A stretch of 64,000 nucleotides of DNA from Candidatus Latescibacterota bacterium. GTDB taxonomy: Bacteria > Latescibacterota > UBA2968. The stretch covers positions 4,128,001 through 4,192,000 of the forward strand of contig OZ242320.1 of the NCBI GenBank assembly GCA_965208125.1, in the 5' to 3' direction. How positions within the stretch are numbered: position 1 is the stretch's first letter; every line of letters starts with the position of its first letter. Position numbers and translations under genes: made by a program. This document shows positions 1-64,000 of this stretch, one piece after another. A model generated the notes under the pieces. That model ran no database searches. It was given only the letters and a program-made list of their open reading frames with translations, and had not been told where the DNA came from.

Positions 1-691
1 GCCAGCCCTTCATAAACATCGCACCACCAACAACTCCTACGCCCTCTTCTTCGGTAAGGGGAAGCAGAAAACGAGCAGCGTTGCGATAAATCGGATTGTA
101 TTGGTGTGCGACCATCATTGAGTCCAGTTCAGTGGCGCTGACCAGCCGAGCAAGGCGTCGTGCATCTTTACCAGTGATGCCGATGAAGCGTGCCTTGCCT
201 TGTTTCTTTGCAATGCGAAGAAACTCCAAACAAGGTGCCGCCGGAAAGTCATACTCTTCCTCGTCTATGATCAGCGGTCCTCCGTGGGATATGGCAATCT
301 CTTTAGGCACAGGATCATCTGACCACCACTTCCGCTGATCTGCCTCATGTAGCTGGATCAGATCCACATAGTCGGTCTGAAGTCTGCCCAGACTCTCTTC
401 AAATTGTCGCATGAGAGAATTGACTTTGCGGTGTCCTCCCGGATCTTCTACACCACCTACCTTGGTCGCCAAGAATACCTTTTCCCGGCGACCACGCAAT
501 GCCTCACCTAACATACGCTCATCTTTGCCTTTGCCATAGGCGGCAGCCGTATCGAAGTAATTGATCCCCCGGTCAACTGCCAGGGCAATACATTCGTTTA
601 CTCCCGGTTGGCCCTGGCCAGACATAAAAGCTGTGCCCAGGCCAAGTTCGCTGACATTCACTCCCGTATTTCCAAGTGCTCGACGCTTCAT
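1..691 (-). CDS. Aldo/keto reductase (3' end runs off the window; not in the ORF track)
   Basis: Manual translation from ATG 691 behind AAGGAG gives MKRRALGNTGVNVSELGLGT...GINYFDTAAAYG...KVFLATKVG...SLGRLQTDYVDLIQLHE, which are classic AKR motifs. Confidence 0.9.
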   Translation of the reverse strand, partial: MKRRALGNTGVNVSELGLGTAFMSGQGQPGVNECIALAVDRGINYFDTAAAYGKGKDERMLGEALRGRREKVFLATKVGGVEDPGGHRKVNSLMRQFEESLGRLQTDYVDLIQLHEADQRKWWSDDPVPKEIAISHGGPLIIDEEEYDFPAAPCLEFLRIAKKQGKARFIGITGKDARRLARLVSATELDSMMVAHQYNPIYRNAARFLLPLTEEEGVGVVGGAMFMKGW

Positions 692-772
692 ATGAATACC
701 GTACTCCTTTCGCCGTCATGTTGCTTTTCTCGCCTACACGCCAGCAGTCAAACATTGAACGGAATGACTCTG

Positions 773-1660
773 TCAATTCAAGTGGTTGTCCAGGAATCCC
801 AATACTCTCGCGAAGGCGGCTTTCACTTGAGGGTCCCACCAGCGTCCGTCGAATCCGTGGCCGCCTCCCTCTATGGTGATCATCTCGTGATCTACGCCCG
901 CCTCCTTCAGGCGGTTCTGCATACGCACAGACATTTCGTACGGAACGTCGGTGTCGTCTGTCCCGTGTAGCAGCAGCGTTGGCGGATAGTTCGCATCGAC
1001 GTTCTGATCTGGGCAGTAGGGGGTGAAAAACGCGGGATCCTTCGCAGGATCGAAGCCGCTGACTTTGATCGGCCAGATGCCCTGCTGCCGCGTGTACAGA
1101 TAAAACGTGCCTGGACGTCTGCCTTCCGAAATCGCTCTCGGCTCGATCTGCTCCATCGCCTCTTCGCGCCCGATGTGCCGCTGCCCCAGATAGAACGGGG
1201 ACGGTTTTGAATACCACGAACCGATCAGATCTCCATATCCATAGAAGGACACCAGGGCCCTGGGCTTCGAATCGAACGTGCCCGACATCAACGTCAGGTA
1301 ACCGCCCGCGGAATGTCCGACCACGCCAATTCGCGTAGGATCGACACCGAGTTCATCTGCGTTCGACCGAATCCACCCAAACGCATCGCGGACATCTGCT
1401 ATGATATCTGGTAGTTTGGTCTCAGGGGCGAGTCGGTAGTCGATCGAGATGACCTTGTATCCCGCATCTACGTAGCGAGCCGCGTGGCCCTGACCGTTTT
1501 CTCGACTGCCCATTATGAGTGCACCACCGTGAATCCACACTACGGCAGGGGATATTTCAGCCATCGCTTCTGACGAATACACGTCGAGATGGATGTCGCA
1601 GTCTGCGGTCTTCTTGAAAGCGTAGGTTCGGCGCAGGAGTGTAAAAATGGGTTCCGGCAA
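773..1660 (-). CDS. Alpha/beta hydrolase (HSL-like esterase/lipase)
   Basis: WIHGG oxyanion motif, DYRLAPE, GHSAG nucleophile elbow, LLHGTDD and GGHGF. Confidence 0.9.
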   Translation of the reverse strand: MPEPIFTLLRRTYAFKKTADCDIHLDVYSSEAMAEISPAVVWIHGGALIMGSRENGQGHAARYVDAGYKVISIDYRLAPETKLPDIIADVRDAFGWIRSNADELGVDPTRIGVVGHSAGGYLTLMSGTFDSKPRALVSFYGYGDLIGSWYSKPSPFYLGQRHIGREEAMEQIEPRAISEGRRPGTFYLYTRQQGIWPIKVSGFDPAKDPAFFTPYCPDQNVDANYPPTLLLHGTDDTDVPYEMSVRMQNRLKEAGVDHEMITIEGGGHGFDGRWWDPQVKAAFARVLGFLDNHLN

Positions 1661-1670
1661 AGTATCCTCG

Positions 1671-2279
1671 TTATTGAAGAAGCCTCAGATGATTCAGTTT
1701 TTGCCGAAGACTGTCGGCTCCAGTATAGGTGTGTCCGGCTATACCCAATCTGGTCGCTGCTGCCACATGCCCGGCGTTGTCGTCTATAAACAAAGCCTGC
1801 TCTGGAGTTGCTTCCACAGTATCTAAGGCTGCGAAGTAGATATTGGGATCGGGTTTTGTAAACCCGACCTCTGAGGAGTTGATGATGTAATCGAAATCTC
1901 CGGCGATGCCCAGTCGCTGAAGGTCTGAGGGTAACCTCGATGTCGCATTGCTGATGAGGACTAACTGAGCCTTCTTTCGACAAGCCCGCAAGATCCCCAG
2001 GACCTCCGAATTGACTTCTCCTGGCGATGCGGACCAGAGTTCAACCGCGCGCTCCGCGTTGGCTTCCGGGAAGTCCTTGCTGAGCAGGTCCGCAATTTTC
2101 CGCCGCCACTCTTCGTCAGAGATTTGTCCTGTGATCACCAGAGGGAGCAAGTCATCTGAGAACGCTGCTCTGGGGATGGCTCCTTCGGGTAACCCGGTTG
2201 CTCGTTCCGCTTTCCGATGTATTTCAGGGGACCAGATCCGAATTACCCCATCAAGGTCTGTCAAAATTACATTTGTCAT
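1671..2279 (-). CDS. HAD-family hydrolase/phosphatase
   Basis: DLDGV motif I, ISN motif II, KPDP and FIDD. Confidence 0.9.
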   Translation of the reverse strand: MTNVILTDLDGVIRIWSPEIHRKAERATGLPEGAIPRAAFSDDLLPLVITGQISDEEWRRKIADLLSKDFPEANAERAVELWSASPGEVNSEVLGILRACRKKAQLVLISNATSRLPSDLQRLGIAGDFDYIINSSEVGFTKPDPNIYFAALDTVEATPEQALFIDDNAGHVAAATRLGIAGHTYTGADSLRQKLNHLRLLQ

Positions 2280-2362
2280 TTATGTTTCTTATCTCGCAGT
2301 GATGTACGGCATTTCTATGGGCATCAATTGAATAAACACTCTTGTTATGCGTTGTGGTCTTC

Positions 2363-3430
2363 TCAATCAGATTCGACCGCATTCTCCAAAATGGTAAACT
2401 TGCGCCAATCAGAGTCGATTTCTGCTTGAATTCCATACGGAAGAACGAACATCGGATCTGTATGCCCGAAATCCATCTGCGTAATTATGGGGAGCGAAGT
2501 CAATCCTTCCTCGTCAGCGACTATCTGAAGTATGGCGTCGTCATAAGTATGAAACGAATCAGGCGACAACTCGTGGCCACCTGGTCTTCCAAAGAGAATC
2601 CCACTCAAAGATGGAAGAATGTCCATCGCAGCAAGAGACCGGAAAAACCTGGTTACCGTACTTGGCGGCGGTGTTTCTTCAGACGTTTCGATAAAGAGTA
2701 TCGCACCTTTCCACACTTCCTTGTTAGGCCAAACGTCTGTGCTTCTTATCCAGTCGAGAACTTCGAGGCAACCACCTATGAGGTGTCCTTCTGTTTGCCC
2801 TTCTCCCTGGAGATACTGCCAACCCGCAGAGCCTTGAAGGATCCGCTTTCTTTTTTGATTCGCAGGATTTGCCCAGTCAAGACGTTCGACGGTCCAGCCA
2901 TCTCGATTCTCCGGTATTTCACCAATATTTCCAGAATCAAATAAGGTCCGTCTAACGGAGTTCACCATGTAGGGAAACAACCCACCGTTCTCGGCAAATC
3001 CTGCCATAATTGCTGGACCATAAAAGGAGACAATGCCCGCCTTTAGGCACGCAAAGTGGGAAACGGTCGTATCGGAATATCCCACGAAGGGCTTCGGATT
3101 CGTCCTGATAAGATCAAGGTCTAAGTGACGAAGAATTCTAATCGAGTCATCGCCGCCAATAGTCGATATAATTCCTTTGATTTCTGAGTTTGAAAAGGCT
3201 TCCATCAAGTCATCCGCACGCGCTTTTGGATTCTCAGAGAGCCATTTTGGCTCTCTGAGTGTATGAGGCATCTCGATCACGACCAGGCCAAATGCTTCTT
3301 CCAGTTGCTTTTTTCCAGCTTCATATCGATGTGGAATTAGCCCCGGTCCACCCCATGACAGAGATACAGTGGCTACCTTATCTCCCTCTTGAAGCTTTGG
3401 TGGTTTAGTAAGCGATGGTTTCATTATCAA
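2363..3430 (-). CDS. S66 family peptidase (LD-carboxypeptidase/MccF-like)
   Basis: IGGDDS, GYSDTT (catalytic Ser), GGCLE, FIETSEE and DFGHTDP. Confidence 0.9.
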   Translation of the reverse strand: MIMKPSLTKPPKLQEGDKVATVSLSWGGPGLIPHRYEAGKKQLEEAFGLVVIEMPHTLREPKWLSENPKARADDLMEAFSNSEIKGIISTIGGDDSIRILRHLDLDLIRTNPKPFVGYSDTTVSHFACLKAGIVSFYGPAIMAGFAENGGLFPYMVNSVRRTLFDSGNIGEIPENRDGWTVERLDWANPANQKRKRILQGSAGWQYLQGEGQTEGHLIGGCLEVLDWIRSTDVWPNKEVWKGAILFIETSEETPPPSTVTRFFRSLAAMDILPSLSGILFGRPGGHELSPDSFHTYDDAILQIVADEEGLTSLPIITQMDFGHTDPMFVLPYGIQAEIDSDWRKFTILENAVESD

Positions 3431-3452
3431 GTCTGTTTAGTTTTTGTGGGCG

Positions 3453-3495
3453 ATTGCCGCTAACGTCTTCCGGTTTGTAAACCCGCTGTTAACGG
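3453..3495 (-). repeat. Internally deleted attC-like site
   Basis: The minus strand reads CCGTTAACAGCGG...AAACCGGAAGACGTTAGCGGCAAT, with near-complementary R''/R'-like cores (CCGTTAAC/GTTAGCGG). It is shorter than a functional attC. Confidence 0.5.
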
Positions 3496-3498
3496 TAG

Positions 3499-3651
3499 TC
3501 ATCCTCCCTTGAGTAAACGAAGACCCCGTGCGTGGAAAATCCACACGGGGCTGAAAACACGAAATAGCAGAGGTCTCAAGAGAGGAATATACTCGTCGTC
3601 GAAGGGACAGTTGATAAAGACGTTGGTATGAAATTCTCCTTCACTGTTCAC
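3499..3651 (-). pseudogene. 5' remnant (50 aa) of the conserved hypothetical gene that typically accompanies DUF2188
   Basis: The GTG overlaps the DUF2188 stop. It translates MNSEGEFHTNVFINCPFDDEYIPLLRPLLF and then runs into unrelated hairpin sequence. Confidence 0.6.
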
Positions 3652-3863
3652 TTAGCCCGTTTCCATTTTTGTATGGATCCATCTCGTTCGTGGATGACGA
3701 CATCCCTACCCTTCGAAATCTTGCTTGCGCTTCTTTCGGCAGCGGACTTAGTGCGGTAGATCTTTGAAGCTTTGGAATTCCCTTCCTTCTTGACTGCCCA
3801 ACCATCTTTTCGTGAGATGACATGCACTCTTTGGCCATTGGTTGCTTGTGAATTTCTTGCCAT
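3648..3863 (-). CDS. DUF2188 domain protein
   Basis: Pattern HVISRKDGWAVKKEG...TK.AA...VIHERDGSI in a 71-aa protein. Confidence 0.85.
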   Translation of the reverse strand: MARNSQATNGQRVHVISRKDGWAVKKEGNSKASKIYRTKSAAERSASKISKGRDVVIHERDGSIQKWKRAK

Positions 3864-3984
3864 GGCAGGTCCTTTCTCATCCTCGTAGGTGCTTATCTAA
3901 GTCTTCTGACAATATATCAAAATGTGTAGATAAACGAAAGCGATTACCCTCAGTTTTTTATTTTTTTACCCACTATGCTTGCTG

Positions 3985-4791
3985 TCACTTATCTCCATTT
4001 TTGGTAGCAATGAAGATCATCTCTTTTTCGTGTTCAGAATTCAGGGCCTCGTCTGTCCAATCGCCTTTGACATCGACATCTTGAAAGCCTGCCAATTCCA
4101 GCATCCACATCAGTTCATTTCGATGGTACCAGTGAGTCTGTCCGGTGTGAATCTCCTCCTTTATGAGCCGATCGCCTTCGTATAGTTCATATCGCCGTTC
4201 TCGGACAGCATATTGCGCCACCGTATCTTCAAAAATCTTGTGGTGGTAAACCAGTAGGCGCTTTCCGTCTTCAAGCTCCTTGTTGGCGATCTGTTTCCAT
4301 TCGCCGGGCCACGCGTGAATCTCTTTGGGGCCCCAGTAATAAAAACTATGGGCTGGGGCAACATTAAAGGCGAGAATCCCACCAGGCTCCAAATGAGCGT
4401 GGCATCGGCGGAGCGTTTCCAATGCCGCTCGCCGCCCCATTACACACTGGAAACCACCGCACGGGATATAGATGGCATTAAAACGATCGGGGAGATCCAA
4501 CTGCTGCATCTGCTGCTCGTAGAGCACGGGGTCCAGCCCCATCGCGTTCGCATGCTGGCGACATACAGATAGCATATCGCCCGAAATGTCCACCCCCTGT
4601 ACATCAAATCCTTCTTGCAAAAAGGTCAGTAGTAACCTCCCCGCTCCGCATCCCAGTTCCAGGGCCTTACTTCCAGCTTTCTCAAGGATGCCTTTGTAGA
4701 ATGACTTGTCTATGCGGGGATCTGACGTCGATATCGTAGCCCAATGAAGTGCGGAGAGTCCAGTGTACAGATCTCGTTCATCGAATTTCAT
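3985..4791 (-). CDS. Class I SAM-dependent methyltransferase
   Basis: LELGCGAGR, GVDIS and HLEPGG. Start placed at ATG 4791 (GAGG upstream). Paralog of 14261-15064. Confidence 0.9.
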   Translation of the reverse strand: MKFDERDLYTGLSALHWATISTSDPRIDKSFYKGILEKAGSKALELGCGAGRLLLTFLQEGFDVQGVDISGDMLSVCRQHANAMGLDPVLYEQQMQQLDLPDRFNAIYIPCGGFQCVMGRRAALETLRRCHAHLEPGGILAFNVAPAHSFYYWGPKEIHAWPGEWKQIANKELEDGKRLLVYHHKIFEDTVAQYAVRERRYELYEGDRLIKEEIHTGQTHWYHRNELMWMLELAGFQDVDVKGDWTDEALNSEHEKEMIFIATKNGDK

Positions 4792-4849
4792 GAAAATATC
4801 CTCATAAAGCGGAGACATTCAGTATCCGGGTTTTGTTTTTCCGCTTCAC

Positions 4850-5281
4850 TTTCCTGTAGGAAGCCCCGTCCTTTGGGCGTGGTCAGAGATAGTTGGCTTT
4901 GCCGTTAAGCCGTTTTGTGGGTATATTTCGCAGGTGCTATCGTAGCGCACACAAAGGCACTCTCTTTTGAGAGTAAACGGTTTCGGTGTGGGATAGCACA
5001 CAAAACCCTCTCTGTGATGTTAGTTGAGAGGCAGATTTGGCAACAACAGCGGTATGGATTGCGGTTGTGTTGTCGTCAAATCTGATGGGCATAGTTAGGG
5101 GCCTGACCTCCCAAACCTGCGGTAGCAATCCGCTGCTGTCAACTGCCCTGAAGTCTCGCCACGCAGTGAGCGGTTTAAACCTAAGCCCTTGCTCGGATAT
5201 GCTGCATTGCCTCCAATGGGTGGGTCAAGCACCTGGGGGTGTGGCAGGGACAAGCCACCTGCTCAGCAGGTGGTGGTTGAC
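4850..5281 (+). mobile_element. Non-autonomous, ORF-less IS200/IS605-family element
   Basis: Left end: TCAC (4846-4849), then GAAG and hairpin CCCCGTCC-TTT-GGGCGTGG. Right end: CAAG, hairpin CCACCTGC-TCA-GCAGGTGG and terminal TGAC (5278-5281). Removing the element restores GGG AAT CTT TTG TGA, a stop codon for the neighbouring gene. Confidence 0.85.
4911..5281 (+). ncRNA. Long structured RNA, TnpB omegaRNA-like, inside the IS200/IS605 derivative
   Basis: Several stems with G-U pairs on the + strand, e.g. CAGATTTGGC/GTCAAATCTG, GTTTTGTG/CACAAAAC, GTGCTA/TAGCGC and GGGCA-TAGTT/AACTGCCC. Internal GTCAAC (5138-5143) is complementary to terminal GTTGAC (5276-5281). Confidence 0.6.
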
Positions 5282-6492
5282 AAAAGATTCCCTTGTGCGC
5301 GGGAATTGTGGCCTATCACCGTGATCGGCTCGGTCATTCCTATACAGACATTGCCACTCACAAGGTTCCAGTCACTGTGACCACTCTCGACGATGCCCCG
5401 CGTCTGGCACGGTGTGTCCCCCCCAACAGTCGAAGATTTGTCAACATCATCGGCGCAACGGTTGCCCTGGACAAGAAATCTTTTGACATTATGCAGGCGC
5501 AGAGCGGGATAAGCTCCTGGCTTCTTCCAGGAATTACTCCGAAGGATGTTCCCGACGATCACATGTTCCACGCCATCGCTTGCGTTAATGCCCCACTTGC
5601 CATTCTCTGAGCACACATTGTTGCTGATGATGTTGTGATGATCCTCCCCATGCCCTACGCCGCCGATGCCACTGTGTTCGTTGCCTGTGAACACACTGTC
5701 GCTACATATAGAGTCGCGCACATGGCCGCAGAAGTACAGACCGTCTCCGCCGTTTCCTATGGCGATGTTGTGTGACCAAATGCTGCGTTCTATACCAGTG
5801 CCGGGGTGATATCCGTGTCCGCGACAAAAGCGAACCTGACAGTGGGTGACCTGCACATCCGATCCGCCCTGCACGCTGATGCCGTCACTCGGCCAGTCGA
5901 TGACCGCTACATTCTGGATGCGTACACCTCTACAGTAGATAGTGTGTACAGCGCTGTAAGTGAAGTCTTGCCACCAGCGCCCTTTGGGATCTCTTGACCC
6001 GCGCAGCGTCAAATCGCGTAAGCTCACGTCGTCTCTCCCGACAGCGGTAATACCAGGGAAGAGGCCGACGATCTGGGCTTCCTCTTTTACCCTCAGGCCT
6101 CTGTTCAGTGGCTCACTCAAGCGAACGAGGTTGCCCTTTACCGACTTCACCCGTGCGTGGGTCCCATCCCACCATTGGCGAGGACGGTCGGTCAGCCCGA
6201 CGCCATCGTCTGCTACAAAGGGCACTCGTCCACGCAAGTAGATGCTGCGGGAACCTTTGCGTGCATCTCGAATCAGGAACAGCGCTCTGGGTGTAGCTAT
6301 CGACAGTTCAGTAGCTGATCCATCGCCGATGAGGCTCACGCCACTTCGGAGGACAATCGACTGACGTAGCTGCCATTTGCCTGCTGGAATCCGGACGCTC
6401 CCACCTCGCTCGCCAAGGGCGTCAATCGCCTCCTGAATCCCCGAGGTAGCCGAATCCTGATCGAGAGATGCCGTGATTATTTTGCTCATCAC
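5263..6492 (-). CDS. Right-handed parallel beta-helix protein (pectin lyase-like fold)
   Basis: IQEAIDAL...GG.V.IPAG N-terminus and repeated N/G-rich beta-helix rungs (NIAIGNGGDG, NNVCSENGKWGI). The last 5 residues come from the IS end. Confidence 0.85.
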   Translation of the reverse strand: MMSKIITASLDQDSATSGIQEAIDALGERGGSVRIPAGKWQLRQSIVLRSGVSLIGDGSATELSIATPRALFLIRDARKGSRSIYLRGRVPFVADDGVGLTDRPRQWWDGTHARVKSVKGNLVRLSEPLNRGLRVKEEAQIVGLFPGITAVGRDDVSLRDLTLRGSRDPKGRWWQDFTYSAVHTIYCRGVRIQNVAVIDWPSDGISVQGGSDVQVTHCQVRFCRGHGYHPGTGIERSIWSHNIAIGNGGDGLYFCGHVRDSICSDSVFTGNEHSGIGGVGHGEDHHNIISNNVCSENGKWGINASDGVEHVIVGNILRSNSWKKPGAYPALRLHNVKRFLVQGNRCADDVDKSSTVGGDTPCQTRGIVESGHSDWNLVSGNVCIGMTEPITVIGHNSRAQGNLLSTTTC

Positions 6493-6600
6493 GGGTTTTC
6501 AGTACCTTTCATCAAAGTCTGTATTCCACAATCGAACCGTATTCCTGAGATCGGGGCATCAATAGAGCATACGCTCTCGCCTTGTCTTGTTTTTCGTTTT

Positions 6601-9021
6601 TCATTCATTTCGTAGGGCATCCACTGGACTTGCGAACGCAGCTTTTAGAGTATGATATCCCACGGTTGTTACAGCAAGCGTCAGTACTAGAAGACTACTT
6701 AGAAGAAAGACCTCGAAACCCAGATGAACCCGATAAGCAAAATTCTGCAACCACGTTCTCATCACATGATAAGCCATTGGATAGGCAATTAGCATTGCCA
6801 CGATTACCCATTTTACAAAACTGGCAGAAAGTAGTAGAAATATTTCAGCCACTGAAGCTCCAAGAACCTTTCGGATACCAATCTCCTTAGTTCGTTGGGA
6901 CGTTAAGAAAGAAGCCAAACCTACAAGGCCCTGACACGCAATCAACATAGCAATAAAGGCAGCGACTGCGAATACTTTCCGTAATCGCATCTCATCCCGA
7001 TAGAGCAAATCAAGGCGCTCGTCCAAAAAAAGGAAATCAAACGGACGACCAGGTATAAAACGCTTCCATGTCGTTTCTAAGAAGGCCATCGTTTCTGGTA
7101 GATTATCAGTCTGAATTCGCAAAGTAATAAAAAGATAACGAGACGGCGTCATACAAATCACGTAGGGACCGATTTTTTTTCTGAGTGATCTACTGTGGAA
7201 ATCTTTGACTATCCCGATAACAGTTCCTGTACGTTTTAGCCCAGGTATTTCAAGCTGTTTTCCCAGAGAGTTATGCCCTCCGAGTTGTCTGGCCGCCGTT
7301 TCATTAATCAAAAATGCACTTGTTACATCTTTCTGGATATCTTGTGAGAAATTCCGGCCAGAGAATAGGTCAATTTCGTAAGTGTTCAAAAAATCCGCAT
7401 CGACTTCCAGAATCCACATTGGAAGCTCTTGATCTGGAGCACCGCCTAACCTGACTGTCTGCTGGCGTCCACCATCAATACCGATCAAGTCGTGAGATGC
7501 TGTCGCGGCCAAAACATGAGGATTCTGCAAAAACTCTCCCTTGATAGTCGAATATCGATTCACCAAGCGTTTTGAAGGATCTGGTTCCACCATTCTGTCC
7601 GTTCGAAAAATCGGAATGTGAATGAGGTTGGCTTTGTTAAAACCCAGATTTGTATCGCTGATATATACCAACTGATTGTGAATCACACCTGCACAAACAA
7701 TCAGAAAAATCGAGGTTGAGAATTGGATTACGACCAATCCCTTTCGGAGACCATTCCCTTGGGGGCTGATTTTTAAACTGCCTTTCAAAACCTCTACAGG
7801 CTGAAATGCAGACAGCACAAAGGCTGGATAACTGCCCGATAGAAAACCGACAAACAGCGTAATGCCCGTCAATGCCAGTATGGAAGAACTGGTGCTCAAG
7901 GCCAGGGATTTGCCTGTAAAACTGTTAAACGTCGGCAAAAGCAGTTCGACTAAAATTAGAGCAAACACAAAGGCGATTACGGATAAAAGAATAGACTCCC
8001 CTAAAAACTGTCTGATAAGTTGGAGTCGATTTGCACCAATTACTTTTCTTAAGCCTACCTCTTTTGCACGGCTTGCAGACCGGGCTGTTGCCAGGTTTAT
8101 AAAATTGATACAGGCGAGGAGCAGGACAATGAAACCTACAGCGGACATCAGGTAAACGTAAGTAATATCCCCCCTTTTTGAATGTTGAATATCGTAATCT
8201 CGTTGAGTATAAAGATGAATCTGTTTTAGCGGCTGGAGATGATAGGAATAAGTCACTCTTGCTTCTGTACTCATATTCGTTTCTATCAAGTCCGGTAATT
8301 TACGTTCCAACGTATCAGAATCATAATCTTGAGGAAGCATGATAAACGTCAGAAAGTCTGTGATGTTCCCGGGGTTCGCATTCCAGGTATCTGAGATCTG
8401 GCTAAGAGAGATTGTTGAAAGGAGAAAATCGAATTGGAAAGTCGAATTCTCAGGGATCTGATTCAAAACGCCTGTGACAGTATAATTTTCCTTCAACAAT
8501 CTATGTTCGGCTGTGATTGTTTTTCCTATAGGATTTTCATCTCCAAATAGCACCTGAGCGATGTCTTCTGTGATTACAACAGAGTAGGGTTCTGTCAAGA
8601 CTTTTTTGGGATTCCCCTTCACCAAAGGAAAGGTAAACATATCCAGGAAACCTTCGTCAACGATCCAACCGCGACCTTCTCCTTTCCCTTTATCTGCAAG
8701 CTCTCGAATACCAAGTCTTCTCTGTAATACACGCACGGCCTGTTGAACTTCTGGGAAATTTCGGCGCAAAGTTGGTGCCAACGCTCCCGATACGCCAGTT
8801 TTATAAGAGGAAGCTTCACCATCCTTGTGTCTTTCTCTTATTACCCTATAAATCCGGTCCGTATTCTCGTGGAATCGGTCATAGCTCAATTCATACTGAA
8901 CAAACAGTAAGATTAGAATACAACAGGCCATTCCCACCGCGAGACCACAGATGTTCATGAATGAATAGCCTTTATATCTGAGCAGGTTTCGAACAGCAAT
9001 TATACAATAATTGTGAAGCAC
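6601..9021 (-). CDS. ABC transporter permease (duplicated MacB/FtsX type)
   Basis: RNLLRYKGYS.INI.GLA, ELSYDRFH, RAKEVGLRKVIGA and RTKEIGIRKVLGAS. GTG start at 9021 after GAGGG. Confidence 0.9.
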   Translation of the reverse strand: MLHNYCIIAVRNLLRYKGYSFMNICGLAVGMACCILILLFVQYELSYDRFHENTDRIYRVIRERHKDGEASSYKTGVSGALAPTLRRNFPEVQQAVRVLQRRLGIRELADKGKGEGRGWIVDEGFLDMFTFPLVKGNPKKVLTEPYSVVITEDIAQVLFGDENPIGKTITAEHRLLKENYTVTGVLNQIPENSTFQFDFLLSTISLSQISDTWNANPGNITDFLTFIMLPQDYDSDTLERKLPDLIETNMSTEARVTYSYHLQPLKQIHLYTQRDYDIQHSKRGDITYVYLMSAVGFIVLLLACINFINLATARSASRAKEVGLRKVIGANRLQLIRQFLGESILLSVIAFVFALILVELLLPTFNSFTGKSLALSTSSSILALTGITLFVGFLSGSYPAFVLSAFQPVEVLKGSLKISPQGNGLRKGLVVIQFSTSIFLIVCAGVIHNQLVYISDTNLGFNKANLIHIPIFRTDRMVEPDPSKRLVNRYSTIKGEFLQNPHVLAATASHDLIGIDGGRQQTVRLGGAPDQELPMWILEVDADFLNTYEIDLFSGRNFSQDIQKDVTSAFLINETAARQLGGHNSLGKQLEIPGLKRTGTVIGIVKDFHSRSLRKKIGPYVICMTPSRYLFITLRIQTDNLPETMAFLETTWKRFIPGRPFDFLFLDERLDLLYRDEMRLRKVFAVAAFIAMLIACQGLVGLASFLTSQRTKEIGIRKVLGASVAEIFLLLSASFVKWVIVAMLIAYPMAYHVMRTWLQNFAYRVHLGFEVFLLSSLLVLTLAVTTVGYHTLKAAFASPVDALRNE

Positions 9022-9236
9022 ATTACCCTCTTCAGTTGACAGTGAACAAGAGTGAGATGCGAACAAAAAGTGCATCCACTCTTAATATAAAGTGAGAAAG
9101 AGTCTAAGCCAAAATTGACAGAAACGCTTGTATTTTTTAGAGGGAGGTGATGCGCTTGTGTAAAATGATGACGGTTCCTCCATGGGGGAGAGACATGCGT
9201 ATGCCAGGAACGAGAATCGAACAGAAACAACAGGTT

Positions 9237-9307
9237 GCGCTATTCGCTTTGAATGGCGTTTTTTTATTGCGTTGGCCACTGCACAAACGGATGCTGTGGC
9301 CTTTTTT
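9237..9307 (+). terminator. Two tandem hairpin + U-tract terminator-like elements just upstream of an AKR gene
   Basis: GCGCTATTC-GCTTT-GAATGGCGT followed by a T-run, and GGCCAC...GTGGCC followed by TTTTTT. Confidence 0.5.
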
Positions 9308-9322
9308 ATTTGGAGGTACTCT

Positions 9323-10285
9323 ATGGATATCCCGAAAGATGGCTGCTGTCCACGGCGACGTTGGGGAAAAACGGAATTGTCCATCCCAGTAATTGCCTTT
9401 GGAAGTGATGGATTTGGCAATCGGTTCGGCCACGTAAGTGATGAAACTGCCATAAGGCTCATGCAATGCGCTGTAGAACTGGGTGTCAATCACTTTGACT
9501 GCGCTCGATGCTATGGAGATTCGCTACGCAAAATAGGGTTGGCAATCAAGCAAAACGCAATCAAACGAGAGGATTTAATCATCACTGGCCGAATATGTTG
9601 TCACGGTAGTGGTCAATGGGGTCTCTTTGGAAAAGGAGATCCTGAATATGCATCAGAAATCGCTGATTATTCGTCAGATCGCGTGCTGCCAGATATTGAA
9701 GATCAACTCAAACGCTTAGAAATTGACCGCTTCGATGCACTGCTCGTTCACGGCCCCTGGCCTGTTGAACCATCCCTTGCACCGGGCGGTATTCTCGAAG
9801 GTCTGGAACAAGCCCAAGATCGCGGTCTGGTAGATTTTATCGGCTATGGCATGCACCACCCTCCCTTTCATTTGAAAGCCATTGAATCAGGGCGGGTTGA
9901 TGTCCTTTTGACCTACTCTGATTACAATCTGCTTCGCCAAAATGCAGCGGATGATATTCTGCCAGCGGCAGCAGCGCATGACATCGGGGTACTCAACGCC
10001 TGGTCTATTTTTAGAGGTTGGCTAACGGGTTTACCCGTTGCGTCGTTTGTCCCTCGAAAAGAATGGAAGGAAGATCATCACCAGGCTGAAAATATTCGGC
10101 TCTGGTGTAAATCGCAAAATGTCGATATGCTCCAACTCGCTCTGCAATTTTGCCTGCGAGAAGCTCGAATACATGGCAATCCAATTGGCATGATGAACAT
10201 TGAACAGTTGGAAATGAATGTGGATGCTGTATTAAAACCATTGCCCGATGAAGTATTCGACGCTTTCAAACTGGCGTACTTATGA
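9323..10285 (+). CDS. Aldo/keto reductase
   Basis: GGAGG RBS; RRRWGKTELSIPVIAFG, GVNHFDCARCYG and LKRLEIDRFDALLVH. Confidence 0.85.
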   Translation: MDIPKDGCCPRRRWGKTELSIPVIAFGSDGFGNRFGHVSDETAIRLMQCAVELGVNHFDCARCYGDSLRKIGLAIKQNAIKREDLIITGRICCHGSGQWGLFGKGDPEYASEIADYSSDRVLPDIEDQLKRLEIDRFDALLVHGPWPVEPSLAPGGILEGLEQAQDRGLVDFIGYGMHHPPFHLKAIESGRVDVLLTYSDYNLLRQNAADDILPAAAAHDIGVLNAWSIFRGWLTGLPVASFVPRKEWKEDHHQAENIRLWCKSQNVDMLQLALQFCLREARIHGNPIGMMNIEQLEMNVDAVLKPLPDEVFDAFKLAYL

Positions 10286-10320
10286 CCACAAGAGAAATTC
10301 CAAAAGCACGTACCATTGCG

Positions 10321-10602
10321 TTAATTGTCCTTTTTTAAAGCACTTGCCAGAGCACGATCTTCTGTGTCATAGTCGAAGATGGACTGGTCGTATTCCTCCG
10401 GAGGGTTCTCGCGTTCCCAGTCAACCGTACGCTTCATGTCCAGATCGAGTCGATTGCCGTGAATATGCTCGACGCTGTCCGGAACGAGATCGGCGTTGTG
10501 CTTCCCCCGGTGGAAGACGGTGACAGTATGACCGGCTTCGGCCAGCATGGCGACAGTATGGGCACCGATAAAGCGCGTGCCACCGATGACGAGTATGTTC
10601 AT
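10321..10602 (-). pseudogene. NAD-dependent epimerase/dehydratase with a large internal deletion
   Basis: The Rossmann start MNILVIGGTRFIG...FHRG is fused directly to a C-terminal-type tail (MKRTVDWERENPP...DYDTEDRAL). Only 93 aa. Confidence 0.75.
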
Positions 10603-10635
10603 GATATCATTGCCTTATCTAATAGACCTGTTTTT

Positions 10636-11598
10636 TTATATTTTGCTGTTTAAATGGATTTCGAATCCCCACCAATGTTCCGTCTGCTTGTAGTGCGCTC
10701 TCTCGAAGGCATTGACCATCGGGAAATTAGTCGCCGCCGTCGTTGATCGGATGCAATCCGCTCCTTCGTGTTCCAGAATCTGAGTTCCTCGGGCAAGGAG
10801 ATCATTGACATAACCTTGCCCTCTCTTTTTAGGTACAACTCCAAGCGTATAAATGCAGCCAATAGAATGATCCTTACGAGGGTTTTTTCGCTTCTGAGAC
10901 AGCAGCAACATAATCACACCCACCAAATCATTCTGGGCATCATAGGCCAATTCAGAAAACCACGCATTTCGTTCATCCTCTTTGGGGCACTCGCTCAGAT
11001 ACTGTGATATTACTCGTTGAGGCCCAACCTCCGTGTAGCCTTTCAGAATTTCTGAATCCAAAGAATCCCGAAACGACAGAGCGAAAGACTGTGAGAAGGT
11101 TAATTCACCGACCTCTTCTCGCGTGCGAAAGGCAAGTCTGTTAGTAGCTGCTACAGAAGGTGAATTGCCAGGCCGCTCAAACTCTATCCGTTCTTGCATA
11201 CATTCAAAGCCCAGTTCTTTCACTATATCAATCAGCGGTCTTGACACAGCCAATCCTTCAGGAGTTGGGTCAGTGGACAACCGGTATTGAACCACCTGTG
11301 TTTGCTCCCGTCTGAACTCTTGAAGGCTATGCCGTATAAGGGCCCTTTTGATTGCCAGATCATCCAATTCATCTACTGTATCAAGATGGAAGATAGCCAA
11401 ATTTCCTGTCTTATTGTCGGTCTCATAGGCTATGCCACCCGTAAATGAGTTCTCAGCTTCTGCGGCAAAACACCACTCTGGCTTACTTGTCCCTTCAGAC
11501 CATGCGTGTAGCAAATGTTTCTGAAGCACCTGCCGGTCAACTTTGCTTGTGTTTACAAAAGGCTCAAGTTCATCTTGAGAGATAGGTCTAACTTTCAA
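10636..11598 (-). CDS. Tandem GNAT-family acetyltransferase
   Basis: C-terminal LGVVPKKRGQGY and TAATNFPMVNAFERAHY. Confidence 0.8.
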   Translation of the reverse strand: MKVRPISQDELEPFVNTSKVDRQVLQKHLLHAWSEGTSKPEWCFAAEAENSFTGGIAYETDNKTGNLAIFHLDTVDELDDLAIKRALIRHSLQEFRREQTQVVQYRLSTDPTPEGLAVSRPLIDIVKELGFECMQERIEFERPGNSPSVAATNRLAFRTREEVGELTFSQSFALSFRDSLDSEILKGYTEVGPQRVISQYLSECPKEDERNAWFSELAYDAQNDLVGVIMLLLSQKRKNPRKDHSIGCIYTLGVVPKKRGQGYVNDLLARGTQILEHEGADCIRSTTAATNFPMVNAFERAHYKQTEHWWGFEIHLNSKI

Positions 11599-11630
11599 TA
11601 GGTCATCCTTTCAGTGTGCGGCGCAGTGGT

Positions 11631-11725
11631 TTGTGGGCAATTGCCTCTAAACGTTCTCGTTACTTGCGAACTTGCCGAAGGCTAAGACACCAACGGCTTC
11701 ACAGCGCACCACCGTGTTGTTAGCC
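11631..11725 (-). repeat. Degenerate attC-like site
   Basis: Minus strand GGCTAACAACACGG...AACGTTTAGAGGCAATTGCCCACAA. The end resembles GTTAGCGGCAATCGCCCACAA at ~3444-3464. Confidence 0.5.
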
Positions 11726-11746
11726 GAAGTTGATCTGTTCCTAAAG

Positions 11747-12484
11747 TTACATTTTTCTGACTATGAAGTATGCACGTCTGCCCAGTTCATAAGGCTCGCA
11801 ATCCAGTGACGAAAAAGTATCGCACACCTCGAAACCCACCTCGGAAAAAAGAAGTGTCAACTCTCGAAATCCATAGACCCGCATAGAGCTTGTCTTCGTC
11901 TCGGAAATTCCGTTCGCAACCAAAGTCCATTCAGTATCGATCCGGCTCTCCGCGTGTCTGTATTTTATGTCCTCCAGGACAGTTGTTTCACCTACTTTGC
12001 TCCAACTGCGAAGCCGGAGTCTTGGGAGTATTGTTTCAGCGACGTTGGGAATGTCCAGAGCAAACCTCGAACCAGTCTTAAGCGTTCGATGCACTGCCTC
12101 GAGGAATCGCCTATTTCCGGCGTCGTCGAAGTATCCGAAACTTCCCCAAAAACAGAATGCCGCATCGAATGTCTCAATCCAGGATAGATCCCTCATATCC
12201 ATCTCAACAAGCTCAAGACCAGGATTCGCTCCTTGTGAAGCGGATTGCGCCTCTTGAAGAAAAATGGTCGTAATGTCAACGCCGGTTACTTTATAGCCTC
12301 TCTTAGCCAGCGGAATTGCCAATCTACCATTGCCACAAGGCACATCGAGAACCCGACATCCTGGTTTCAAATTGAGCACGCGTACCAAAAAGTTTACCTC
12401 TTCTGAGGTACGCTCTGCTCGCATGTTTCTTTGAACGTCGAGCCAATTTCCAGAAAAAAAAGTGGTCCACCACTCATTACTCAT
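11747..12484 (-). CDS. Class I SAM-dependent methyltransferase
   Basis: VLDVPCGNGR, GVDI, DMRDL and SFGYF. Confidence 0.9.
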   Translation of the reverse strand: MSNEWWTTFFSGNWLDVQRNMRAERTSEEVNFLVRVLNLKPGCRVLDVPCGNGRLAIPLAKRGYKVTGVDITTIFLQEAQSASQGANPGLELVEMDMRDLSWIETFDAAFCFWGSFGYFDDAGNRRFLEAVHRTLKTGSRFALDIPNVAETILPRLRLRSWSKVGETTVLEDIKYRHAESRIDTEWTLVANGISETKTSSMRVYGFRELTLLFSEVGFEVCDTFSSLDCEPYELGRRAYFIVRKM

Positions 12485-12534
12485 ATTTCGCCTCACTGCA
12501 CAAGGTTACGTCTTGTCGGCAACATTCAATCCTT

Positions 12535-12882
12535 TCAATTATAGCCTACTGGTTGCCGATCATCTTTAGGAGAAATCCCCAGTTTGATGGGCGTCATCAA
12601 ATCACATAACCAGCCAATTTGACGCGCTTTGCTTCTTTCTTTTTTGCTGTATCCTCCTTTAAACAGAGGATGTATATCAAGATCGCTGGTCGAGATAGCC
12701 GTGCCATTTGCATAGCTGCCCACGAGATAATAACTGCGGATTCTATCGGGAAATATTCGCTCGAAGATACCGATGACTCCCTGTATTATCTGATCGACTT
12801 GGGAGTATCCAGTTGAATTCGTCAGCGAAACACTATTTAGCGTATTCTCTAATAGATTTTCATCTTCTTCTGATAATGGCAT
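12535..12882 (-). CDS. Pol-beta-type nucleotidyltransferase domain protein (possibly C-terminally truncated)
   Basis: Signature YLVGSYANG...SDLDI; 115 aa. Confidence 0.65.
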   Translation of the reverse strand: MPLSEEDENLLENTLNSVSLTNSTGYSQVDQIIQGVIGIFERIFPDRIRSYYLVGSYANGTAISTSDLDIHPLFKGGYSKKERSKARQIGWLCDLMTPIKLGISPKDDRQPVGYN

Positions 12883-12920
12883 TTTTACCTCTAATAGTAA
12901 GATCGAAAGGACTGACTTGC

Positions 12921-14195
12921 CTATTCTGTCACAACCGCTTCAGGTGAGACGCGAACTGATGACAATATCAAGTAGGTAAAAGCCACCATCATTACAGCAG
13001 CTGAAATCAATAGTGTTGCCTCCCAGCCAAAAGTTTCACCGAGGTAGCCACCTGACAATGCCGCAATCGGAATTATTCCGAATACGACAAGACGCCTGGT
13101 GGCATTGATTCTACCTAACAGTCTATCTGGAGTCACTGCTTGCCTCAGGCTAATCTGGCTTATGCTAAAGAGGGTCAACGCCAGGCTAAAGACTGCCTGG
13201 ATAGCAATGACGGCTGGGAGCTTCATCCAACCGAAGGAGCCTGCGAAAGGAAGCACGCCCATCGCAATGCCCTCAAGTAGCAACGCAATAATCATCAACC
13301 GGCCTGCACCCATCCGCTTTGCAAGTGGAACAGCGGATAAGGCTCCGATAATTGAGGCACCTCCTGCAACAGATCCGATTATTCCCAGCCAGATCGGCGT
13401 AATGCCCAGGGTGCGAACAAGAAAAAGTGTCCAAACTGTATGTTGTACAGCCCCTGCTGCACTTGCGAGAGCGGTCCCGATAGTCATGGCTCTCAGAATA
13501 GGGTGACTGAATAGGGTCGATATTCCCTCCTTGATGGCAGCCAGCACCCCCTGGTCCATCCTGGTCTTGATAGCATCAGATTCATCAAATCGGATCCTCA
13601 ATAGGAATAGACCAGATAAGAAGTACGAAATTGAATCCACAAGTATTGCCAACGGTGCACCGAGAATATCGACAAGGTATCCAGCTGCTCCGGGGCCTGC
13701 TACATTCGTTGTTGAAGTGCTTAGCTGAAGTCGGGCATTCCCCTCGACCAGATCTTCCCGTTTCACGATGGAAGGCAAAAACGATGTTGAGGCAAGGACG
13801 TACATCATCGCGAGTGTACCACCTGTAAAAGCCACAATATATAGCAACTCTATGGATAGCCAGCCAACCAGAGCTGCTGCGGGGACCAGACCTATGACCA
13901 ATCCTTGTCCGAACGCACTCGCGACCAGTATAGGCTTTCGTTTCGCCCGATCAATCCAGACACCAGCCACAAGAGCGAAGAGCAGTACTGGAAGATGTGT
14001 TGCCGCGTTGAGGAATCCCATTTCCTTCGCGCCAACCTGAAGCGTTATCACTGCAACAAGAGGGAGAGCGAGGTTGGTGACAGAAGAGCCAAGATCCGAA
14101 ATAGTGACGCCGCTCCAGAGCTTGGCAAAGTCAGAATTGGAGCGCGCCAGCCGGAAGAGGCCGCCCTCAGGTGCTATACTCATTTGCTTACTCAT
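12921..14195 (-). CDS. MFS transporter (EntS/DHA3-like exporter)
   Basis: About 12 hydrophobic segments, GVWIDRAKRK motif A and LRQAVTPDRLLGR. Confidence 0.9.
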   Translation of the reverse strand: MSKQMSIAPEGGLFRLARSNSDFAKLWSGVTISDLGSSVTNLALPLVAVITLQVGAKEMGFLNAATHLPVLLFALVAGVWIDRAKRKPILVASAFGQGLVIGLVPAAALVGWLSIELLYIVAFTGGTLAMMYVLASTSFLPSIVKREDLVEGNARLQLSTSTTNVAGPGAAGYLVDILGAPLAILVDSISYFLSGLFLLRIRFDESDAIKTRMDQGVLAAIKEGISTLFSHPILRAMTIGTALASAAGAVQHTVWTLFLVRTLGITPIWLGIIGSVAGGASIIGALSAVPLAKRMGAGRLMIIALLLEGIAMGVLPFAGSFGWMKLPAVIAIQAVFSLALTLFSISQISLRQAVTPDRLLGRINATRRLVVFGIIPIAALSGGYLGETFGWEATLLISAAVMMVAFTYLILSSVRVSPEAVVTE

Positions 14196-14260
14196 TTCGT
14201 ATGGTCGTGTTATGTGTCGTGCGATCCTCTATCCGTCGCCGAATGTGCCAATTGCGGGTT

Positions 14261-15064
14261 CTAATCAGCCGGTTTCGTGGCTATGAAAACCATGTCCGTA
14301 TGCTCAGCGTTCAGGGGATCGTCCGAGAAGTTACCCTTCACCTCCACGTCGGCAAATCCCGCCAACTGTAGCATCCAGAGTACCTCATTGCGATGATACC
14401 AGCGCGTTTGACCCACATGCACCTCTTCCTCGATAATCTGATTACCGTCATGAATCTCGTATCGGCGTTCCTGCATCTGGATCTGTTCAACTGGGTCCTC
14501 TCCCGTGTCTCGTAGATATACCAACAATCGTCGGCCGTCTGGGAGTTCCTTGTTTGATCGCAATACCCATTCTCCTGGGTAGGTCTTCTCTTCTTTGCTG
14601 CCGTAGTAGTTCCGGTTCCCCGGAGAACAGGCGAATGCGAGTTGTCCTTTCGGTTCCAGGTGGGTGAAACAACGTCGCAATGTCTCCAATGCCTCGGCGC
14701 GATCCATGACACACTCGAAGCTCCCACAGGGGATGTAAATAGTACTGTAGCTATGCGGCAGGTCGAATGTCTGCATAGATTGCTCATAGAGGACCGGTTT
14801 GACTCCGACACGCCCTGCATCCTGGCGGCACACTGTTAGTTGATCTGCTGATATGTCTATTCCCTCAACGTCAAGTCCATCCTGCAGATAGGCGATCAAC
14901 AAGCGACCTGCACCACACCCTAATTCGAGCGCTTTGCCTGAGTTCTTCACGATTATAGAACGATAGAACGCCTGGTCTCTACGGGGATCGGTGACCGATA
15001 TTGTGGCCCAGTGGACGGACGCCAGTCCGGTGTACAGATCGCGTTCGTCGTAGCGTTGCTGCAT
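14261..15064 (-). CDS. Class I SAM-dependent methyltransferase
   Basis: KALELGCGAGRLL; paralog of 3985-4791. Confidence 0.9.
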   Translation of the reverse strand: MQQRYDERDLYTGLASVHWATISVTDPRRDQAFYRSIIVKNSGKALELGCGAGRLLIAYLQDGLDVEGIDISADQLTVCRQDAGRVGVKPVLYEQSMQTFDLPHSYSTIYIPCGSFECVMDRAEALETLRRCFTHLEPKGQLAFACSPGNRNYYGSKEEKTYPGEWVLRSNKELPDGRRLLVYLRDTGEDPVEQIQMQERRYEIHDGNQIIEEEVHVGQTRWYHRNEVLWMLQLAGFADVEVKGNFSDDPLNAEHTDMVFIATKPAD

Positions 15065-15145
15065 TGCGTTGTCCTTGAGAAAGTGGTCAGTCTGATCCTT
15101 ATGACGTGATTGCTTTCAGAGAACCGAATGTTGGATGTTGCTTAA

Positions 15146-16048
15146 CTACAGCCTCTTTACGTACGCCGAAGAGACATCACTGATGCGGAATCCAACTCCG
15201 GTATAGAGCGAGACCGCAGCTATGTTGTTTTCGCGGCAGTTCAGAATCACGCGCTCATATCCTTCCTCTTGTGCCTCAGACAGTGCGCGATTGAGTAGAT
15301 AGTGCCCTATGCCTTGCCGTCGGTGCTCCTGATCTACCCCAAGCCATCGCAAGTAACAGCAGGAGGCGAGTTCGTCAAGGTTGGCGTACGCTTGACAACT
15401 GAACATGCGGCATATTCCGATTCTGGAATCACCAGAGAACGCCCTCACGAATATGTTGGGCCGTTCTGCATGTGTCAGGACCTTCTCGACATTCACCCGC
15501 GTTGCGATTGGATCTGGGGTCACTTTTCCTATTCGTCGCTCCAAGGTCAGATGGGCATCGTGGGGTGTGTATCCATTCTCACTGAAAAGTTTGCGGACGT
15601 GGGCGAGTCGATCAGAAAGGACGCCAACCTTATAGTTGTGAAACGAGTATCCGTGATAGAGCGGAAACGCATCGATGTACCCATAGTCCGTTAGCAAGCC
15701 TTCTGCGCTCTCCAGCAACAACTGCCCGACTGCTGGGAAATCTGGTACAAACGCCAGGCAACGGATGATTCCGCATTCGGTGTCTTCGCCACGTACTTCA
15801 GCCGGGCCAGCACAAATGTGCGCGAACCCAACAGGCTCAGCATCGACAGACGCAACAAGCAACTTCTGCTCCCTATCTGTTGCCAGTGACTCGCTGTCTT
15901 CCAGATTTGGTACAAGGCCACTTGCGAAGTCTTCGGGAACAACCGAATAGCTGAAAGGAGCCTTTGCCGTTGATTCCGACCAGACCTCGGAGAGACTACC
16001 TGCACGATACAGGGGCCACTCCTCAATCGTAGGTGAGTGCTTGTCCAT
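15146..16048 (-). CDS. Tandem GNAT-family acetyltransferase
   Basis: LGVDQEHRRQGIG and NIAAVSLYTGVGF. Confidence 0.85.
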   Translation of the reverse strand: MDKHSPTIEEWPLYRAGSLSEVWSESTAKAPFSYSVVPEDFASGLVPNLEDSESLATDREQKLLVASVDAEPVGFAHICAGPAEVRGEDTECGIIRCLAFVPDFPAVGQLLLESAEGLLTDYGYIDAFPLYHGYSFHNYKVGVLSDRLAHVRKLFSENGYTPHDAHLTLERRIGKVTPDPIATRVNVEKVLTHAERPNIFVRAFSGDSRIGICRMFSCQAYANLDELASCCYLRWLGVDQEHRRQGIGHYLLNRALSEAQEEGYERVILNCRENNIAAVSLYTGVGFRISDVSSAYVKRL

Positions 16049-16080
16049 TCACTGTTCTCTCTGCTGTCGATAGGAATGCG

Positions 16081-16124
16081 TTCGGCTAACATTTGGCATC
16101 TGCGACGGCGAAAGTAGTTACGAA
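16081..16124 (-). repeat. attC-like right half-site
   Basis: Minus strand TTCGTAAC...CGCCGTCGCAGATGCCAAATGTTAGCCGAA, ending in a GTTRRRY-like core (GTTAGCC) about 35 nt before the next gene start. Confidence 0.5.
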
Positions 16125-16152
16125 CTATTTTTTCACATCTTTCAGAGCAATC

Positions 16153-16524
16153 TTAAGCCTGCACATTGGCATAGAAATTGATGATATTCCCATCCGGGTC
16201 ACGAAACCAAACGGATCGGCGCCCCCACGATTGGGTTGTAGGCGGTTTAACAATCTCAACATTCAGGGCTTTCAAACGCTCAAATTCCCGGTCGACGTCT
16301 TCTACCTCAAACTCGATAGTATAGCTACCATATCCAGCTCCCTTCAGGCATCCAGGAGCCATCTTCTCCGTGCGTTCTGAAGAGAAGATTGACAAATCTG
16401 CACCCTCCGTTGGGATGATCTCAAATATATTCCCTTCTTCTGGTTCAAGTTTTAGTATTTCTCTGTAGAAAGCGCACAATCTGTCCACATTCTGCGTTAT
16501 TATGCAAATGCCAGTGAACCGCAT
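16153..16524 (-). CDS. VOC/glyoxalase-bleomycin resistance family protein
   Basis: AFYREIL, IEFEVEDVD and WGRRSVWFRDPDGN. Confidence 0.9.
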   Translation of the reverse strand: MRFTGICIITQNVDRLCAFYREILKLEPEEGNIFEIIPTEGADLSIFSSERTEKMAPGCLKGAGYGSYTIEFEVEDVDREFERLKALNVEIVKPPTTQSWGRRSVWFRDPDGNIINFYANVQA

Positions 16525-16698
16525 GATGAACCTCCAGAAGTCTCAGTGAAATTCTTTTGGACGGCGCAGGACGCGTCGCCTCCTTCGAGGTGGGGATAGT
16601 CACGGCTTCCGTATAAGGTTCTCGCCGTGTGCGCACGGTCGTGCTCCCTTGCAGCCTGTATGAGCGATGCTAGCTGTTTTGTATCGTCCATTTCTGCC

Positions 16699-17520
16699 TC
16701 AAACTGAGGTTTTCATTTCGAGATTCGGCGCTGCATCGCTCTGGCTGATTCCCTTCGCTGTCATGAACCGCGGTCGATCCAGGACGTTAAAGCTCCTCGA
16801 GTGCAGAGCCGACATGTTCGTGACATACGCCTCACCCGGATCCCCTGTCAGTTCCACCACACGCAGAGGATGACCCCAAACGTCGGTGGGTTTCTCCATG
16901 AATCGTTGCCTGCGATCCTCGAAGTCCCTTTTATGAATTAGATTTCGCAACCAGGTGTGAGAGGCAAAGAACCTTTGCTTTATGTGCTTGACCTTCAGAT
17001 CAAGCTGATGCGGGGTGAGCTCGCTGTAGAACTTGCACACAACGTGGTGTGAACCCTCAACCAGAACCGTGCCTCCGCCTTCCGGATCGACCTTACTCAG
17101 AAAGCAGAAAATGAAGATGTCGCGGAGCTGGTCAACATTGCGAAGTGGGTTTCCGTGCCAGTGCCAGTCGGTTGCGATGTCCCAACTTTCTCGCTGCTGG
17201 GGGAAGGTGTACAGCACAATGCCGCGATCTTTCGGGGGACGCCACCGTCCCTGACCGAGCAACTGATCTACCACTGCTGCAAATTCTGCTGTCATGGCTT
17301 CTCGAAAGATGCGAGAATTTCTCACGGATCGGCTGACTCCTCCCGGGTATTTTCGCCAGGTCGCAGGATCATCCCGCAATACGCCCTCTCTCTCCAGCCG
17401 ACGCCAGATCGTTGATTCCATCTCTGCGGCGTCTTCGGCTGTAAAGGCGCGCACCTTGACGTAGCCTCGGGTGCAGAGTTGCTCAAGGTCTTGTTCGTTC
17501 AGTGGTCCGTCAGTCGTCAT
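16699..17520 (-). CDS. Phytanoyl-CoA dioxygenase (PhyH)-family protein
   Basis: RGYVKV, GGTVLVEGSH and GDPGEAY...LHSRSFN...PR. The metal motif reads HWH instead of HxD. Confidence 0.8.
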   Translation of the reverse strand: MTTDGPLNEQDLEQLCTRGYVKVRAFTAEDAAEMESTIWRRLEREGVLRDDPATWRKYPGGVSRSVRNSRIFREAMTAEFAAVVDQLLGQGRWRPPKDRGIVLYTFPQQRESWDIATDWHWHGNPLRNVDQLRDIFIFCFLSKVDPEGGGTVLVEGSHHVVCKFYSELTPHQLDLKVKHIKQRFFASHTWLRNLIHKRDFEDRRQRFMEKPTDVWGHPLRVVELTGDPGEAYVTNMSALHSRSFNVLDRPRFMTAKGISQSDAAPNLEMKTSV

Positions 17521-17574
17521 AGAATTGCCTTTCTACATCGGTGAATAAAATGAATTCGCCACTGATGTCAATCA

Positions 17575-17679
17575 TGGCAGAGGGTGTGGGGATCGAACCC
17601 ATATACGGGATATCCCACAGGATACCCGTAGCCCTCGGTTTGGAAGCCTCGGGGCCAGCACCACTGGCTCTCACCCCCT
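17575..17679 (-). tRNA. Atypical tRNA-Sec-like 8/4 cloverleaf (allo-tRNA-like), 8-nt anticodon loop CUUCCAAA
   Basis: Acceptor stem AGGGGGTG/CACCCTCT plus G-CCA; D-arm GCCAGT-GGT-GCTGGC; anticodon arm CCGAGG-CTTCCAAA-CCGAGG; long variable arm TACGGGTATCC-TGTG-GGATATCCCGTA; T-arm TGGG-TTCGATC-CCCA. Confidence 0.8.
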
Positions 17680-17792
17680 GCTCAATAATACGACGATGTC
17701 ATAAAATGGAATGTTTCGGATGGGGTAGGGGAGACTACATCTTATTCGTCTCGAATGGGATTTGCATATAGGGATTCATATTCCCTGTCTTT

Positions 17793-18929
17793 CTATGGCG
17801 TGTCGATCCACCAGTGATACACGTTCGTCAAGTGCTGTTCATACGCATGCGACGCCTGCAGCAGCAGCCGATTCCGCTTGTGTGGATTCAGCGATCCGAC
17901 CACGATGCTGTTCGAATATGCTGCGATTCCCTCCTCGCGCATCCTCAAGTAGATGCCGTCATCCCAGGCAAAGCCATCTCGTGAAGCATACAGAACAAAG
18001 TGACCTTTTTCCTCTTTCTTGCCCTGCAAGAATGCACTGCGTCCGTGCATGAAATAACAGCCGTTTAGCACAGCCGTCTGAGGGTTTCGGATCTTCTTTT
18101 TAAAGTGCGCGACCTTCGGGTCGGACCAGGTCCGGCCGCCGTCGTCGCTAACCACATAGTCCATCGTGTGCTCAGCCTTGCTGTTGTATATGTACACAGT
18201 GATACTTCCGTTATCGCGTATCCCCATGGTTCCGTACGATTTCCCGATGGTGTCGAAGGGAAGTTCGCTGCGCTTCACGAACGTCCGGCCGCCGTCTCGG
18301 CTCACGTACAACTCGTACACATCTTCAGGCTTGTTGCCCAGGAAATTGATCTCGTTGTCGTTCTTGAAGTGCAACACGAGTATCTCTCCGTTGTAATACC
18401 GTGCATCGTAGAGCCTACCCCGACTGTCGCACAGTGCAGATGGCTCACTCCATGTGTACCCTCCATCCGGACTGCTGATGTATGTCGGCACCTGAAATTG
18501 CCTCCAAATGACATTGGTCGTGATGTCACACACAAGGAAAAAGAGGACGATTTCACCCTTGTCCGTCCGAACTGCCTTCTCGGCGAAGGCGGACAGTTTT
18601 TTGCTGGTCTTCCCGCTCTGCCCGGTGTCGAACAAGTTCTTCGAATAGGCAACCACGTTCCGATCGCTCCATGTCTCGCCGCCGTCTTCCGAACGCTTGT
18701 ATTCCATCCAGCCCCTGGCCGAGTGGCCCTTGTCAGACTTCTCCGGGTTGTGGCGTTCGGCGGAGCAGTTCGGATAAAAGGCGAGGATCTTCCCGTCTTC
18801 ATACTCTACCAGTGCGTGCCCGAGATTTCCACCTCTTCTTGCCGGGGCGTGATCTACGAAGAGAATCCCATCGTTTGGTGGGTTTTTGGGGGTGATTTCA
18901 TAATCTGCTTTGTTTGGGTTCGCGTCCAT
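17793..18929 (-). CDS. BNR/Asp-box beta-propeller protein (sialidase-like)
   Basis: Five Asp-boxes: SEDGGETW, SPDGGYTW, SRDGGRTF, SDDGGRTW and SRDGFAW. Confidence 0.85.
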   Translation of the reverse strand: MDANPNKADYEITPKNPPNDGILFVDHAPARRGGNLGHALVEYEDGKILAFYPNCSAERHNPEKSDKGHSARGWMEYKRSEDGGETWSDRNVVAYSKNLFDTGQSGKTSKKLSAFAEKAVRTDKGEIVLFFLVCDITTNVIWRQFQVPTYISSPDGGYTWSEPSALCDSRGRLYDARYYNGEILVLHFKNDNEINFLGNKPEDVYELYVSRDGGRTFVKRSELPFDTIGKSYGTMGIRDNGSITVYIYNSKAEHTMDYVVSDDGGRTWSDPKVAHFKKKIRNPQTAVLNGCYFMHGRSAFLQGKKEEKGHFVLYASRDGFAWDDGIYLRMREEGIAAYSNSIVVGSLNPHKRNRLLLQASHAYEQHLTNVYHWWIDTP

Positions 18930-18949
18930 AAGTGCTTCCCTGGATGAAT

Positions 18950-20398
18950 TTAAATGCCTTTGTAGATATTGGAGGAGTACATTTCAAAGCCTTCAGGGCC
19001 GGGGTAGCCGTCAAAGAGGTTGCATTCGGGTACATTGCCGGGGGCGCCATTTTTGAGCCAGTCGATGAAGATGGGGTCGGCATTGCGGTGTTTGAGTTCG
19101 GCGAGGCCTGAGGTGTGAAGGTCTTGAACGCGATCAGGATTTTCAGACGCGATATTGGCCAGAGAGCCGTAGGGCGTGAGGATGCTGTCTTCGGGGTTGG
19201 GATGCCATTCGAGATAGCCTTCCTGGTCGAAGACAGTAAAGTAGCCGCGTTGAAGATGTCGCATCGCTTTGCCGCGCGCCACGCCTGATAGGGCGATTTC
19301 GCGGTGGCCCATGCTGTTTTCACGCGCAGCGTTGAGGATGTCGTAACTTTCGATATTGTCGGGAACAGATGCGCCTGATAGGTTGGCGATGGTGGCGAAG
19401 AAATCTTGTGGTTGAAAGATGGCAGAACTGCGACCTGTGTCGCCTTCGGGGGTTTTGATGAAAAGTGGGATGTGGATTTCTTGTTCGCGAACAGGGGCGC
19501 CTTTGCCGAATCTGCCGCGTTCACCGACGTTGGTGCCGTGATCGCCTGCGACGAGTATGGCGGTGTTTTTGGCCAGACCCGTGGCTTCAAGGGCTTCGAG
19601 GAAGCGGCCAAAGCAGTGGTCCATCCAGGTTACTTTGGCTGCATAGCTGGCTTTGATGCGTGCTCTGGCTTCGTCGGGCAGGTTGGGATTGCTGCGGGCT
19701 TGCGTTCCACCCTTGAATATGCGAGGATCGAGCCTACCGTCATAGCCAGGCGTTTTGTCGTATTTGAGCATGAATTCGGGGGGTACGTCCCAGGGTTCGT
19801 GAGGGTCGAAGCAGTCGATCCAGAGGAAGAAATTTTCCCGGTTTTTGTTGTCGCGGAGAAACTCGGCGGCGGTGTTGAAGAGTCTGGCGCAGTTCCAGTC
19901 GTCTAAGTTGTCGCGGCCTCTGTTGGTGCGGGCATATTGTATGGTTGGTGTTGGGAGTTCGTCTTCGAGGATGTCAAAGAGCGGGTCTTTTGCCCAGTTG
20001 CTGGGCCATTTGGCTTCGTCATTTATCCAGGCGCGGTCAACTTCGGCACCGCGAATGAAGGTCCAGGTGTGAAAGGGATAATCGAAGGCGTGACCCCCGT
20101 TGACGAGGTGGGGTGTGTCGTGCAGGAGTTGCGTCGCGTAGCCTGCTTCGCCGAGGACATACGGCAGTGCGTTGGTGTTGAAGGGCAGTGGTTTCCAGGC
20201 GTGAAAGGGGCTGCCGTATTTGCCGGTCATGACGTCGGTGCGATAGGGGATAGTGGGGAAGCTCGCTGCGAAGGCACGGTCAAAACACCAGGATTGTGAG
20301 GATAGGCGGTCGAGATTGGGGGTTTCGATCCAGTCATTTCCGTTGGCACCGATATAGTCGTAGCGCATGGTGTCGATGATTAAGAGAATGATGTTCAT
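18950..20398 (-). CDS. Sulfatase-like hydrolase (alkaline phosphatase superfamily) with Thr at the nucleophile position
   Basis: MNIILLIIDTMRYD, TPNLDRL, TIPYRT...TG, FDPHEPW and GDHG. Start placed at ATG 20398. Confidence 0.85.
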   Translation of the reverse strand: MNIILLIIDTMRYDYIGANGNDWIETPNLDRLSSQSWCFDRAFAASFPTIPYRTDVMTGKYGSPFHAWKPLPFNTNALPYVLGEAGYATQLLHDTPHLVNGGHAFDYPFHTWTFIRGAEVDRAWINDEAKWPSNWAKDPLFDILEDELPTPTIQYARTNRGRDNLDDWNCARLFNTAAEFLRDNKNRENFFLWIDCFDPHEPWDVPPEFMLKYDKTPGYDGRLDPRIFKGGTQARSNPNLPDEARARIKASYAAKVTWMDHCFGRFLEALEATGLAKNTAILVAGDHGTNVGERGRFGKGAPVREQEIHIPLFIKTPEGDTGRSSAIFQPQDFFATIANLSGASVPDNIESYDILNAARENSMGHREIALSGVARGKAMRHLQRGYFTVFDQEGYLEWHPNPEDSILTPYGSLANIASENPDRVQDLHTSGLAELKHRNADPIFIDWLKNGAPGNVPECNLFDGYPGPEGFEMYSSNIYKGI

Positions 20399-20445
20399 TA
20401 TGAATCTCCGAAGACGAATGGACGAATTAAGACCCTTGAGACCAA

Positions 20446-20490
20446 AATAAGCTATAGACCCATTTGTCCCGACACAATAGAAATACATAC
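20446..20490 (-). repeat. 45-nt imperfect copy of the 3' end of GNAT gene 21588-22151 (matches 21598-21642)
   Basis: aataagctatagacccatttgtcccgacacaatagaaatacatac vs aataagctgtagatccatttgtcccgacgcaagagaaatacatac (4 mismatches). Confidence 0.85.
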
Positions 20491-20581
20491 TGATCAGGCT
20501 GCCATTTCTTCATTGCTTTCTCTCGCAGATTTGTTCATATAAACAAGCCATTATTATCTTTTTAAAACAGGAGGTTATCGG

Positions 20582-21562
20582 ATGTCCAAACCGCTTTATC
20601 AACTGGACTGGCAGCGTTGGGAGCAGCCGGTTCTGTCGGGGATGACTACAGACCAGGACTGGTGCCGGGTGACGGTGTACAGCCCGACTGTTCTCCGTAT
20701 GGGCGATACGTACAAAATGTGGTACCTGGGCAACCGAACGGCCACGCGTACGAGCGATATGGACCTGGGGTATGCCGAGTCCCCAGATGGGCTGACCTGG
20801 ACGCCACATCCGGACAATCCGATCCTCAGCGGCGGGTTGCCGTGGGGGCGTGCGTGGCAAACGCCGCACGTGATTTTCGACAGCGATGAGAATCTTTACA
20901 AGATGTGGTTCGTGATGGCTGACAGCCGTCCGGGTGAGGGGGGCAGGGCGATCGTTTTGGGACAGAAGCTGGGGTATGCGACCAGTTCCGATGGTCTGGC
21001 CTGGGAGACCTACCCCGAGCCGATCTATCCGAGTGGGCGGGGACCGTGCGTGTTGAAGGAGGGACCAAATGCCTACCGCATGTGGATGTGTTCATCCCCC
21101 AGTCCGGACGGAGAATTTGGAGATCTGGTAGGGAATATCTACCACTTCGAATCGACCGACGGCATCGCCTGGACGCGGGATCCCGAACCGATGATCCGGG
21201 CCACGGAAACGCGCCAGAGCGTGGTCTATCCGAGCGTTTTGCGGGATGAGCAGGGATATACGATGTGGTACGGATGCCATGTGGAGGGGGGAATCTTTGA
21301 GATTTTCTGTTCAACGTCGGAGGACGGGCTGAATTGGACGCACCACCTGAAGGAGCCTTCGTTTTCCGCAACACGCGATCCAAACGATTTCGACGGCCGA
21401 TACACATCTACGCCCTACGTGCTGGACGACGGTGACCGCTACCTGATGTACTATTCCGCCCGAGACTGGGGAAACCTCTATCGGGCCGGGGACGGGACGA
21501 TTAAGACCGACGGCGCGGGTATTTACCGCCACATCGGAGTGGCCGTATGTCCGAAGGAATGA
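20582..21562 (+). CDS. Five-bladed beta-propeller glycosidase-like protein (GH32/43/130-like fold)
   Basis: Repeats of P.V......Y.MWY...GYA.S.DGL.W; AGGAGG RBS. Confidence 0.75.
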   Translation: MSKPLYQLDWQRWEQPVLSGMTTDQDWCRVTVYSPTVLRMGDTYKMWYLGNRTATRTSDMDLGYAESPDGLTWTPHPDNPILSGGLPWGRAWQTPHVIFDSDENLYKMWFVMADSRPGEGGRAIVLGQKLGYATSSDGLAWETYPEPIYPSGRGPCVLKEGPNAYRMWMCSSPSPDGEFGDLVGNIYHFESTDGIAWTRDPEPMIRATETRQSVVYPSVLRDEQGYTMWYGCHVEGGIFEIFCSTSEDGLNWTHHLKEPSFSATRDPNDFDGRYTSTPYVLDDGDRYLMYYSARDWGNLYRAGDGTIKTDGAGIYRHIGVAVCPKE

Positions 21563-21587
21563 ACCGCTTTATTCGAAGATAGCCAAT

Positions 21588-22151
21588 CTAACCACTGAAT
21601 AAGCTGTAGATCCATTTGTCCCGACGCAAGAGAAATACATACCGTTCGGGCAACATGCGGTCCTTAAATTCACCTCTACCCGGTCCGGGCGGTACACGCT
21701 CAGCCTCCTCGAAACCCAGTCGGCGGAGAAGCCGGACAGACCGTTTGTTTGCAATAACGCATCTGGCTCCAATCTCGTCCAGGTCCAAATCTTCAAAACC
21801 CACCTGCAGAATGCTCCGGACAGCTTCTGACGCAAAGCCCTGACCCCAATAAATGGGAGATAACTCGTAGCCTATGTCACCCCGTCGGCTCTCAATACTT
21901 TCTGTGCGTATTCCGCAGTTACCGAGTAATATTCCATTTGAGCGGTCCGTGATGACGAACTGGAATTTGCATCTCGGACTTTCTTTGGACCATGCGATGC
22001 ACTTTTCTACAAATCGGATGCATTCCTCTCTGGTGTAGGCGGGCCGGTAGTAGTATTCCAGATACCTGGGGTCCTTCCTGTACTCGGCGATGGCATCCAC
22101 GTCTTGTCTGGTGAACTCTCTCAGAAGCAGGCGTTCAGTCAGTTTTTCCAT
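21588..22151 (-). CDS. GNAT acetyltransferase, RimJ/RimL type
   Basis: TERLLLREF, IGYELSPIYWGQGFA and NKRSVRLLRRLGF. Confidence 0.9.
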   Translation of the reverse strand: MEKLTERLLLREFTRQDVDAIAEYRKDPRYLEYYYRPAYTREECIRFVEKCIAWSKESPRCKFQFVITDRSNGILLGNCGIRTESIESRRGDIGYELSPIYWGQGFASEAVRSILQVGFEDLDLDEIGARCVIANKRSVRLLRRLGFEEAERVPPGPGRGEFKDRMLPERYVFLLRRDKWIYSLFSG

Positions 22152-22159
22152 ACTTTAAA

Positions 22160-22684
22160 TTACGTTTGGAGCCTTTGAAAGGCCTTAAGAGTTGAGGGAT
22201 CAGTGACTATTTCCCTTGCGGCTTCAATAGTCAACCATTTGGCAGCATAGAATTCTTGTAGATCAATGTTGAAATTGCTGCCATCTGTAAGAAGTAAATA
22301 CCAGATGTCATAATGAGACTGACAGGGTTGCACGGGATTTTCTATTGGTGTAATGGTCAACAAAAACGGTTGTGGTTCGGATTTAAAAAAGCGCCATATT
22401 CCCAATTCTTCACCTATCTCGCGGTTCAAAGCTGCCAAAAGCGTCTCGTCTTTATCTATGTGACCACCGGGAGAAAGCCAGAGGCCAGACTTTTTATGGT
22501 GGATGATAAACACCTTTTTGCTCTGGGTATCATAGGGCAGAAAATAGACACAAAAATGGGTCTCCAGATTTTCATCTCGCGTTGGTTTTCCTTCTTTCAA
22601 TCTTTGTTTATAGCGACTATAGGTTTTCCCATTGTCACATATATCACGGTCGATAACTTTTGCAATTGATTCTTCTGTTTTCAT
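22160..22684 (-). CDS. NUDIX hydrolase
   Basis: Nudix box WLSPGGHIDKDETLLAALNREIGEELG. Confidence 0.9.
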   Translation of the reverse strand: MKTEESIAKVIDRDICDNGKTYSRYKQRLKEGKPTRDENLETHFCVYFLPYDTQSKKVFIIHHKKSGLWLSPGGHIDKDETLLAALNREIGEELGIWRFFKSEPQPFLLTITPIENPVQPCQSHYDIWYLLLTDGSNFNIDLQEFYAAKWLTIEAAREIVTDPSTLKAFQRLQT

Positions 22685-22724
22685 ATTGGAGTTTCCCAGA
22701 TACTGTTTCTTTGTTTTGCTATCT

Positions 22725-23525
22725 TCACTTGGTTACCGACCAGTAGGTATTGGTGATATGTGGTGAACCCACGTAGGGTTTGCCGTCGTGGCTCCCGTAT
22801 AATTCCCACTGGTCAAATCCGCTCAATCTCAGTAGCAACTGAAATTCTTCCTTGTGAATCCATCGAGTCTGCATTGGCACTTTGGCCGTTTCCCCGTCAT
22901 ACTCAAATGTCCAGGTGTAGGTTTCCGTCTGTGATGTCAGATCACATATTTTTGAGTAATTAACCTGAATCGGCTTCCCCGTCTCGGGATGCATGCACTC
23001 ACCGAATACCTCCTCTGATGGCGGGATGTCCTGATGAAGGAGTATGTCTTCTGTGTAGGAGGGAATGTAGAAGTTCAGGAGCAGGCGTCCTCCTGGCTGT
23101 AGATGCTCATAGACATGTCGAAGGCAGTCTATTTGGCTTTGCTGAGTCGGCAGCATCATGAAGGAACTGGCAGGTATGAGAACCGCTGCAAATTGGCGGT
23201 CATAGATAAAATCGGCAAGATCCTGTTGTGAGATTCGAGAATCTATATCTGAAATTCCCAAATTTATTGCTTTGTGTCTGAGCACTTCCAACATGGGAAG
23301 CGAAATATCAAATCCAAAGATATCAAGTCCATCCAGAAGCAGAGGCAGCATTTTACAACCCGTCCCACAGGCAGCCTCCAATATCGCACCACGCGTGTTC
23401 TGCAATTGATTTCGGTAAAAATGTAACTCCCGTTCATTTAGTACAGAGCGGCCACCAGTTTCGTTCCATTGGTCATAGATTAGCGCCCACCAATGGGTAT
23501 CATAGTTACTTTCAGTCTCTTGCAT
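22725..23525 (-). CDS. Class I SAM-dependent methyltransferase
   Basis: LEAACGTG, GFDIS and HLQPGGRL; distant paralog of the 3985 and 14261 enzymes. Confidence 0.9.
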   Translation of the reverse strand: MQETESNYDTHWWALIYDQWNETGGRSVLNERELHFYRNQLQNTRGAILEAACGTGCKMLPLLLDGLDIFGFDISLPMLEVLRHKAINLGISDIDSRISQQDLADFIYDRQFAAVLIPASSFMMLPTQQSQIDCLRHVYEHLQPGGRLLLNFYIPSYTEDILLHQDIPPSEEVFGECMHPETGKPIQVNYSKICDLTSQTETYTWTFEYDGETAKVPMQTRWIHKEEFQLLLRLSGFDQWELYGSHDGKPYVGSPHITNTYWSVTK

Positions 23526-23602
23526 GAGTACCCCTATGCAAAGATAGGTTTTGTTTTTTCGTTATATACAGTTTTTATATAGTCGGGTTTTCTCTTTATT
23601 TT

Positions 23603-24175
23603 TCAGTCATTCAATGAAATTTTTAAGTTTATCGCTGCCAATAAACCTTCATAGTCAATCGACTTGAAGTCTGTAGTATCAATCTCAAAAATAGAGCCGC
23701 CTATATCCAACGCCTTATACTTTTCATTTATCAGAAATTCGTCGAATTGGTCGGACGTTACCAAATGATCTGTATGGCCGGGATGGCGCTCCCCAGATTC
23801 AGACCGCGCTTTGAATCTCTTAAAGAGCACACCAGCATCGGTTTTGCACAGGATCTGAAATGGCTCAAAGTCATGTCTTTCTTTTAATTCCAGAAGTTTT
23901 GGCGTATCAAACTTGGGAATAAATGCTGTGTCAACAATAAGCGATCTTCCCGCTTCAACTTGAGTTTTCAGGAAACAATGCATAAGCGCCCAACTGGCAT
24001 GGATTAACCCTACACGAAATTCTCTATCTTCCCAGCCAAGGGTATCGAAGAGGACTTCCTTAATGCCATCCTTGCTAAGAAAGGGTAGGCGGAGTTGCTT
24101 AGCCAATTTTCTCCCTAATGTTGTTTTGCCAGTACACGGAGCCCCGTTAATAATAATAAGCAAAGATTTTGTCAT
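23603..24175 (-). CDS. P-loop kinase (AAA_33-like)
   Basis: Walker A GAPCTGKTT, LSKDGIKE and RHPGH. Confidence 0.85.
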   Translation of the reverse strand: MTKSLLIIINGAPCTGKTTLGRKLAKQLRLPFLSKDGIKEVLFDTLGWEDREFRVGLIHASWALMHCFLKTQVEAGRSLIVDTAFIPKFDTPKLLELKERHDFEPFQILCKTDAGVLFKRFKARSESGERHPGHTDHLVTSDQFDEFLINEKYKALDIGGSIFEIDTTDFKSIDYEGLLAAINLKISLND

Positions 24176-24222
24176 TGATGTTTACTCAAAAAATGGGTAG
24201 TTCAGCCATGAGGTTGTTATAC

Positions 24223-24273
24223 GCCGCCAGCCCATGAACCGTCTCTATTCAGATGAATCAATCATCTCTCCTT
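24223..24273 (-). repeat. 51-nt copy of the RBS and first codons of MFS gene 25010-26248 (matches 26210-26260)
   Basis: Direct repeat with 2 mismatches. Confidence 0.9.
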
Positions 24274-24289
24274 CATCGTGCAGACTGTC

Positions 24290-24991
24290 TCAACTGCCGA
24301 CTACCTTATTCTTTCTAAGAATCGGAAATTCGGCACCTTTCATTCCGGTGTCTGTCAAATATGTAAGGTTGCAATGATGATACGCACAGATATAGCTTCT
24401 ACGTAATTTATCAGATGAATTGGAGCCGCTTCTATGTAGAACATGCGAATGAAAAATAGCGATTTCACCTGCGTGCATTTCGATGGGGACCTGATTTTTA
24501 TCATCCACATCTTGCGCGAACCGACCTGCGTAGAATGTTTCCGTTTCTCTCAAGAATACATGATCAAGTCGTCCCCATTTGTGTGAGCCTGGTATCACCC
24601 ATAGACATCCATTGCCGATAGTAACAACATCAAGGGCAACCCAACACGTGATGTAATGTTCCGGCTCTGTCAGACCGTACTGAGCATCTTGATGCCAATG
24701 AAATTCTTTGCCTTGAAACGGAGGTTTATGAGCTATCAAATTCCAATGAAGATCAGCATTGGGCCCAATCAGTTTCTTACAAGCTTCGACAAAGAGAGGT
24801 TGTTTTACGAACTCTGCAAATAGGTCACTCTTCAAATGAGGATTGCGTTGAAACCATTTGGGATTGTCTGCGTTATATTTTTCACATTCCTTTGTCAGCT
24901 TGTCGAGCCACTCACCAGAGACTTTTTGTCCAACAATGCAAAACCCTTTCTCATCAAAGTCACGAAGATTACGGCTGGTTATGATATCCAT
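24290..24991 (-). CDS. PhyH-family dioxygenase
   Basis: WHQD, TCWVALD, NGCLWVIPGSHK and LHRSGSN.S...R. Confidence 0.9.
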   Translation of the reverse strand: MDIITSRNLRDFDEKGFCIVGQKVSGEWLDKLTKECEKYNADNPKWFQRNPHLKSDLFAEFVKQPLFVEACKKLIGPNADLHWNLIAHKPPFQGKEFHWHQDAQYGLTEPEHYITCWVALDVVTIGNGCLWVIPGSHKWGRLDHVFLRETETFYAGRFAQDVDDKNQVPIEMHAGEIAIFHSHVLHRSGSNSSDKLRRSYICAYHHCNLTYLTDTGMKGAEFPILRKNKVVGS

Positions 24992-25009
24992 TTTGGTCTT
25001 CCTCCCTGT

Positions 25010-26248
25010 TCAGGATTTTTTGTCTTCGATACTAACAACAGACGGGATCATCCGGGCAGATGTTCCAAGAACGAGGGTCAGTACTCCCGCCGCTAAAAAC
25101 CACGGTTGCGGGCCAAAAACATCGGTTATGGGACCTATCACGATGAGCCCAAGCATAGTTGTAAATTGCACAGAACTATGAAGAGCGCCAAATACGCGGC
25201 CTTGTAGATGGGGATCGACATTGGCCTGAAGGAGAGCGCGGAGAGGCGCGTTAATTAGCGAGCTACCGACGCCGCTTAAAGCTATACCCGTGATGGCTAA
25301 AGCAAAGCGGGTATGAGGGGCGATACCTACGAGTATTGTTCCAATGCCATACACAATCCAGCCTAAGATCGTCGTCATGATTCGGCGATGAAATCCACCC
25401 CAGGCCCCAACCAGAAGACCTCCCAGGACAATGCCCACTCCCCAGGCAGAATTAAACCAACCAAGTTCGGTAGCACCTCCATTGAAGTGATCTGTTATCA
25501 AGAGGGGTGAGATGGTCATCTTCGTGTTCCCAAATATGTTTAATACGGCAGCAATTAAGATTAAGTTCCGAAGACCAGTCCATCTCCACAAATAACGAAA
25601 TCCTTCCAGCATATCAACCCAGATGCCAACCTCCTGGCTTCGCTTTTCCCCCATCCTTTTGGGCTGTGGAATCATAATGAAGATGAGGGGACCGATAGCA
25701 AGCATCGCCGTCAAAACATCGATGGCCAGTATGATATGTATCTCGAACAAGGCCAGTGCCAGTGCTCCAAGGGGAGGCCCTCCCATGCTGAGTACTCCAT
25801 GCAGGGTTTGGTTCGTCCCCTGAATCCTGGCTAGATGTTTTTCGGGCACCATCAGAGGCGTGGAAGTTATCATCGCCAGGCCCTGGAATGCACGACCAAT
25901 ACTCGCCAGAAAGTTTACTGCGTAGATATGCCAGATCTCGATAATTTCCATCCAGAAAAGACCAGCAAGACCAGCCATGGCTATCGCAACAAGCGTGTCC
26001 GAGACGAGCATTACAATACGGCGGTTCCATCTATCGTTCAGTGTGCCTATGATGGGAGCCAAAAAGACTTCTGGTAGATAGGCGACAAGGACTGAGGTCG
26101 CGAGAATGGTCGCAGATCCCGTCTTTTCCGTAAGCCACCACACCAGGGCAAATTGTGCAACTTGGGTTCCAAGAGATGACAGCGTTTGTCCAGTCCAGAT
26201 GGTAAAGAAGCCGCCAGCCCATGAACCGTCTCTGTTCAGACGAATCAA
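25010..26248 (-). CDS. MFS transporter, DHA3/Mef(A)-like
   Basis: FFTIWTGQ..S.LG, QFALVWWLT..TGSA and DRWNRR. Confidence 0.9.
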   Translation of the reverse strand: MIRLNRDGSWAGGFFTIWTGQTLSSLGTQVAQFALVWWLTEKTGSATILATSVLVAYLPEVFLAPIIGTLNDRWNRRIVMLVSDTLVAIAMAGLAGLFWMEIIEIWHIYAVNFLASIGRAFQGLAMITSTPLMVPEKHLARIQGTNQTLHGVLSMGGPPLGALALALFEIHIILAIDVLTAMLAIGPLIFIMIPQPKRMGEKRSQEVGIWVDMLEGFRYLWRWTGLRNLILIAAVLNIFGNTKMTISPLLITDHFNGGATELGWFNSAWGVGIVLGGLLVGAWGGFHRRIMTTILGWIVYGIGTILVGIAPHTRFALAITGIALSGVGSSLINAPLRALLQANVDPHLQGRVFGALHSSVQFTTMLGLIVIGPITDVFGPQPWFLAAGVLTLVLGTSARMIPSVVSIEDKKS

Positions 26249-26833
26249 TCATCTCTCCTTTTGACCTGAATCGGCAAGAAAGAACGTTCCCCTCTTTTTG
26301 AACCGAAAATTCTCATCGGGTACGATGAACGCCAGTTTATCGCATAAAAAAGAGCCAGACGGGGCTGAATTTTGGAGCCGTGCACAAAGCTCAAGGCTCT
26401 CGTCTATGGATATGAATTCAGCAATGGTCATGTGCGGAGCTATGTTGCGCCGGTGATACGCTTCGTCGGAAAATGCCGATGTTCCGTGGAGGACCTGCTT
26501 TAAATTATCGATAGGCTCTCGTGGCCTTATAGGATACGAGACGCCAGGGTGCCTGGTTGAGGCATGCAGCTTGTCGTAATAAAGCGTGAATGGCTGGACA
26601 TCAGTAATGACGTTGTTGATTTCATCGATAAGATCAGGCGTCATTTCCTGGCTCAAGGGATCTGACAAAGAGATGTGCGTCGGACAGGTGGCAGCAGAGC
26701 GGGGATCATACTTTGCTCGCAAGAGATCGATCTCCTGAGATACCTCTGGAAGGGGCATGATAAGGATGAGGCCTAATCGGTAGTCGCGTTGCCAATCTTC
26801 CCACTTTGATGTGTCTTTTACGTATGGAATCAT
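26249..26833 (-). CDS. 2H phosphoesterase (2'-5' RNA ligase superfamily)
   Basis: Two HxS/T motifs: HISL and HMTI. Confidence 0.85.
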   Translation of the reverse strand: MIPYVKDTSKWEDWQRDYRLGLILIMPLPEVSQEIDLLRAKYDPRSAATCPTHISLSDPLSQEMTPDLIDEINNVITDVQPFTLYYDKLHASTRHPGVSYPIRPREPIDNLKQVLHGTSAFSDEAYHRRNIAPHMTIAEFISIDESLELCARLQNSAPSGSFLCDKLAFIVPDENFRFKKRGTFFLADSGQKER

Positions 26834-26842
26834 GATGGACTC

Positions 26843-27013
26843 TCAGTCGCTGTGGACCCGCAAGCATTCGCCTAACAGAAAATCCAAAGCCCACCCTCCA
26901 CCCAACCAGTGCGGAATAGAATGAACTGTCAATACCTCATGAATCTCTCTGATCAGCCCAAGCTGGATGGGGTTCGGATCTTCCAGACATCCACGAATTA
27001 CAATTTTAGACAT
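26843..27013 (-). pseudogene. 5' remnant of an ANT(2'')/Lnu-like nucleotidyltransferase
   Basis: Manual translation MSKIV...IPHWLGGGWALDFLLGECLRVHSD* breaks off inside the H-x-D-x-D motif; 56 aa. Confidence 0.7.
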
Positions 27014-27032
27014 GGATCAAACTCATAGGAAA

Positions 27033-27062
27033 CATGCCGCTTCAGAACACTGAAGCGGCATG
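27033..27062 (-). terminator. Hairpin downstream of a GNAT gene
   Basis: Perfect 13-bp stem CATGCCGCTTCAG/CTGAAGCGGCATG, followed by TTT on the minus strand. Confidence 0.6.
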
Positions 27063-27066
27063 AAGG

Positions 27067-27996
27067 CTAACTTCTTCGAGTTAAGAAAAAAATACCCGGC
27101 TTCGGTTTATAACCCATTTTTCGATTTACAGCAAGTATTCGTTCATTATTGGAATCATTGTGTGTTCGCAAATATTTAGCACCTTGATTTTTTGCAAATT
27201 CAGCAGCTTTCACTTTTGCAGCAAGCGATAATCCCTTTCCGCGGTAGGGGCGACTGACACCTGTCAAGCTGTTGTAATAAACTTCCTCAGTTTCCCTGAT
27301 TACTAATGACATTGCCACCCATTTCTGGCCATCGAGAATTAAGATGCTACCCGCGGGATCCATTTTCTCGAATAATACGTTCCTCATTTGTTTTAATTCG
27401 GGACGTGATTTTTCTTCCATACCTGGTGCATCTTTGGCCAGTTCCCACCAAAAGTCAAGATACCTTTCAAACCATACATCATTCTGTGGATAATTAGCAA
27501 AGGATGAAAAATGGAGTTTGGAACTTAGAGACAATACATCATCAAAGTTTTGGGAATTAAAAGTAGATAAATCCAGAGTGGATTCAAATACATGCTGTTC
27601 TACATTGAACCCACGCTTTTTTGCCCACATAAGGTCTTCAGGGCTTTGTTCCCTAACTGAACCTTGGAGGGCGACAGCTTGATTTTGGGTAGAGAAATGT
27701 TCAAGTTCCTGGTAGATTTTGCTTCCAATACCTTGTTTTCGCCAGTTTTGAGTGACTCTCACAGATATTTCAAAATAGCCAGGTCGCAGAATCGGATCCC
27801 AGGGACCTGTCACTGCGAAACCAAAACCAACAATTTCTCCATCAGGAGTGATAGCTGCAATACGATATATCGCCGTATCTTCTGTACACTTGCGATCTTG
27901 AGAAAGGAGGGTATTGAGGCTGGGCATATCAGGCCCATGTTTGCTGACAATGTGAGAGAAATTGCCCGATGTTATTGGCATGATTTGTATTGGCAT
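27067..27996 (-). CDS. Tandem GNAT acetyltransferase
   Basis: WRKQGIG, TGVSRPYRGKGL and N.RILAVNRKMGY. Confidence 0.9.
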   Translation of the reverse strand: MPIQIMPITSGNFSHIVSKHGPDMPSLNTLLSQDRKCTEDTAIYRIAAITPDGEIVGFGFAVTGPWDPILRPGYFEISVRVTQNWRKQGIGSKIYQELEHFSTQNQAVALQGSVREQSPEDLMWAKKRGFNVEQHVFESTLDLSTFNSQNFDDVLSLSSKLHFSSFANYPQNDVWFERYLDFWWELAKDAPGMEEKSRPELKQMRNVLFEKMDPAGSILILDGQKWVAMSLVIRETEEVYYNSLTGVSRPYRGKGLSLAAKVKAAEFAKNQGAKYLRTHNDSNNERILAVNRKMGYKPKPGIFFLTRRS

Positions 27997-28006
27997 TTAG
28001 AAATCC

Positions 28007-28555
28007 TTAGCCCGTATGATGCCTGGACTCAAATTCTGCGCGCAATATCCCGAATAAGAGCCTATCCCAGCGTCGGTTGGACCAATATATAGCCTCGCGC
28101 TCGCACCCTTCCTGAGTAAATCCGAGTTTCTCGAGAACTCGGATGGCACCCGTATTATTGGAGGCTGTCGCAGCCGAAATCCTGTACAAGTCTAAATGCT
28201 CAAATCCAAATCGAAGGATTACCAATGCGGCATCTGTGCAGTACCCCTTACCTCTATCCCTCCTGCGGGCAATGCCAGCACCGAGGCTGGCGGTACGATT
28301 TCTTAAGTCGATTTCCGACAACTGAATATCTCCAAGGAGATTGCCATCTGGACTGAAGATGCCTAAATAAATTTGACTCTTTCCTTGTTGCTCCTGGATT
28401 TCCTCGAACCATTTGTCCGATCCCTCGAGTGAATGACCGGGTCTGACTGGTTCTGTAGGTATTGGCTCCTCGAGCTCATAATGTTCCCAAAGGGTGCGGC
28501 AATGCTCGCGTTCCATTGTCCGCAGTACCACTTTTTTACCACGTAGCTCAATCAT
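28007..28555 (-). CDS. GNAT acetyltransferase, RimJ/RimL type
   Basis: RGKGYCTDA and NTGAIRVLEKLGFTQEG. Confidence 0.9.
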   Translation of the reverse strand: MIELRGKKVVLRTMEREHCRTLWEHYELEEPIPTEPVRPGHSLEGSDKWFEEIQEQQGKSQIYLGIFSPDGNLLGDIQLSEIDLRNRTASLGAGIARRRDRGKGYCTDAALVILRFGFEHLDLYRISAATASNNTGAIRVLEKLGFTQEGCEREAIYWSNRRWDRLLFGILRAEFESRHHTG

Positions 28556-28581
28556 GAGAGGGATCCCCGATTTAGTTCAAA

Positions 28582-28615
28582 CATCGTGCAGACTGTCTCA
28601 ATTACCGACTACCTT
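28582..28615 (-). repeat. 34-nt copy of the PhyH 3' end and its downstream flank (matches 24274-24307)
   Basis: catcgtgcagactgtctcaa(t/c)t(a/g)ccgactacctt, 2 mismatches. Confidence 0.9.
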
Positions 28616-28623
28616 TCAAAAAA

Positions 28624-29346
28624 TCACAGTTTCTTGCCTATCGCGCAGAAGACATTGTCATAGGATTCGCCCAGATCCGAGGCGCGAAATATGTGGATGT
28701 CCTGGAACCCGGCTGCTAAGTACAGGTTCTGGACTTCCTTCTCGTCAAAATAGTGCCAAAAGACCGGGCCCTCCCCGTCCTCGCTCTTGAGAACTAAGTC
28801 ACCTTCTTCCAGGCCTTCGTTCTGGTCAATCCCCTCGTATCTCATGTCATCGGTAACACGGGGGAGTGTAGAGGCACCATCGTGAACCGAAAGGGACATA
28901 AGTCCGGCAGAGGTGAGAACTCGAAAGGCTTCACTCGCGAGGGTCTTGCGAGCTCGCGCAGTGGGGACGTTGGCAAGAACCTGACTCCATAAAGTAACTA
29001 TGTCATATGAATCATCCGGTTCTGAAAATATGGCTCCATCTGTAACTTCAAACTCGACCTGGCTACCGGATTCAGCGGCTATACTTCGGGCCGCTGAAAC
29101 AAGCGTATCGGATATGTCTATTCCCTTCACGCGAAAGCCCAGACTTTCAAGGGCAAAGGCTTCACGTCCAGCGCCACATCCTACGACCAGAGCACGGCCG
29201 ACATCCGGAAAGAATCGGTCAAACATGGCCTGTTCCCATCTGCGCAGTCCTTCGCTGACCCTCCGTACGTACTTCTCAGTTGCCTGAGCAGTAGAGTAGC
29301 TATGTCGTACCTGACGGGCCAAATCACTTTTCTTTTTTTTATTCAC
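28624..29346 (-). CDS. Class I SAM-dependent methyltransferase (start uncertain)
   Basis: LVVGCGAGRE, GIDIS and EAFRVL. GTG 29346 chosen as the likely start. Confidence 0.8.
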   Translation of the reverse strand: MNKKKKSDLARQVRHSYSTAQATEKYVRRVSEGLRRWEQAMFDRFFPDVGRALVVGCGAGREAFALESLGFRVKGIDISDTLVSAARSIAAESGSQVEFEVTDGAIFSEPDDSYDIVTLWSQVLANVPTARARKTLASEAFRVLTSAGLMSLSVHDGASTLPRVTDDMRYEGIDQNEGLEEGDLVLKSEDGEGPVFWHYFDEKEVQNLYLAAGFQDIHIFRASDLGESYDNVFCAIGKKL

Positions 29347-29400
29347 TTTTTGCAATCGAGTATATAAGATTGAAAATAAATACCTTACAAGAAACATTGC

Positions 29401-29429
29401 TTGATGCTAAATTGAAAACCAACTATATT
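29401..29429 (+). promoter_or_regulatory. Candidate sigma70-type promoter in the AT-rich divergent spacer
   Basis: TTGATG-17 nt-TATATT upstream of 29527. Confidence 0.3.
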
Positions 29430-29526
29430 CTCTTACATCTCATTAGAGATAGACTACTACCGTTTTGTTTCATGCTTGGCTTAAGAGTCCTCAGCTATTT
29501 TAAACTGCCCAAACCGAGGAGAAATT

Positions 29527-31137
29527 ATGTTGCGAGTCAGCGACCCCGACCTGATCGCCCACTGGCCGTTCCAGGAAAACCTGAATGACCATTCCAAAAG
29601 CGGCCTGTCCATCCAAAATCACGGGGTTGAAATCGGGGAATCAGGCGGACAAAGAAGCGCCCAATTCGACGGGGAGGGAACCTTTATAGAAGTTCCCTGC
29701 GACCTGTCTATAGGGACAGGCGATTTTTCATGCGCCGGATGGATCTATACGGAAGAAACTGAAGTGGTCGGCGATATTCTCAGCCAATTCGATCCGGAAA
29801 CCCGCCAGGGATGGCAGGTCTCGGTCCTCACCAATACCGGCATGACCTCCACCGCCCAATCGAATTACCGCAACCTCCACTTCGGCATCGACAACGGACA
29901 TCTCGGGGCCTGGACGGATTGCGGGCGTCCCGGTCAGGCGGTCAAGGTATCTGCACTTTCAACAATAGGTGGATACCTGTACGCTGGCACCTTCGAGAAC
30001 GGCAAAGAAGAGGTCGGCCACCTGTGGCGCTATGAAGGGGAGAAACGCTGGACCGATCTGGGCAATCCAGTCGGATGCAACTCCGTCAACGCCGTCGTCG
30101 AATTTCAAGGCGCGCTCTACTGCGCTCTTGGCCGGTATAATAGCATCGGCTCCGCTCTGGGCGATCCCCTGAACACCACCCCCGGCGGCCAGGTCTATCG
30201 GGTTGATGCTGATGGTCAATGGACTTTCTGTGGGCATCCAGGTATCGAAGACGCCACACCCGAAGAAACACCTACCACGGGGCACAACACGGGCAAAGCC
30301 GATAACGCCACCGCCCTCACAGTTTATCAGGGTCGGCTCTACGCCACCAGCCTCTATCGCGAGGGGGCCTTTGTCTATGATGGCGGCACCACCTGGACGC
30401 CCATAGGTCCAGACGTGCGGCTGATGAGTTTCACCATCTATCGGGATCGGCTCTATACCCTCGTCAACGGCGGCCCGGTTCTTCGCTACGAAGGCGGCGT
30501 CGAATGGACCGACTGCGGTTGCCCCGAAACTTCTACCCAGACCTACTCGGCGGTCACTTTTGAGGGCCAGCTTTATGTCGGCACCTGGCCTCAGGGAGAA
30601 GTCTATCGATATGACGGCAATACGACCTGGACCTGTCTGGGCCGGGTCGGATACGAACGCGAAATCATGGCCATGGGACTTTACAACGGCAAGGTCTATA
30701 TTGGCTCGCTCCCAATGGCCAATGTCTGGCGGATGGATGGTAATCAGTTCACATTCCTGGCGTCTCTGGACAGCACGTCTGCGCCCTTGCGGCGGGTCTG
30801 GTCCATGGCCGTTTATCAGGGCCGCCTCTATGCTGGCACCCTGCCGTCTGGGCATGTCTATTCAGTCGAAGCCGGAAAAGTCGCCACCTGGGACCACACA
30901 TTTCCCGAAGGGTGGCGACACGTAGCCGCTGTCAAGCAAGGCGGTGTTCTGACCCTGTACGTCGATGGAATTCCCGTCGCTACAACAGACAGCTTCAATC
31001 CAAAACGCTACGACCTCAACCCCAACTGTCCCCTCTTAATCGGCTTTGGTACCCACGACTATTTCAAAGGCGCCCTGCGAGACATCCGTATCTATCGCCG
31101 GGGCCTCACACAACGGGAAATCCAGCGCCTTCAGTGA
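29527..31137 (+). CDS. LamG/concanavalin-like domain protein with an inserted beta-propeller
   Basis: LamG N-half (WPFQE...FDG...DFSCAGWI) and C-half (WRHVAAV...LYVDG...FKGALRDIRIY) flank repeats of G.LY.GT...G.V.RY.G...W. Confidence 0.75.
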   Translation: MLRVSDPDLIAHWPFQENLNDHSKSGLSIQNHGVEIGESGGQRSAQFDGEGTFIEVPCDLSIGTGDFSCAGWIYTEETEVVGDILSQFDPETRQGWQVSVLTNTGMTSTAQSNYRNLHFGIDNGHLGAWTDCGRPGQAVKVSALSTIGGYLYAGTFENGKEEVGHLWRYEGEKRWTDLGNPVGCNSVNAVVEFQGALYCALGRYNSIGSALGDPLNTTPGGQVYRVDADGQWTFCGHPGIEDATPEETPTTGHNTGKADNATALTVYQGRLYATSLYREGAFVYDGGTTWTPIGPDVRLMSFTIYRDRLYTLVNGGPVLRYEGGVEWTDCGCPETSTQTYSAVTFEGQLYVGTWPQGEVYRYDGNTTWTCLGRVGYEREIMAMGLYNGKVYIGSLPMANVWRMDGNQFTFLASLDSTSAPLRRVWSMAVYQGRLYAGTLPSGHVYSVEAGKVATWDHTFPEGWRHVAAVKQGGVLTLYVDGIPVATTDSFNPKRYDLNPNCPLLIGFGTHDYFKGALRDIRIYRRGLTQREIQRLQ

Positions 31138-32141
31138 CGGCTCTTCAGCCACCAGCGCATGGTATTACTGACCATATCCGCTGCGTCTCGTTGAACCCAA
31201 TGGCCGCTGCTGGGGATGGTGACGAGTGTGTAGTCTTTGTTGATCCAATTCCACGTGTCGCGTAACCCGTCTTTGTCAACAGCCTTGTCTTTCAACCCGT
31301 GGAATTGCAATACGGGCATGGTGAGATTGGGCATCTCCAGGCTCTGGCCAGACCCCGCAGTTAGACCGCTATAGGCCGCCCGGTAGTAGTCGAGCATGCC
31401 CTTGACCGAGGATTGGGAGAACGCATTGATGTAGCGCTGCCGCACTTCGTCTGAGGCATTACCCACCGAAATACGTGTAAGCACCTCGGGCGAGAACCGT
31501 TTTTCGTATCCAGGCGTTTGAAAGTCGGTAATGTATTGCGTATTCCTCTTTTGCTCTGCCGTCGCGTTACGCAGCACGGTGCCGTAGCCCTTCGGGTGAG
31601 TCAGATTGCAGATCACCAGCTTGTTGACGAGTTGCGGATAGTGCATGGCGAACCGCCACGAAATGGCGCCACCCCAATCGTGACCAACGAGGGTGACCGA
31701 GTCGACCTCCAGATCCTTGATCACAGCTTCGACATCCGACATGAGATGGGACATGGTGTAGTGTTTCACGCCTTCGGGCTTGCCGCTCTTGTTGTAGGCG
31801 CGTGTGTCCATAGCGACGGTCTTATAGTTGTCGGAAAGAGCGGCCATCTGTTCGCGCCAGGTATACCAAAAATCGGGAAAGCCATGGACAAAGAGAATAA
31901 CGGGGCCTTCGCCCAAGGTGACGTAGTGGAGTGCCACCCCGTCGTTATCCGTCTCATGGTGCTCGACGCGGTCGAATACATCCGCCTTGACGTTAGCTAT
32001 CGGGGATTTGACAGCACCCTTTAGGCGTTCCTGCTGCGCCTGTCCCTGGGCGAAGAAAATGCAGGAGCAAAAGGCAGTGACCACCAGTATTGAGCGTGTC
32101 ATGCGTTGTTTGGTTCGTTGTGACGGTTTCATGGCGTTCAT
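31131..32141 (-). CDS. Secreted alpha/beta hydrolase (epoxide hydrolase-like)
   Basis: HGFPDFWYTWR, GHDWGG and SGHWVQ; signal-peptide-like N-terminus. Confidence 0.85.
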   Translation of the reverse strand: MNAMKPSQRTKQRMTRSILVVTAFCSCIFFAQGQAQQERLKGAVKSPIANVKADVFDRVEHHETDNDGVALHYVTLGEGPVILFVHGFPDFWYTWREQMAALSDNYKTVAMDTRAYNKSGKPEGVKHYTMSHLMSDVEAVIKDLEVDSVTLVGHDWGGAISWRFAMHYPQLVNKLVICNLTHPKGYGTVLRNATAEQKRNTQYITDFQTPGYEKRFSPEVLTRISVGNASDEVRQRYINAFSQSSVKGMLDYYRAAYSGLTAGSGQSLEMPNLTMPVLQFHGLKDKAVDKDGLRDTWNWINKDYTLVTIPSSGHWVQRDAADMVSNTMRWWLKSRH

Positions 32142-32161
32142 CGTTCCAATGGTTTGGGGGA

Positions 32162-33364
32162 TCAGGCTTTTGATGTTTGTTGGGCTTCACACGCTTGTTT
32201 CCAGACATGGTGTCTCGCCACCATCTTCTCAACTTTTTCAGGGGCGGTGGCACACAGATCGCGTTGTTCATCTGGATCGGTGCTCAGGTCGAACAGGCCG
32301 TCTGGTTTGCCGTCTGTTGCGTGGAGTTTCAGATTGCCCTCGCGGATCGCGTCCTCTGTTCTATACGTCCAGTGCAGGGGGCGGTCCAAGGGCTGCTCTT
32401 TGCCTTTGAAAAGAGGCCACACGTTTTGGGCGTCAATAACGCGACCATCGGGCACAGTTGCACCGGCGAGAGCGGCGAATGTCGCGTAGAGATCGTAGTG
32501 TACCCAGGGCGTGTTGATTTTTGTATTTGGAGCGATTTTTCCCGGCCAGACCGCGTTGCAGATGACCCTGAGTGAACGCTCCCATAGGGTTCGACCATAA
32601 CCATTGGTTCGGCTGCCTCCCTGATCGCTCAGGAAGACGATGAGCGTGTTTTCCGCAATACCAGCATGGTGTACCGCATCCAGTACGCGTCCCACGCACA
32701 GGTCCAGGTATTCGACCATATATTGGTAGTTTACCAGTGGATCATCGCTGTGATAGTATCCGGGTGGGGCCTGATAGGGACCGTGTGGGGCATAAAAGGC
32801 GAGATTCATGTAGAAGGGCTCGGGTTTTTGGGATTGGCGGTTGATAAATTTGATGGCTTCATCCGTGAACAGGGTGTCGAAGTAACCCTCGTGCGCTATG
32901 GGTTCCAGACCGCGAAAAAAGTGGCTCTTCATGTCGCGGTTGTAAAGGTGGGTGTAGTAGTCGGCATGGCCAGCGTTGCTGCCGTAAAATTCATGAAAGC
33001 CGTGGTGTAGCGGATTGAATTTTTCAGCATATCCCAGGTTCCATTTTCCAAACAGTCCTGTCGTGTATCCGGCATTTCGCAAAAGCCTGGCTATAGAGAC
33101 TTCCTGGAGCGAGAGTCCGGATTCCGGATTATCTGGACGTGTCTGTGAGTTGATGCCAACTCTATACGGATGTCTGCCCGTGTTCCAGGCACAACGCGCA
33201 GGTGAACACAGTGGGGTTGCGATCAGGCAGTTGTCGAATATAACACCCTTGCTTGCCATTGTGTTCAATATGGGAGTTTCGAATATCCCTTCGCCATAAT
33301 AATCGACTGCTTCGCGACCGAGGTTGTCGGCGACCATGAGGATAATATTGGGCTGGTTTTTCAT
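32162..33364 (-). CDS. Sulfatase (Cys type)
   Basis: PNIIL..AD, CSPARCAWNTG, GKWNLG and SDQG. Confidence 0.9.
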   Translation of the reverse strand: MKNQPNIILMVADNLGREAVDYYGEGIFETPILNTMASKGVIFDNCLIATPLCSPARCAWNTGRHPYRVGINSQTRPDNPESGLSLQEVSIARLLRNAGYTTGLFGKWNLGYAEKFNPLHHGFHEFYGSNAGHADYYTHLYNRDMKSHFFRGLEPIAHEGYFDTLFTDEAIKFINRQSQKPEPFYMNLAFYAPHGPYQAPPGYYHSDDPLVNYQYMVEYLDLCVGRVLDAVHHAGIAENTLIVFLSDQGGSRTNGYGRTLWERSLRVICNAVWPGKIAPNTKINTPWVHYDLYATFAALAGATVPDGRVIDAQNVWPLFKGKEQPLDRPLHWTYRTEDAIREGNLKLHATDGKPDGLFDLSTDPDEQRDLCATAPEKVEKMVARHHVWKQACEAQQTSKA

Positions 33365-33418
33365 TGAAATTTTTCTTAATAGGTTGATAAATATAAACTT
33401 GGAGTTGTAAGGACAATA

Positions 33419-34840
33419 TCAGTTTTGAGTCTCGGGATAGCTCGCATTGGCGAGTTCGCACAGTACATCGACCGCGAGGAGGACATCCTCCCTGCGACAG
33501 TCGAATTGCCCGACCTGGAAGCGAATGACGAACTGTCCTTCATGGATCGTCTGCGTCAGGTAGATTCGGCCGTCATCATTGACTGCGCGGAGCAGGCGTT
33601 CGGTGGCGTCGTTGGCGTTTTCACCGTCGGGGGCGTACTGGAACGTGAAGAGCGAAAGGTGGCAGTCCGTTGTCAGGCGAAAGCCGTCCAGCAATGCGAT
33701 CGCGGCGGCGGCTTCTTCAGCCCAGGCAATATGGTTCCGGATGCGCTGTCGGAGGTCTTTGAGGCCGTGGGCGCGGAGCAGGAACCAGAGCTTTAAGGCT
33801 CGGAATCGGCGTCCCAGTGGGATTGTCCACTCGCTGTAATTGGTGATCTCGGTTTGACCGAGGGTCTGGAGGTAATCCGGACGGATGCCGAGGGTGCGAA
33901 CCTGTGGTTCTGGATCCGCAAGAAACTGGATTGAGCAGTCGAACTGCGCACCGAGCCACTTGTGGGGGTTGAAGGCGATGCTGTCGGCTTCCTCGACACC
34001 ATCCCACAACTCCCGTAACTCAGGACAGATCATCGCGGAACCGGCCCATGCGGCGTCAATGTGGACATAGAGATCATGCTCTCGTGCCACTTCGATGGTC
34101 TGGCGCACATGGTCAGATGCGCCAATCGATGTGCCTCCAACACAGAGGACGACACCGGCCGGAAGAAAACCCGCGGCGCGATCTGCGTTGATCGCCCGGC
34201 GGAGTGCCTCCGGGTCGAGTGCCCAGGAACCATCGGTCGGGACTTTGACCAGATTCCGTTGGCCGATACCGGCGATGCGTATCGCCTTGTCAACTGACGA
34301 GTGGGTCTCTGGCGATGCGTAGATCCGGAGTTGTTTCTCTCCCGATATTCCAGAATCGATCCCGCGCCAGCCGAGTGTGCGTTCGCGCATCGTCAGTACG
34401 GCGCAGACATTTGCCGACGTTGCCGTATCCTGGATAACGCCCTGGAACCCTTCTGGTAGCCCGAGCGCCTGTCGCATCCAGTCAACCATCCGAGTCTCAA
34501 TTTCCGTAGCTGCGGGTGAAGTCTGCCAGAGCATGCACTGGGCAGCCATGACCGCCGTCAAATTTTCGGCGATCATCGAAACCGGCGCAGCGTTGGCGCT
34601 GAAGTACGCAAAAAAGCGCCGGTGTTGCCAATGCGTCATGCCGTCCGGCACAATGCGCTCGAAGTCGGCGAAGATCGTCTCCATGCCAGCCGGCTCTTCT
34701 GGTGGCGATAGAGGCAGCATCGCAGCGATCTCGCCCGGTTCGGTCTGCGCTCGTACGGGCCGCTCTTCGAGCGTGGTCAGGTATTCGGCACCCCACTGTG
34801 CAGCTCGTTCAGCCCATTGAAAGTAGTCTTCTCGTTTCAA
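33419..34840 (-). CDS. PLP-dependent aromatic-L-amino-acid decarboxylase family
   Basis: MTHWQH..FFAYF, TSPAATE, HIDAAWAG, NPHKW and LGRRFRALKLWF. Confidence 0.9.
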   Translation of the reverse strand: MKREDYFQWAERAAQWGAEYLTTLEERPVRAQTEPGEIAAMLPLSPPEEPAGMETIFADFERIVPDGMTHWQHRRFFAYFSANAAPVSMIAENLTAVMAAQCMLWQTSPAATEIETRMVDWMRQALGLPEGFQGVIQDTATSANVCAVLTMRERTLGWRGIDSGISGEKQLRIYASPETHSSVDKAIRIAGIGQRNLVKVPTDGSWALDPEALRRAINADRAAGFLPAGVVLCVGGTSIGASDHVRQTIEVAREHDLYVHIDAAWAGSAMICPELRELWDGVEEADSIAFNPHKWLGAQFDCSIQFLADPEPQVRTLGIRPDYLQTLGQTEITNYSEWTIPLGRRFRALKLWFLLRAHGLKDLRQRIRNHIAWAEEAAAAIALLDGFRLTTDCHLSLFTFQYAPDGENANDATERLLRAVNDDGRIYLTQTIHEGQFVIRFQVGQFDCRREDVLLAVDVLCELANASYPETQN

Positions 34841-34874
34841 TGCATTGCGTCCAGGTTTTTAGAAATCCAGTTCT

Positions 34875-35852
34875 TCAAAGGTAATCGCTGACGTCCATTT
34901 CCGGATACGCGTTTTTTATCAGCTCAACGGAGGTGGGCGTGTACATTGCGTCACCGGGTTTCGGCCAGCCGAAGAGACTTCGAACCCTCGATGTCGTTTT
35001 TCCCAAAAAGGGTTTCAAGCGCCGAATCACTTCAGCTTCCCTTTTTCCGGTTGATGTCCAGGGCATGGTGTCTCTGCGTCCTATTGAAAAGAAGATGACG
35101 GCACGTTGCCTGTCCTTGTCTGCAAAAGGTTGTGCTGCGTGTGGCGTGTGTCCACTGTAGAAGAGTACGCTGCCAGCTTTCCCTGTGATTGAGACGGGTT
35201 CTTGCGCGTGAAGAATTTTGCGGATATCGGCAAAGCGGTAAGAGTGGGGTACCTTGCGGATGTCGCCAAAGCCCAGGCCGTCGTCTTCAATCACGCGCAA
35301 GATATCGCCCATTTTGTCGTGTACTCCTGGGACCAACCGAACAGGCGCGCAATCTGCATCGATGTCGTCCAGAAAGACCCAGGCCTGAATATGGCCATAC
35401 CGCTGCCAATCCGGGTGAGGGGGTATAAAGGGTTTGGCCCAATCCAGGTGAAATTCGATTTCCGGCTTCGTTGGGGCTTTTCTATCTATTCTGCCGTTTC
35501 GGATATAGACGTAACCATGGTGGTAGTGTATATCAGGCGTATCCAGAAGCTGTTCCAGAGCATCCAGGAAAGGATCGTGTTCCAGAACCTGGTCAATGAC
35601 CTCTACCCCTGTTGGAATGTCACAGAACTCCGATCTGGGGCCGGCCATACCGAGACCTGCTCCAGGCAGTCTCAGATCATTCTCAAGGTCGGGATTGGCC
35701 TTTATTTCTGCAATGAACTCGGAAAAAGATTTTCCATAAGCGTTTTGTTCCGTGGCCTCAAGTACCGCTGACAATTGGCTGGTTGAGAATAGATCCGGGA
35801 CTAAGAGATAGCCCTCTTGTTGATAAGACTCACACTGTTGTGGTGTCAACAT
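34875..35852 (-). CDS. PhyH-family dioxygenase
   Basis: EGYLLVPDL, FHLD, LVPGVH and GKAGSVLFY...PH. Confidence 0.85.
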   Translation of the reverse strand: MLTPQQCESYQQEGYLLVPDLFSTSQLSAVLEATEQNAYGKSFSEFIAEIKANPDLENDLRLPGAGLGMAGPRSEFCDIPTGVEVIDQVLEHDPFLDALEQLLDTPDIHYHHGYVYIRNGRIDRKAPTKPEIEFHLDWAKPFIPPHPDWQRYGHIQAWVFLDDIDADCAPVRLVPGVHDKMGDILRVIEDDGLGFGDIRKVPHSYRFADIRKILHAQEPVSITGKAGSVLFYSGHTPHAAQPFADKDRQRAVIFFSIGRRDTMPWTSTGKREAEVIRRLKPFLGKTTSRVRSLFGWPKPGDAMYTPTSVELIKNAYPEMDVSDYL

Positions 35853-35876
35853 TTTCGATTTCCTTTCATAAATCGT

Positions 35877-37484
35877 CTAAATTTCATCGTCATCCAGAGC
35901 GCGCTGTCCTTCAAACGGTCCCCAGTGAATACGCGCTCTGGTTTTTCTATCGCTCTTGTAAATCTCTGGGTCATAATCCGGGTTTGCCTTCGGGAATCGC
36001 GCCTTGACCAGTTCGAGATAGCGCATCATCTCGTCGTAGAGTTTCTGGTGTGTTTCCGGATTTTGCTTTGCAATATTGGTGACCTCGCCAATGTCGCCAG
36101 ATAGGTCGAACAACATTGGAATATCTGGTCGTTCGTAAAAATGGATCACTTTGGACGAACCAGAAATAATGACCGAATGTGGCATAGAATTCCGATAATG
36201 AGGATAATGAAAATAGAGATAGCGATTTAGAAAGGCCTCGTCCGGTTCTTTTCCCGCCATGTAATCGGCGAGGCTGACACCGTCGATGTTCTGCAATTTT
36301 TCCGAGTCGCCCCCAGCCCAATCAACGAAGGTGGGTAAGAAATCATAGTTGATCACATTGCCGGTAAAAACTGAGCCGGATTTGACTCCTGGGCCCTTGA
36401 CAATCATAGGTACCCGGATGCCTCCATCCCACAACCACCACTTTGTTGCGTGTAACGGTTGCTTGTAGTCGGGTATGATTTCGACTTCTTCGTGTCGGTA
36501 GCCGTTGTCACCCACTACGATGACATAGGTGTTATCCTCGATTCCCAGTTCCCTGAGCTTGTCGAGCACCGCGCCGATCCGACCATCCAGGTCCTCACCC
36601 ATCCCCAACCAGATTGCGGGATCATCTCCCCGGTTGACTGTTTCGGGATGTTTATTGTTTTTCTTATACCACTCCTGCACCAGTGGGTGATTCACATACT
36701 TTTCACGCGTTTTATCCAGGCATTCATAACCCGCATGCATGGCATAATGAGATATCTGGAGATAAAAGGGATTGTTTTTTTCTACCTGTTCTTCCATAAA
36801 GCCAATTGCCTTTTCAGTAATGCTGAACATCAATTTGGGATCGACCATATCTTTTGGCAGGCGCCTGGGCGTCCGCTCGCCCCTCTCCAGGCCGTATTTC
36901 AGCGTATTGCCGGGATTATTATCGGTAGCACCATCGTGTAATACGTAGCCCGCCTTTGCAGGATCGCCTCTCATGTGCCATTTGCCAATGTGGGCGCTGA
37001 CATAACCCAGAGGTTTGAGAGCTTTGGGAATGGTGACAGCGTCTTCGTCGAGTTCTCGGTCGGACACGTTCGGAACCAGCGGGAAATGCCGATATTCCCT
37101 TTTCGTGTCGTAGTAGGGCTCTCTTGCCCCCAGATATACCGTGAAACCACTGTGTGGAGCAGACTGCCCTGTCTGTACGCACACACGAGCAGGTGCACAT
37201 TGGGGCGCTCCATAGGCATTGCGAAACTTCATGCCCTCATTTGCCAGCTTTTGGATGTTCGGCATTTGCAAGACCGGCATCAGGGAGTTCTCCATGGTGT
37301 CATCCATGGCAACCGGTGATCCGTTCCAGGCCCAGTCATCGATGTAAAACATGACAATGTTGGGCCTGGATTGCGCCTGAGATCCCGATTGCGTGTTGGA
37401 TTTGGCCTGTGCGGCCTGACTGCGAACGGCGAAGGTCCCAATCACAATCGCAATCCATAGGATGAGTTTTATAAAAAGGATCAT
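35877..37484 (-). CDS. Secreted sulfatase (Cys type)
   Basis: Signal peptide, [27 protein letters not shown] and GGIRVP. Start ATG 37484 after AGGAGG. Confidence 0.9.
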
Positions 37485-37503
37485 ATATTCCTCCTGTTGG
37501 ACA

Positions 37504-40317
37504 TCAGTTGTTGCTCCTCCAAACAATTTTTCTTTTTTTTCCTTCGACCTCGCGAAACACGGCCAGTCTTCTGGATACAGTGATTCCGAGTTTATAAGTG
37601 CCCAGATCAGACACCTTTTTGGATTCCCAAAGTACCACTTCCGGATGGTCGGGCGTACCGCGATAGGTCACCAATTGCCCCTTTTCGAAAGCAGCATAAT
37701 GGAAGCCGCCGTCAGGGTCCTTTGATCGAGATCGCCAAATCGCGTCACCACTCCTGCCTGGAGCACCTCGACGAAGTACCAGCTTTCCATTATCATGCAT
37801 CTTCAAATAGCATTCCAGGCGGGGGAATACGCGGACATCTCCGATCATAAACCGCTCACCTTCGTTCAGTATTACTTGATGAATCTCATCCCGCCAGTCT
37901 GCCGCGCTGTTTTCCGAGACGTCGCCCACGGCAATCTGAATTTCACGCTGACTGGATATACCGGTTTTGTCCTCTGCCACAGCCTCCAAATGATATATCC
38001 CGGGCTTCAGTGCTTTCAGGAGTTCATCGCTCGAACTGCTCCAAATCTGCGGTTTGGTTGCAGTGAGAAGCAGGCCGTTGAGATAAAGCTTCACCTCCCG
38101 AATGCCATCTCCATCGGTCGCATCTACTTCCACCCGGAGTTCAGTTTCTGCCGGAAAACGCGCGCCGTCCTTCAGGTTTGTAAAACGCACTTCCGGGAAG
38201 TCTCCTTCCCGCTGTACGGTGATGACCTCTTTTTCCACTTCCGCCAGAGTGCGGTTCCAGTCCATAAAGTGGGTCCGGGCCATCAATTGCGTTTTGTATT
38301 GGGGCGTGAGAATCGAGGCATAGGTCTTCCATTCCTCTACTGCATCTTCTAAATGGGCCACGGCTTCATCATTAAACTGTTTCCGCTGGCGATCTTCGCG
38401 AAATATCGCCAGTTTGGCTGCACCGCGCATTTTGTCGGCATAATAACGGCCGAGATAGGCCATGCTTTCAATATCGTTCAGCGTTTCCCGCAATTCCACG
38501 TTATCGCCTATCTGTGCCCACAACGCCGGGAGTGCTTTTAGTGCAGTAATTGCATATTCGTCCAGGTTATCCGCCACCTGCAACGGCGTGATACCCTTCA
38601 GGTTTTTGCCCGCAAGAAAAGCCTTTGCCCACTCTGTTACGGAGTGAATGCCCGATCCACGCATTGGGTCCCGATCAAAATAGTAGTCATCCACAGTCAG
38701 AAAACCCTGGCGCTGCATACACCCTTCCGGCGCGAAGTTTCCATCGGTGCCAGACCAGACGGATCTGTTAAGCTGGGGGATAATCTCGGAAGTTGACTCC
38801 CAGGCATCGTAAAGCAGCCTGGCATCTACACCGGGAAAACGATGCTTCAGGACAGCTTCCCAATAGTCCCGATCGAGTGACGAATTATAAGATAGCTGCC
38901 CCCACAGCCGGAAACGATACCAGTGCTTATCAATCTCCAACCGCCCGGACATTTCTGGATTCCTGGCGATAAACTCGCGGCCCCAGACATAGCCGTCCGA
39001 GCCTGTGTAAAAGCCGGGCGAATGGTCGTGTGGCATCTCTTTAATAAACTCGCGCACAAAATCTGGGCTGCCCCAACGGTGCAGGAAGATATCGTCATTG
39101 CGCAAGTTGAGCCAGACTTTGAAATTATCCAGCCAGCCATCATTTACGATGCGCCTTTCCCATTCCTGCGGCCTTCTCATCGAATAGATATGCGCGACCG
39201 CATACTTCACACTGGTTTCCAGGGTGCCACCCGTATAATTTTTAAAGGCATCTGTAACGTAGTAATGGTCTGTTACGTGTCTGCGAAAAATAAAGCGAAT
39301 TTTGCGATCGGGTTGCTGCTCTAATACGTCCATAACACCTCGGCCGTAGGTGTCGAATATAAAGTTTTCGATCGCATGCATGCCTTTAATTACATTGTCC
39401 GCGTTTTCGCCAGCCGTGACGCCAATCCCCGCTATCTGCGGGTAGGTCAGCAATGCCTGGCGCACACTCTTTCGCATATAATCGACAGTGACGGGGTTGG
39501 TCTGATCCTGCGTTATGCCGTGTTTTCCAGTCGCGCCAAAAGTGAAGACGTTCCAGTGAAAAAGATAAATTTCAATCCCGCGATCCTCCGCGTATTGGAA
39601 CACCCGCTGCCAATGCGCAATTTTTTCTTCGATAGAGATCTTTTTTACCAGCTTCAGGGTGCCCGGTTTGTCAAAATCCACATCCTGCCACTTGTTTTTA
39701 GTCTGCGGATAAATATCGACGCCGATGCGATAGACATCATCCAGCGCGACTTCGGGGTATTCCTCTATCTTGATAATGGAAGGATATGGATGGGTCGTCC
39801 ACAGGCTCAGCACGTTGTAGCGATAGCGCGCGAGGTCATCGAGATAGGCTTGCCAGAATTCAAAGTCCCAGACCGTTTCAATATTGTTCTGTGCCGAATC
39901 GCCCGTGTCGTCGTAGGATGGGGTGCGCGCATCCAATGGGATATTAAATTTGATCCCGCGCTTTTTCACAAAGGGGGCGCGTTTCTGATCCTCAATCGGA
40001 AGGCCGAGGCGCAAAAGGTCGGCTACTTCGAGACCGCCATACATCGCCCCGGTTGCATCCGTACCGATAATCTCTATCCCGGTCGGTTCAACAGACCGAA
40101 TTTGAAATGTTTCGGGTGATGTCTCATCCGGCTTAATGGTTAACGAAACATGCAGATTTTCCCGCTCCGTCTCTTTTAATGCACCTTCCAGTTCCTGCGC
40201 CGCGAATACCAACTGCGGAATCTTTGCATCGTATTCGACCACAGCCGCGAGGCGACCCGGTATGAGAATGATCAAGACGAATATCAAATAGAGGAATGAA
40301 CACGGTCTCTTTTTCAT
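37504..40317 (-). CDS. Large secreted putative glycoside hydrolase/carbohydrate-active protein with a C-terminal Ig-like domain
   Basis: Signal peptide, [28 protein letters not shown] and Ig-like ATDGDGI..V..Y.NG...LEAVAED. Confidence 0.6.
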
Positions 40318-40348
40318 TATTTTAATCCTCTAATCCTCGAAATAGACA

Positions 40349-41623
40349 TCAACTCGTCTTCAATTCATCAATATTATCCCGCAATTTTTGGAACGCTTCG
40401 AGAATGAGGTCCATGTTTTCGCGCGGTCCGAGAAGAATGCGGTGCGTGAGATCAAGGGCTTCGGTTTCGTGAATGCGCTCGGCTTCGGGACAATAGACTT
40501 TGGTGTAGTCGATGGGATCCGCCTGGTACAACGGGCAGCGGATTGGACAGCCTGTTTCTCCCCATTTGCCACTGGCAAACATGCTAAATTGATAGAGGGG
40601 CTTTGTCGGGCCAATGCCACAGGGCACGCCTTCGGCCTGGAGCGCTTTGCGGAATCGTTCGCGGTGGATGCCTTCAAATTCTTCGGAGATAAATTTGAAG
40701 TGCCAGCGATAGGGGTTCCAGCGGGTGACGCGCTCGTCAATGTCGAGGCCAGTGAGTCCGGGAATAGATTCCATTCCTTTGTGGAGGTACTTGAGATTTT
40801 CCCACCGAATTTCTGCCTGTTCTTCGAGGCGGGTGAGTGCGATCAGGCCGATGGCCGCTTCAAATTCGCCCAGTCTTAAGGTTGTGGCAGGCCAGGTGAA
40901 GTTCATACTTTCTTCGCCTCTGTCTCGGCCTGCATGATGATACCGAAAGGCTTTTTCGTACAGGCTTTCGTCTTTGGTCATCACCACGCCGCCTTCGCCT
41001 ATGGCGAGTACTTTGCCGGGCATGCAGGAGAATCCAGCAATGTCGGCTTGAGATCCCACGCCTTTGCCTCTCCATTGCCCGCCGTGCGCATGAGAACAGT
41101 CACTGACCAGGCCGATGTTGTGTTTGCGGCAGATGTCACCTAAAGCATCTGTATCGCAGGGCATGCCGCCCATATCTACGGCAACCACTGCCCGTGTGCG
41201 CGGCGTGATGAGGGCTTCTACGCTTTTGGGATCAATGGTGTAGTTACGCGGGTCGATGTCGGCAAAGATGGGGATGCCATTGCAAATCATGATGCAGGAA
41301 GCAGATGCGATATAAGTTGATGCAGGGACAATGACTTCACAGCCAGCTTCGACGCCGAGGGCGCGCAAGCAGGTTTCGAGTGCTGTGGTGCCTGTGGAGA
41401 CAGCAAGGGCGTATTTGCTGTCGTGAAATTCTGCAAAGGCCCGTTCAAATGCGTAGAGTTTGCTGTCGCCATGGTTGTAATAGTCAAAGCCACTGCGCCC
41501 CCATTTGTGACTGCGAAGGACGCCGACAACGGCTTTTTCTTCGCGTTCATCGTGAACCGGCCAGGGTTGGCGCAGGTCTCTATTAACCGTTTTTGAACCA
41601 CCGTTGATTGCGAGTTCAGGCAT
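40349..41623 (-). CDS. DegT/DnrJ/EryC1/StrS PLP aminotransferase
   Basis: MPELAINGG, GTTAL, DCSHAHG and FSCMPGK...GEGG. Start placed at ATG 41623. Confidence 0.9.
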   Translation of the reverse strand: MPELAINGGSKTVNRDLRQPWPVHDEREEKAVVGVLRSHKWGRSGFDYYNHGDSKLYAFERAFAEFHDSKYALAVSTGTTALETCLRALGVEAGCEVIVPASTYIASASCIMICNGIPIFADIDPRNYTIDPKSVEALITPRTRAVVAVDMGGMPCDTDALGDICRKHNIGLVSDCSHAHGGQWRGKGVGSQADIAGFSCMPGKVLAIGEGGVVMTKDESLYEKAFRYHHAGRDRGEESMNFTWPATTLRLGEFEAAIGLIALTRLEEQAEIRWENLKYLHKGMESIPGLTGLDIDERVTRWNPYRWHFKFISEEFEGIHRERFRKALQAEGVPCGIGPTKPLYQFSMFASGKWGETGCPIRCPLYQADPIDYTKVYCPEAERIHETEALDLTHRILLGPRENMDLILEAFQKLRDNIDELKTS

Positions 41624-42860
41624 TGGAGCGTTCCTTGTGGGATGAATTATCGTGCAGTTTTGTGAGTAAGGTTTGCGTTTCGTCAATCCAGCGTTCACCT
41701 GTGCCGGGAACAACGCAAGCGCGGTTGTATTCGAGTGGGTCATCTGGGTAGGGGGTAACGCCGTAGCCACCGAAATTATACGCGCGGCGATTTGGCACAT
41801 AGCCACATGACCCCTGGGAATAGCCCATGACAATCGTGCGCGCAAAGGGGGATGACGATTGGGTGGATAGAGATAGCTCGATGAAGGGTTCACCCTGCCA
41901 GAAGACGAGTGCCAGGTCGTCGCTTATGCGGATGGCGGGGATTTCGACTCGGATGGTTTTTTCGTTTGTGTATCGGTTGGGAAGTGTGTCTTGCCAGCGC
42001 TCTACTTTAAGTGAAAGATTTTTTTCTGGCGTTGCTTGTGTCCAGGCAACGATGGCTTCTCTGGCGAGTGCTTTGCCCATTTCTTCGACCGTATCATAAT
42101 TGTCTCTGGGTTCCTGAATCGGAAGTATGTTGCCACATGCCCCTTGTAGAAATATTGAGAAGGGTACAGATGTGCCTGCTTCAAAGTGGTGACAGGTTTC
42201 GCCGGGATATTCGGCGGTGAAGAGACGATTGGCGGTCATCATGATGACGGGATGAGCGGCAAAGTGGATTGCGGTCGCGATGGGTTGGCCTTGGGGTGTG
42301 TCGAATCGCAGGACAGTGACTGCGGGGTCAACAGGGCCGTTGGGCAGTTTTTGGGGATTGAGGTTAAACGATTTAAAGCTTCCGTCGGGCAATATCTGGC
42401 GTCTGTTATAGGCGAGGTCGGTGTTGACAGCGCCCGTTGAGAGTGTGGTGGGTTTGAGATTGGTTAGAGATTCGACAGCAGCCTCGACAACCTGCTTTCT
42501 TATGTGAACAATCGCATCATCTTCGGGGCTTCCGCCAAAGTAATAGATGCATTCTGGACCACTGTGATTGTGGGTGCTACACAGGATCAGGTTTTCGGGC
42601 GGAAGATCGGATTGTGCGGCAAAAGCATCGCGCATGGCATCGACGTCGATCCACTGAAAGCTCAGGAGATCTGCCGAGCAAATGACGATAGTAGTCGTAT
42701 CGTCAGATAGTGCCAGTGCTTTGACGTATAATGGGTCATGGATGCCTTCTGCAATGCGAGGTTGCATGGGCGAGCGGTTTACAGGGAAAGCACCCATGGC
42801 TGATCCCGTAGATGGTGTGATGTCTCGTTGTGCTGTACCAATTTTTATTATATCTGCCAA
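41616..42860 (-). CDS. Neutral/alkaline ceramidase-like hydrolase
   Basis: DITP, GIHDPLYVKAL, STHNHSGP, FAAHP, QGACGN and GEPF.E. Confidence 0.8.
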   Translation of the reverse strand: MADIIKIGTAQRDITPSTGSAMGAFPVNRSPMQPRIAEGIHDPLYVKALALSDDTTTIVICSADLLSFQWIDVDAMRDAFAAQSDLPPENLILCSTHNHSGPECIYYFGGSPEDDAIVHIRKQVVEAAVESLTNLKPTTLSTGAVNTDLAYNRRQILPDGSFKSFNLNPQKLPNGPVDPAVTVLRFDTPQGQPIATAIHFAAHPVIMMTANRLFTAEYPGETCHHFEAGTSVPFSIFLQGACGNILPIQEPRDNYDTVEEMGKALAREAIVAWTQATPEKNLSLKVERWQDTLPNRYTNEKTIRVEIPAIRISDDLALVFWQGEPFIELSLSTQSSSPFARTIVMGYSQGSCGYVPNRRAYNFGGYGVTPYPDDPLEYNRACVVPGTGERWIDETQTLLTKLHDNSSHKERSNA

Positions 42861-42941
42861 GGCTCAGATGTCCTGTTTTGAATGTTCAGGAAACCCACAC
42901 TGTTTTGTATTCGAACCATCTTCCTTCTGTTGAAACGCTAC

Positions 42942-44357
42942 TTAAAGCTTCATCGCATTCCACGGTTGTGTCGGATAATCTACCCACTGTTTTGATCCGC
43001 GCTCAAACGCCCACCGATACTCAGCGATTGCGCCTGCTTGTAGCTCTGCAATTCGCGGTGAATGTGCCGGATCATTTGCCAAATTTACAAACTCATACGG
43101 GTCTTCAGCAATGTGATAAAGCTCTGGTCCATAAGGTCCGTGAATATATTTCCACTCCTGCGTGCGAATGCTCAGGCTCAAATCTCGCGGATACTGTAAC
43201 TCCGTAATCGCCACCTCGCGTTCACGTTCACGACCATCAACCAGCACCTTCAGACTCATGCCGGGTAAATGCGCGGGGATATCCATCCCCGCAAAATCGA
43301 ATGCTGTAGGTAGTACATCCAAGAGATTCACAAGTGAATCGCTCACCAGACCCGTTTGAAATCCCTTTGGCGGCTTTACAATGAATGGAATGCGAATGGC
43401 CTGTTCGTAGAGATTGTATTTCGAAAATGCGGTTACCCCTCGCGATCCCAACAGTTCACCGTGGTCAGAGAGAAAAATGATCAGCGTGTCATCGTACAAT
43501 CCATTGCGATCCAGGGCGTCTATCACTTGCTGATGGCTCCGGTCGCAGGCTGTGACAAAAGCCATGTAATTTGCAATCGCATCTCGTAGTTCTTCTCGCT
43601 CTAATCCGACAAAATTGGGATAAGCATCTCTATCGGGTAAATTATCCGGCGGTTCAGGGGGCAACGCAACGTCGGCAGGGTTATATAAATCTGCCAAATT
43701 AGCTGGCGTTACGTGAGGTGCGTGAGGCCCTGACAAACTGCAAATCATGAAAAACGGATTGTCCTTGTTTTTTTCCACAAAGGCAGCGGCCTGCCCGCCA
43801 ACCCACCAGTCGCGCGTTTGCTCTAATCTCAAGCTGGTCGTAAATCCCTTAAATGCCGCCGCACAATTGTCTCCACCCCGACCAATCCCACGCGCTTCCC
43901 GCTCGCCCGTCCCCGTCTCCGCCCAATCCCGATGTTCCGCCACAAAATGGCTGTCCATACGCTCGCCCGTCTCGTGAAACGGCCCTGCCCGATGATCAAA
44001 TCCGTAATAGTTGTCGCGTTCAATAGCCGCCTGATACGGTATTGTATGCATCTTGCCAAAGGCACCCGTTACAAAACCCGCCTGTCCAAACGCCTTTCCC
44101 ATTGTCCAATCGGGGATTTGTGCGGGATTCAGTAAATGCCGATTGGAATAAATCCCTGACTGAAATGCATATCGCCCGTGCAACATCGAATGGCGACTCG
44201 GCAAACACGGCGATACAGCACACGTTGCCTGCGTAAACCGCATGCCCTCCCGAGCCAAGCGATCATACGCTGGTGTCTGCAACCCCGGATAATCCGCACA
44301 CCCGAGGAAGGAATGCGCGTGCTGATCGTTCATTAAAATCACAACATTCATAACCAT
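42942..44357 (-). CDS. Sulfatase (Cys type, choline-sulfatase-like)
   Basis: CLPSRHSMLHG, GKMH, PHAP and SDHGE. Confidence 0.9.
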   Translation of the reverse strand: MVMNVVILMNDQHAHSFLGCADYPGLQTPAYDRLAREGMRFTQATCAVSPCLPSRHSMLHGRYAFQSGIYSNRHLLNPAQIPDWTMGKAFGQAGFVTGAFGKMHTIPYQAAIERDNYYGFDHRAGPFHETGERMDSHFVAEHRDWAETGTGEREARGIGRGGDNCAAAFKGFTTSLRLEQTRDWWVGGQAAAFVEKNKDNPFFMICSLSGPHAPHVTPANLADLYNPADVALPPEPPDNLPDRDAYPNFVGLEREELRDAIANYMAFVTACDRSHQQVIDALDRNGLYDDTLIIFLSDHGELLGSRGVTAFSKYNLYEQAIRIPFIVKPPKGFQTGLVSDSLVNLLDVLPTAFDFAGMDIPAHLPGMSLKVLVDGREREREVAITELQYPRDLSLSIRTQEWKYIHGPYGPELYHIAEDPYEFVNLANDPAHSPRIAELQAGAIAEYRWAFERGSKQWVDYPTQPWNAMKL

Positions 44358-44371
44358 TCTCCATTGAGCGA

Positions 44372-45841
44372 TCAGTAAATATATCGCACCCGCCTGAACT
44401 CACCGAGCATCGGGTCTTTCACGCGTTCCATGTGATCTTGCATACATTGCATCAGCGATTCCTGCAACGCCTTGTGTGTCTCGTGACCGTAGAGGTTGTG
44501 CAATTCGTGCGGATCGTTTTCGAGGTCATAGAGCTCTCCGATATCCGATTGATTAAACGCGAACTTGTGCGTTCTGGTGCGCACCATACGAGACTTGTGC
44601 TCCTGAATCTGACCGTTGAACTGACAATACACGCTGTCACGCCCCGTCGGTTCATCCTCTCCCTTTAATAGTGGAAGAATGCTCTGTGTGTCGGGTACAA
44701 TATCGGGTTGCAGACCTGCGACTTCCAAAAAACTCGGAAATAGATCCTGCAGATAGACAAATTCGTTGTTCTCCCGGCCTGGCTGACGGCATTCGGGATG
44801 CGCTGCGATTAGAGGTAGGCGAAAACTCTCCTCATCAAAATAAGGCCCTTTTTCAAACAGCTTGTGTGCCCCCATATTGTCTCCGTGATCTGTGGAAAAT
44901 ACAACAAGCGTGTTTTCCGCCAGGCCGAGCGTTTTTAATTCGGAAAGCATACGCCCCACCAGATCATCGATCATCGTCATATACCCCCAGTAGCGCGCCG
45001 TAATCTCCGCCCATTCGTCCCAGTTGTTGGGATCAATCCCCCAATAACGAGACACCAGAGTCTGAACATAGGGGCGATTCTCCAGTGTATCGCAGAAACT
45101 CGGGTCCTCTGGAATTGACTTCGGGTCGTACATCGAGTAATACGGTTCTGGCACGATACACGGACTGTGCGGGCCCCAGAAATTGGTCCAGATAAAAAAG
45201 GGATCTTCTTCCTGTGCATACGCCTGCATAAGCTCAACTGTTTCCGAGGCAACCATGGCTTCGAAATTGTGCTCAATAGTTCCGGCATGGAGGCCGTGCA
45301 ATTCCCGATTTCGCTGCCCTGGATTTCCCTGAGCATAGAACGCTTCTATAAGCTCTGGAGGTTCCAGATTCTTCTCGTTCAAATAGTCCAGGTAATTCCT
45401 CGCAATCTGAGAATCCTTCCGCGCACCGCTCTTGATACCTGGCATATTGATATTGGATGCGGGATAGCCATATCCGGGGAAATCTCGTTTACAGCGAAAT
45501 CCCCAATCACTCGGATTCTTCTGGTGATCCACATGCCACTTTCCCGCATATCCCAGGTTGTATCCTGCCCGGGGTAGCTCTGTCGCGAAATTGGGAAGCG
45601 ACTGATCCAACTGCCCACCGTTGGTTTCAACCCCGGTAATGTGACCGTACCGACCTGTAAATAGCGCGGCTCGACCGGGCGCACATGGGATGATAAGCGG
45701 AAAAGCATTGTTGAAACGCACACCCCGGCTTGCCAGGTTGTCAATATGTGGTGTTCTGCACTGGGACGCACCATAACAACCCAGCAGATCCCAGCGCTGT
45801 TGATCCGTTAGAATGAGCAGAATATTCGGTTTCTCTTGCAT
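44372..45841 (-). CDS. Sulfatase (Cys type)
   Basis: PNILLILTDQQR, CAPGRAALFTG, GKWH and TDHGD. Confidence 0.9.
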   Translation of the reverse strand: MQEKPNILLILTDQQRWDLLGCYGASQCRTPHIDNLASRGVRFNNAFPLIIPCAPGRAALFTGRYGHITGVETNGGQLDQSLPNFATELPRAGYNLGYAGKWHVDHQKNPSDWGFRCKRDFPGYGYPASNINMPGIKSGARKDSQIARNYLDYLNEKNLEPPELIEAFYAQGNPGQRNRELHGLHAGTIEHNFEAMVASETVELMQAYAQEEDPFFIWTNFWGPHSPCIVPEPYYSMYDPKSIPEDPSFCDTLENRPYVQTLVSRYWGIDPNNWDEWAEITARYWGYMTMIDDLVGRMLSELKTLGLAENTLVVFSTDHGDNMGAHKLFEKGPYFDEESFRLPLIAAHPECRQPGRENNEFVYLQDLFPSFLEVAGLQPDIVPDTQSILPLLKGEDEPTGRDSVYCQFNGQIQEHKSRMVRTRTHKFAFNQSDIGELYDLENDPHELHNLYGHETHKALQESLMQCMQDHMERVKDPMLGEFRRVRYIY

Positions 45842-45851
45842 ACTTGCGTCC

Positions 45852-46643
45852 TTACATTTGAGATTCCCTGTTGAGGTCCATCACCTCGCGAACACCAGAA
45901 AATTCACGCCAGATATCAGTGAAGCAGTCGTTCCCATTTTCTTCGCAATCAACATGGCGCATACGAGAGATCGTGGCATAACGAATGTTAGGCGACGCGT
46001 TTGGGGCGGCAGTATGGTACACGAGAAAATGAGCAAGGATGAGATCCCCTGCTTCACCGGTAATCATTTCTGGTGATTCCGGCTGAGGTATGCGCGGCTG
46101 TCCCTTGGATAGAACCTCTATGCCCTCTTTTTTGAGAAAAGCTTGATAGACATGGTGAGACCCGGACCAAACGGTGAAATTGCCACTATAAGGTTCGGGC
46201 ACATCGGCGAGATAGATGACACCAAAGCAAGTGAAGCTCCGTTTATAGGTTCCTTTAGGTTTGCCATTTCTCCCGTTGCCCATATTGTCGATATGACCCA
46301 TCGGTTCGGATGGGTCTGCGTCAATATGCTTGGGAAACCGTGGCGCAGGACTTATGCGTTCAAGGGGTGTCTTGAGGTTTCCTTCGCCAAGCAGAGATTC
46401 TGCTAGAGAAATAATGGGGCTGTTGTGATACAAATCCGAAAGAACCGAACTGCCCCTCAGGTCCCCACCAAACCCACCGCCACCTCGATTGTTTGCCAGG
46501 TCTTCTTTACTTGGACCGGTTGAGCCGATAGAATGGTTCATCGCCTGACGCGCTCTGTCCACCATTGCTCTTGAAACTGCACCGGGGATTTTAATATAAC
46601 CACGGTGATAAAATTCACGAATTTGTTCATTGGTAAGTTTCAT
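45852..46643 (-). CDS. PhyH-family dioxygenase
   Basis: MKLTNEQIREFYHRGYI, GHID, VWSGSH and GEAGD...YH..PN. Start ATG 46643 after GGAGG. Confidence 0.85.
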   Translation of the reverse strand: MKLTNEQIREFYHRGYIKIPGAVSRAMVDRARQAMNHSIGSTGPSKEDLANNRGGGGFGGDLRGSSVLSDLYHNSPIISLAESLLGEGNLKTPLERISPAPRFPKHIDADPSEPMGHIDNMGNGRNGKPKGTYKRSFTCFGVIYLADVPEPYSGNFTVWSGSHHVYQAFLKKEGIEVLSKGQPRIPQPESPEMITGEAGDLILAHFLVYHTAAPNASPNIRYATISRMRHVDCEENGNDCFTDIWREFSGVREVMDLNRESQM

Positions 46644-46794
46644 GGATTTATTCCTCCAGGTGATATTCCTTAGGATGGGTCGTCGGGAGATTCTTACCGA
46701 CTTCGTCACGAAAACCTTCTTTCGGTCATTCGGGTGGATCGGAAAGAGCATTGAAGCCCATGTAATCCTGCCTGCGGACAAGGATCACATTTCT

Positions 46795-47658
46795 CTAACT
46801 CGCCATCGCCATTACCTGATCTTCATCTATCAGGAATTCTTTCGGTAAATCGAGGGGGTGGCCGTTTTCACACACGGGCAAATAATCCAGATATTTATTT
46901 CCAGGTCGGATCGCCCGCATCCAGGGCACATCGCGTTTGGCAATAAACGTCCCTGCCAGACCGATGCGTTGTTTGTTTGAACGGTTTGGTCCGCTATAGT
47001 GCAATGCATTTTGATGCCATACCAGAATATCTCCGGGGTCCATTTCACAGGCCACCGCGTCCTGTTCCAGGTCATAGCCCTGATCGCGCGGATCCACTTC
47101 CGTGAGTTTATTGCCCTGCCGCTGGTGTGCAATGCGTCCCAGTTTCTGTGAAAAAGGAATCAATTGCAAGCATCCATTCTCTTTTGTTGCCCGATCGATT
47201 GCAATCCAAAAATCAAACATCATAGGCTCGTTGGGATCATAGGGAGCCGGAGGCATGTTCCAGGCTGCAGAATCCTGATGCCAGGGAGTAACAGACCCGT
47301 GCCCGGGTGGTTTTAAAAAGAAACCACCGGCGTTTACACAAAAGTCATCCTGTAATACAGAGCGCACCAGCCCGACGGTTCGCGGATTTGAAATCATCTT
47401 TTTCCAGAGCGTCTCATTGTGATACGCCGGACTATTCAATCGATAAAATCGGTGCAGTGGATTTCTGGCATTCTGCTTGTCCTCCTTCACATGCCCGATT
47501 CCCAATCGCTCGTATATGTCGGCGTGTTCGGCAATAAACCGAACGCGTTCTTTGATTATGGGGATATCGTCACGGTTCAACAATCCCTGAAAGATGAAAT
47601 ATCCCTTTTCCAGCAATTCCAGGTTCCAATTCTTGTCGCGTATCTCGTCTCTTTTCAT
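46795..47658 (-). CDS. PhyH-family dioxygenase
   Basis: KPPG, PWHQD, ENGCL and LHYSGPNRS..R. Confidence 0.9.
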   Translation of the reverse strand: MKRDEIRDKNWNLELLEKGYFIFQGLLNRDDIPIIKERVRFIAEHADIYERLGIGHVKEDKQNARNPLHRFYRLNSPAYHNETLWKKMISNPRTVGLVRSVLQDDFCVNAGGFFLKPPGHGSVTPWHQDSAAWNMPPAPYDPNEPMMFDFWIAIDRATKENGCLQLIPFSQKLGRIAHQRQGNKLTEVDPRDQGYDLEQDAVACEMDPGDILVWHQNALHYSGPNRSNKQRIGLAGTFIAKRDVPWMRAIRPGNKYLDYLPVCENGHPLDLPKEFLIDEDQVMAMAS

Positions 47659-47681
47659 AATAGATTTCCTCTGTTAATCGC

Positions 47682-48833
47682 TTAATCTGCCAGCCCATCC
47701 TGGTTTTCATCGTCTATGCCGGCATAGGGGCTTTCGACGATTGCTTCCCAGGCCACCCGACGCATAATTCTATCAACCCGTTCGGGAATCCCCTCCGGCA
47801 CGTAATCGGCGATGGTTTCCGGACTTCTTCGGTAAAGCATTCCGAAGTACATATATCCCGCCAGTTGCTCAATCCCGCTTGTTCTGGATAAGTGACCGCC
47901 GTCTCGATAGATCCCGCGTTTGCCGGCTCGACCCCGATCTTCATCGATGCAGTCAAATTCGGGCAGTTCCCCTTCATGGTATAACCGGATCATTTTCATG
48001 ACGGCTTCTCCCGCTGGGATCATGTGAACTTTTCCAGGGTATTTCTCTTTCAAACGGGTGTATAGAAGTTCATCGATGGTTTTTTGCAGGTATTTGTGAT
48101 CGGCCTCCAGGCTGGCCATTACCTCGTCGGACTGCTTTTCCTTGTAAGAGGGAAGATGTCGTGGCCATCCGTCCTGGATGTAGAATCTCATTTCGGGATT
48201 GTTCTCAAGGCAGAAGTCGATCCACTGTGTGTAATACTCGGGCAGGTCATCGTAATAGCAACCCCAGGTCATGACGTCCCATTCTCCAGTCGCAATCGCG
48301 GGCAGCAAAATGGGCGCAGGGGGTGTGTCTTCGTTCCATTTACCGAATTCTTTGAGCCATATTGCATTGGCGGCTCCTGTCGATCCGCCCCCTCCGTGGA
48401 CGCGCTGGCGATGGTCCGTGTATCCCGCCGCCTCGGCAATTTCGAGGAGCTTGTTTCGGCCCGGTGCGACCCAGCTATGTCCTGTCATTACGATTCGGAG
48501 TCCATTTCCTTTCTCAAAGGATAGGGGGCGCGCCGAGTTTTTCCCCATTTCTATGAATTTGGCGAACTCGGCTTTGTCCGGTTTGTGAATCAGGGTCTTT
48601 TGAATCCGCGCGCCAGTCCGGTTGGGTTGCGTGCTGTTTGGCCCAATTGTTTCGGCCTGATATGCGCGCCATTCCGCTGCTGTAAGGATTCCGTCCTTAT
48701 TCTTATCCGCCTTCGGGTACTGCGCCAGAAATCTTTTGAAGCGCGGATCCGTCTCCGATGTTCTCTGTTGCGCCAGAGCCAGTCCCACAAAACTGCAAAG
48801 GCAAAATACAAAGATGAACCATTTTGTTTTCAT
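47682..48833 (-). CDS. Secreted hypothetical protein with an EF-hand-like motif and a possible SGNH-like domain
   Basis: Signal peptide, DKNKDGILTAAE, GHSW, IPAG and RDGGH. Confidence 0.6.
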   Translation of the reverse strand: MKTKWFIFVFCLCSFVGLALAQQRTSETDPRFKRFLAQYPKADKNKDGILTAAEWRAYQAETIGPNSTQPNRTGARIQKTLIHKPDKAEFAKFIEMGKNSARPLSFEKGNGLRIVMTGHSWVAPGRNKLLEIAEAAGYTDHRQRVHGGGGSTGAANAIWLKEFGKWNEDTPPAPILLPAIATGEWDVMTWGCYYDDLPEYYTQWIDFCLENNPEMRFYIQDGWPRHLPSYKEKQSDEVMASLEADHKYLQKTIDELLYTRLKEKYPGKVHMIPAGEAVMKMIRLYHEGELPEFDCIDEDRGRAGKRGIYRDGGHLSRTSGIEQLAGYMYFGMLYRRSPETIADYVPEGIPERVDRIMRRVAWEAIVESPYAGIDDENQDGLAD

Positions 48834-48871
48834 GGGCTACTCCTCCGTATTAGAATAGGGAAATACACCTG

Positions 48872-48898
48872 ACAATATAGCTTCCGATACCGGTCATT
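48872..48898. repeat. 27-nt direct repeat (matches 50068-50094) bracketing the CNNM gene
   Basis: acaatatagcttccgataccggtcatt vs acaatatagtttccaataccggtcatt. Confidence 0.8.
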
Positions 48899-48908
48899 CT
48901 TTGCGTAT

Positions 48909-49940
48909 TTACTCTATGTTCTCCACAGCCTGACGGCGACGACGACGGGCAAGTTCGCGCAGATCGACAACCTCATCTGTTTCATCTACAATTTCACGTC
49001 CGATTATCTCTTCAAGCACGTCTTCCAGGGTCACCACACCAGCCAATCCACCGTATTCATCGATCACGACAAACAGATGTTGCCTGCGCTCAAGAAACAT
49101 GCGCAACACCCGATCCAATGTCAGCGTTTCTACCACAAAGTGCGCGCCTCGCGAGAGACTTTGAATGGGAATATCTTCGCGACCTTCGGCAGCCGACGAC
49201 AAAATATCCCGACGATACACGATCCCAACGACATCTTCAGCATCTTCATCTACTATGGGAATGCGACTATACGATGGAACACCAATTTGCAACACCTCAT
49301 TTACTTTTTGCTGGGCTTGAAGCGAATAAATGACCGTGCGCGGTGTCATTATTTCCTGAACTGTTTTCTCTTTTAACAATAGAATATTCTGAATGGCACT
49401 GCCTTCTTCTGCATTAATGGTTCCCGCATGGCGCCCCATATTTACCAATGCTATGAGTTCCTCTGAAGATACGACATGTTCAACTTTACCATGAGATATT
49501 AGCCGCGTCACAAATTGGCACAGCCAGATAATCGGTGCTTGTATCCAGATCAAGAACTGGATGGGATAGGCAATCATGGACACAAGATGCCGGGCATAAA
49601 CCACGCCAATTGTCTTTGGAATAATCTCAGAAAATAAAAGTATCACCAGGGTAAATACCACTGAAAAATGCGGCAACCACGGCTCACCCAGAACTTCTGC
49701 AGCTGCCGCTCCAGCAAGGGCGGCGCCACCCGTATGTGCAATTGTGTTAAGGGATAGGATACCCGCAATAGGCACATCTACATTTTCTCTAAACTTTTTC
49801 AATAACCGGCCAGAAACACTGCCAGTTTTTGCCAGCGATTCGATATGACCAATAGGAACTGAATACAATGCCGCTTCAAAAAGTGAACACATAAAAGAAA
49901 AGAAAACGGCAAAACTCGCAAAAAAGATCAATTCAAACAT
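48909..49940 (-). CDS. CNNM/DUF21 + CBS domain membrane protein (TlyC/CorB family)
   Basis: S..EAALYS, SEIIPK, IMTPR, YSRIP and DEYGG..G.VTLED.LEEI.G.EI.DETD. Confidence 0.92.
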   Translation of the reverse strand: MFELIFFASFAVFFSFMCSLFEAALYSVPIGHIESLAKTGSVSGRLLKKFRENVDVPIAGILSLNTIAHTGGAALAGAAAAEVLGEPWLPHFSVVFTLVILLFSEIIPKTIGVVYARHLVSMIAYPIQFLIWIQAPIIWLCQFVTRLISHGKVEHVVSSEELIALVNMGRHAGTINAEEGSAIQNILLLKEKTVQEIMTPRTVIYSLQAQQKVNEVLQIGVPSYSRIPIVDEDAEDVVGIVYRRDILSSAAEGREDIPIQSLSRGAHFVVETLTLDRVLRMFLERRQHLFVVIDEYGGLAGVVTLEDVLEEIIGREIVDETDEVVDLRELARRRRRQAVENIE

Positions 49941-50189
49941 CGGATTACTCCTCTCTGTTTAAAATGATTCAGCATATGCCTTTTCAGGCCAATTCTTTAT
50001 CTGGAGTCAGATTTTCCAGAATAATCTGTAAGGTTCGAATCTACTTCGATTTGGCTGTTTTATCATAACAATATAGTTTCCAATACCGGTCATTTCCAGC
50101 GAAACTTTCTCTATGCCCAAGAACAAATCGGTCACATGGACCAACACGACGCGAAGTTGAATTACCCAAGCCAAATTCCCCTTGCCTGA

Positions 50190-52418
<2,229 letters not shown>

Positions 52419-52435
52419 TAGAAGGAGAGTGTCAT

Positions 52436-52735
52436 ATGTATTTCGTAGTCTTCGCGACTCACAAAGAAGAAATGGGACAGGAACGGCTCCAATTGCAGGA
52501 TGCATTTGCGGCCTACCTTCACGATCCCACCCAACATCCCGATGTGACCGTTCATCATGGTGGGCAGACGCTCAGCGAGAGTGAACAGATCGTTACCGGC
52601 TTCGTCCTCGTGATCGAAGCTCCCTCGCTCGAGGGGGCGCAGGCATTTGTCGCTGGCAGTCCCTATGCTCAGGCGGGCACCTTTGCCGAGTCTCACATCC
52701 GCCCATGGAACTGGTTGACGGGACGCCCTGGCTGA
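52436..52735 (+). CDS. YciI-family protein
   Basis: GG..L......G....IEA.SLE.A.AFV...PY..AG.F....IRPW; AAGGAG RBS before ATG 52436. Confidence 0.75.
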   Translation: MYFVVFATHKEEMGQERLQLQDAFAAYLHDPTQHPDVTVHHGGQTLSESEQIVTGFVLVIEAPSLEGAQAFVAGSPYAQAGTFAESHIRPWNWLTGRPG

Positions 52736-52810
52736 GCGCGTTGCTGCACCGCCCAAATATCTCTGGGCGTGAGGATCACAAGGTGTGCGTAGGCTGGCCA
52801 AGGAGGTATC

Positions 52811-54571
52811 ATGAGCAACCGTCACGAGCAACGCGCTCCTGACGTTCAATACGAACCCGACGAGAATCCTCCCGCGCTTGTGTCTCTGGGCAGCGGCCTG
52901 CAACTGGTGGTCCTCGGCATAACAAGCATCATCTTTATCCCCACAATCGTCGTCAGAGCCAGCGGCGGAACCGATGCGTACCTGTCCTGGACCGTGTTCG
53001 GCGCGGTCGCTGTCAGTGGCATTTGCACGGCTCTGCAAGCGGTCAGGCTGAGCCGGGTCGGAGCGGGATACCTGCTCTTTATGGGGCCCGCCGGAGCCTA
53101 TATCGGAGTCTGCGTCAGCGCCCTCATCGAGGGCGGTCCAGCGCTGCTCGCTACCCTGGTCGTCGCATCGTCGCTCGTCCCGATCGTGATTTCGATGCGA
53201 CTGGCCCTGTTCAGGCGGCTTCTCACACCGACCATCGTCGGTACCGTGAACATGCTAATACCTGCGACCGTGCTGCCGGTCGTATTCAGTCGCCTGGCCG
53301 ACGCGCCGCCCGACACGGCGCTCAGTGCGCCGCTCACTGCGATAGCGACGGGTCTGGTCATCGGAGGCATCTCTCTGAAGGCGGGGGCAACGCTGCGTTT
53401 ATGGGCACCGCTCATCGGGGTGATTGTGGGTTCGGTTTTTGGCGGAACGATGGGACTCTATGACCTCGACCTGGTTGTCCGGGCTCCGTGGATCGGATTG
53501 CCACAGGGCAACTGGCCGGGTATCGGACTCGACCTCGGTCCTGCCTTCGTGGGACTTCTGCCTGCCTTCGCATTCGTGGCCCTCATCGGTGCCATCCAGA
53601 CGATTACCGGTGCGGTCGCCATCCAGCGCGTGTCGTGGCGCCGGCCGCGGGCTGTGGACTACCGCGCGGTGGAGGGCGCGGTGACGGCGGACGGCATCGG
53701 CAAACTCCTATCGGGCATCACGGGGATTGTGCCGACTCAGACCATCGGAGTCAGCGTCCCGACGGTAGAGCTTACGGGGGTCGCGGCCCGCCACGTGGGA
53801 ATCATTGCCGCTGGCGTGCTGATTGTGCTGGCGTTCCTGCCCAAGGCACTTGCCATGATACTGGCGATACCCAGCCCGGTCGTCGTCGCCTATCTGACCG
53901 TCGTGCTGGCACTGACCTTTGTCCGTGGGATGACGGAGGTGGTACAGGACGGGATTGATCATCGCAAGGCACTGATTGCCGGTGTCTCCTTCTGGGTTGG
54001 CGTCGGCTGCCAGAACGATCTCTTATTCCCCGAGCTTCTCGCGGAGTTGGGGGGCGGTCTGCTGGGGAACGGCATAACGGCCGGGGGAATCATGGCGATT
54101 CTCATGACCCTGTTTCTGGAAGTGACGGCGCCCCGCCGCAGCCGGATTGAAGTGGAGCTCGATCTGTCCGTGTTGCCTGAGATCAGGGCGTTCCTCAATG
54201 CGTTCGCATCCCGCAACGGCTGGGGGGCGAAGATGGTCGATCGTCTCGACGCAGCCAGCGAGGAGACGTTGCTGTCGCTGATCGGGCAGGACGAGGGCCG
54301 GGAGAAACGCGAGCAGCGGCGCCTTCTCGTGAAGGCGCGCAAGGAGAGCGGCGATGCTGTCCTCGAGTTCATTGCCGCGGTGGGCGAGGAGAACGTTCAG
54401 GACCGGATCGGATTGCTGGCGGACCGGCCCGATGACGTGCTGATGGAGCGGGAAGTCTCGCTACGGCTGTTGCGGCACATCGCGTCCTCTGTTCGCCACC
54501 AGCAATTCCACGACACGGATATCGTGACTGTCCAGGTAAAAGTTCCGGAAACGGGCGATGGGAATCGTTAA
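52811..54571 (+). CDS. NCS2 (xanthine/uracil) permease with a C-terminal RsbW/HATPase-like domain
   Basis: YEPDE.PP..., LG.GLQ, SG..T.LQ, LTGVAAR..G, F.PK and IP.PV. The soluble tail of about 150 aa begins SRIEVELDLSVLPEIRAFL...DAASEETL. Confidence 0.8.
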   Translation: MSNRHEQRAPDVQYEPDENPPALVSLGSGLQLVVLGITSIIFIPTIVVRASGGTDAYLSWTVFGAVAVSGICTALQAVRLSRVGAGYLLFMGPAGAYIGVCVSALIEGGPALLATLVVASSLVPIVISMRLALFRRLLTPTIVGTVNMLIPATVLPVVFSRLADAPPDTALSAPLTAIATGLVIGGISLKAGATLRLWAPLIGVIVGSVFGGTMGLYDLDLVVRAPWIGLPQGNWPGIGLDLGPAFVGLLPAFAFVALIGAIQTITGAVAIQRVSWRRPRAVDYRAVEGAVTADGIGKLLSGITGIVPTQTIGVSVPTVELTGVAARHVGIIAAGVLIVLAFLPKALAMILAIPSPVVVAYLTVVLALTFVRGMTEVVQDGIDHRKALIAGVSFWVGVGCQNDLLFPELLAELGGGLLGNGITAGGIMAILMTLFLEVTAPRRSRIEVELDLSVLPEIRAFLNAFASRNGWGAKMVDRLDAASEETLLSLIGQDEGREKREQRRLLVKARKESGDAVLEFIAAVGEENVQDRIGLLADRPDDVLMEREVSLRLLRHIASSVRHQQFHDTDIVTVQVKVPETGDGNR

Positions 54572-54586
54572 ATAGGCAGGAAGCAT

Positions 54587-55204
54587 TTGAAACATGAAGA
54601 AGCGTTCGAGAGGGCCTGGACCGATCCAGGCAACACCCGAATCGAGCTGTCTCCGGTTGACATCAACCTGGTGCTCGCCCAGTATTACCGCACGAATAAA
54701 CCGCTCGAGTTTACCCGGACCATGTTGTGGGACATGGAGGTGAAAAAGGCGTTCCGACCCGATCTCTATATTCCTTCTGTTGTAACGGCGGGCAGCTCCC
54801 ACTATTGGCGCCAGCAAGCGACGGCCGACGGAGCCGATTCCTTCGTGCGATGCTCGCGGCAGCGCCTCTGGCTCAAGCCGTCAGAGCACGGGTTGGTCCT
54901 CGAACAGGTCCTCCTTAACCCTGCGCGGCAGAGTGCCACTTTCATCGGGGCAGCGGAACTCCTCGACAAGGACGGGAACTTGCTTCGAGCAGGCGAAGGA
55001 CAGCCTCTCTTTCACGTTGAGCATTCTGTCAATGGTGACGAATTGCGACCTCTGAACCTGTGGCGCATCGTTTACCTCACGGACAGACCCGAGCAGAAAC
55101 TGATCAAGCGGTTCACGCTTGTGAAGGATGTGTGGCTACGTGAGTTCGTCGAAATCTATATCCGGCGGGACTTGAAGATCGAGTTGACCCGGAGGAATGT
55201 CTGA
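54587..55204 (+). CDS. Hypothetical protein, possibly SRPBCC/DUF1857-like
   Basis: FTRTMLWDMEVKKAFRPDLYIP resembles the DUF1857 N-terminal pattern; TTG start. Confidence 0.45.
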   Translation: MKHEEAFERAWTDPGNTRIELSPVDINLVLAQYYRTNKPLEFTRTMLWDMEVKKAFRPDLYIPSVVTAGSSHYWRQQATADGADSFVRCSRQRLWLKPSEHGLVLEQVLLNPARQSATFIGAAELLDKDGNLLRAGEGQPLFHVEHSVNGDELRPLNLWRIVYLTDRPEQKLIKRFTLVKDVWLREFVEIYIRRDLKIELTRRNV

Positions 55205-55247
55205 TGAGAGAACCACCCACCGAGAAGCCTATAGGGGAGCCGCTCTG

Positions 55248-56162
55248 ATGAAGATCCAGGACATCCGGCACGTGGGGTTGCTGTCACCGGCGGTCGCGAC
55301 CCATGCCAGATTCTACCTCGAGGTGTGGGGACTCCGATCGGCCGGAGAAGACCGGCACGCACGATATCTCTGCGGAGCGTTGACCGAGCACCACATTCTC
55401 AGCCTGCATCCGGCCGACCGGTGCGGGCTCCACCACTTAGCTTTCAGCGTTGACGGACGCGCCGCAGTTGACGTAGCGGCAACCGAACTCGAACGGCGGG
55501 GAGCTACCCTCGTGGCGTATCCGGCCGACCTGGACGAACCCGGCGGCGGATACGGGTTTCGGTTTCTCGACCCCGAAAACCGCTGCATCGAGCTATCGAC
55601 CGGCGTGGTCGAACACCCGAACGGATGGTCTGCCAGGAAAGTCGGCCCCCGCCGGCTATGCCATGTGGGTCTCAACACTCGGTGGTTCGAGCAAACCGTG
55701 GCGTTCTACACCGAAATTCTCGGGTTTCGGGTCTCGGACTGGATTGAGAACCAGATGGTCTTCCTGCGATGCGACCGGAGACATCACGTCATTGTCTTCA
55801 ATCGTGCAGATTACGCATCGGTCAACCATGTTGCGTACGTGATGGCGAACGTAGATGACGTGATGAAAGGGGTCTCCAACCTGCGTGCCCGAGGGCAGGA
55901 ACCCGACTGGGGACCGGGACGCCACGGCCCGGGCAACAACATCTTCTGCTACTACAAGGATCCGGCTGGATACGTGAACGAATTCTCCAGCGACATAGAC
56001 TATATCGAAGACGACACAACGCACAAACCCGCGGTGTGGAGACGGGTGCCGGAAACTACGGACCTCTGGGGTACGGCAGGGCCGCCCAGTCCCGACGTTA
56101 GGAAGGCGATGGCCGGCGACCCTGATCCAGGCTGGGCTGTGAAGGACATCAACGCGGATTGA
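55248..56162 (+). CDS. Extradiol ring-cleavage dioxygenase (two-domain VOC)
   Basis: LCHVGL, FLRC..RHH, NHVAY, WGPGRHGPGNNIFCYYKDPAG..E. Confidence 0.9.
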   Translation: MKIQDIRHVGLLSPAVATHARFYLEVWGLRSAGEDRHARYLCGALTEHHILSLHPADRCGLHHLAFSVDGRAAVDVAATELERRGATLVAYPADLDEPGGGYGFRFLDPENRCIELSTGVVEHPNGWSARKVGPRRLCHVGLNTRWFEQTVAFYTEILGFRVSDWIENQMVFLRCDRRHHVIVFNRADYASVNHVAYVMANVDDVMKGVSNLRARGQEPDWGPGRHGPGNNIFCYYKDPAGYVNEFSSDIDYIEDDTTHKPAVWRRVPETTDLWGTAGPPSPDVRKAMAGDPDPGWAVKDINAD

Positions 56163-56181
56163 TAGGGAAATCGCCGCAGTG

Positions 56182-56222
56182 TTTAGGGGGAGGACACCAG
56201 CATTCGGTGTCCTCCCCCTAAA
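56182..56222. terminator. Perfect 17-bp inverted repeat (terminator or REP-like)
   Basis: TTTAGGGGGAGGACACC-AGCATTC-GGTGTCCTCCCCCTAAA; no clear U-tract. Confidence 0.55.
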
Positions 56223-56247
56223 TTATTAACCGGATGGGAGTGATGCG

Positions 56248-57315
56248 ATGAGTGAACAACAACTTTTTCAGGAACGAGTAGTCAAGGTCGAGCGACCAGA
56301 GCACCACTTTGTGCTTCTGATCGCGACCGACGGCGCTATGCTTGGATTGGAGGATGGGGGTGATCTCGCCTTGTTTGATGAGGCGGATGACCGCGTGATC
56401 TGGGACCGCACGGCGGATGGCGTGAGGCCTGTGGCGTCAGGGAAGAAACTCGCTGTAGAAATCGATGACACAACCTGCGTGTTGTCGGTTGGCGAGGAGG
56501 AGATGACATTCACCGTCAGCCATGGCCCGGAGAAGCTGCCGTCTGAATATCTCGAGCATCTGCAACGCGAAGGCTGGGTGTGCCTGACCTGTATTCTGCC
56601 ACCAGAAGTCGTGGAGGATCTGGAGCGCGTCGCCGGTACAGATCGTTACGAACATTTGGAGGCGAACAACGAGATACCCAAGGTCTGTCAGAGTGTCGCT
56701 GTTGGCAGGGCGATCACGGAGCCCGTCTCCATCTGGCTGGCCAGGCAGTATATGCAGGCCCGGGACTTACATCTGGGGCATCCGCCGGGCTTTAGAGTGC
56801 TGGACCCGGACGATGGCAAAAGCAAACTTGGTGGTTGGCATTCTGATTTTCCCTATACGGCGTCAACCGGTGGGGACGAGATTGCCTACCGCAAAGAACC
56901 TGTCAAGGCCATGCAGCGCAATGTTTGTGTTTCTGACTTCACTAAGATTCGCGGTGCGACAGCATTCAAACTTGGCTCGCATCTGTCAGACACACCGCCA
57001 CCGCCTGAGTGGAACAATACGCAAGAGGGGCGTGTGCCCTATAGCGGTCCTGAAGCGGATGTGGTGGAAGCGCCCGGCGGTAGCGTCATTCTCTACGATG
57101 CCAGAATGTGGCATCGGGCGGGTATCAACCGCAGCCAGCAGAAAAGAGCCGCAATGCTGCAATCGTTCCAGGTGCCGGGTGTGATGCCCAAGACGGATAC
57201 CCGAAACGCCTATAAGCTCCTCGTGGAGAGTCCTGTTTATAACGAACTGAATGCGAGGGAAAAGCGGGAAATAACGGATCTTTTAACCAATCAGCCAGCA
57301 ATCGCTGGCTCATAA
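56248..57315 (+). CDS. PhyH-family dioxygenase with an N-terminal extension
   Basis: EGWVCL, WHSD, DFT...GAT...GSH and APGGS....D..WH..G.N.S...R. Confidence 0.85.
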   Translation: MSEQQLFQERVVKVERPEHHFVLLIATDGAMLGLEDGGDLALFDEADDRVIWDRTADGVRPVASGKKLAVEIDDTTCVLSVGEEEMTFTVSHGPEKLPSEYLEHLQREGWVCLTCILPPEVVEDLERVAGTDRYEHLEANNEIPKVCQSVAVGRAITEPVSIWLARQYMQARDLHLGHPPGFRVLDPDDGKSKLGGWHSDFPYTASTGGDEIAYRKEPVKAMQRNVCVSDFTKIRGATAFKLGSHLSDTPPPPEWNNTQEGRVPYSGPEADVVEAPGGSVILYDARMWHRAGINRSQQKRAAMLQSFQVPGVMPKTDTRNAYKLLVESPVYNELNAREKREITDLLTNQPAIAGS

Positions 57316-57329
57316 CCTGAGGACACATT

Positions 57330-58163
57330 ATGCAAGTAGGAATTATGTCAGGTCAAATTGCTCGGCCGACCCTGGAGGAAACACTCGACGCCATACTTGG
57401 GCACGACATCAGGCATCTTCAATTCAATTTGGGATCCCTGAATGTGGAGGGTTCGCTATCTGATAAACTCGCAAAGGCACCTGTGGTTCGGGTGGAGATC
57501 GAAAAGCGCGGCATGGTCATCGCTGCCCTGGCTGGCACGGTCAATATGGTTCATCCCGATGAAGAAAAACGCCAGGAAGCTATCGAGCATCTCAAATTGC
57601 TTATTCCGGCGTGTGCCCCGATGGGTACCTCGGTGATTGCCACCTGTACCGGATCGCGCGATTCAGAGAGCATGTGGCGCTGGCACCCGGATAACGATAC
57701 AGAAGAAGCCTGGCAGGTGCTACGCAATACCCTGGAACAGGTACTGCCGGTTGCCGAAGCAGCTGGCGTGATCCTTGCGTTTGAACCAGAGATAAACAAC
57801 GTTGCCAGCACAGTGCATAAGAGTCGGCAACTGATTGATGAAATGGATTCACCAAACCTGAAAGTCGTGATGGATGCCGCCAACATTTTTGGCAAAGATG
57901 ACCTGTCTCGCATGAGAGAGGTATTAGACGAGGCTTTCGAGCTTTTGGGCGACCACATTGCCATGGCCCATGGCAAAGATCTGGATCGCGGTGGTGATGC
58001 CGGACATCTCGCCGCTGGTACCGGCAAGCTCGATTACGCCCATTATGTGTCGTTGCTCTGTGGACTTCCCTTTGACGTGTCGGTCATTCTGCACGGCCTT
58101 TCCGAAGATCAGGTGGATGCCAGTGTCGCCATGCTCCGGCGTCACGCTGAAGCACATCAGTAA
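57330..58163 (+). CDS. Sugar phosphate isomerase/epimerase (xylose-isomerase-like TIM barrel)
   Basis: LAFEPE, VMDAAN, AHGKD and G.G.LDY. Confidence 0.88.
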   Translation: MQVGIMSGQIARPTLEETLDAILGHDIRHLQFNLGSLNVEGSLSDKLAKAPVVRVEIEKRGMVIAALAGTVNMVHPDEEKRQEAIEHLKLLIPACAPMGTSVIATCTGSRDSESMWRWHPDNDTEEAWQVLRNTLEQVLPVAEAAGVILAFEPEINNVASTVHKSRQLIDEMDSPNLKVVMDAANIFGKDDLSRMREVLDEAFELLGDHIAMAHGKDLDRGGDAGHLAAGTGKLDYAHYVSLLCGLPFDVSVILHGLSEDQVDASVAMLRRHAEAHQ

Positions 58164-58175
58164 GGGATTAACGAT

Positions 58176-59378
58176 ATGAAAGCTAAAGTCGCCATTCTGG
58201 GTTGTGGAAGGGCGTCACAAAAATGGCACCTGCCGACAATGCACACGCTCGCCAAACACGGCGAACTCGATTTTGTTGCGCTCTGCGATATGGATAAGTC
58301 GTTAGCGAAACAGACCGGAGAAATCTACGGTGTTCCGTGGTACACCAGTGTCGAGGAGATGCTGGAAAAACACCCGGACATCATGGCCGTAGATGTCATC
58401 ACCAGCGACCCAACACACCATGTGCTTGGCAGGCTGATCGCAGAGCACGGCAAACACGTCATGGTGGAAAAGCCGATGGCGCTGACCTTGCCCTGTTGCG
58501 ACATTATCATCGATGCCTGCCGCCGTAACGGCGTGCATTTTGAGGTGGCGGAAAATTATTTTCGTATGCCAAAGCAACGGATGATTATCAAGCTCATCGA
58601 AGAGGGGATTCTGGGCGATATCATTCGCGTGTATTTCGTTGAGCCCAAGCGGCAGGATCCGTTTGAGACTACTGTTACTCACAGCGGTTTGGGCCGGCCT
58701 ATCTCTGGGTTTGGGCGCACTTCTGGCATGTGCATGGATATGGGGGCACACCGATTGTCACAGTTGCGTTTGTACGCGCAAAGCGAGCCTCAGCAGATTA
58801 CCGCGACGGTGAGAAAGTACCGGTCGGATCCCATGAGTATCCATGAAGACTGGGCGCATGCTATGATTGATTTTGAAAGCGGCGCAGTGGGTATTTATGA
58901 GACATCGCGCCTTGGTGAGGCACAGAAATACTGCCAGATTATCGGCACTCTTGGCGGTATTCTCGATACCGACTATTTCGGCCCGGAGATCCCCCTGCGT
59001 TTGCGCATCGGCGAAGAGATGCAGGACATTCCTGTCGAGACAGTACGGCGCAAAATCGACGGGGTGGATGTATTGCAGCGGATCGTCGTGCATACGGATC
59101 CCGAGATCGTCTATGAGAATCCGTTTCGGGACTATGCCATCGACGACTGGTGTGTCGGTCACGCTTCCGAGATTATGAGCATCGCGAATGCAGCGCTCAA
59201 CGACGAGCCTCCCGAATATGGTCTCGGCGGTCGCAAAGATGTTGAAATGGCCATGGCGATTTACGAATCATCCCTCAATGGCATGGCTCCGGTTAAGTTG
59301 CCCCTTGAGGACGTGACCTCCTACGAGCAGATGGTACACGAGGATTATCGCGAAAAGTTTGGCCGTCCCATTTTATGA
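58176..59378 (+). CDS. Gfo/Idh/MocA oxidoreductase
   Basis: AILGCG, GKHVMVEKPMA and DMGAH. Confidence 0.9.
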   Translation: MKAKVAILGCGRASQKWHLPTMHTLAKHGELDFVALCDMDKSLAKQTGEIYGVPWYTSVEEMLEKHPDIMAVDVITSDPTHHVLGRLIAEHGKHVMVEKPMALTLPCCDIIIDACRRNGVHFEVAENYFRMPKQRMIIKLIEEGILGDIIRVYFVEPKRQDPFETTVTHSGLGRPISGFGRTSGMCMDMGAHRLSQLRLYAQSEPQQITATVRKYRSDPMSIHEDWAHAMIDFESGAVGIYETSRLGEAQKYCQIIGTLGGILDTDYFGPEIPLRLRIGEEMQDIPVETVRRKIDGVDVLQRIVVHTDPEIVYENPFRDYAIDDWCVGHASEIMSIANAALNDEPPEYGLGGRKDVEMAMAIYESSLNGMAPVKLPLEDVTSYEQMVHEDYREKFGRPIL

Positions 59379-59414
59379 GACAACTTTTAGAAAAACCAGG
59401 AGAGGGAAACAAAC

Positions 59415-61139
59415 ATGCAGGAAGGCAATAGGCAGGAAATGGACGCGCTTTGGGGCGAAGATGTCATTGCACTGCGCGCTGAAAATGCAGAACGGGGGCA
59501 ACTCTTTAATGATGGCAATTACGCGATGTTTATCCACTGGGGTCCATATGCTCAACTTGCCAACAAAGTCGATGGCAAAACGTATTACGGCATTGGCGAA
59601 TGGATCATGAACCCGCGCATGGCCGATATTCCGGTCGAGGAATATATGGAAATGGCGAAAACCTTTAATCCCGTCAATTTTGATGCAACAGAAATAGCAC
59701 AACTGGCCAAAGACGCGGGCATGAAATACATTATTATCACCAGCAAGCACCACGATGGTTTTGCCATGTATCGCTCAGCTTGCAACGACTTTAATATTGG
59801 TGCAGTTACCCAGTTTAATCGCGACCCCATGAAAGAACTCGCCGGGGCCTGCAAAAAACTCGGTCTCGGATTTGGATTTTACTACTCTCATAATCAGGAC
59901 TGGACTTTTCCAGGTGGTGCAAACGGCCCAGACACAGATGCCGATGGCAACCCGGCCACCTTCGACGATTATTTTGTCAAAAAATGCCTGCCACAGGTCG
60001 AAGAAATCACCAGCCAGTACGGCCCCATCGAACTCATCTGGTTTGACACTCCCGGACAGATGCCCAAAAAGTACATTGAGCAACTCATCGAAGTCGTGCG
60101 AAAAAATCAACCCAATGCGCTCGTTTCAGGCCGCGCCGGGCACGGGCTGGGCGACTACAAGACGCTGGGTGATATGGATGTGCCATCCACCAATGTTGAA
60201 GGTATGTGGGAAAGTGTCGATACCACCAACGACTCCTGGGCTTTTGCCTGGTACGATGAGTACTGGAAAACACCCCGAGAAATTCTTCGCCGCCTGATCT
60301 CCTGTGTTGCCAGAGGTGGCACTTACATGCTCAACATAGGTCCCCGCGGTGACGGTTCAATACCCGAAAGAGCTGCCCGCACTTTACGTGCTGCTGGCGA
60401 GTGGATCAAGCGCTATCCCCAGGTCGTCTATGGCACCGATGCATCACCCTGGCAACAGGCCCTGCCCTGGGGAGATGTGACGGTAAAAGACAATACGCTC
60501 TTTCTCAGCATTTTCAACTGGCCTGCCTCTGGTACACTTTATCTGCCAGGCCTCAAAACAGAAATCGAATCTGCATCCCTCCTCGGTGGCGATCAATCTA
60601 TACCTTTTGAGAAAAAACACGGCTGGACCTGCTTTGAGCTATCGCCACAGGCACCCGAAAACCTGGTTTCCGTCCTTGAAGTCAAACTCAAAGGCACGCC
60701 GAAAGCCGATTCGACCTGGGCAATTGATCCCGAAATAGAGACCGAAATTTTTTCAGAAGCTGCGGCCGTTGAAAATGCCACATTGGCAAATCAACGCTGG
60801 ATGGAAAAATTTGGAGAATGGAAACACGTCAGCCGTATCTACAAATGGACGCCTGAAGGCAAAGCGACCTGGACGGTCAACGTTCTTGCGCCTGGAGACT
60901 ACATCGTGGATCTCACCTATTCAGGTGAAGGGCGTCTCGTCTGGGGGGTTACTATTGAAAATGGTGAACACATTCAAAATCAGCAAAATTCGTCGCATAA
61001 CTACCAGCGTTTTCCCATCGGCTGGATTAACTTTTCCGGGCCGGGTACTTACAAAATCAGCGTTTCCTGTCTCGAAGGCGATTTGAGCAAAGCCAGTCTA
61101 AAATCGATTCACTTCACGCCTGTTCACGATATTTGCTAA
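59415..61139 (+). CDS. Alpha-L-fucosidase (GH29)
   Basis: MFIHWG, GEWIM, AGMKYI..TSKHHDGF, IWFD and LNIGP. Confidence 0.92.
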   Translation: MQEGNRQEMDALWGEDVIALRAENAERGQLFNDGNYAMFIHWGPYAQLANKVDGKTYYGIGEWIMNPRMADIPVEEYMEMAKTFNPVNFDATEIAQLAKDAGMKYIIITSKHHDGFAMYRSACNDFNIGAVTQFNRDPMKELAGACKKLGLGFGFYYSHNQDWTFPGGANGPDTDADGNPATFDDYFVKKCLPQVEEITSQYGPIELIWFDTPGQMPKKYIEQLIEVVRKNQPNALVSGRAGHGLGDYKTLGDMDVPSTNVEGMWESVDTTNDSWAFAWYDEYWKTPREILRRLISCVARGGTYMLNIGPRGDGSIPERAARTLRAAGEWIKRYPQVVYGTDASPWQQALPWGDVTVKDNTLFLSIFNWPASGTLYLPGLKTEIESASLLGGDQSIPFEKKHGWTCFELSPQAPENLVSVLEVKLKGTPKADSTWAIDPEIETEIFSEAAAVENATLANQRWMEKFGEWKHVSRIYKWTPEGKATWTVNVLAPGDYIVDLTYSGEGRLVWGVTIENGEHIQNQQNSSHNYQRFPIGWINFSGPGTYKISVSCLEGDLSKASLKSIHFTPVHDIC

Positions 61140-61159
61140 ATCCATTGCAGGAGATACAG

Positions 61160-62623
61160 ATGACACAGGACTTCACAGAACAAAACAGATCTTTAACGCT
61201 CGGCAAAGGTGTCAATACCGATTTTACCACAACCGAAGTAAACAAAGTCTCCTATGATAAAGGCTTTTATATTGCGTTCAAAGCAGCCGGATTTGATTCC
61301 GTCCGTTTCTTTATTAAACAGGGCTGGAATCCGGCGTTCTATAAACCGGCAGTTGACGATGCGTTGGAACTCGGCTTAAAAGTCGTCCTTGTTCCTTTTT
61401 CGATGTATTGTTGGGGAAAAGAAAGCCTTGTACAGTGGTGGGGTGAAGTTGCGGAATATTATAGAGACTATCCTGCTGAGTTGATTTTTGAAGCGTTTAA
61501 CGAACCCAAAATGGCAGGACACCCCGACGGGAAAGAAGCTGAAACCATGGCATGGTATTCAGCGTGTATCCAGGAAATTCGCAGATCAAATCCAACGAGA
61601 TTGATAGCCGTTGGTGGGCCGCATTTTAATGGTGTGCAGCTACTCACGAAATATGTAACACCGGAGTATCTTTCATATACGCTCCAGGACGGAACCGGTT
61701 TTGCCGATGACCCCAATATTTGGGGTGTTTTTCATTGTTATCACCCCAAACCTTTTACCCACGGTGCAATAGACCAGGATATCAACAAAGATCATCCAGG
61801 CTGGCGAGAAACCATCCTTGCAGATTTGGAAGAAGCAGACGCGTGGTCAAAAAAACATAACAAAAAGGTCTATCTCAGTGAATGGGGCGCACGTCTTAAT
61901 CATGAAATAAAGCATGTTGAAGAATACACGGGCTTTATGGTACCTGAGCTTGCCAAAAGAAATATTGAATGGTCGTATTACTGTGGTGTATTCAATAATG
62001 CCTGGCCCTACGGACTGTATAATTCAGAATGGGGATTTGCAGGTGTCGAAGGTGTGGTAAAAAACCTGACCGGAAAAGAACCGCCGGCAGAAGTCCCGCC
62101 TACCAATCAGATCGTCAATACGGACTTTCAGCTCGATTTGGCAGACTGGAATTCATCCGAATATGCCATTATGGGGACTGCTGACGAACAAGGTGTAGAT
62201 GGAACACGGGCCATCAGAGTGCATGTGCCTTTTACCTTTGACCCCGACGTGGGGCGCGGGGTGATACCATCGCTCTATCAGCAATACGAGCCGGACTGGA
62301 AGTTTCGCGTAAGGGGAAAGGTGCAGGCAAATAAGTACACCATACAGCTCCGGGAAGGCAGCATATATCGGATCTCGTTTTACGCGAGATGCGAAGTCGG
62401 TACCGCGCGGTTGCACATTCAGCTTGGTCACGCCCCCGAAAATGACCCCGTCATCTGGACCTCTGAAGAAATAACTGTAGATAGCAAACTGAAAAAATAC
62501 GAACTCGAGTACGAACATGCCGTCCAATCGATCAGAAACGTCCGCTTCTCTTTTATCTTCATCGACCGTCATTCAGAGATCGTTCTCGACCAGATTGAAC
62601 TGCGCGGCCGAAGACCTGAATAA
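61160..62623 (+). CDS. GH5-like glycoside hydrolase with a C-terminal CBM4/9-like module
   Basis: AGFDSVR, FNEP (acid/base), FHCY.P..FTH and LSEWG (nucleophile); tail N.DF...W...Y.ISFYAR. Confidence 0.85.
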   Translation: MTQDFTEQNRSLTLGKGVNTDFTTTEVNKVSYDKGFYIAFKAAGFDSVRFFIKQGWNPAFYKPAVDDALELGLKVVLVPFSMYCWGKESLVQWWGEVAEYYRDYPAELIFEAFNEPKMAGHPDGKEAETMAWYSACIQEIRRSNPTRLIAVGGPHFNGVQLLTKYVTPEYLSYTLQDGTGFADDPNIWGVFHCYHPKPFTHGAIDQDINKDHPGWRETILADLEEADAWSKKHNKKVYLSEWGARLNHEIKHVEEYTGFMVPELAKRNIEWSYYCGVFNNAWPYGLYNSEWGFAGVEGVVKNLTGKEPPAEVPPTNQIVNTDFQLDLADWNSSEYAIMGTADEQGVDGTRAIRVHVPFTFDPDVGRGVIPSLYQQYEPDWKFRVRGKVQANKYTIQLREGSIYRISFYARCEVGTARLHIQLGHAPENDPVIWTSEEITVDSKLKKYELEYEHAVQSIRNVRFSFIFIDRHSEIVLDQIELRGRRPE

Positions 62624-62641
62624 GCAGAGGAGGCGGTCTTT

Positions 62642-64000
62642 ATGTCAGCTTTAGAAAAAACCAATATCGTTTTTATTCTCGCCGATGACATGGCTGTTTG
62701 GGCGGCGGGTTGTTATGGCAATGCAGAAATTCGAACGCCAAACCTCGACCGCATGGCGGCAACAGGCGTGCGGTTTGAGAATTTCTTTGTGACGATTCCG
62801 GTGTGTTCGGCCAGCAGGGCTTCTTTTTTGACCGGGCGGATTCCGTCTCAGCACGGCGTTCACGATTTTATTGCGGGTCAAGTCAATTTTGGGCCTACAG
62901 GACAGAGTTTTCTCGATGGTGAAGTTTGTTACACAAATGTTTTGGCTAACAATGGGTGGGCATGTGGTCTGTCGGGCAAATGGCATTTGGGCAATTCGTC
63001 TCTTCCGCAATGTGGATTTTCTCACTGGTTTGCGCATCCGGGTGGGGCGGGCGTTTATAATGATCAGGAAATGATACGCGATGGTGTGACAGAGGTTGTG
63101 CCCGGTTATGTGACGCATGTGATTACGGATGATGCGCTTGAATATATCGATGCTCACGCAGAAGATGAAAATCCATTTTATCTGAGTGTTCATTATACTG
63201 CGCCACACGCGCCGTGGATCGGTCATCCTCAGGATATTGTGGATTCTTATGATGACTGTGCGTTTGAGACGTGCCCACAGGAACCACTCCATCCCTGGGC
63301 AAAGGTGCCTGAGGATGATGCAGATCTGCCAGCCCGATCAATGAGAGGGCTGAGCAATAACATGGGGCAGCGCGAAAGTTTGAAAGGATATTTTGCGGCG
63401 GTGACTGCGATGGATCTGGATGTGGGGCGGATTTTGGACAAGCTGGAAGAAAAGGGTTTGCGCGAAAATACGCTTGTGATGTTTACTTCTGACAATGGGT
63501 ATTCGTGCGGGCAACATGGATTTTGGGGTAAAGGCAATGGAACTGATCCGGTGAATATGTATGAGAATTCGATTGTGGTGCCTTTTCTGGCTACGCACCC
63601 AGGTGTGATTCCAGAAGGCACGGTGCAATCGGCGCTGGCTTCGGCTTATGATATTTTGCCTACGCTTTTGGACTATGTTGATCTTCCGATTCCCGATACG
63701 AATTTGCCAGGACAATCGCTGGTCCCAGTGTTGAAAAATGAGTGTGCAAAAGGTCGTGACAGTGTTGTCATTTACGATGAGTATGGTTATTGCAGGATGA
63801 TTCGGACCGCCGAGTGGAAATACATCCATCGTTATCCAGATGGACCAAATGAGCTTTACGATGTTGTGAATGACCCCGATGATCGCAACAATTTAATTGA
63901 TGACCCGGCACAGGCTGATCGCGTGAAAGATCTCAAAGGAGAGATGGAAACGTGGTTTAAGAAATACGCGATTCCAGATGTCGATGGTCGCATATACAAT
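62642..64000 (+). CDS. Sulfatase (Cys type; runs off the window; not in the ORF track)
   Basis: Manual translation MSALEKTNIVFILADD...TPNLDR...CSASRASFLTG...GKWHLG...SDNG; GAGGAGG RBS. Confidence 0.9.
   Translation, partial: MSALEKTNIVFILADDMAVWAAGCYGNAEIRTPNLDRMAATGVRFENFFVTIPVCSASRASFLTGRIPSQHGVHDFIAGQVNFGPTGQSFLDGEVCYTNVLANNGWACGLSGKWHLGNSSLPQCGFSHWFAHPGGAGVYNDQEMIRDGVTEVVPGYVTHVITDDALEYIDAHAEDENPFYLSVHYTAPHAPWIGHPQDIVDSYDDCAFETCPQEPLHPWAKVPEDDADLPARSMRGLSNNMGQRESLKGYFAAVTAMDLDVGRILDKLEEKGLRENTLVMFTSDNGYSCGQHGFWGKGNGTDPVNMYENSIVVPFLATHPGVIPEGTVQSALASAYDILPTLLDYVDLPIPDTNLPGQSLVPVLKNECAKGRDSVVIYDEYGYCRMIRTAEWKYIHRYPDGPNELYDVVNDPDDRNNLIDDPAQADRVKDLKGEMETWFKKYAIPDVDGRIYN

Follow-up and report, generated by a model that had tools for sequence, protein, structure and literature searches.

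Palindrome-associated transposable elements (PATEs) of G. stearothermophilus are described in a preprint (bioRxiv 10.1101/2023.03.14.532601) as ORF-less derivatives of IS200/IS605 elements which "often encode omegaRNAs" that are acted on in trans by TnpB. A similar element was found in a window of 64,000 nucleotides from a Candidatus Latescibacterota bacterium (genome G000, assembly GCA_965208125.1; contig OZ242320.1, positions 4,128,001 to 4,192,000). It resembles PATEs in having no ORF, in target-specific insertion without duplication, in a right end with an omegaRNA-like scaffold and in subterminal hairpins that tnpB-only and tnpA-bearing elements in these genomes also possess. It differs from them in a scaffold about twice the size of the module of the cognate tnpB elements (197 versus 88–114 nt), in a 183-nt structured domain without other matches that precedes this scaffold, and in its host, a member of a sponge-associated Latescibacterota genus whose genome here lacks the nuclease. 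According to a review of prokaryotic omegaRNAs, the 3' end of the scaffold forms a pseudoknot (PMC13565253). As in the TnpB omegaRNA (reRNA) of IS200/IS605 elements such as ISDra2, the candidate RNA considered here is placed at the right end in the tnpB-sense direction, and the letters at its 3' end are complementary to a loop further upstream; the candidate scaffold would likewise stop at the transposon boundary, take its guide from the flank and have a TAM identical to the transposon target. Unlike the ISDra2 RNA, it overlaps no tnpB gene, is much longer and matches no Rfam model.

Two further systems offer comparisons. The cleavage sites of IS608 from H. pylori are recognised by DNA guides, at guide and cleavage positions as found here; its words are TTAC/TCAA with guide AAAG, and its cleavage sites are 19 and 10 nt from the hairpin feet (PMC3201880). 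The present element likewise has guide tetranucleotides 5' of the hairpin feet, a left cleavage site outside and a right one inside the element, and a fixed short target word, 3' of which it inserts, but it combines TCAC/TGAC with GAAG/CAAG, and the distances from cleavage site to hairpin foot are 14 and 8 nt. The right guide of IS608 is reportedly GAAT. An ORF-less PATE with IStron ends has been described from C. difficile (bioRxiv 10.1101/2023.11.20.567912) and is likewise an IS605-family element whose ends enclose a large structured RNA; that RNA is a group I intron, whereas here no intron model matched and the letters at the boundaries are not those of one. ORF-less IS200/IS605 guide-RNA elements are in print, though scarcely characterised, and among the literature searched only two preprints, both from one laboratory, link PATEs, TnpB and guide RNAs.

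The element occupies 432 nt (4850–5281, + strand) and its features are collected in Table 1. An empty-site allele (L035) in the sister genome G017 shares its left flank with the window and reads ...ccgcttcac directly followed by AGAAGATTCCC, TTCAC being joined without a scar to the right flank, so that the insert is exactly 4850–5281 and no target sequence was duplicated. The flanks of the 12 full-length copies (the window copy, L003, L002, L014, L004, L015, L005, L052, L053, L006, L007 and L008) are unrelated to one another, yet all 12 are directly preceded by TCAC (4846–4849) and all end in GTTGAC; the base before TCAC is T in 11 copies (TTCAC) and A in L053 (ATCAC). The copies and the exact empty site confirm the identity and boundaries proposed in the initial annotation, which had been made from the sequence of this stretch alone. 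That annotation also placed the insertion at a stop codon of a beta-helix gene, with removal of the element restoring GNLL-TGA, and the empty-site allele reads so: the encoded C-terminus changes from GNLL-TGA in G017 to GNLLSTTTC in the window, and the TCA within TTCAC (4845–4849) corresponds, on the opposite strand, to the TGA at which the gene originally stopped. The present stop codon of this minus-strand gene is the TCA of the right-end hairpin loop (5263–5265), where the ORF ends at 5263. The flank at 5282–5301 is antisense to the final codons of the gene.

Table 1. Features of the ORF-less element and its surroundings (positions in the 64,000-nt window)
Feature	Position	Strand	Basis or remark
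Whole ORF-less IS200/IS605-type (PATE-like) element	4850..5281	+	unrelated flanks, exact empty site, no conserved ORF
Target pentanucleotide TTCAC; left cleavage site, expected TAM	4845..4849	+	kept in empty site L035
GAAG, candidate left DNA guide, 5' of hairpin foot	4860..4863	+	fits TCAC, pairing g1:c2, g2:c1, A.A, g4:c4
Left-end (LE) subterminal hairpin, stem CCCCGTCC/GGGCGTGG, loop TTT	4864..4882	+	helix 2 of the fold
Promoter-like site TTGCCG-17-TATATT, just past the left end	4899..4927	+	9/12 matches; shuffles average 0.6 sites
Middle domain, ORF-less copies only; three-tier hairpin 4935–4998, hairpin 5007–5031, long hairpin 5032–5084	4905..5087	+	alignment A2, model R1
3' domain, expanded homologue of the right-end/omegaRNA module of tnpB elements	5085..5281	+	model R2
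GUCAAC, candidate pseudoknot strand 1	5138..5143	+	invariant, 10/10 aligned ORF-less copies (alignment A1)
CAAG, candidate right DNA guide, 5' of right-end hairpin	5251..5254	+	fits TGAC, same pairing scheme
Right-end (RE) subterminal hairpin	5254..5274	+	helix 20, 2 pairs changed on both sides
GUUGAC, element end, holds right cleavage site TGAC (5278–5281); candidate pseudoknot strand 2	5276..5281	+	invariant, 12/12 copies
Flank, would-be guide if the RNA serves as omegaRNA	5282..5301	+	position beside the element end
Host gene, right-handed beta-helix protein	5263..6492	-	Pfam Beta_helix and NosD; empty-site alleles

No tnpA or tnpB is present within 4850–5281, as had been annotated. Comparison of the element by blastx with the TnpB proteins of its relatives gave a match to the non-coding LE and weak matches at E 0.05–0.2 only, and no ORF is conserved across the subfamilies of ORF-less copies. 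A small encoded protein was considered and rejected, the ORFs differing in frame and extent from one subfamily to another.

Both subterminal hairpins, on one strand, are preserved in 10/10 aligned copies, and the LE hairpin recurs in the tnpB elements of group A as well as in L074, which carries tnpA only. Under the IS608-type register the first guide letter pairs with the second cleavage letter, the second guide letter with the first, and the fourth letters with each other, with an A.A between (g1:c2, g2:c1, A.A, g4:c4). The guide/cleavage pairs found across related ends are GAAG/TCAC, CAAG/TGAC, AAAG/TTAC and AAAC/TTAG; that the first letter of the guide changes together with the second of the cleavage word is seen from AAAG/TTAC and AAAC/TTAG in related ends. 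At the fourth guide letter the fit is full in one of three group A left ends (L009), with a G-T wobble in L018 and a mismatch in L016. The hairpins at both ends, and GAAG and CAAG as matches of TCAC and TGAC, had been recognised previously; the positions given for TCAC and TGAC stand, and the co-variation in related ends supports the guide assignment.

Relatives of about 1.26 kb have the left end (85% over 4845–4908) and the right end in common with the element and encode tnpB only. Their 363-aa TnpB matches PF07282 (85 bits) and PF01385 (31 bits), so that of the nucleases suggested earlier for same-end relatives it is TnpB, and not IscB or IsrB, that is found. An IscB/IsrB omegaRNA (HEARO) identity was rejected, as there is no HEARO match on the element and the relatives encode TnpB. 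L074, in genome G006, is IS200-like; its left-end hairpin is the same, its right end is related, and its 154-aa ORF matches PF01797 (141 bits). A cognate TnpB (E<=1e-40) is encoded in 13 of the 21 genomes of the genus, including five of the eight that carry the ORF-less element.

With 50 candidates per genome scored, 13 copies were found in 8 of the 53 genomes of the order, all belonging to genus g1 of Candidatus Latescibacterota from sponges; the 13th copy (L051) lacks the first 29 nt. In these 53 genomes model R1 of the middle domain matched the 13 ORF-less copies alone, and in G000, where the element is present as a single copy, R1 matched only the element among 150 scored of about 2500 candidates. 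The proposal that copies would have different flanks, each preceded by TCAC, thus proved correct across genomes (12/12 full-length copies) but not within G000. An exact-pattern scan of species-representative genomes, which misses diverged relatives, yielded 11 true matches, all in Candidatus Latescibacterota; a further match, within a permease gene in a MAG of the Pseudomonadales, was set aside as due to chance. The same type of scan gave one chance match and nothing else in metagenomes, and a scan of viral contigs gave 0 matches.

Most copies are 98–99% identical to one another, and the ORF-less copies form two subfamilies with 66% identity. Between G011 and G013, orthologous copies share 94.8% identity, with flanks at 89%, and the window and G007 copies share 98.1%, with the adjoining gene at 96%. 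Copies lie in both orientations and show no consistent pattern relative to neighbouring genes. Three sites in G000 were examined and rejected as empty sites: that of L015 has diverged and TTCAC is absent, whilst those of L002 and L004 hold 0.8–1.1 kb of other DNA, which was read as the trace of deletions next to the element in the genome that carries it.

The element folds into a consensus structure consisting of a row of hairpins and multiloops. Changes on both sides were found in 21 of its 114 pairs, compared with 1–6 when partners were slid, in sequences representing about four lineages (main group, L052, L053 and L006–8) from which the structure itself was also derived. In total, 98.8% of cells are paired versus 40–47% with slid partners, and 0/500 shuffles attained the observed values. 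Each sequence contains 14–21 G-U pairs, which fit the + strand only and become A-C mismatches on the opposite strand. These data bear out the interior stems with + strand G-U pairs of the initial annotation and add compensatory changes to them. The middle domain, noted there as an extra 5' domain of ~170 nt, is real at ~180 nt: its helices 5–11 account for 13 of the 21 doubly changed pairs, and the 183 nt (4905–5087) match nothing outside the ORF-less copies (model R1, 13 matches), being absent from the tnpB relatives.

The 3' domain consists of a multiloop stem (5087–5091/5144–5148) around hairpins 5094–5116 and 5119–5139, and a long-range stem (5153–5162/5241–5251) around two hairpins. Model R2, built on these 197 nt (5085–5281), matched 11/11 tested right ends of tnpB elements at E 6e-13 to 1.7e-8, nine of them scoring 38–44 bits and two at contig ends about 30. 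In the R2 alignment the stems, the GUCAAC loop, the right-end hairpin and GUUGAC all line up with the tnpB elements, a homology to their right-end/omegaRNA region that supports the earlier proposal of an omegaRNA-like RNA. By nhmmer, 5136–5164 aligned to group B (E 0.014). Compared with the tnpB right ends, the ORF-less copies alone have two expansions (46 versus 3 nt and 86 versus 20 nt). Genus-wide R2 scores are bimodal, the 13 ORF-less copies scoring 196–241 bits and all others 21–44 bits, and on these scores no tnpB-linked right end has the expansions.

In the aligned tnpB-element 3' ends GUCAAC lies within the loop of a short stem, and in all aligned copies and relatives it is complementary to GUUGAC. 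A pseudoknot between the two is a candidate suggested by homology and the invariant motifs; it shows no covariation because its letters never vary. The tnpB element L009 ends GTTGAT, with which a G-U pair to GUCAAC is still possible. The letters of the candidate pseudoknot are also constrained as a transposase cleavage site.

The promoter-like site inside the left end has a counterpart in the tnpB relative L009, TTGACA-16-TATAGT at the corresponding place, and the same scan found none in subfamily 2. A start predicted from it would be near 4934, downstream of the beginnings of three RNA-library contigs. Contigs from four metatranscriptome runs of three studies cover the element from 4890, 4895, 4919 or 4950 to 5249 or 5281, although as assemblies they show no strand, true ends or levels and RNA libraries may contain DNA. 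Some contigs start inside a copy and bridge the right end, extending 119 nt and 42 nt past other copies and, at the present locus, into 5282–5803. Contig cover is low over 4850–4893 and the flanks, and the high-depth contigs start at 4890–4919. Contig depth is unlike inside and outside the element, contigs being uninformative as to levels.

Partners for the element were sought in G000. There was no cognate TnpB at E<=1e-40, the best tblastn match being 37% identical over residues 158–374, the C-terminal half, and R2 gave no match at the ends of the nine TnpB loci that this genome does possess. Nor was a TnpA element with matching hairpins found, the tnpA-bearing IS605 copies of G000 differing in hairpins and ends. 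Two other element-bearing genomes, G007 (a draft of 280 contigs) and G020, likewise lack a cognate TnpB at E<=1e-40. Since neither cognate TnpB nor matching TnpA element was found in G000, the window copy is most likely a recent orphan, and a trans-acting guide-RNA locus, as initially annotated, has no evident partner in this genome. The suggestion of a possible new RNA class was also too strong, PATEs encoding omegaRNAs used in trans being already in print; the present case is an enlarged, lineage-restricted variant. None of the three findings that would have contradicted the initial annotation was obtained: copies and empty sites exist, there is covariation in the stems, and the interior gives no significant alignment to tnpB.

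These data are best explained by a PATE-like non-autonomous element, restricted to one Latescibacterota genus, with a stand-alone enlarged omegaRNA, a reading that we consider likely. Transposition would have proceeded through single-stranded DNA, with insertion 3' of TTCAC and no duplication, a Y1 TnpA supplied in trans presumably recognising both subterminal hairpins and the adjacent guide tetranucleotides. Its + strand would give rise to a structured RNA of roughly 390–410 nt, of which the last ~200 nt would represent the expanded scaffold of the tnpB-only elements, ending in GUUGAC, which can pair with the loop GUCAAC, and transcription would continue past GUUGAC into the flank. Guide activity of this RNA is a candidate function suggested by homology and invariant motifs. 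Where a cognate TnpB is present, TnpB with the element RNA in trans would cut the element-free allele (TTCAC plus flank), which would regain the element through repair templated by the sister copy. In this way the element would parasitise TnpB as well as TnpA. The middle domain of 183 nt, like the two expansions, appears to be an addition of the ORF-less copies maintained by selection on RNA structure; a role in stability or in competition for TnpB is a guess. It is also conceivable, if rather doubtful, that the 183-nt 5' domain and two expansions constitute a distinct omegaRNA architecture acting as a guide-RNA hyperparasite of TnpB elements. The enlarged RNA might then give the element an advantage over the guide RNA that belongs to the nuclease, or allow it to persist in the absence of co-translational loading, and such an architecture could have evolved because the scaffold was freed from coding sequence.

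The element could instead be an inert relic, a MITE-like passenger moved by TnpA in which any RNA has no role and conservation reflects recent spread and the needs of single-stranded DNA. The single copy of G000 without cognate TnpB or matching TnpA is consistent with this, as are the 98–99% identity of most copies, which are therefore young, the 5' truncation of L051 and the internal deletion of the tnpB relative L055. However, subfamilies only 66% identical hold one fold by means of the 21 doubly changed pairs, some of them in the interior far from the ends; the abundant G-U pairs suit RNA rather than DNA; orthologous copies are better conserved than their flanks; and the element is found in RNA libraries of three studies. 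An inert relic is considered unlikely.

Somewhat less probable again is an RNA that works without TnpB guidance, be it as a decoy against resident omegaRNAs, as an antisense regulator of the adjoining gene or as an RNA that processes itself or resembles an intron, as IStrons do. In favour of this, no tnpB-linked right end has the middle domain or either expansion, a transcript of the element would run antisense to the beta-helix gene at its 3' end, and the C. difficile element sets a precedent for IStron (group I intron) ends on a PATE that has no ORF. However, copies lie in either orientation beside genes, and the row of hairpins and multiloops lacks the long-range core of group I introns. 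Group I introns have a U before the 5' splice site and a G at the 3' end; here a C precedes the element (4849) and a C ends it (5281). A sensitive-mode search of Rfam, group I introns and small ribozymes included, gave no match at E<=1 in window positions 4000–6500, which also covers the models named for a check in the initial annotation (IS605-orfB-I/II, HEARO, group I intron), and the relatives L006, L053, L009 and L010 behaved likewise save for a wrong-strand HEARO match in L010 (E 0.38). That match, a Hairpin ribozyme match at E 4.4 and an HgcC match at E 3.4 were rejected as chance-level. A group I intron or IStron identity was rejected on the boundary letters and on the Rfam result, with no match at E<=10 for the window region or at E<=1 for the relatives.

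That the element is a simple internal-deletion derivative, its interior being decayed tnpB coding sequence with no distinct RNA domain, is very improbable: internal deletions are known in the family (L055), 5024–5071 has weak translated similarity to TnpB residues of about 56–72 (E 0.05–0.2) and nhmmer profile positions 157–198 align to tnpB coding sequence at E 0.48, but all such matches are non-significant, the Smith-Waterman score of the interior against a full tnpB element is 31 (shuffles 25.7 +/- 3.5, maximum 43), the profile search recovers the ends and 287–315 only, model R1 gave no significant match to loci of tnpB or tnpA (E 0.12 at best), and substitutions compensate for stems whilst frames are lost.

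The family offers a clean natural case: its boundaries are exact, empty sites are known, partners with tnpA only and with tnpB only exist, compensatory changes separate two diverged subfamilies, and RNA libraries lend support. It suggests that a guide scaffold, once freed from an overlapping tnpB frame, can grow to twice its size and acquire a new domain on its 5' side. Should this RNA indeed be used by the cognate TnpB, the expansions would mark positions at which a scaffold tolerates large insertions, which would be useful for engineering compact editors, and the element would be a parasite of a parasite; if it does not, a conserved RNA of 390 nt calls for another explanation.

The initial annotation had placed the element at 4850..5281 on the grounds that its removal restores a GNLL-TGA ending to the neighbouring gene, and empty-site alleles in relatives bear this out. 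The host genome (G000) is a 5.75-Mb single contig in which the window occupies G000:C1:4128001-4192000, and window positions 4819-5262 are flanked by two minus-strand genes. The same site carries the element in G007 and is empty in G017 (locus L035), where an identical left flank ends TTCAC and is followed directly by AGAAGATTCCC; it is also empty in G015, G006, G020 and G012, with slightly different left sides. Because the G017 allele joins TTCAC directly to the right flank, the insert is exactly 4850-5281, without duplication. The beta-helix gene originally stopped at a TGA complementary to the TCA within the target; it now reads through GTTGAC to a stop in the loop of the right-end hairpin, altering the C-terminus from GNLL to GNLLSTTTC.

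Features at the insertion site and modelled parts of the element (window coordinates)
Feature	Position	Strand	Remark
Methyltransferase gene	3985-4818	-	one side of 4819-5262
Promoter-like site TTGCCG-17-TATATT	4899-4927	+	counterpart TTGACA-16-TATAGT at the matching place in a tnpB relative
Middle 5' domain (covariance model R1)	4905-5087	+	
3' module (covariance model R2)	5085-5281	+	
Right-handed beta-helix protein gene	5263-6492	-	other side of 4819-5262

A BLAST search with 4840-5290 returned only the element itself from G000. Across G000 and 60 relatives, full-length copies were found in G005, G007, G015 and G017 (88-99% identical) and in G011, G013 and G020 (~70%), with many further matches that cover only ~60 nt at the left end or ~75 nt at the right end. 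Flanks of the copies are unrelated and similarity ends at the same two points. As predicted for copies elsewhere, all 12 full-length copies, the window's included, follow TCAC (TTCAC in 11, ATCAC in L053), and all end in GTTGAC; a 13th, L051, lacks the first 29 nt. Near-identical copies were found in Candidatus Latescibacterota MAGs, and most public sequencing runs containing the stretch come from sponge or marine metagenomes. Two copies, L052 (G015:C1:1821442-1821876) and L006 (G020:C1:3519936-3520377), occupy a TTCAC site common to two species with right flanks 91% identical, yet belong to different subfamilies and are only 66% identical, which points to a second hit or replacement at one site, not divergence in place; this junction is also carried by RNA-library contigs. 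Beside copy L004, G017 lacks 809 bp present in G000 (G000:C1:4658946-4659756), among them the first part of a sulfatase-like gene; the G000 right junction at the matching site is TTCAC and then the same flank, and the missing stretch is read as a deletion adjoining the element. The L002 site differs similarly from G000, by ~1.1 kb. In L053 (G015), positions 9-61 (-), ~500 bp from the element copy, match the Rfam DUF3800-VI RNA (40.2 bits vs gathering score 35).

Guide tetranucleotides at both ends lie 5' of the hairpin feet and fit their cleavage words as proposed: the left end combines GAAG with TCAC, the right end CAAG with TGAC. AAAG occurs with TTAC at the right end of L074, a tnpA-only relative, and at related ends L105-L107 and L109; the L074 left end has AAAC with TTAG under one reading of its boundary. 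Guide letter 1 and cleavage letter 2 therefore co-vary across related ends (G:C, C:G, A:T). At the left ends of one group of tnpB relatives (group A) guide letter 4 fully fits in only one of three. The base-by-base register of guide and cleavage words, and the right guide, are familiar from IS608. Guides 5' of the hairpin foot and the IS608 words AAAG, TTAC and TCAA have been described (PMC3201880). At 4866, in the left-end hairpin stem, the window copy, L004, L007 and L008 carry C, so that one stem position is a C-T mismatch, and most copies carry A. L105-L109 (G014, G006, G009, G003) form a further right-end class with AAAG, a CCACCCGC...GCGGGTGG hairpin and the end GTTTAC or GTTTAT, without a GUCAAC-type loop upstream; they may represent further members of the same superfamily, ORF-less or tnpA-type.

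The ORF-less copies fall into two subfamilies, 64-69% identical, which have no ORF in common, and 4909-5135 had no significant similarity to tnpB coding sequence in profile and pairwise searches, in agreement with an interior lacking tnpA and tnpB. RNAalifold, applied to 10 non-redundant copies (463 columns), gave 114 pairs in 20 helices, 21 of the pairs persisting after changes on both sides, in a structure derived from the same sequences and only ~4 lineages. Paired cells amounted to 98.8%, vs 40-47% when partners were slid by 1-3 columns, sliding left 1-6 both-sides-changed pairs, and none of 500 column shuffles equalled the real alignment in percentage paired, pair count or covariation score. 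The 14-21 G-U pairs of each sequence would be A-C on the opposite strand, and the fold thus belongs to the + strand (the tnpB strand in relatives), as the initial annotation had held. Single-sequence folding energies separate the strands (-176.8 vs -149.9 kcal/mol); z-scores (-2.68 and -2.82) do not.

Two modules were distinguished within this RNA. R2 gives a match at each of the 11 right ends of tnpB elements tested (E 6e-13 to 1.7e-8), with a short stem with GUCAAC loop, a long-range stem, the right-end hairpin and the terminal GUUGAC in correspondence, and ORF-less copies carry expansions relative to tnpB elements (46 vs 3 nt, 86 vs 20 nt). R2 scores across the genus are bimodal, 196-241 bits over 195-201 nt for 13 ORF-less copies and 21-44 bits over 87-139 nt for all other matches; the 3' module, too, exceeds the cognate tnpB form in size. 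R1 had no match in tnpB and tnpA loci (best E 0.12); in G000 it hit the element alone (a first look scoring 150 of ~2500 candidates), and only the 13 copies in the order (8 of 53 genomes, 50 candidates scored per genome). Since R1 found ORF-less copies only, similarity to tnpB was not significant and no Rfam family matches the element, the extra 5' domain is real. Palindrome-associated transposable elements (PATEs) bearing an omegaRNA, the TnpB guide RNA, are already in print, and the element is of the same kind (bioRxiv 10.1101/2023.03.14.532601); a PATE that lacks an ORF and carries an intron as its large structured RNA has also been published (bioRxiv 10.1101/2023.11.20.567912). In the literature found on PATEs, TnpB and guide RNAs, whose supplements may list such cases, the feature not found described is the PATE-specific enlarged scaffold with its own 5' domain.

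Relatives with the same ends encode either TnpB or a Y1 transposase. Group A elements (~1.26 kb; G006, G013, G005) are ~85% identical to the element at 4845-4908 and share its right end, and group B elements (G009, G003, G007, G015, G017) match it at 5210-5281 (74-77%). In both, the sole coding gene is a TnpB of ~363 aa (PF07282, 85 bits; PF01385, 31 bits), 88-90% identical between groups, whose closest solved relatives are TnpB/Cas12f-type proteins. L074 (G006), an IS200-like element of ~0.7 kb, has a 154-aa Y1 transposase (PF01797, 141 bits) between the element's left-end hairpin and a related right end. Their related ends therefore unite tnpA-only, tnpB-only and ORF-less forms in one family, the same three-form constellation as described in G. 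stearothermophilus (bioRxiv 10.1101/2023.03.14.532601). One group B element, L055 (G017:C1:936914-937728), is internally deleted, TnpB residues 1 to 207-219 abutting the right end, and at L081/L012 (G001:C1:3034383-3034742), a decayed autonomous copy, a family left-end match adjoins a tnpA frame with two stop codons.

In four metatranscriptome runs, drawn from three studies, assembled contigs cover 4890-5132, 4919-5132, 4895-5249 and 4950-5281. Position 5281 is crossed by three contigs, of which two reach 119 nt into the L052 flank and one 42 nt into another flank; at the window's own site, two further RNA-library contigs extend from 5115 into the beta-helix gene. RNA libraries thus contain molecules that join the middle and 3' modules, and molecules that cross the right end; strand, transcript ends and levels cannot be read from contigs, and such libraries may contain DNA. 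The promoter-like site was not found in the second subfamily by the same scan.

The suggestion of a trans-acting guide-RNA locus held in part, the 3' module being homologous to tnpB right ends but G000 containing no cognate TnpB (best match 37% identity). As R2 also has no match at the nine other TnpB loci of G000, and the element's hairpins and end words differ from those of the 379-aa TnpB family and the two tnpA-bearing IS605 copies of this genome, the window copy is probably a recent orphan. Five copies of that different 379-aa family, one truncated (L021-L025; G000:C1 216726, 1764805, 1663411, 166292, 1381391), have a right-end CCCAAC...GTTGGG hairpin and terminal GTAGTCAC, and their hairpins resemble those of the two tnpA+tnpB IS605 copies (L026/L031, L029/L030). 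In favour of a TnpB-dependent working, 13 of the 21 genomes of the genus, and 5 of the 8 with the element, contain cognate TnpB. Orthologous copies show higher identity than the sequence around them (G011/G013, 94.8% vs 89%; window/G007, 98.1% vs 96%). By homology with the tnpB elements and the published model (bioRxiv 10.1101/2023.03.14.532601), it is most likely that the RNA would end in scaffold GUUGAC and run on into the flank, that cognate TnpB with this RNA would cut the TTCAC-adjacent empty site after TnpA-mediated excision, and that a sister copy would then restore the element, which would rely on both TnpA and TnpB in trans.
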